From contig MSDW01000001.1 of the NCBI GenBank assembly GCA_001914405.1, positions 1,599,498 to 1,623,497 of the forward strand: a DNA stretch of 24,000 nt. The letters are read 5' to 3'. Made by a program: the position numbers and the translations under genes. The notes below the pieces were generated by a model. It was not told the DNA's origin and ran no database searches. It saw only the letters and a list, made by a program, of their open reading frames with translations. The DNA is from Candidatus Methanohalarchaeum thermophilum (lineage in GTDB: Archaea; Halobacteriota; Methanonatronarchaeia; Methanonatronarchaeales; Methanonatronarchaeaceae). Positions 1-24,000 of this stretch are shown piece by piece (positions within the stretch are counted from its first letter, which is position 1; each line of letters starts with the position of its first letter).

Positions 1-344
1 TCTGTTTTTCTGATCAAGTATTTGGCTAATAATATTGATATAACTATTCCTGCGATTAGGAAATAAATTAATGGTGTGATAAATAGGTATTTGACTGGTG
101 GAGAAAAGATTCCAGCATCTTCAAAGACTCTGAAGGTGGATCCAACGAATATAAATGGTATTAGAGAGAAAACGAATTTTCTATTTACTTTTATATCTAA
201 TGTATCCAGTAATTTTATGATTCCAAAAAAACATAAAACTAGTAGAATACCCCAAGTTAAAGTGTTTACTGGATTGTATCCTGAATCTTGTACAATTGGG
301 TTGATGTAGTATTTGTTGATGAATTCGATTAATTTGTCTAACAT
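1..344 (-). CDS. Integral membrane protein, DUF63-like (N-terminal part; gene runs off the window start)
   Basis: Hand translation of the minus strand from ATG (344-342) is open to position 1: MLDKLIEFINKYYINPIVQDSGYNPVNTLTWGILLVLCFFGIIKLL...FVGSTFRVFEDAGIFSPP. It is hydrophobic and helix-rich and resembles archaeal DUF63 N-termini as I recall them. It is absent from the ORF track because it is truncated by the window edge. Confidence 0.6.
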   Translation of the reverse strand, partial: MLDKLIEFINKYYINPIVQDSGYNPVNTLTWGILLVLCFFGIIKLLDTLDIKVNRKFVFSLIPFIFVGSTFRVFEDAGIFSPPVKYLFITPLIYFLIAGIVISILLAKYLIRKT

Positions 345-356
345 GTTTTTTCCCTT

Positions 357-361
357 GGAGG
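357..361 (+). promoter_or_regulatory. Shine-Dalgarno motif GGAGG, 6 nt upstream of the egsA ATG
   Basis: The sequence reads ...cttGGAGGaataatATG. Confidence 0.6.
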
Positions 362-367
362 AATAAT

Positions 368-1432
368 ATGGGTTTCAATAAATCTAAATTTATGGAGATT
401 CCACGAGATATATTGATTGGAACCAATGTTTTGGAAGAAACTCCTGATTTTTGTGATCGATTAAATTTTTCTGGGTCTTCTCTTGTTTTAACTGGCCCGA
501 ATACGATTGAAATAGCTGGAAATAGAGTTGATGAGCTTTTAATATCTAGTGGATTTGAATCTGAGACCCAAATAGTTAAACAAGCGACTAGAAGTGAAGT
601 AAATAAAATAACTCGGTCATGGAAGAACAGAGAACTAGATTTTTTAGTTGGCGTTGGAGGAGGAAAAACTATAGATGTAACTAAGGTTGTCTCAGATAAA
701 CTGGGGGATCTTCCTTTTGTTAGTGTACCTACTGCTACTTCTCATGATGGAATAGCTTCGGGAAGAGCTAGTATACTCGATGAAGAGGGTAATAAGGTTT
801 CAGTTTCTTCAACTACACCTATAGGCGTTATTGCTGATACTAGCTTGTTATCTGAGTCTCCTTGGCGATTAACTGCATCAGGTATAGCTGACATAATCTC
901 AAATTATACTGCTGTTAAGGATTGGCATTTAGCTAAAAGACTTAGAAATGTTGAGTATAGTAGTTATGCAGCTGCATTGTCAGAGATGACAGCAGAGACA
1001 TTATTAAATAAAACAGATTCGCTGAAGAAAGGCTTGGAGGAAACCAGTTGGGTTGTAGCTAAGGGATTAATTTCTTCTGGAGTTGCTATGAGTATAGCGG
1101 GTTCTTCGAGACCAGCTTCTGGATCCGAACATAAGTTCAGTCATATGCTTGATAGAATAGCACCAGAACCGGCTTTACATGGGGAACAGTGTGGAGTTGG
1201 CACGATTATAATGATGTATCTTCACGATGGAGACTGGAAAAAGATAAAAAATGCTCTTCGATCAGTAGGAGCCCCAACGGATGCTAAGTCTCTTGGAATA
1301 GAGAAGAAGTACATTATAGAAGCTCTGCAAAATGCACATAAGATTAGGCCGGAAAGATATACAATCTTGGGAGATAAAGGATTAACAAAAGAAGCTGCCA
1401 TTAAGGTGGCAGAAAAAACTGGAGTGATCTAA
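368..1432 (+). CDS. egsA: Glycerol-1-phosphate dehydrogenase [NAD(P)+] (archaeal lipid backbone enzyme)
   Basis: 354 aa. Motifs GVGGGKTIDVTKV, SVPTATSHDGIASGRAS and SGSEHKFSHMLD are typical of the iron-ADH-like G1PDH family. An SD motif lies upstream. Confidence 0.93.
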   Translation: MGFNKSKFMEIPRDILIGTNVLEETPDFCDRLNFSGSSLVLTGPNTIEIAGNRVDELLISSGFESETQIVKQATRSEVNKITRSWKNRELDFLVGVGGGKTIDVTKVVSDKLGDLPFVSVPTATSHDGIASGRASILDEEGNKVSVSSTTPIGVIADTSLLSESPWRLTASGIADIISNYTAVKDWHLAKRLRNVEYSSYAAALSEMTAETLLNKTDSLKKGLEETSWVVAKGLISSGVAMSIAGSSRPASGSEHKFSHMLDRIAPEPALHGEQCGVGTIIMMYLHDGDWKKIKNALRSVGAPTDAKSLGIEKKYIIEALQNAHKIRPERYTILGDKGLTKEAAIKVAEKTGVI

Positions 1433-1433
1433 A

Positions 1434-1889
1434 ATGGATGTAGAAGAAGCTGAGAGAAAAGTTACATTAGTTGGTAAGCGAATATCGGATGTAGGAACTG
1501 AATTTGTTTTTTATGGGTCAGCATCCGAATGCGAAAGCTGTGGCCTGAAAAACTCTTGCATCAACTTAGAAGAAGGTAAAAAGTATAGAATAGTTGGAAA
1601 AAGAGAAACAAATGAAAGAGAATGTTCAGTTCATGCTGGAGGAGTTGAAGTAGTTGAAGTTATAGAATCACCAGTAATAGCTACAGTAAAAAGCAATAAG
1701 GCTATTGAAGGATCCAAAATAACTTACGAGATGATAGAATGCAACAATAGAAAATGTGATATGCATAGAATCTGCCAACCCGAAGGAATAGAAGACGGCG
1801 ATAAATGTAAAATAAAAAAAGTAATAGGAGATATACCCTCAGAATGTGAAAAAGGACTAGACCTTTCTCTAGTTGAACTTAAGCCTTAA
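1434..1889 (+). CDS. UPF0179-family Cys-rich protein (function unknown)
   Basis: 151 aa. VTLVGKRISDVGTEFVFYGSASECESCGLKNSC..GKKYRIVG...CSVHAGGVEVVEV matches the archaeal UPF0179 pattern from memory. The start lies 1 nt after the egsA stop (TAA-A-ATG). Confidence 0.7.
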   Translation: MDVEEAERKVTLVGKRISDVGTEFVFYGSASECESCGLKNSCINLEEGKKYRIVGKRETNERECSVHAGGVEVVEVIESPVIATVKSNKAIEGSKITYEMIECNNRKCDMHRICQPEGIEDGDKCKIKKVIGDIPSECEKGLDLSLVELKP

Positions 1890-1890
1890 G

Positions 1891-2670
1891 TTATTCTTCT
1901 TTTTCTATTTCCTCGTCTTCATTTTCTTCTTCTTTGTTCTCTATTTCTTCTCTGATATCTTCTATATCTCCAATTTCTCCTTCATCAGTTTCTATTTCTT
2001 CTTTATTGTATTCTTCAACGAATCTTACCGTATTGATCTCTGTGTTATCAAAAATGTCTTCTGCGATCTGTTTCTTAGAAAATAGCCAGGATCTGTCGTA
2101 AGATGCTCTTTCAGGTACATCTATTTCTACTTGATCATCGGCTAGATCTATTTTGAACTCTGAAGTATCAGTATTACTGTAAAGAGATATTAATGCCTTA
2201 ATTTTTTCATCTATTTTTTCGATAACTTCTTCTACCTTGTATTCATATAATAGGTTTTCACCAGCTAATGGATGATTGAAATCAACTCTGACTCTTCCTC
2301 CAACTGTGCTAATTATGGTTCCTGGCTTTCCGCCTATGTTTACTCTTTTACCCTTTCTAGGTTCGTCATCATGTTTGTTTTTAAACTCTCTCTTTGGAAA
2401 TGCTCTAATTTTATCTTCATCGTAATCGCCAAATCCTTTTTCTGGCTCTACTTCGACTTCCATATCTTCTCCTACTTCTGCTTCTTCGATATCTTCTTCT
2501 AGCCCCTCAACTACATGACCTGCTCCAACTATAATGGTCTTAGGCCCGTAGTCTCTTTCTTGCTCAATTCCCTGTTCTTCAGCTACTTCTCTCACTGTTG
2601 TATCAAAAACAGTACCATCTTCAAGTTTCCCAGTGTAATTTAATCTAACAAAATCTCCTTCTTTCATCAT
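1891..2670 (-). CDS. FKBP-type peptidyl-prolyl cis-trans isomerase (long archaeal SlyD/FKBP type) with a poly-acidic C-terminal tail
   Basis: 259 aa. MMKEGDFVRLNYTGKLEDGTVFDTT...IIVGAGHVVEGLEEDI...NHPLAGENLLYEYKV. In the C-terminal 42 aa, 24 residues are D/E by hand count. Confidence 0.88.
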   Translation of the reverse strand: MMKEGDFVRLNYTGKLEDGTVFDTTVREVAEEQGIEQERDYGPKTIIVGAGHVVEGLEEDIEEAEVGEDMEVEVEPEKGFGDYDEDKIRAFPKREFKNKHDDEPRKGKRVNIGGKPGTIISTVGGRVRVDFNHPLAGENLLYEYKVEEVIEKIDEKIKALISLYSNTDTSEFKIDLADDQVEIDVPERASYDRSWLFSKKQIAEDIFDNTEINTVRFVEEYNKEEIETDEGEIGDIEDIREEIENKEEENEDEEIEKEE

Positions 2671-2772
2671 AAATCCTCACATTATTATTTTTGGTTAATT
2701 AGTTCAATCACCGACTCGACATTTTAGTGGTGACGAAGACTTAAATAGTTTTTTACATTAATCTTTTCTAAC

Positions 2773-3288
2773 ATGATTGAAGTAGAGGTAAAAGCAAAGT
2801 TGAGTAATAAAACTGAACGAAAAGTTAAAAATAAATTCAATTTTAAGAAAGAAATTAAACAAACCGATTACTACTTCAACCACCCGAATAGGGACTTCAA
2901 AAAAACAGATGAAGCCCTGAGAATACGAAAAACTAACACAGACACATATTTGACCTATAAGGGCTCTAAACTAGACGAAAAAAGTAAATCTCGTGAAGAA
3001 TATGAAATAAAGGTAAGCGATTTCGAAGAAACCAAAAAAATACTAACCAAATTAAGTTTTCGAAAACCTAAAGAGGTTAAGAAAACAAGGCAAGTATACG
3101 AAAAAGACTCTACAAAAATCTATATAGATAATGTCAAAGGACTAGGTAAATTTATAGAAGTAGAAAAAATCGCAAACGAAACTGAATATAAGAATAAACT
3201 CCATAAATGCATTAAATTAATTAAGGATCTAGGAATAGATGAGAATAATCTAGAAAAAAGATCTTATCTCGAATTATTAGAAAATTGA
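2773..3288 (+). CDS. CYTH-domain protein (class IV adenylate cyclase / triphosphatase family)
   Basis: 171 aa. MIEVEVKAKL start (the ExExK motif), DEALRIRK, LTYKG, REEYE, IYIDNVKGLGKFIEVE. Confidence 0.8.
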   Translation: MIEVEVKAKLSNKTERKVKNKFNFKKEIKQTDYYFNHPNRDFKKTDEALRIRKTNTDTYLTYKGSKLDEKSKSREEYEIKVSDFEETKKILTKLSFRKPKEVKKTRQVYEKDSTKIYIDNVKGLGKFIEVEKIANETEYKNKLHKCIKLIKDLGIDENNLEKRSYLELLEN

Positions 3289-3300
3289 AAGAAAGAAACA

Positions 3301-3933
3301 TCAAAGAAATCTTACATCTATACCCCTATTGATTTCAAGTACTGCAGCATCTCCATTCTTAACGGCACCAGGATTAATTATAACAGTCTCACCAATTTCA
3401 GTTTTCCCCTGAGCTTCATGTATATGACCTGATAAAACAGCAAGAGGCTCATATTTCTTAACAACTCTCAAAACACTATCACTTCCAGCATGAGTTCCCT
3501 GCGTAAGATCAACTGCACCTTTTGGCGGAACATGACTAATTAAGATCAAATTATCTTGATCAGGAACCAATTCCTCTAAGACCTCTTCAATTTCTTCCTC
3601 AGACCTCTCCCTAGGAGTATTAAAGGGCGTCGGATTAGAACCACCTAAACCAGCAAAAGTAAATTCCCCGAACTTTTTTCTAGAACCATCAACCAAACCA
3701 CTAACACTAGATAAGGCCTCTTCAACTCCATCAGGATCACAATTCCCAGGAACACCAACTATTTCTTTATTATAATCCTCTATTACTCCAATAACCTCAT
3801 TAGCTAAATCTACAGGCCCAAAATCCGTTAAATCACCTAATATAGCTACCAAATCAGTTTCAGGAGACCTATCCAAAACATCTTTCAGCCGTTCAATATC
3901 ACCATGTATATCCGATAACAACAACATCTTCAT
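3301..3933 (-). CDS. Metallophosphoesterase (calcineurin-like phosphoesterase family)
   Basis: 210 aa. LLLSDIHGD, ILGDLTDFG, GNCD, ISHVPP and SGHIHE are the canonical metal-ligand motifs. Confidence 0.85.
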   Translation of the reverse strand: MKMLLLSDIHGDIERLKDVLDRSPETDLVAILGDLTDFGPVDLANEVIGVIEDYNKEIVGVPGNCDPDGVEEALSSVSGLVDGSRKKFGEFTFAGLGGSNPTPFNTPRERSEEEIEEVLEELVPDQDNLILISHVPPKGAVDLTQGTHAGSDSVLRVVKKYEPLAVLSGHIHEAQGKTEIGETVIINPGAVKNGDAAVLEINRGIDVRFL

Positions 3934-4129
3934 CCAAAAGAACCTCCCAATCCTTTAAAAGAAATACTTCAAAACTAATGGAATCCTACCAATACTTAAA
4001 ACTACTTGATCACTCGACTAAAAAGAAAAAACAGCCAACAAACTAAAGGAAAAACCAAAAATGAAAAACAAAAAAAGAAGAAACAAAACAAAAACGGAGC
4101 TAAAAAAAAAGACCCAGAAACAATAAAAC

Positions 4130-4137
4130 TCACCTTA
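4130..4137. repeat. TCACCTTA, left copy of an 8-bp direct repeat bracketing the IS5-like relic (candidate target-site duplication)
   Basis: An exact 8-mer recurs at 5085-5092. The AT-rich background makes a chance match quite possible. Confidence 0.3.
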
Positions 4138-5084
4138 AAATCTTTTTTACACCTAAGAACTCAATTCAAAACTCTCCATAGTATTAGGATTTATACTATG
4201 TTGATGAATGCTTTGGATGGCTTTGACCAGTCTTTCATGCCTAATTGTTATTCTCTTGAAGGTTTTTAGCCAGACGAAGAATCTTTCAACAGACTTTCTA
4301 TCCTTGTATGAGTCTTTATCGAACCTGGTCGGTCTTTCCTCTCTTTTTTGTCTTTCTGTTTCTCCCGGTTCCTAAGAATATTACTCTTTGATGTTTCTGT
4401 TTCTCAGATAGTCTCTTATTTTCTTTTGTGTCGCAGGGCTGAGTAGGCTAACATCTCTTTCGGTTTTGTCCTCGGCCCAGGCTCCTGTTTTGATCCACTT
4501 ATCTCCTCAACTGTCTCTTTGAATAGCTTCGAGTTATGATTGTTGCGCTTCGGATAGCTTTATGGAGAGAGGTAATCTCGATCCTTTGTGGTTACGGGCA
4601 TGGATTTTAGGGGCCTCTTTTGTGTTTGTAGCCGCTGGTATCCTACTCTCTGCCCCCATTTTTTGCCTCAACCGCAGGTTGAGTCTATATGCTTGCCTTA
4701 TTCGAGTTCCATTTCTCCGTTCCCTGTATGCTTTTTCTTGAAGCTTTTTGACTATCTGTTTCTAGATGTCTTCCTCTTGCCATCTCTTCAGGCGTCTCCA
4801 TGCCGTAACATAGGATCCAATGCTTTCCAAGGCACATTTACTCCATTCACTTACAACCAGTTACTAGAACGTAAAGCAGTTCCATTAATTGTTTCGTTTT
4901 CCTGTTATCGGCTCATTGGCCTACCAGTTTCCGAGGTGACTAGGAAAAATAGGCTCTATAAACCTCTATTGTTCGTCCGTTGACTCTTTAAACCTCAATC
5001 CCATTTCTACAAAAAACTTAAGAACACAAGCTACTTATCATTTTTGAAATAAGTTTCTAAATTAAAACTAAAACCAAGACATCT
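4138..5084 (-). mobile_element. Decayed IS5-family insertion sequence (about 0.95 kb if the 8-bp repeats mark its ends)
   Basis: It contains the transposase relic at 4153-5004. It is visibly GC-richer than the flanks. Only weak terminal inverted similarity is present (AaATcTtTT / AgATgTcTT). Confidence 0.5.
4153..5004 (-). pseudogene. IS5-family DDE transposase pseudogene (about 8 in-frame stops plus a compensating pair of frameshifts)
   Basis: Minus-strand hand translation, N-terminus: MGLRFKESTDEQ*RFIEPIFP...AWRRLKRWQEEDI*KQIV, which is HTH-like for IS5. Middle: KIHARNHKGSRLPLSI. A frame-shifted stretch follows: NNHNSKLFKETVEEISG...PKEMLAYSA. C-terminus: KKIRDYLRNRNIKE*YS*EPG...FDKDSYKDRKSVERFFVWLKTFKRITIRHERL, the classic IS5 end. 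The stop is TAG at 4155-4153. Confidence 0.8.
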
Positions 5085-5092
5085 TCACCTTA
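5085..5092. repeat. TCACCTTA, right copy of the 8-bp direct repeat
   Basis: Identical to 4130-4137. Confidence 0.3.
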
Positions 5093-5454
5093 TATTGCCT
5101 CAAGAAGACCTTTTATTAATCAAAGATTAGGAGGGTTTTTGTATATGGCACTATTAGGCCATGTCGTTAATTTAATTGTAGTTGGATTTCATTCAATCCC
5201 TTACAGGGCAGGAAGATATGTAGTTCCGCGTTCGATTTAACTTCCTTGACTTTATGGGCTATTTGGCTTTGGTCTGTGTCCTGTTGGGAACTCATGTATG
5301 GGAGGGAGGAAGAACAGCTTTGAGGTTTTTTGTCCACAGGAAACGTTGAAGCTTTTTATATCTCTAATTCATTTAACTCTAACGGAGGTGAAAGGCCAAT
5401 TTTTTCCTCTATTTAATCAGAGATTGGAAGAGGGGATCTTCTTGGCCAACTAAG

Positions 5455-6390
5455 ATGAAATTTAGTCCAATTGCGTCTGAGAGCTTGGGTGTTAGATCAC
5501 TTTCAAGCTATGTTAAATTGAGTAATGGTACTTCTATATTGATGGATCCAGGAGCAGCTCTTGGACCAAAAAGATATGGATACAGGCCACATAAAAGGGA
5601 GTACATAGCTTTAAAGGAAAAATCCAATAAAATTTACAAGCTATCGAACAGAGCCGATATAATAACTGTATCTCACTACCATTTCGACCATTACACGCCA
5701 TCCTTTGAAAATTACTTTTACAACTGGAGTACAGAAGAAAAGGCAATTGATGTAATTAAGGACAAAAAGATTTTTGCAAAACACCCTAAAGAGAATATAA
5801 ACTACTCACAAAAGAAAAGAGCCTATTACTTTGAGAAAATATGCAGGGATCATTCCAAAGAAATCAATTACGCAGATAGAAAGGATTTCAAAATTGGTGA
5901 CGCTAAACTAGAATTTTCTCCACCAGTATACCACGGGCCTAAAGGCACAAAACTAGGTTTCGTAGTAATGACAGCTATAACCGAATCAAATAAGACTTTA
6001 ATTCATGCATCAGATGTTCAAGGCCCAATAAACACTAAAGCATTTAAATGGATAAAGAAAAGAAATCCAAATCTATTGATAGTTGCTGGGCCTCCAGAAT
6101 ATCTGGTTCCTTCTAAACTAAAAAAAGAAAAATACGAAAAAGCCCTCAAAAACATCCGAAATCTTTCTGAAAACACAAAAATACTTGTAGATCATCACAT
6201 ACTTAGAAGCAAGGAAGGACAGAAAATAATTGCTAACGAGGAAAAAATAATGACATTCGCAGATTTTCTAGATGTAGATAATAACTTCTTAGAGTCTAAT
6301 AGGAAAAAGTTACACCGAAAAGAACCCTGCTCAGATGAATTTTACAGAAAAATAAAAGATGGATATTACGTAGAGAACGACATAAAATAG
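5455..6390 (+). CDS. UPF0282-family protein (metallo-beta-lactamase-fold hydrolase)
   Basis: 311 aa. MKFSPIASESLGVRSLSSYVKL..ILMDPGAALGPKRYGYRPH...ITVSHYHFDHYTP fits the archaeal UPF0282/MBL pattern. Confidence 0.7.
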   Translation: MKFSPIASESLGVRSLSSYVKLSNGTSILMDPGAALGPKRYGYRPHKREYIALKEKSNKIYKLSNRADIITVSHYHFDHYTPSFENYFYNWSTEEKAIDVIKDKKIFAKHPKENINYSQKKRAYYFEKICRDHSKEINYADRKDFKIGDAKLEFSPPVYHGPKGTKLGFVVMTAITESNKTLIHASDVQGPINTKAFKWIKKRNPNLLIVAGPPEYLVPSKLKKEKYEKALKNIRNLSENTKILVDHHILRSKEGQKIIANEEKIMTFADFLDVDNNFLESNRKKLHRKEPCSDEFYRKIKDGYYVENDIK

Positions 6391-6602
6391 ATCTTATGAT
6401 AAAAAACACAGAAAATGTATCTAATTAAGGTAAGGATTGAAATCGATTTATTTATATAAGAAGATCCTCTTACTTATCTAACTTCTCTGACTTAAGCTTT
6501 CGAGTTGTAAACCTTTTTTAGTTAGATTTTTAAATCAATATTAACATATTCCTTAATTGTAAGTTTTGGATCTAATAAGGGGTTAATTGAGGCTAGAGTT
6601 TA

Positions 6603-7256
6603 TTGGGGCAAAAAATCAATTCACCGTGTTGGTACAGTTCTTTTGGGATAAGGGATTTTTTTCTGATTTTACATTTGCCTTTTACTAGTGTTGTAATTTG
6701 TTATGTGGTTTTAGGTAATTTAATGTCAGGATATCTCTTTTTTGATAGATTAATTTTATCTATTGTAACTGTATTCTGTTTTTTGGAGGGAACACATTTT
6801 TTGGATGAAGTAAACGACCGTCCGTGGGAAACAAATTTATCTAATAAAATGATTTATTTAATAGCTTCTTTATTTATTGTTTTAGGGTTTTTTACTGGAA
6901 CATATCTGTCAGCAGTCGTAAGTTGGAAACTTTTTCCATTAGTTATAACTGGAACTGTTTTTCCTCCACTCTATGGACTTGAGTTTTTTAATGAATTATT
7001 CCATAACTTATATTTCTTCAGTATTACATGGGGAGGTCTACCCTATTTAGGTGGCTATTTAGTTCAAGAACCGAAATTAGGTTTAGTTTCTCTAATGATA
7101 TCTTTTGCTGTATCCATTAATAGTGGAATAATCTACATACTATATCAAAATACTAAAAAAACTGAAACGAAAACTCTAGCTTGGCGTGTACTAAAGTTAC
7201 AAATCCTTTTTTGGAATATATGGGTTATATCTCTTTTACTAAACGAAATAATTTAA
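6603..7256 (+). CDS. Polytopic membrane protein (about 7 hydrophobic helices), function unknown; start uncertain
   Basis: 217-aa ORF opening with TTG after an in-frame TAG at 6594-6596. Strongly hydrophobic segments. One acidic patch, HFLDEVNDRPWE, follows helix 2. The N-terminal LHLPFTSVVICYVVLG is faintly UbiA-like, but no second Asp-rich motif is present. Confidence 0.5.
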   Translation: MGQKINSPCWYSSFGIRDFFLILHLPFTSVVICYVVLGNLMSGYLFFDRLILSIVTVFCFLEGTHFLDEVNDRPWETNLSNKMIYLIASLFIVLGFFTGTYLSAVVSWKLFPLVITGTVFPPLYGLEFFNELFHNLYFFSITWGGLPYLGGYLVQEPKLGLVSLMISFAVSINSGIIYILYQNTKKTETKTLAWRVLKLQILFWNIWVISLLLNEII

Positions 7257-7966
7257 ACTGGGTGTATGAATTGGAGAACTCTCAAGTAAATGATCTTTTT
7301 ACGAATATCTACACTAATTATGATACCTACAAAAAAATATTTACCGTAGGTCTATCCGAAATATGGGAAAATGCCGTAGTTAATGAAATTAAATCGATAG
7401 AAGGAAAAAATATATTAGATCTAGGAACAGGTACCGGTAGTATCTCCTTTAAAATAAAAAATAGATTTAATAAAAAAATTTATGGCGTTGACAATAACCT
7501 AAATATGCTTAAAATAGCTAAATCCAGGAAAAAAGATATTAACTTAGTAGCTGCAGATGCCGGAAAACTACCTTTCAGAGATAACTTCTTTGATGCAGTC
7601 ATAATAAGCTACATATTTAGATACTACAAATCTGAAAAAATCAGAAACTACCTAGAAGAAATATCAAGGGTCATGAAATCAGGAAGAAATTTAATTTATC
7701 TGGATTTTATGGTACCAAACTCATTTATCCTCAAAAATATACATAAATTCTATATAAAAGATTTCTTTAATCTAATAAAAAAGATCTCTCCTAAAAAAGA
7801 CCTAAATCAAACACTTGAATTTTTAACCCAAGATTACAAAAACTTCTTCCAAAAAAAGGATATAGATGAATTATGTGAATTAATAAATGATAAGGACTTT
7901 AAAAAAACTGAATACAGGAAATTAACTCTACAAACAGCTTTTATTATCAAAACACAGAAAAAATAA
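7220..7966 (+). CDS. Class I SAM-dependent methyltransferase (UbiE/COQ5-like)
   Basis: VNDLFTNIYTNYDTYKKIFTVGLSEIWENAVV (UbiE-type N-terminus), ILDLGTGTGS (SAM motif I), and DAVIISYIFRY. I prefer the ATG at 7220; the track's TTG at 7181 and a GTG at 7262 are alternatives. With ATG 7220 it overlaps the upstream membrane ORF by 37 nt. Confidence 0.8.
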   Translation: MGYISFTKRNNLNWVYELENSQVNDLFTNIYTNYDTYKKIFTVGLSEIWENAVVNEIKSIEGKNILDLGTGTGSISFKIKNRFNKKIYGVDNNLNMLKIAKSRKKDINLVAADAGKLPFRDNFFDAVIISYIFRYYKSEKIRNYLEEISRVMKSGRNLIYLDFMVPNSFILKNIHKFYIKDFFNLIKKISPKKDLNQTLEFLTQDYKNFFQKKDIDELCELINDKDFKKTEYRKLTLQTAFIIKTQKK

Positions 7967-8111
7967 AATTAAGAGAAATTAGATCCAAAAAAATTATATT
8001 TTAGGACATAAAAGAAATTTTCCTCCAAAACTCATTAAAAAAAACAAAAATACCATGGATCCACAAAAACCATAAAAAAGACTGAAACCTTTAAGCTAGG
8101 GATTAAATTGG

Positions 8112-8117
8112 TTTTTT
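8112..8117 (+). terminator. Oligo-T tract (T6), candidate archaeal terminator for the plus-strand methyltransferase unit
   Basis: ggTTTTTTgc lies in the convergent intergenic region 7967-8190. Confidence 0.3.
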
Positions 8118-8149
8118 GCTTATTCTGATTATATCAAATAAAGCATTAG

Positions 8150-8155
8150 AAAAAA
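8150..8155 (-). terminator. Oligo-T tract (T6 on the minus strand), candidate terminator for the minus-strand yjbQ...acnX operon
   Basis: The A6 run on the plus strand is T6 on the minus strand, about 36 nt downstream of the AcnX small-subunit stop. Confidence 0.35.
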
Positions 8156-8190
8156 TTGAAAAGTCTCAATTCTTTTAGTGTTTATCGATT

Positions 8191-8577
8191 TTAGAATTTT
8201 ACTGTTCCTTCTTCTGAATCTACTGAAATCATTCCTTTTTTTGGTAGTTTGTTTATGTCAATTTTATCGATCAGTGGTATTGATGAAATAATAGCTCCTA
8301 CAGCAACTATTGCTTCTGATTCACTGTTTATAATTGCTGATGGCTCTTTATTATTTTTGCTGAGTTGATAAAGTACATAAGAACCAACTGTGGATCCTTT
8401 TCCTTTTGGAAAAACTAGGATTTTATCTTTTACTTTTTCACCTTTTAATTCATGTCCTTCTTCAACTATTTTTCCGGTTTCAGGATCTATTCCACCTAAA
8501 AATGATATAGGTTCATTTGAAAAAAGGATTCTTCCTTGAGCTTTTCCTTTATTATTGCCTCTTCCTTTAATCTTCAC
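8191..8577 (-). CDS. Aconitase X swivel-domain protein (DUF126) = phosphomevalonate dehydratase small subunit
   Basis: 128 aa. [21 protein letters not shown]...[22 protein letters not shown] start with AAGGAGG 6 nt upstream. It overlaps the large-subunit stop by 11 nt. Confidence 0.85.
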
Positions 8578-9742
8578 GGGTTGCCTCCTTTAGGCATTTC
8601 TCGGTACTCGAATAGACTGCATCTACTTCATTTAAGCTCGGTAGGTAAAATGATGCTTTTCCAGAATCTACCATGACCTTATTTATCCCTATCTCTCTGA
8701 GGGGGCTTACAACCATACATGTGTCCATAACAACCTTCACACCTTTTTCCTCTAGCTTAGATATTAGTTTTTTATTCTTTTCAGAGGTTTTTCTAGCCGT
8801 AAAAACCCAAAGCTTCTTTTTAATTTCTTTGTCTTCAATTTCTTTGTATATGTTTTGGAGTTCTTTATTTGATAAGTGAGGGCATCCGATAGCAATTAAA
8901 TCAACATCGTTTAGGTTTTTATTGAACTCATTTTTTATTTCCTCTTTTTCAATTACAATTTCTTCGTCTGGGATCTTGGTCTCTTTATATTCTGGGGTTA
9001 TTTTATCAACATGGTAGAGAGCAACAGCGCCTGTCGCTGCCATTGAAGCACCAAGCGCTTTCAATTCATCTTTATTTGGCTCTGATTTTAAATTGAAATA
9101 GGGAACGGAGTCTTCAACTTTTTTACCTACTATTTTGCCCAATGAACCATAATCGGATCTGGACAGTTCCTCTTCCACTCTTATAGAATAGTCGGCTTCT
9201 CGGTTTCGATCTAGATGATATCCATAGTTAGGTGTTTTTCCTATTAAAGCAGATGCTAATGCCGATGGGCCTCCTTCTCTATTTGTTCTTGCTCCTAGAA
9301 CTGAGTTACAGTAACTTACAGCTGATGATTCTGCCCAAGCAACGTGTTCACCTTTTTTAGGCTTATTTCCTATAAGGTAAGGCGTACAGGAACAGGATGT
9401 TTCAATTCCAATTTGTTCGAATAAATCTATGATCTGCATCTGCTTTTCTGCGAAATCTCTTGAAATTCCAAGTTCCTTCCATTTTTCTATATCTATACCA
9501 GCAGGATTTAAAGTGGTTTTGACTTCTACTTCTTCATCAGTGCTGGCTATATCTTTAATAAATTCAAGACCAGCATCTCCAATGGTCTTATAAGAAACAC
9601 CAGATACCTGAGCACTTTTTATATCAATCAACTTGTTTGCATCGTATATTTCTCCTAATTCGACCAATATCTCCATTGATTTTTGTTTGCTAGGTCCTTC
9701 TTCTCCTTCTAAAATATCTTCTTCTCTTTTGTTCAGAAACAT
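8567..9742 (-). CDS. Aconitase X catalytic-domain protein (DUF521) = phosphomevalonate dehydratase large subunit
   Basis: 391 aa. [60 protein letters not shown] and IGCPHLS match the AcnX catalytic-domain pattern. Confidence 0.88.
8584..8590 (-). promoter_or_regulatory. Shine-Dalgarno AAGGAGG for the AcnX small subunit, embedded in the 3' end of the large-subunit gene
   Basis: The minus strand reads AAGGAGGcaacccGTG. Confidence 0.6.
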
Positions 9743-9756
9743 GGCTTACCTCTTTA

Positions 9757-11052
9757 TTAATCAATGTAATCTTCAAGTTCTATTTCATCCTCTAAAGGAA
9801 CCTTTACCTTGTTTACTTTTTCTTCAGTACCTATTACCTTTGTGGCGTCCATTCCAACTTTTGTTACTGTACCATCTTTTTCTCCTCTTGGATCAAGGCT
9901 TGATCCCTTTACATCGGAAAATATATGGATGTCTTCATCTCCCTTTACCCGTGTAGCTATAGCTCTTTCTAGGTCTGTTTTATCATATATATCAGTGTCT
10001 TCATCTATAACAAGACAATGTTTCATGCTACTATGAGCGTCCATTGCAGCATTTATTGCTTTTTTGCCATCCTTTTTGTTTCTTTTTTCTATTTGAACTA
10101 CTCCGTGAAGGTAACCGCTTCCTCCATCTGTTAAAATGGCATTTTTTACTTTACAAACCTCATTTACCTTATTCATTATCAAGGGCTCATAAGGAAGCCC
10201 CATCATCAGCTTATGTTCGCTTTCAGCAGGTAAAAGACCATGGTAGATAGGGTTTTCCTTGGTCCACATACCTGTTAGCTCTATTATAGGTTGTTGTCGT
10301 ACTCCGTCATATGTACCTGTTATATCTACAAAAGGCCCTTCTTTTTCTCTAATATTGGTTTTAATTTTTCCTTCTAATATTATTTCAGCTTCAGGAACTT
10401 CTAAGTCAACAGAATCACATTTAAGTAGGTTAATACCATCCTTATTTTTATTTTTATTTAGTGAATTAGCTAATTTAAACTCATCGAAACCTCTTGGAAC
10501 CCTGGTAGCCGAGGCTAATAAAATAGAAGGATGAACTCCTATTGCTATTGCTATATCAAGATCTTTATCCTTTTTTTCGCCTTCTTTGTAGTAATCGTAG
10601 AGGTGTCTCTCGACAATCCTTATTCCAAGTTTATCTCTGTCTTTGACCAGCATTCTATGGATTGAGGCGTTTCTTTCGCCCTCTTTATCTTCTGCTACAA
10701 CGATTCCAGATGTGATGTAAGGACCAGCATCCCTTTTATAGTGTTTTAAAATAGGTATTTTATTTAGATCTGGTTTTGATGTATCTATTTTACCCTTTAC
10801 TTCGTTTATTTCTTTAGGATCTTCAATTCCGTTCTGGATCTTAGAAGGTATTTCTTTTACTTTGCAACCAATTGCCTTGGCTACTTTTTTCCTTGTGGAG
10901 GCAAGGTTAGTTACGACCTTTTTATCAAATCCCTTTACATCTTCAAAGACCAAAGCCTTCTTGGTTTTTTTAGATAAAGCTGCTATCTCGTATTCAGTTG
11001 AAACTTCGTTTTTAATCCTTATTTTATCTATATTTTCTAAAAAACTTCTCAT
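9757..11052 (-). CDS. UbiD-family prFMN-dependent decarboxylase, most likely anhydromevalonate phosphate decarboxylase
   Basis: 431 aa. [39 protein letters not shown]. Placement between ubiX and the AcnX genes supports the call. Its ATG directly abuts the ubiX stop (TAA-ATG). Confidence 0.85.
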
Positions 11053-11604
11053 TTACTCCCACCTATCGTATAATTCGTTATTTATTCCTAGTTGATCTAA
11101 GGTCTTTCCAACTACAAAATCGACTAGATCGCTTATTTCACTGGGCTGATGGTAGAATCCAGGGGAAGCTGGTAAGATCGTTGCACCTGCCTTGCTTAAC
11201 TTCAAGAGATTTCTGAGATGTATTTCATTTAAAGGAGTTTCTCTCGGAACCAACACTAGGTCTCTTCCTTCCTTCAAGCAAACATCGGCTGCTCTAGTGA
11301 TCAAATTATTTGAAATCCCGTTTGAAATAGAACCTAGGGTCTTAGCACTTGCTGGAATCACTACCATTCCATCTGTGAGATAAGAGCCACTAGCTATTTG
11401 GGCGCCTAAATCATTATTCATGTAATTTTTATCAGCTAGATCCCTGAAGTAACCAATTTCTTTATCAGATTCTATTTCTATTAGTTTCTCACCGGCTTCA
11501 GAAATAACTAAATGATTTTCAATCTCCGAATTTGACAAAAACTCAGTTAGCCTTAAACCATATTTAATTCCGCTAGCTCCAGTGATAGCTGTTATTATTT
11601 TCAA
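11053..11604 (-). CDS. ubiX: Flavin prenyltransferase UbiX (prFMN synthase)
   Basis: 183 aa. MKIITAITGASGIKYGLRL, VIPASAKTLGSISNGISNNLITRAADVCLKE, and LVLVPRETPL. Confidence 0.9.
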   Translation of the reverse strand: MKIITAITGASGIKYGLRLTEFLSNSEIENHLVISEAGEKLIEIESDKEIGYFRDLADKNYMNNDLGAQIASGSYLTDGMVVIPASAKTLGSISNGISNNLITRAADVCLKEGRDLVLVPRETPLNEIHLRNLLKLSKAGATILPASPGFYHQPSEISDLVDFVVGKTLDQLGINNELYDRWE

Positions 11605-11614
11605 TACGAAACAC

Positions 11615-12793
11615 CTAGCTACCTAGCTTTTTTTCAACTATATCTTTTGCCTTACCAAGTTTATACTTGGGTGAATAAACTCCAATCTCCCAATAATCTC
11701 TTCTAGAATCATTTAATATGCTTACAATATTTGAAACTTCATCAAGTCTCTTTACTGCTCCATCTATCAAGATATTGGTTTTTAATTCATCTATTCTTGG
11801 GTTTGGAGGAACATCAATCAGGACTCTATCTTCCTTCTCTACGCCAACCTCATTAGAAATCTCTTTTTCTAGATTATTTCTCATTTCTTGGTCTCTAGCT
11901 AGCTTATCTATAAAATCTTGGTCTAAAGAAGATATATTTCTTTTAAAAGCAACCTTATACAGTTTTCTGTCTAACAGTCTCTCAGCTATGTTACCAATAA
12001 ACCCTTCCTGTGTTCTCATCTTTAATAGAACCTGGTGGTCAAACATTCTTCTGAAATCTCTAGTAGTAAATAAGCCCTTCTCTAGGGATTTTTCGATTGC
12101 AGCTGAGGCCATTGTTTCAGCTATTCTGGAAGTGTGATGAAAATAAACTGTAGGCTCCATTAAAAACCTAGAAACCAATAAAGACTCAGCAGCCTGTAAA
12201 CCTCCTTCCTCTAATATAGGTTCTCCATCTATGATTTTGATTTCGTTGATTAACCTTCCATAGTCTATAGTTCCGTAAGCAACACCGGTGTAGTGTGCGT
12301 CCCTTACTAGGTAATCCATTCTGTCGACATCAAGTTCTCCTGATATTATCTTACCAAATTTTTTTTCACCCTTTATTAATTTTAATACACTGGATACATC
12401 AATATCCTCTTCTTTAAGTATATTATTTAGATTTGAGTCTTTTATCTTGTCTAATGCGAAGTCTTCGTGGGTTTTACCACCTGCGTTAGATATTATTTCT
12501 TCGGAAGTGTGAGAAAATGGGCCATGGCCAATATCATGTAATAAAGCAGCTGCCTGTAACTCCTTCTTAACTTTCTGACTTAACCCCAGATTTTCACAGA
12601 CTTCTGTGGCAAGATGATAAACACCTAGGGAATGTTCAAATCTAGTATGGTTTGCACCTGGATAAACTAAATAAGAGAAACCGAGTTGTCTAACTCTTCT
12701 TAGTCTCTGTAATTGATGTGTGTCTACTAACTTTAATCCAAGATCATTTAATTTTATATAATCATGAATTGGGTCCTTAATTATCTTTGACAT
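11615..12793 (-). CDS. HD-domain metal-dependent phosphohydrolase (SAMHD1/YdhJ-like architecture)
   Basis: 392 aa. KDPIHDYI, QRLRRVRQLG, HTRFEHSLGV, LLHDIGHGPFSH, and DVDRMDYLVRDAHYTG. Confidence 0.85.
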   Translation of the reverse strand: MSKIIKDPIHDYIKLNDLGLKLVDTHQLQRLRRVRQLGFSYLVYPGANHTRFEHSLGVYHLATEVCENLGLSQKVKKELQAAALLHDIGHGPFSHTSEEIISNAGGKTHEDFALDKIKDSNLNNILKEEDIDVSSVLKLIKGEKKFGKIISGELDVDRMDYLVRDAHYTGVAYGTIDYGRLINEIKIIDGEPILEEGGLQAAESLLVSRFLMEPTVYFHHTSRIAETMASAAIEKSLEKGLFTTRDFRRMFDHQVLLKMRTQEGFIGNIAERLLDRKLYKVAFKRNISSLDQDFIDKLARDQEMRNNLEKEISNEVGVEKEDRVLIDVPPNPRIDELKTNILIDGAVKRLDEVSNIVSILNDSRRDYWEIGVYSPKYKLGKAKDIVEKKLGS

Positions 12794-12808
12794 CTAATTT
12801 CCCCAATT

Positions 12809-13195
12809 CTATAAAACGCTAATTCTAACCTCTCTGGTTCTTGGGCCATCAAGTTCAATGAATAAAACAGATTGCCAGGTACCTAAATCCATTTCACCGT
12901 CTTTAATGGGCAAGGTTATAGACGAATCTAATAAAATAGACCTCAAATGTGATTCAGCATTGTTATCTATTTTGTTATGTCTCCAGTTGTCACTAGAAAC
13001 TATTTCAGTTAGTAATTGATCTATATCTGATATTAAATTACTTTCATTTTCATTTACAGTTAGACCAGTAGTTGTGTGTTTAGAGAAAATATTAATCAAT
13101 CCTTCTTTTCTTGAGATTTCCTTATTGATTTCTTTTGTTATATCAATTATTTCAGTTTTTTCTTTAGTTTCTATGGATAGGTTCGAAATATTCAT
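12809..13195 (-). CDS. YjbQ/UPF0047-family protein (annotated in databases as secondary thiamine-phosphate synthase)
   Basis: 128 aa. EIIDITKEI, FSKHTTTGLTVNENE, NAESHLRSILL, GTWQSVLFIELDGPRTREV. Confidence 0.8.
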   Translation of the reverse strand: MNISNLSIETKEKTEIIDITKEINKEISRKEGLINIFSKHTTTGLTVNENESNLISDIDQLLTEIVSSDNWRHNKIDNNAESHLRSILLDSSITLPIKDGEMDLGTWQSVLFIELDGPRTREVRISVL

Positions 13196-13224
13196 TTATT
13201 TCTCACAATGATTCATTTACCAGT

Positions 13225-13932
13225 ATGGCAATTCAAATTACCGGTTTGAAACTTCCAATCATAAATGAAGGAGACGAAATCTCTCAGATCATAAAGGATG
13301 AGAGAGAGTTTGAGGGCAGCGAGATCCTGGTGATAGCTCATTCAATTATTTCTAAGGCAAATGGACAGAGGACCAACTTAAAAGATGTAGATCCAGGTGA
13401 AAGAGCAAAAAAATTAGCTAAAAAATCTAATAAGGATCCAAGAGTCTGTGAACTAATAATAAAAGAATCAAATGTGATAAAGATAGGAAAAGATTTTATT
13501 ATAACCGAAAAAAATAACAGGATTTGCGCAAATGCCGGTATAGATAAATCTAATGCAGGAAAGGGGAATGTCCTTTTACCGCCGAAGAAACCTAATCAAG
13601 AGGCAGAAAAAATATTAAAGGAAATAGATTGTCAAGGTGTTATAATATCTGATAGCATAGGCCGACCATTTAGAAAAGGTGCTGTAGGAACTACAATTGG
13701 CTACGCCGGCTTAAAGCCTTTTTCTTCGTATAAAGGCCTAGAGGACCTATATGGGCGAAAACTTGAAACGACGGTTGAATGTGTAGCAGATGAACTAGCA
13801 GCTTCAGCAAACTTAGTTTTTGGAGAAGCAAGCAAATCAAAACCAGTTGCAGTAATAGAAGGTTTCAAAAGAGAAGGAGAACCGAGGGATGGAAAAATTG
13901 AACGAGAAAAAAATCAATCTGTCTTTAGGTGA
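13225..13932 (+). CDS. cofE: Coenzyme F420-0:L-glutamate ligase
   Basis: 235 aa. LPIINEGDEISQII, VIAHSIISKANG, CANAGIDKSNA, IISDSIGRPFRKGAVGTTIGYAG. Confidence 0.9.
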   Translation: MAIQITGLKLPIINEGDEISQIIKDEREFEGSEILVIAHSIISKANGQRTNLKDVDPGERAKKLAKKSNKDPRVCELIIKESNVIKIGKDFIITEKNNRICANAGIDKSNAGKGNVLLPPKKPNQEAEKILKEIDCQGVIISDSIGRPFRKGAVGTTIGYAGLKPFSSYKGLEDLYGRKLETTVECVADELAASANLVFGEASKSKPVAVIEGFKREGEPRDGKIEREKNQSVFR

Positions 13933-13939
13933 ATTATAG

Positions 13940-14839
13940 ATGCTTTTTCTTTCAGGAGGAACTGGAACACCCAAGTTGTTAAGAGGATTTAAATCGGTAA
14001 TAGACGAAAGCGAGATCAAAGTAGTTGTAAATACTGCGGATGACATTAAGTTATCAGGAAATTTGATCTGTCCCGACATTGATTCTGTTTTATATACTCT
14101 TGCAGGAATAATAGACGATGAAAAGTGGTGGGGGATTGAAGGAGATACCTTTGTCACTCACAACTACTTAAATGAATATGACGAATCTGAGTTTATGAAG
14201 ATTGGTGATAGGGATCGTGCAACCCACATTGCGAGAACTAAATTATTGAATATGGGTAAAAGTTTAACAGAGACTACTGAGATAATGGCCGATAGAATGA
14301 ATATAAAAGCTACAATTACTCCAATGACAGACGATGAGGTAAGCACATATATCAAGACGGGAGAGAAAGGTGAATTACATTTTCAAAGATGGTGGGTTCA
14401 GAACCAGGGAAAGGGAAAAATAGAGGAAATAAACTTTAAGGGCCTAGAAAAAGCTTCACCTTCTTCTAAGTTTAAAAAAATGCTAAAAGAAGAAAAAAAA
14501 TTAATTATAGGCCCAAGCAATCCTATAACTAGCATATACCCTATAATTTCGTTGGGAGATATAAGGGAAAGATTGAGAAATGAAGTCGAAGTTGTTGCTA
14601 TTAGTCCGATGATAGGAGAGGAACCCGTAAGTGGACCTGCAAGGAAATTGATGGAAGAATTTGGGTTGGAACCGAATTCAAATGGAATTCTTAGTTTTTA
14701 CCAGGACTTCTTGGATACTCTAATAGTGGATGAAAAAGATCTTAATCCACCAAGAAACTGTATAACCTTGGATACATTAATGAATAACCCAAAAAAAGAA
14801 ATAAAGTTAGCGGAAGCTATTTATGAGGAGATAATGTGA
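13940..14839 (+). CDS. cofD: 2-phospho-L-lactate transferase (F420 biosynthesis)
   Basis: 299 aa. LSGGTGTPKLLRG, NTADD, PDIDSVLYTLAG, GDRDRATH, IIGPSNPITSI. Confidence 0.9.
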   Translation: MLFLSGGTGTPKLLRGFKSVIDESEIKVVVNTADDIKLSGNLICPDIDSVLYTLAGIIDDEKWWGIEGDTFVTHNYLNEYDESEFMKIGDRDRATHIARTKLLNMGKSLTETTEIMADRMNIKATITPMTDDEVSTYIKTGEKGELHFQRWWVQNQGKGKIEEINFKGLEKASPSSKFKKMLKEEKKLIIGPSNPITSIYPIISLGDIRERLRNEVEVVAISPMIGEEPVSGPARKLMEEFGLEPNSNGILSFYQDFLDTLIVDEKDLNPPRNCITLDTLMNNPKKEIKLAEAIYEEIM

Positions 14840-15684
14840 AAAAGTCTGATTACATAAGGCTTAGTTTGTTATATGAACTATCAACAACTCCTAAACCAGG
14901 ATGTGTGGATAGAAACCATGAACACATAGATACATCCTTTAATGACTTTATAACATCTGCAATAAGTGTTTCTAGAGTTTTTGAAGAGAATAAAACCTCG
15001 AAACTTGGTTCAATCATATCTCTATCTGCAAAAGGAATGGCAAGATCTCATGAAGGAGGAAATACACATTTTGGAGCAGTATTACTATTGTCACCTCTTT
15101 ATAAGGCATCTGAATCGCTGAATGAAATAACACCTGATAGCTTAAGAAAAACGGCTTCAAGCTTAATAGAGAGATCTGATGTTGAAGATGCAGCTAACTT
15201 CTATAGAGCACTTGATTATGTCGAAGTAGGTGGACTTGAGGAAAAGGATGTAAAGGAACTAGATGCAACATCTGATTTAGCTATAAAAGAAGTCACTGAA
15301 AAAAATATTACATTTAAAGAACTAATGGAAAAATCAAAGCAAAGAGATACAATAGCTAAGGAACTGATCAATGGCTTCGAAAAAACATATGAGGGCTTTA
15401 AATTTCTTAAAGAAAAAGATTTAAATAACGAAAATCTGGTAAAAACATTTATAAGTCTACTCAAATACCCAGATACCCATGTAGCCAAAGTACACGGAAA
15501 AGACCAGTCTAAAAAACTATCTGAGAGAGCCAAGCAGATCATAGAAAATGACTACTCCATTAAACAAATTAAAAAACTAGATAAAAGATTGAATGAAAAA
15601 GGAATAAGCCCAGGAACAACGGCCGATCTACTTTCATCAGTAATATACCTAAAATTACTCTACGACAACAATGAATTTAAATAA
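14836..15684 (+). CDS. CitG-like triphosphoribosyl-dephospho-CoA synthase family protein (methanogen/H4MPT-associated clade)
   Basis: 282 aa. LLYELSTTPKPGCVDRNHEHIDTSFNDFITSA is the CitG signature, and the C-terminus carries GISPGTTADLL. The GTG start overlaps the cofD stop (ATGTGA). Confidence 0.78.
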   Translation: MKKSDYIRLSLLYELSTTPKPGCVDRNHEHIDTSFNDFITSAISVSRVFEENKTSKLGSIISLSAKGMARSHEGGNTHFGAVLLLSPLYKASESLNEITPDSLRKTASSLIERSDVEDAANFYRALDYVEVGGLEEKDVKELDATSDLAIKEVTEKNITFKELMEKSKQRDTIAKELINGFEKTYEGFKFLKEKDLNNENLVKTFISLLKYPDTHVAKVHGKDQSKKLSERAKQIIENDYSIKQIKKLDKRLNEKGISPGTTADLLSSVIYLKLLYDNNEFK

Positions 15685-16243
15685 AATAGGTTTTAAAGAA
15701 AATAGAACAATAGAAACTATATTTACAATAAAAAACAAACAAGATTACCTAATAACTCCTATAGGCGTATGGAAAGAAAAATCAAAGCTCAAATCAAAGA
15801 TATATAGTGGCAACCGATTATTTGAAAAAATAAAAGAAGGAGATAAAGTAGGCATAAACCTAACTAATGACCCCGAGTTTTTTTACAAATCAATAATGGA
15901 TGAAGAAATAAAAAACAACGGTTACAAGATCAAGCAAGCTAATATATTCATCAAGGCAGAAGTAAAGAAAATAGAAGATTACACAGATTTCATCTATGTC
16001 TGGATGGACACATCTAATGTCCAAAAAAAATCAATAGATCCAGAAGGATACTGTAGAGCCAGACAATCAATAATAGAAGCCCTAATACATTATACTAAAC
16101 TGGATATAGACCTAGAACACATGAAATACATTAAACACTACATGAAGATAGTAGAAAAAGTAGGTAGTAAATGGGAAAAAGATCTAATGTCTAAAATACT
16201 GGAAGAAGCAAAAAATAAAAACCAAGAGATAAGAGAAAAATAA
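15671..16243 (+). CDS. DUF447-family protein (split-barrel-like; H4MPT-biosynthesis associated)
   Basis: 190 aa. The N-terminus IETIFTIKNK..YLITPIGVW resembles DUF447 as I recall it. The start overlaps the CitG-like stop by 14 nt. Confidence 0.55.
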   Translation: MNLNKIGFKENRTIETIFTIKNKQDYLITPIGVWKEKSKLKSKIYSGNRLFEKIKEGDKVGINLTNDPEFFYKSIMDEEIKNNGYKIKQANIFIKAEVKKIEDYTDFIYVWMDTSNVQKKSIDPEGYCRARQSIIEALIHYTKLDIDLEHMKYIKHYMKIVEKVGSKWEKDLMSKILEEAKNKNQEIREK

Positions 16244-16921
16244 TTAAAACCTCTTATTGATCCTACTTTTTATTTCTCTCCAGATTGAACTTACGGCTTG
16301 ATTAAGAAATAGAGACACAGGGGTCTTCTTTAATTCTATACGGGTTTTATTTTCTTTGATTGCATTGAGTATATTGGACTTGTCATTGGTATCCACATAT
16401 GTAACGCCATATCCAACCATCTGAGGGATATGAGAATCACTTCCTGCTACGATAGGAATATTGTTCTTTTCTGTAAACCATTTAGCCCTTTTATTTGCAA
16501 GCCCAGTAATATATCTAGAGTTGTATACTTCGACCGCATCTACTTCCACTCCATCCTCCTTTATCTTACCTCCGATACCATGCCTGTATCTATGAAATAT
16601 ATGCGGGGCAATAAGAAATCCACCTTTTTCCCTAGCAATAGATATAGTTTCCCTTATTGGCAGATTTGATGGAATTTTTTCGTTAATTCCTAAAACAAGT
16701 AGATGACCATCCGCCGTAGTTGTTTCTTGTCCACCAATAATTTTAATTTCACGGTCCCTACATAGCTCTTTTGCCTTTTTATTTCCTTCAATTGTATCGT
16801 GATCTGTTATTGCTATTGCATCCAAGTTTTTTCCCTCAGCTTCTCTAATTATCTCCAAAACTTCGCCCTTTCCGTCCTTGGAGTACTTTGAATGGATATG
16901 GAGGTCAACTTTCAGACTAAT
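16244..16921 (-). CDS. PHP-domain (polymerase/histidinol-phosphatase-like) metal-dependent phosphoesterase; 5' end extended beyond the ORF-track start, non-canonical start
   Basis: The track ORF (TTG at 16858) starts at ...[31 protein letters not shown]. The same frame stays open upstream and encodes [21 protein letters not shown], carrying the obligatory PHP HxH motif. The only start candidates are ATT (16921-16919) or CTG (16915-16913), with GGTG 5 nt upstream of the ATT. Confidence 0.75.
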
Positions 16922-17244
16922 ATGAAAACACCTTCACTAAGTATGCTCTGAGAACCAAATCCGAAATTACGAATGATATACATCTAAACATTGGAGTTCC
17001 TAAAATAAATAATCTAATTACATATATCCGCTAAAAATAATTCAAACATTGTTTATTAACTAATTTATGTTAGGCAAAAAAGTTACATACCTTAACAATT
17101 TCAAATAATAAGCAATGAACAATATTCCCAAAAAAACCCAATTTAAGAAGAAAACAAACCCAAACTCCAAAAAATTACTAAAAAAAAATAAATACACTTA
17201 AGAAAAAAAATACACAGATAATCCATAACCTTTAATACTAACAC

Positions 17245-18060
17245 GTGAAATGACCCCCTAGCAAAGCTGTGGGGCTTCCATGTGAGCCCTATTCGGAGTG
17301 GAGTCTGCTTTTTTCCATCCGAGGGGCTTCTCTCACTCCACCTAAATCAACACCTGGAACTATTTGCTCCAAGAGAAGAATTGGATCAGGAAAAATACAA
17401 AAACCCATATATTAACTTAACTTTTAGGGTGGTTCCCTTATTCTCTCTTGGTAGTTTCTACATCAGCCACTAGGACTCTACCCCAAAAGGTTTTGAGTTT
17501 ACCCTAATACATCTTATTTGATGTAGCGTCTTGGGGGCTTTAGCTTAGCCAGAAGACCTTAAAGGCCGTGGGATCGATTTTTGATAGGGCAGACAGATCC
17601 AACCAACTGCCGACTATCCCTAACTAGTTTCTAATACCCTTTAAGTGTTACTTAAGGCATTCATCCTCACGGAAGAGTCGCGGGATTTTCTGCCATACTC
17701 TACTATAAACAGTAACCTGACAACTACTCCCTCCGGTCTAATCAGAGATTAAAGATAGGTTTGTCAGTGGGCTTCGCCTCAAACCCAATGAACTTAGTAG
17801 ACTTGGAATAGTAAACTCCATTAGGTTTCAACACAACACTCCTTTGTTATCTATTTGACTGAGAAGACACCTTCCCAAATCTTTGATTAAGTATGGGTAG
17901 TTCACTGAAGAGCAAATTGACCGTTACCTACACCCTTGGCTGGGATACCTTTCCCTCCAAGAACAACCCTAATTCCAACATTCTTAGAAGCTTATTACGT
18001 AGAAATTACTTTTTATCTAGCTGGTTGAGAAGACATTTTTCTAGATCTGTGGTTTGGGTG
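17245..18060 (-). pseudogene. tnpB: 5'-truncated, heavily decayed IS200/IS605-type tnpB relic with an omega-RNA-like 3' end
   Basis: The minus-strand 3' terminus GGAAGCCCCACAGCTTTGCTAGGGGGTCATTTCAC (17279->17245) parallels the terminus of the plus-strand relic. Fragmentary TnpB-like peptides occur on the minus strand: AFKVFWLS*SPQDATSNKMY*G at about 17566-17500, resembling the zinc-finger/RuvC-III region, and NVGIRVVLGG near 17980. There are many stops. The 5' limit is approximate. Confidence 0.45.
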
Positions 18061-18098
18061 GGTGATGAATTAGTTATGGGTATTTGAAGTATAAGTAT

Positions 18099-19320
18099 AT
18101 GAATGGGTTTGTGGTGTCTTTGCAGTCACTTTTATATAAATATGATGCCAATCTAACGGAAGAGAATAGAGAAGGGTTAAAGAAGCACTTTAGGGTACAT
18201 AAAGGCATCTACAGTAAGGTACTGGAGATACTAAATAATTTAGGTGAATTGATGAAGAAATATGAGATGTATGATAGGTTATCAGAGTGGAGGAAGATAT
18301 CGAATTCTGAGTTTTAAAATGTGTATTCAAAGGCTGCTGAGCAGATTGTTGGGGGAATATATGGCGTGATCAAGGCTTTAAATACAAAGAAAAGGGGGGA
18401 AGGAAAAGAAGGGTTGGAAGGTTAAGGTACATGAATTCGATTAATAGCATTGAAGATCAATTAATTGGGTTGTAAAATAGGCTGAGAAAGAGGGATTATG
18501 TGTTTATTGAGGGTAGGGGGAATTACCTGTAATTTTTCATAGGCTAATTTCAGAAGATGCTGAGGTTAAAGGTGTGGTAAATAAGGGAATGTAGTTGTGG
18601 TGGCTGGGAGGTTATGCTTCGACTGGAAGTTGGGAAACTTGATAAAGAATTAATTACGGAAGATAGTGACATAATTAGGGATAGACCTAAATGTATCTAA
18701 TTTCTTGACTGATGGTGAGGGTAGAGAGGTATAGGATTTTTAAATTATGTTGGAAGAGAAATTTGAGGGAGTTAGGAAAGAGCAAAGGAAACTATTTGGA
18801 AAGGAGGGGGATGCAATAATTGGAAGAAGCAAAAGAGGAGGTTGGCGAGAGCCTATAAGAAACTGAGGGATGCATGAAGTGATTTTTTACATAAACTGTT
18901 AAGAGTATATGTTGATAGGTATGGTGTGGTAGCGGTAGGAGGATTTGGATGGTAAGAACTTATTGGAAGGGGGGAGTAGTGCCCTGAATAGGTGTATAGC
19001 TGATTATGTTTGGGATGAGTTTGTTTCTATGGTTGTTTACAAAGCTTTGTAAGCTGGTGGGCAAGTATGTAGAGGTAGAGGCAAGAGACACTACAAAGAG
19101 TTGCTCGAATCTAAATTGTGATAATAAGGTAGATAAAGAACTAACAGATAGAACCCACAAATGTAAAGAATGTGGTTTAGAAATTGACCGAGACTTGAAT
19201 GCATCTATAAACATCGTAAACAAGGCTATTAACTTGGTAGGGCAGGGACTGTTCGAAGTCAAAGCCCTCGGACACATCGACCTCTGCTGGAACTTCGGTT
19301 CCAGTAAGTCATGTGGTTGA
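18099..19320 (+). pseudogene. tnpB: Full-length but dead IS200/IS605-family tnpB (OrfB) pseudogene (more than 12 stops and at least 4 frameshifts)
   Basis: Hand translation across frames gives LLYKYDANLTEENREGLKKHFRVHKGIYSKVLE (N-terminus) and LGIDLNVSNFLTDGEG (RuvC-I, 18675-18722). It continues with NNWKKQKRRLARAYKKLRDA*SDFLHKLLRVYVDRYGVVAV / EDLDGKNL (RuvC-II) and ADYVWDEFVSMVVYKA. The last stretch is an intact 104-codon ORF: VEVEARDTTKSCSNLNC...HKCKECGLEIDRDLNASINIV (zinc finger plus RuvC-III). Confidence 0.85.
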
Positions 19321-19372
19321 ACAGGGAAGCTCCTTCCTAACAAGAGAAGCAAGTTAGGTAGGGGTATTTCAC
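19240..19372 (+). ncRNA. Omega-RNA (reRNA)-like scaffold overlapping the tnpB 3' end and right end
   Basis: Perfect hairpin CTGGAAC-TTCG-GTTCCAG at 19287-19304. A second stem CCTAAC(11 nt)GTTAGG lies at 19336-19358. The terminus GGGGTATTTCAC is at 19361-19372. This position matches where TnpB guide RNAs are encoded. Expression and function were not tested. Confidence 0.35.
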
Positions 19373-19824
19373 AAGAAAGATTATGTGTTAGGTTTACTCT
19401 CATCCTTTTAGCTAAATAAAAAAAGGGAAGTTGTTTCCAGCCAACTAATAATATGAAATAACCACTTTGATATATAAACTAAGAAAAAAATAGGTTCCTG
19501 AAATACCTCATTGAATTCATTTTATTACCTATGAGGAAAACCAAGAGAATCTAAATAAATAAATTAAACTAAATGTTTTAGATCCCTAATGAATCAAAAT
19601 AGGTTTACATTAGGTTTGGCAGAAAAAGAAGATACATAAGTATGTTTCACTAACTAGGTGTGACTTTCTCCCTCACCAAAATTAGAGATTTTGGAGGGAT
19701 CTTCTCAACCATTGAGATAAGAGAAGAAAACAATAATTGGTTGTAGTATTATAAGATAAAGAGGTAAATACTTTCACGGTTCTTTTGGATCAAGGTATGG
19801 TAACTGAATGGATGGATTTCTAGT

Positions 19825-20340
19825 ATGGAAAAGGAATTATTAATTGATGAGGATGAGATTAAGGAGAAGGTGAGGGAATTAGCTAGAGAGCTGGATAGAA
19901 AATACGTAGATAAGGATCCATTGTTTGTTGGCGTATTGAAAGGAAGTTTCATCTTTCTGTCAGATTTAATAAGGTCGATGGATGCTGATGTGGAAATAGA
20001 TTTTGTTGATGTTGAGTGTTACAGTGATATGGAAGCAGGAGATCCGGAGTTAATAATGGAGGGAACTTCTTCTTTTGAAGATAGAGATGTAGTAGTTGTA
20101 GAAGATATAGTTGATACTGGAAGAACGCTTGAGTTTTTGAAGTCATTTTTCTCAAGTAAGGATGTAGCATCTTTAGAGTTCTGTACTTTGTTAAAGAAGC
20201 CTGAAGGACACGAGTTTGATGTGGATCCGGATTATGTAGGTTTTGATATACCTGATTACTTTGTGGTGGGTTACGGTTTAGATGTTAATGGTAAGTTTCG
20301 GGGCTTGAATGGAATATATTATGTTGTAGATGATGAGTGA
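19825..20340 (+). CDS. hpt: Hypoxanthine(-guanine) phosphoribosyltransferase
   Basis: 171 aa. LFVGVLKGSFIFLSDLIR, IDFVDVECYS, VVVVEDIVDTGRTLEFL (PRPP motif), DYVGFDIPDYFVVGYGLD. Confidence 0.9.
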   Translation: MEKELLIDEDEIKEKVRELARELDRKYVDKDPLFVGVLKGSFIFLSDLIRSMDADVEIDFVDVECYSDMEAGDPELIMEGTSSFEDRDVVVVEDIVDTGRTLEFLKSFFSSKDVASLEFCTLLKKPEGHEFDVDPDYVGFDIPDYFVVGYGLDVNGKFRGLNGIYYVVDDE

Positions 20341-21808
20341 AAATATAGATATCCTCTTAGTCACGGGAAATAAAGCTTATGATGTGGTTAAAGAACAAAG
20401 TAATCAATTAAGTAAGCTAGGATACAACTTAGATGTTAAAAAACTACAGACTGATGTTGCTGCATTTATTGAGCCAAAGATGATGAGTGAAAGTGTTGAA
20501 ACGGGAGCTTACGATTATGTAATAGTACCTGGAAGAACGGAAGCAGATTTTAGTGGGTTAAGCAATGTCTTTAAAGGCCCAAAAAATGCGTTTGATATAT
20601 GTGAAGCTATTGAAGATGGTTTGGATGAGTTATCACCAAGAAAAGCGGCAGATAAAGTAATTGATATAAGTGAGATAACCATAGAGGAACTAAAGGAAAA
20701 AGAAGAACCTAGTTTCACCTTAAATCTAAGTGGTCTTGAAATAGGGAAAGGCCCAGCAACCATAATTGCTGAAATAAATAATGCTGCAACTTTGGAGACT
20801 GAAGATATTCATGAAAATATTAGATATTTTTTGGATCAGGGTGCAGATATAATAGACCTAGGTTTTTCTAATTCTACATCACCAGAAGAGGTAGAAGAAG
20901 TTTTTAAGGTTTTAGATACGGATGCACCGCTTTCTATAGATACCTTAGACCCTGAAAAAATCCGAGTAGCAGTTGACTACGATATAGATCTGGTGTTGAG
21001 CGCTAATAAAGAAGTTATGGATAGAGTAGGCGAAGAATTAGGGAACGAGGTTTGTGTTGTAATTCCAGACGATGAAACTATTGGTTCATTGCTCGAAAAT
21101 TTATCTACTGCGGAGAAATTAGGTATTAAAACTATAGCTGATCCTATACTATCACCTCCTAACTCTGGTTTGGTAGATTCGATCCAAAGATGTCATGAGT
21201 TAAATAAGTTAAAACCTGGTTTACCCACTATGATGGGTGTTGGTAATGTAACAGAATTAATAGATGCTGATAGCTTAGGCATAAATGCTTTAATGGCCAA
21301 TATAGTTTCAGAGCTTTCTGTAGATCTTTTATTAACTACTGAAGCAAGTTTGAAGACTAAGGGCAGTGTAAGAGAATTAAATAAATCTTGTAAAATGGCT
21401 TATATATCTAAGATGAAGGAAACTTATCCAAAGGATTTAAACATAGATTTACTAAACCTAAAAACGAAAAAAAGAAAAGAGTTTCCTCCAGAGAAGCTAG
21501 GAGAAGTGATTGATGGATTACATGAAAAAGAAGTAACTTCGAGTAAAAGCCCGAAAGGATGCTTCGAGATAGGAGTAGATAGAGAAAAAAAAGAGATTAT
21601 AGCGGTTTTTCATTCAAAGAACTCAGAAAAACATCTAACAATAAAAGGAAGAAAAGCAGATCAAATAATTAAAAAAATTACTAAAAGAGAGTTAATAGAA
21701 GACCTTAACCACTCGGCTTACCTAGGTCAAGAGCTAAAGAAAGCTGAAATCGCCCTAAAAACAGGTAAAAACTATATACAGGACGAAAAATTACTGGAAT
21801 CTCTTTAA
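20330..21808 (+). CDS. Dihydropteroate-synthase-like pterin-binding protein with N-terminal extension and C-terminal DUF4346-like domain (H4MPT-biosynthesis associated)
   Basis: 492 aa. IIAEINNA, GADIIDLGFS, LSIDT and MGVGNVTELIDADS are pterin-binding-barrel-like. The C-terminus GCFEIGVDREKKEIIAVFH...LNHSAYLGQELKKAEIALKTGKNYIQDEKL is DUF4346-like. The start overlaps the hpt stop by 11 nt. Confidence 0.75.
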   Translation: MMSENIDILLVTGNKAYDVVKEQSNQLSKLGYNLDVKKLQTDVAAFIEPKMMSESVETGAYDYVIVPGRTEADFSGLSNVFKGPKNAFDICEAIEDGLDELSPRKAADKVIDISEITIEELKEKEEPSFTLNLSGLEIGKGPATIIAEINNAATLETEDIHENIRYFLDQGADIIDLGFSNSTSPEEVEEVFKVLDTDAPLSIDTLDPEKIRVAVDYDIDLVLSANKEVMDRVGEELGNEVCVVIPDDETIGSLLENLSTAEKLGIKTIADPILSPPNSGLVDSIQRCHELNKLKPGLPTMMGVGNVTELIDADSLGINALMANIVSELSVDLLLTTEASLKTKGSVRELNKSCKMAYISKMKETYPKDLNIDLLNLKTKKRKEFPPEKLGEVIDGLHEKEVTSSKSPKGCFEIGVDREKKEIIAVFHSKNSEKHLTIKGRKADQIIKKITKRELIEDLNHSAYLGQELKKAEIALKTGKNYIQDEKLLESL

Positions 21809-21824
21809 ATAAATGTAGGCATTG

Positions 21825-21839
21825 TTTTTATCTTTTTTT
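21825..21839 (+). terminator. T5 plus T7 oligo-T tracts, candidate archaeal terminator after the DHPS-like gene
   Basis: attgTTTTTatcTTTTTTTc lies in the 37-bp convergent gap before the metG stop. Confidence 0.35.
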
Positions 21840-21845
21840 CCTGTT

Positions 21846-23858
21846 TTATTCTATTCTGGATCCAACTTCAGGATCGTCATCCGGTTCTAATAAGAAAGGC
21901 TCTTCTCCTTCTACAGCAGCTAGAACCATTCCTTGAGATTTAACGCCGAATATTTCTGCTTCTTCTAAATTTGCTAGGACCACTACCTTTTTACCAGGTA
22001 GATCACTAGATTCATAGTAACCTGATAGCCCTGCAACGATCTGCCTTTCTTCGTCACCGATATCTACCATTAACTTCATTAGGGTATCTGAGCCTTTTAC
22101 TTCACTAGCTTCTTTGATCTCTCCTATTCTCATATCTATATCTTCAAAATCCTGTATAGTTATTTTATTATTTTCGTTCATTTTTTCTTTCTCCTTTTCT
22201 TCCTTACTTGATTTTTCTTTACCTAATTTACTCTTCTGTTTTTTTATTTCTTTATCTTCAACGATATCAAATAAAGTTTCAGGTTCATTTATTTTATCAC
22301 CTTCTATTGGGGTCTTGGCTTCCTCCCAACTCTGTTCGTGGACCGAATCACTATTACCTAACATGCTCCATATTTTGTCAGAGGCCTTAGGCATAAATGG
22401 GGCACTCAATATCGAAAGGGATTTAAGTATACACGCGGAGGTGTAGAGGGAGTTTCTTGGATCTTCTTGGTTCCAAGGTTCTCTTTCATTTAGATGTTGG
22501 TTGCCGAGAGAAGCAAGTTTTAGCATTTTATTTAATGCCTTTTTAAATTCTCTTGAATCAATGTACTCTCCAACCTCTTCTACTATTTCCTCAATACGAT
22601 CAAATACTTTTTTATCTTTTTTTTCAAATTCGTCTACATCTGGTATCTTTTTATCAAAGTTACTATCTATTAATGTAAGAACTCTATGTGCAAAATTTCC
22701 GTAAGTAGAAACCAGTTCTTCGTTATTTTTCTCTTGGAAACCTTTCCAAGTAAAATTAGAGTCCCCTCTTTCTGGCATAATAGCTGTGAGATAGTATCTA
22801 ATTGAATCCTCATCAAATGGGATATCATCCAACCAGACAGCCCAGTTTCTACTGGTAGAAAACTGTTTTCCCTCTAAATTTAGGAATTCGTTAGCAGATA
22901 CACAGTAGGGTAGATTAAGTTCACCGTAACCCATCAACATTGCTGGCCAAATAATCGAATGGAAGGGGATGTTGTCCTTACCGATGAAGTAGTAGGTCTC
23001 TGCTTCGTCGTTCTTCCAGTATTTCTCCCAGTCACTGGTAAACTCCTTTGTAGCCGAAAGATACCCTATAACTGCATCAAACCAAACATATATGCATTTT
23101 CCTTCCTCGCCATCTGGAATAGGAACACCCCACTTCATGTCCCTAGTAATAGGCCTGTCCTCCAATCCCTCTTCTATCCATTGCTTTGTGAAATTAACTA
23201 CATTATCTCTCCATTCATCTTCTCTACTCTTTATCCAGTCATAGAGTTTTTCTGAAAACTCGCTAAGCTCAAGGAAGTAATGTTCACTTTCTCTTATCTC
23301 TGGTTTTTCCCCGCATCTTGAGCAATATGGGTTAATTAGGTCTGTAGGCTCCAGAGTTTTGCTGCATTCATCACATTGGTCTCCTCTGGCACCTGGAGCA
23401 CCACAGTTAGGGCATTCTCCTTCTACATATCGATCAGGGAGAAATTTTTCACAATTTGGGCAGTAAAAAAGTTCCATATCTTTTTTATAGATGTAGTTAT
23501 TTTCTTTTAGCTTTAGAAAGAAATCTTGAACTGTTTCGTAGTGGTTTTCTGTAGTTGTTTTAGTGTAAAGGTCATAAGAAGCTTCCATTTCTTCTAAAGA
23601 ATTTTTAATAACCTTATGGTATTTATTGGCTATTTTTTCAGGGCTTACACCTTCTTCTTCGGCTTTAAGCGAAATTGGAGTTCCGTGCATATCGGTTCCC
23701 GAGACCATCAAAACATCATTACCCTTCATACGATGGTATCTAGCAAAAATATCGGCTGGTAGCACCATTCCCGCAAAATGACCTAAATGTATGGGTCCGT
23801 TTCCATAAGGCCATGCTGTTGTAACCAAAATCCTTCTCACTTTGGCTCTATCCCCCAA
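21846..23858 (-). CDS. metG: Methionine--tRNA ligase with Zn-knuckle insertion and C-terminal tRNA-binding (Trbp111/EMAPII-like) domain
   Basis: 670 aa. [45 protein letters not shown] (KMSKS-like), and C-terminal [11 protein letters not shown]...[10 protein letters not shown]. The true start may be the GTG at 23840 ([12 protein letters not shown]) rather than the track's TTG at 23858. Confidence 0.93.
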
Positions 23859-23934
23859 TTAAACAATTTTCGAATTTACTTATTTTATTTAATAATATTC
23901 TCTTAAAAACCCTAACGAGTAATAAAATGGATTA

Positions 23935-24000
23935 ATAGTCTCCAAGTTTGCCCTTTGTACTTCTTAAGTAATCCTCTTTGCGCTCAACTGCTTCCTTAAA
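23935..24000 (-). CDS. 3' end of an unidentified gene entering from beyond the window
   Basis: The minus-strand frame is open from the window edge: ...FKEAVERKEDYLRSTKGKLGDY*, with TAA at 23937-23935. It is too short to identify. Confidence 0.3.

Follow-up and report, generated by a model that had tools for sequence, protein, structure and literature searches.

One-stranded A>G and C>T changes in a tnpB relic of Candidatus Methanohalarchaeum thermophilum

The tnpB relic and its surroundings

The DNA analysed here, a 24-kb stretch of the Candidatus Methanohalarchaeum thermophilum genome which we call the window, carries on its plus strand a tnpB-only element of the IS200/IS605 type whose gene is dead (Table 1). 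The element starts near 18010, where homology to L081, L082, L001 and L002 sets in at 'TTTATCT..TGGTTGAGAAGAC', and ends with 'TTCAC' (19372), beyond which two SCG copies diverge. The tnpB relic has stops in all frames and no intact reading frame. It is recognisable by a Pfam match to PF07282 over 19006-19320 (E 2e-14) and by a conceptual protein 50-57% identical to proteins P0001-P0003 (E 8e-104), which carry both PF01385 and PF07282; both ends of the element are homologous to those of L082, L001 and L002. Judged from this homology, the relic is a non-functional member of the tnpB-only, IS1341-like elements of the IS200/IS605 family. Its 3' end had been taken as intact in a preliminary description of the locus, which overlooked a +1 insertion at 19261 that moves the C-terminal tail into a frame other than that of the homologues.

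The non-coding left end contains two predicted features, a TATA-like box and a hairpin, the 3' arm of which is changed to TTTT in the relic. From about 19016 the third-codon-position identity among homologues climbs to 0.73-0.87, and RNAalifold predicts a consensus of 88 pairs for the 3' region; the right-end hairpin reads GGAAG-CTC-CTTCC. Conservation and predicted structure suggest that 19020-19372 is probably the scaffold of an omega-RNA, and a search of Rfam returned no family match for this structured region.

Two further left-end fragments lie within the window and both are unmutated. One of them, 166 nt upstream of the relic, retains ACACCTTCC where the relic reads ACATTTTTC, and the other, TCTTCTCAACCATTGAGATAA, matches the left-end motif TTATCT..TGGTTGAGAAGA in reverse complement. 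The region is a heap of repeated IS fragments, and the genes neighbouring the relic are intact. A minus-strand tnpB relic previously described next to it was detected neither by tblastn nor by Pfam. Our scan of contigs from a collection of genomes, with the source genome not among the matches, found no closer or unmutated copy of the relic (best match 66% amino-acid identity), and in two metagenome scans and one viral scan the search for closer copies gave at most 45% identity or nothing.

Table 1 Features of the tnpB relic and its surroundings.
Feature	Coordinates	Strand	Basis or details
Second fragment of the relic's left end, unmutated	17844..17907	+	direct repeats D1, D7
Complete tnpB-only element of IS200/IS605 type, with both ends and the tnpB pseudogene	18010..19372	+	DNA homology
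Left end, non-coding	18010..18098	+	predicted TATA-like TTTTTATC at 18010-18017; predicted hairpin GAAG-ACAC-CTTC
Tract of one-stranded hypermutation (A>G and C>T, sense/top strand)	18036..19112	+	unanimous-site comparison, composition
tnpB pseudogene, with stops and about 9 frameshifting indels	18099..19357	+	three-frame translations, alignment
RNA-like region, conserved and structured; probably omega-RNA scaffold with right-end hairpin (19325-19337)	19020..19372	+	
3' part, unmutated: codes for zinc finger and RuvC-III, includes omega-RNA-like structured region and right end	19113..19372	+	
Inverted left-end fragment, left edge of HPRT patch	19690..19722	-	reverse-complement match
G+T-rich, C-poor patch: HPRT upstream region and intact HPRT gene (19825-20340)	19722..20400	+	

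Base composition and substitution spectrum

The depletion of cytosine on the plus strand, first noticed by hand counting, is real. Our recounts came close to the hand counts, with 7 C and 40 G at 18481-18600 (earlier 7 and 41), 13 C and 80 G at 18721-18960 (13 and 82), 43 C and 55 G at 19081-19320 (49 and 57) and 17 C and 28 G in the cofD sample (17 and 26), while 18721-18780 has no C at all, as claimed. Over 18036-19112 there are 351 A, 81 C, 327 G and 318 T, a GC skew of 0.60, and over 17990-19060 G accounts for 321 of the 400 G+C positions (binomial p=1e-35 against 0.5, p=2.5e-15 against the skew typical of coding strands). The final 260 nt of the element are of normal composition. In 178 other tnpB regions the skew was 0.08 +/- 0.09 with a maximum of 0.31, which places the relic more than 5 SD beyond them. 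The same region of three near-intact homologues has 16% C, 14-23% G and a skew of -0.09 to 0.17, which supports the view that the skew is specific to the relic copy; intact homologues are free of the G-rich, C-poor bias, and the idea of hypermutation was not refuted by this check. Thymine had been described as correspondingly high, which it is, but the rise in G is equally large owing to the greater number of A>G than of C>T changes.

Changes were polarised at the 547 positions where three homologues agree, and their polarity depends on these homologues, which are 72-80% identical in DNA. At these unanimous sites A>G occurred 60 times (22% of A) and C>T 33 times (47% of C), as against G>A at 2 of 88 sites, no T>C and 15 others (binomial p 2e-16 for the direction of change), and the per-site frequency of C>T is 20 times that of G>A. 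Relative to the closest homologue we counted 195 A>G and C>T changes and 30 reverse transitions. About 150 one-directional changes, C>T and more A>G, are thus found in some 1.1 kb and on one strand only. Transversions were rare (A>T 6, A>C 1, C>A 2, C>G 1), and such near-pure transitions fit deamination better than alkylation or abasic-site bypass.

The strand specificity that had been proposed for C>T is borne out by the 33 C>T to 2 G>A, and two of the lesions put forward as examples, CGA>TGA at 18875 and TCA>TTA, were recovered in the DNA alignment. The affected strand is, as stated before, the sense strand, which in IS200/IS605 elements is the top strand, mobile as single-stranded DNA (PMC5027513). 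Hypermutation therefore survives the spectrum check, with C>T strong and one-stranded, but C>T is not its dominant class, and because A>G is the larger component a cytosine-only deaminase is insufficient.

Neither change showed a neighbour preference, 5' or 3' (chi-square p 0.24-0.41). C>T was found at 17 of 31 sites after A, 3 of 8 after C, 5 of 16 after G and 8 of 15 after T (chi-square p=0.41), no 3' neighbour of mutated C was preferred (p=0.24), and A>G was most frequent after 5' G (18/59). The dinucleotide contexts held no TC, CC, WRC or CpA preference, so that the APOBEC- or RIP-like signature suggested in the preliminary description is not there; its cytosine-only reading is only partly right, because A>G is larger and an enzyme-like motif is absent.

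Codon positions 1 and 2 were changed equally (0.18 and 0.20 for A, 0.41 and 0.41 for C) and the non-coding left end was affected to the same degree, the mutations of the tract being free of selection. Because coding and non-coding positions are equally affected, the damage either acted on a dead gene or created one. An origin of the A>G changes in adaptive acidification (K>E and similar) was ruled out, since all codon positions have equal rates, stops were created and the non-coding left end is affected.

Boundaries of the tract and comparison with known systems

The first signature site lies at 18036 and the last at 19112. The tract sets in about 25 nt inside the left end, in non-coding DNA upstream of the ATG at 18099, and is not confined to the 5' part of the gene as had been thought; nor does it switch at 19050-19080. 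In 18035-18102 C>T is found at 7 of 10 and A>G at 7 of 17 sites, and 18005-18034 has one A>G. Right of 19112 a single A/C site out of 64 carries a signature change (P=5e-8 if the tract rate applied), and G>A or T>C is found at 6 of 74 sites, a rate of 8% against 1% in the tract (p=0.0056); within that part alone, the contrast of 6 G>A/T>C changes with 1 A>G/C>T has p=0.12. Mutation density in the tract is uniform (positional trend p 0.95 and 0.16), and clustering is absent (runs test z=-1.1). Measured by transversions, the relic lies 3.6% from P0002 in its 5' part and 4.0% in its 3' part, and this equality on either side of the boundary rules out a chimera of distant lineages.

The tract ends within the conserved RNA-like region. 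That its end marks the start of the omega-RNA was ruled out, as conservation and predicted structure begin near 19020, some 90 nt earlier. A terminator scan found none, including at 19112. The tract contains nine indels, eight insertions and one deletion, with an excess of +1 insertions in short runs. Predicted unpaired probability did not differ between mutated and unmutated sites overall (p 0.58 for A; 0.08-0.25 for C), and this overall test was negative for protection by secondary structure. Anecdotally, the hairpin at 19039-19056 has changes at each of its three loop bases and at no A or C of its stem, as such protection would predict.

Tumours, yeast and retrovirus restriction provide known cases of dense hypermutation tracts coordinated on one strand; our literature search found none described for an archaeal or bacterial chromosome, nor any joint change of A and C in such a tract. 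The strand asymmetry of vertebrate mitochondrial and chloroplast DNA shows the same pair of changes, C>T and A>G, on the one strand that replication leaves single-stranded and at neutral positions (PMC2695485), and in the relic likewise both are raised on one strand while the reverse transitions are not. Organelle asymmetry, however, is genome-wide and graded with exposure time, whereas the relic has a sharp-ended box of 1.1 kb, far denser and lacking the gradient that marks single-strand exposure of the organelle type. Kataegis-type clusters, which arise at resected breaks or forks in yeast and tumours, resemble the tract in their kilobase length, strand coordination and sharp ends, and a change of strand at the break is typical of them, of which the excess of G>A and T>C right of 19112 may be a hint. 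These clusters are the work of APOBEC (TC context, C only) or of alkylation with mixed outcomes, and they differ from the relic, where A and C are both changed, free of motif, by near-pure transitions and in an archaeal chromosome.

In APOBEC3 editing and fungal RIP, too, a mobile element is killed by dense transitions, including CGA>TGA and CAA>TAA stops. The relic shares the strand coordination of APOBEC/AID (C>T 33 against G>A 2), but not the restriction to cytosine (A>G 60 against C>T 33) nor the 5' neighbour (TC, CC, WRC). RIP changes C:G to T:A on both strands with a preference for CpA, unlike the relic (G>A 2/88, 3' neighbour p=0.24), and strikes all copies of a repeat, whereas the two other left-end fragments in this window are unmutated. 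Hyperediting of the ADAR type, which produces A>G only and disfavours a 5' G, does not match dense C>T and an A>G that peaks after 5' G. Diversity-generating retroelements convert A to any base, using a reverse transcriptase and a template repeat, while the relic has 60 A>G, 6 A>T, 1 A>C and 33 C>T.

The deamination of single-stranded DNA by nitrous acid is alike in acting on A and C at comparable rates, in giving transitions only and in being hindered by pairing (PMC9150344). It is, however, laboratory chemistry, and its products include G>A, seen at only 2 of 88 sites here. We know of no source of nitrosative stress for this anaerobe. Transcription-associated or R-loop mutation also affects the non-template strand, and the onset some 25 nt past the predicted TATA-like box would suit it; the end of the tract at 19112 has no terminator. 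Transcription-associated asymmetries are about two-fold, whereas that of the relic is twenty-fold or more.

Possible origins of the tract

The footprint is one of damage to a single exposed strand, unlike ordinary gene decay. Our best explanation, the chances of which we judge to be about even, is that a discrete segment of the sense (top) strand was for a time single-stranded and that both amino bases were deaminated in it. The exposed segment would have been about 1.08 kb long (18036-19112), and copying of the damaged strand would have turned the lesions into lasting C>T and A>G changes confined to this strand, sparing the flanks and the complement; this copying step rests on the established base-pairing of uracil and hypoxanthine. 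The exposed molecule may have been the single-stranded top-strand intermediate of IS200/IS605 transposition, the top strand being excised as a single-stranded circle (PMC5027513), or a fragment of such an intermediate re-annealed into a resident copy. Alternatively, exposure may have come from resection at a break near 19112-19144 or from a stable R-loop of the tnpB transcript, a candidate because the tract sets in about 25 nt downstream of the TATA-like box.

On strands exposed in single-stranded form A>G accrues linearly, whereas C>T approaches an asymptote (PMC2695485). In single-stranded DNA nitrite deaminates A as well as C, base pairing being protective (PMC9150344), archaeal Pol-B and Pol-D detect uracil and hypoxanthine in the template (PMC5045986), and the class Methanonatronarchaeia is moderately thermophilic (PMC9796771). 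A single transient exposure would require a catalyst, either an enzyme or nitrosative chemistry, and exposure that built up over generations at about 55 °C would require good repair of uracil and poor repair of hypoxanthine. Several observations speak against deamination of an exposed strand. By spontaneous hydrolysis at 55 °C, the C>T load would take some 8-16 years of continuous single-strandedness at the usual rate constants; adenine deaminates far more slowly than cytosine, yet the per-site ratio here is only about 2.6 to 1; the polarity of the changes depends on homologues of 72-80% DNA identity; predicted unpaired probability is unrelated to mutation overall; and the nine indels are not explained by deamination. 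Specifically for the transposition intermediate, the whole element would be expected to be covered, yet the last 260 nt were spared.

Intact genes bear on the question as well. The claim that the skew is special to the relic holds relative to its homologues, but the intact HPRT gene has a comparable skew (0.57, with 7.9% C), and its patch contains 215 A, 56 C, 184 G and 224 T. C makes up.04 and G.21 of HPRT 4-fold sites and C 8% of the non-coding 19722-19824. When HPRT was compared with its orthologue, codon pairs were C/T 35 times against T/C 4 and A/G 46 times against G/A 21, while amino-acid replacements had no direction (6 against 7), that is, relic-type directional changes were not seen in the protein. 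Patchy G+T-rich silent sites also occur in a phosphoesterase gene nearby and in genes of a related genome; the 4-fold sites of MPE (3301-3933, minus strand) are A.16, C.04, G.13 and T.66. Shifts of either polarity occur in the related genome L165, affecting different genes, with per-DNA-strand consistency across gene orientations (p down to 1e-18), and L082 has a similar patch adjoining its element. At the 4-fold sites of these intact-gene patches an A-to-T swap dominates. Because intact genes share G+T-rich silent sites, C-poverty is not unique to the transposon; the HPRT patch possibly stems from a process related to that of the relic, and the related silent-site skews of intact genes could point to a slower regional process. 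A defence that targets and inactivates transposons, as the preliminary description envisaged, is unsupported, because the left-end copy 166 nt upstream is unmutated and intact genes are skewed. The tnpB pseudogenes L151 and L152 showed at most mild asymmetry (19 against 3 in L152).

These patches raise the alternative of a sustained, regional, strand-asymmetric mutation pressure over many generations, possibly linked to replication direction, transcription or R-loops, which would act on any DNA in the patch and show everywhere in a neutral relic. The unskewed neighbours (17844-18009 and 19113-19721) would then be younger insertions or gene-conversion tracts. The C-poor, G+T-rich silent sites of MPE and HPRT, the extension of patches over non-coding DNA, the 35 to 4 excess of C/T in HPRT, the strand-tracking shifts in L165 and the patch beside the L082 element all agree with such a pressure, and the relic has about 8% as many indels as substitutions, a proportion in keeping with ordinary neutral ageing. 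Nevertheless, we consider it rather unlikely. The relic shows nearly pure transitions rather than the A-to-T swap of the intact genes, its asymmetry of at least 20 to 1 far exceeds the shifts in the patches, and its sharp boundary at 19112 falls inside one element with equal transversion distances on both sides. The unmutated left-end copy 166 nt away and the directionless HPRT replacements are likewise difficult to reconcile with a regional pressure, the evidence for which within the source genome spans only 24 kb.

A single-strand deaminase active on both A and C, or two enzymes, may instead have struck the single-stranded intermediate of the transposon or its transcript. Such an enzyme might be a toxin or a defence protein, and a transcript substrate would require later copying into DNA; this extends the defence idea of the preliminary description to two bases. 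One brief exposure could hardly have produced a load of about 0.6 events per C and 0.25 per A unless it was catalysed, the coordinated strand and sharp ends resemble enzyme-driven clusters, the tract lies entirely within the element and on its mobile strand, and an onset at about +25 from the TATA-like box would suit the 5' end of an RNA. We regard direct enzymatic attack as quite unlikely, however, given that neighbour preference is wholly absent, that no deaminase or reverse-transcriptase domain was found among the genes of the 24-kb window, and that the adjoining left-end fragment is unmutated. A search of the IS debris for an adenine deaminase remnant found none. Every characterised DNA or RNA deaminase family of which we are aware has a neighbour preference, and we know of no natural enzyme with dual activity on A and C in DNA.

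Error-prone synthesis of one strand is very unlikely. In this case G.T (or A.C) wobble mispairs in both orientations would have escaped mismatch repair during gap filling, break-induced replication or synthesis by a translesion polymerase with skewed or deaminated nucleotide pools. A single type of mispair would yield both A>G and C>T on one strand, the box-car tract with its sharp ends would be a synthesis tract, the +1 insertions in short runs (8 against 1 deletion) resemble polymerase slippage, and mutations are unrelated to predicted secondary structure. Yet the per-site error rates of 22-47% exceed those of any known polymerase in a single pass by orders of magnitude, and transversions are nearly absent, unlike the spectra of low-fidelity Y-family enzymes; the loop-only changes in the hairpin at 19039-19056 are an anecdote in favour of damage to a folded single strand. 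Lastly, an assembly or sequencing artefact, or a contig joined from reads of different populations, is extremely unlikely even though the genome derives from an enrichment culture (PMC9796771) and the region is made of stacked IS fragments, as read errors cannot yield some 150 changes in one direction over 1.1 kb alongside homologous frames and conserved blocks, the adjacent genes are intact and the transversion distance is equal across the boundary.

Returning to deamination of an exposed strand, we put forward, tentatively and as an unlikely case, that Methanonatronarchaeia harbour a context-free process, whether enzymatic or purely chemical, which deaminates A as well as C on discrete kilobase single strands, could erase a copy of a transposon in a single hit or a few and, in weaker repeats, would shape the patchy G+T-rich silent sites. 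It would be an archaeal counterpart of APOBEC editing or RIP, extended to two bases. Should an enzyme be responsible, a context-free editor of A and C would be of interest for base editing. Should the tract mark a transposition intermediate or an R-loop, it would be a natural record of where and for how long DNA was single-stranded in a thermophilic, extremely halophilic methanogen, and of deaminated bases that escaped archaeal repair. The patchy silent-site skews in intact genes matter for work on the phylogeny and codon usage of this compositionally odd lineage.

The relic and its homologues

[quoted passage not shown] Three proteins encoded in the window are identical to proteins of Candidatus Methanohalarchaeum thermophilum HMET1 from a contig of 1.69 Mb. 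The element is found in the gene order cofE and cofD (F420 genes), CitG, DUF447, PHP gene, insertion sequence (IS) debris, HPRT, pterin-binding protein and MetRS. On a contig of a related Methanonatronarchaeia MAG (L165, 8311–10510) an adenine deaminase gene stands immediately upstream of HPRT, the same position being taken in HMET1 (16860–19824) by the IS debris, in which tblastn found no remnant of that gene.

The conceptual protein of the relic matches three TnpB proteins: P0001 (406 aa), to which it is 50% identical, P0002, and P0003 of the related single-cell genome (SCG) SCG-AAA382B04. In an alignment with the DNA encoding them (L081, L082, L001 and L002) the mean column identity is 81%. 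Scans of genome contigs, metagenomes and viruses found no closer homologue. Among the closest homologues only P0001 has a full-length ORF (406 aa); the P0002 gene (L082, 1622–2855) is frameshifted within a run of A near codon 60, and in both SCG copies (tnpB of L001 and L002) the ORF is split by the same 1-nt insertion.

The frameshifting indels of the relic tract show a strong insertion bias (seven 1-nt insertions and a 5-nt one, eight in all, versus a single deletion), and most of the insertions (18099–19261) lengthen short A or T runs. A 104-codon ORF which the preliminary description had taken to be intact contains a further +1 insertion at 19261, leaving its tail out of frame, and the minus-strand tnpB relic said to adjoin the plus-strand one is not detectable in the window. 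A weak remnant of an IS5-type DDE transposase (PF01609, E 4e-4) lies on the minus strand at about 4200–4500. Two further left-end fragments, both unmutated, lie within 2 kb of the relic, and the three left-end copies therefore imply at least three insertions of its IS family at one spot.

Coordinates of the relic and of neighbouring features in the window.
Feature	Position	Strand	Remark
IS debris	16860–19720		about 2.8 kb, between PHP gene and HPRT
Element	about 18010–19372	+	
Left end	near 18010	+	DNA homology begins at 'TTTATCT..TGGTTGAGAAGAC'
Right end	19372	+	'TTCAC'; two SCG copies diverge beyond
tnpB pseudogene	18099–19357	+	stops in all frames, about nine frameshifting indels
Hypermutated tract	18036–19112	+	
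Left-end fragment	17844–17907		direct
Left-end fragment	19690–19722		inverted
Stretch with the first conserved hairpin of probable omega-RNA	19020–19079		
HPRT gene	19825–20340		intact
Metallophosphoesterase gene	3301–3933	-	

Base composition and substitution spectrum

In sliding windows, GC skew is 0.5–0.78 over about 17990–19060 and drops to 0.04–0.18 by 19120–19300. The tract contains 351 A, 81 C, 327 G and 318 T, a skew that departs both from chance (p=1e-35) and from a typical coding strand (p=2.5e-15); 178 other tnpB regions have GC skews of 0.08 ± 0.09, none above 0.31. The strand-specific skew was first noticed from hand counts of C and G, which proved nearly right on recount, and is confirmed and sharpened here. 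It is not shared by the homologues, as expected if the relic was hypermutated: base frequencies in aligned columns are A.33, C.076, G.31 and T.28 for the relic, and A.42–.50, C.16, G.14–.23 and T.19–.20 for the homologues, whose GC skews range from -0.09 to 0.17.

Within the 5' part we scored substitutions at the 547 columns in which three homologues agree. The relic departs from them at 110 of these columns, with 60 A>G, 33 C>T, six A>T, three T>G, two G>A and two C>A changes, no T>C and one change in each of four other classes. Per ancestral base this amounts to 47% for C>T, 22% for A>G, 2.3% for G>A and 0% for T>C. Against the closest homologue alone, A>G and C>T together number 195 and the reverse transitions 30. 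The preliminary description was therefore right about the strand-specific C>T changes; the more numerous A>G changes were overlooked because they appear as a gain of G rather than a loss of C.

Change rates at codon positions 1, 2 and 3 are.18,.20 and.31 for A and.41,.41 and.69 for C, that is, alike at the first two and somewhat higher at the third. No effect of the 5' or 3' neighbour on A>G or C>T was found in the relic (p.24–.41), and change density along the tract is flat, without clustering. The non-coding left end (18035–18102) is affected equally to the coding part (C>T 7/10, A>G 7/17), and the first 25 nt (18005–18034) hold one A>G.

The final signature sites are 19100, 19107 and 19112, beyond which a change is seen at one A/C site out of 64 (P=5e-8). 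Relic-specific transitions in 19113–19340 comprise six G>A and T>C versus one A>G and C>T, and G>A and T>C affect 6/74 sites (about 8%) right of the boundary versus 2/201 in the tract (p=0.0056); these small numbers hint at a switch of the damaged strand at 19112, with the complementary-strand signature to the right. We considered whether the tract ends where the omega-RNA starts and rejected this, as both the conservation of synonymous sites and a long predicted hairpin set in near 19020 and the tract overlaps the first hairpin. There the loop CAC (19048–19050) has become TGT, all three bases being changed, and the A and C bases of the stem are unchanged. Across the relic as a whole, a test for association between mutation and predicted pairing was negative. 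An A>G or C>T change makes a G.U pair out of an A-U or G-C pair, as in this first hairpin, so the predicted fold of the sense RNA would be largely kept.

Possible origins of the transitions

The affected strand is the top strand of the element, the one that IS200/IS605 transposition cuts out as a single-stranded circle (PMC5027513), and the non-template strand of tnpB. Deamination of a strand left single-stranded, turning C to U and A to hypoxanthine, would give both transitions on that strand and almost no transversions. This pair of transitions is also found on organelle strands that are single-stranded for part of the time (PMC2695485) and in single-stranded DNA treated with nitrite (PMC9150344). 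Template U and hypoxanthine are sensed by dedicated means in archaea (PMC5045986, PMC8596578). A TATA-like TTTTTATC lies about 25 nt before the start of the tract, a spacing that would fit the start of a transcript or R-loop there.

With assumed rate constants, we estimate that spontaneous hydrolysis at 55 °C would require about 8–16 years in single-stranded form to produce the C load. Adenine deamination is much slower than that of cytosine. The load would call either for a catalyst at work in a single event or a small number of them, or for exposure that accumulated while uracil was repaired well and hypoxanthine poorly.

The preliminary description had also suggested a chimera, in which a mutated 5' part was joined to a 3' part repaired by recombination. 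Transversion distances of the 5' and 3' parts are alike (P0002 3.6 and 4.0%, SCG 4.7 and 3.5%, P0001 12.3 and 9.5%), so both parts belong to the same lineage, which speaks against a distant donor; conversion from a close sister copy may have occurred. APOBEC-, AID-, RIP- or ADAR-like enzymes are argued against by the absent motif, and a diversity-generating retroelement by the fact that A>N is not seen. The original interpretation is partly supported: the mobile strand of a transposon underwent strand-specific hypermutation, but two bases rather than cytosine alone are affected, there is no motif, and a role in defence is a conjecture. No second hypermutated copy of the element was found in the window or in the genome-contig, metagenome and viral scans, and literature searches found no published description of such a tract.

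Skewed patches outside the relic

C-poor, G+T-rich composition extends beyond the relic in the HMET1 window. The HPRT gene has a GC skew of 0.57 and, with its upstream non-coding DNA (C 8%, G 27%, T 33%), equals the relic in C poverty and G+T richness; this patch begins at the inverted left-end fragment and fades by about 21100. Compared with the orthologue in the related MAG, HPRT shows 35 C/T versus 4 T/C and 46 A/G versus 21 G/A differences, with no direction among amino-acid replacements (6 versus 7). Four-fold sites of the metallophosphoesterase gene have, on its coding strand, A.16, C.04, G.13 and T.66, compared with pooled values of A.40, C.12, G.09 and T.39. Both patches continue into non-coding DNA, the phosphoesterase skew spanning 167 nt upstream (3301–4100).

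On L165 HPRT composition is normal, and shifts of either polarity affect other genes. Silent-site skew is extreme in kilobase patches at 1716–2612, 4301–7430, 7500–7800 and 15591–20474, and in the last of these the shift is consistent along each DNA strand whichever way the genes are oriented. The skew climbs gene by gene from cofD to a flavoprotein gene and stops abruptly at 7430, with opposite skew just past it; four-fold sites have A.11 and T.58 in the flavoprotein gene, and A.73–.75 and T.02–.03 in PALP, Hexapep and HTH. The intact-gene patches are mainly an A/T swap plus G/C skew, unlike the relic with its pure transitions. A slower relative of the relic process, or something different, may underlie them, the HMET1 side of this comparison being drawn from 24 kb.

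Another G+T-rich, C-poor stretch (L082, 2850–3512; C 4–11%, GC skew reaching 0.74) follows directly on the P0002 element, past its right end, and includes an acidic response-regulator gene. On a metagenome contig (L152, Ga0105107_10097547, 609–1700), an unrelated nine-stop tnpB pseudogene displays a mild form of the relic asymmetry, with 13 A>G and six C>T versus one G>A and two T>C relative to six relatives.
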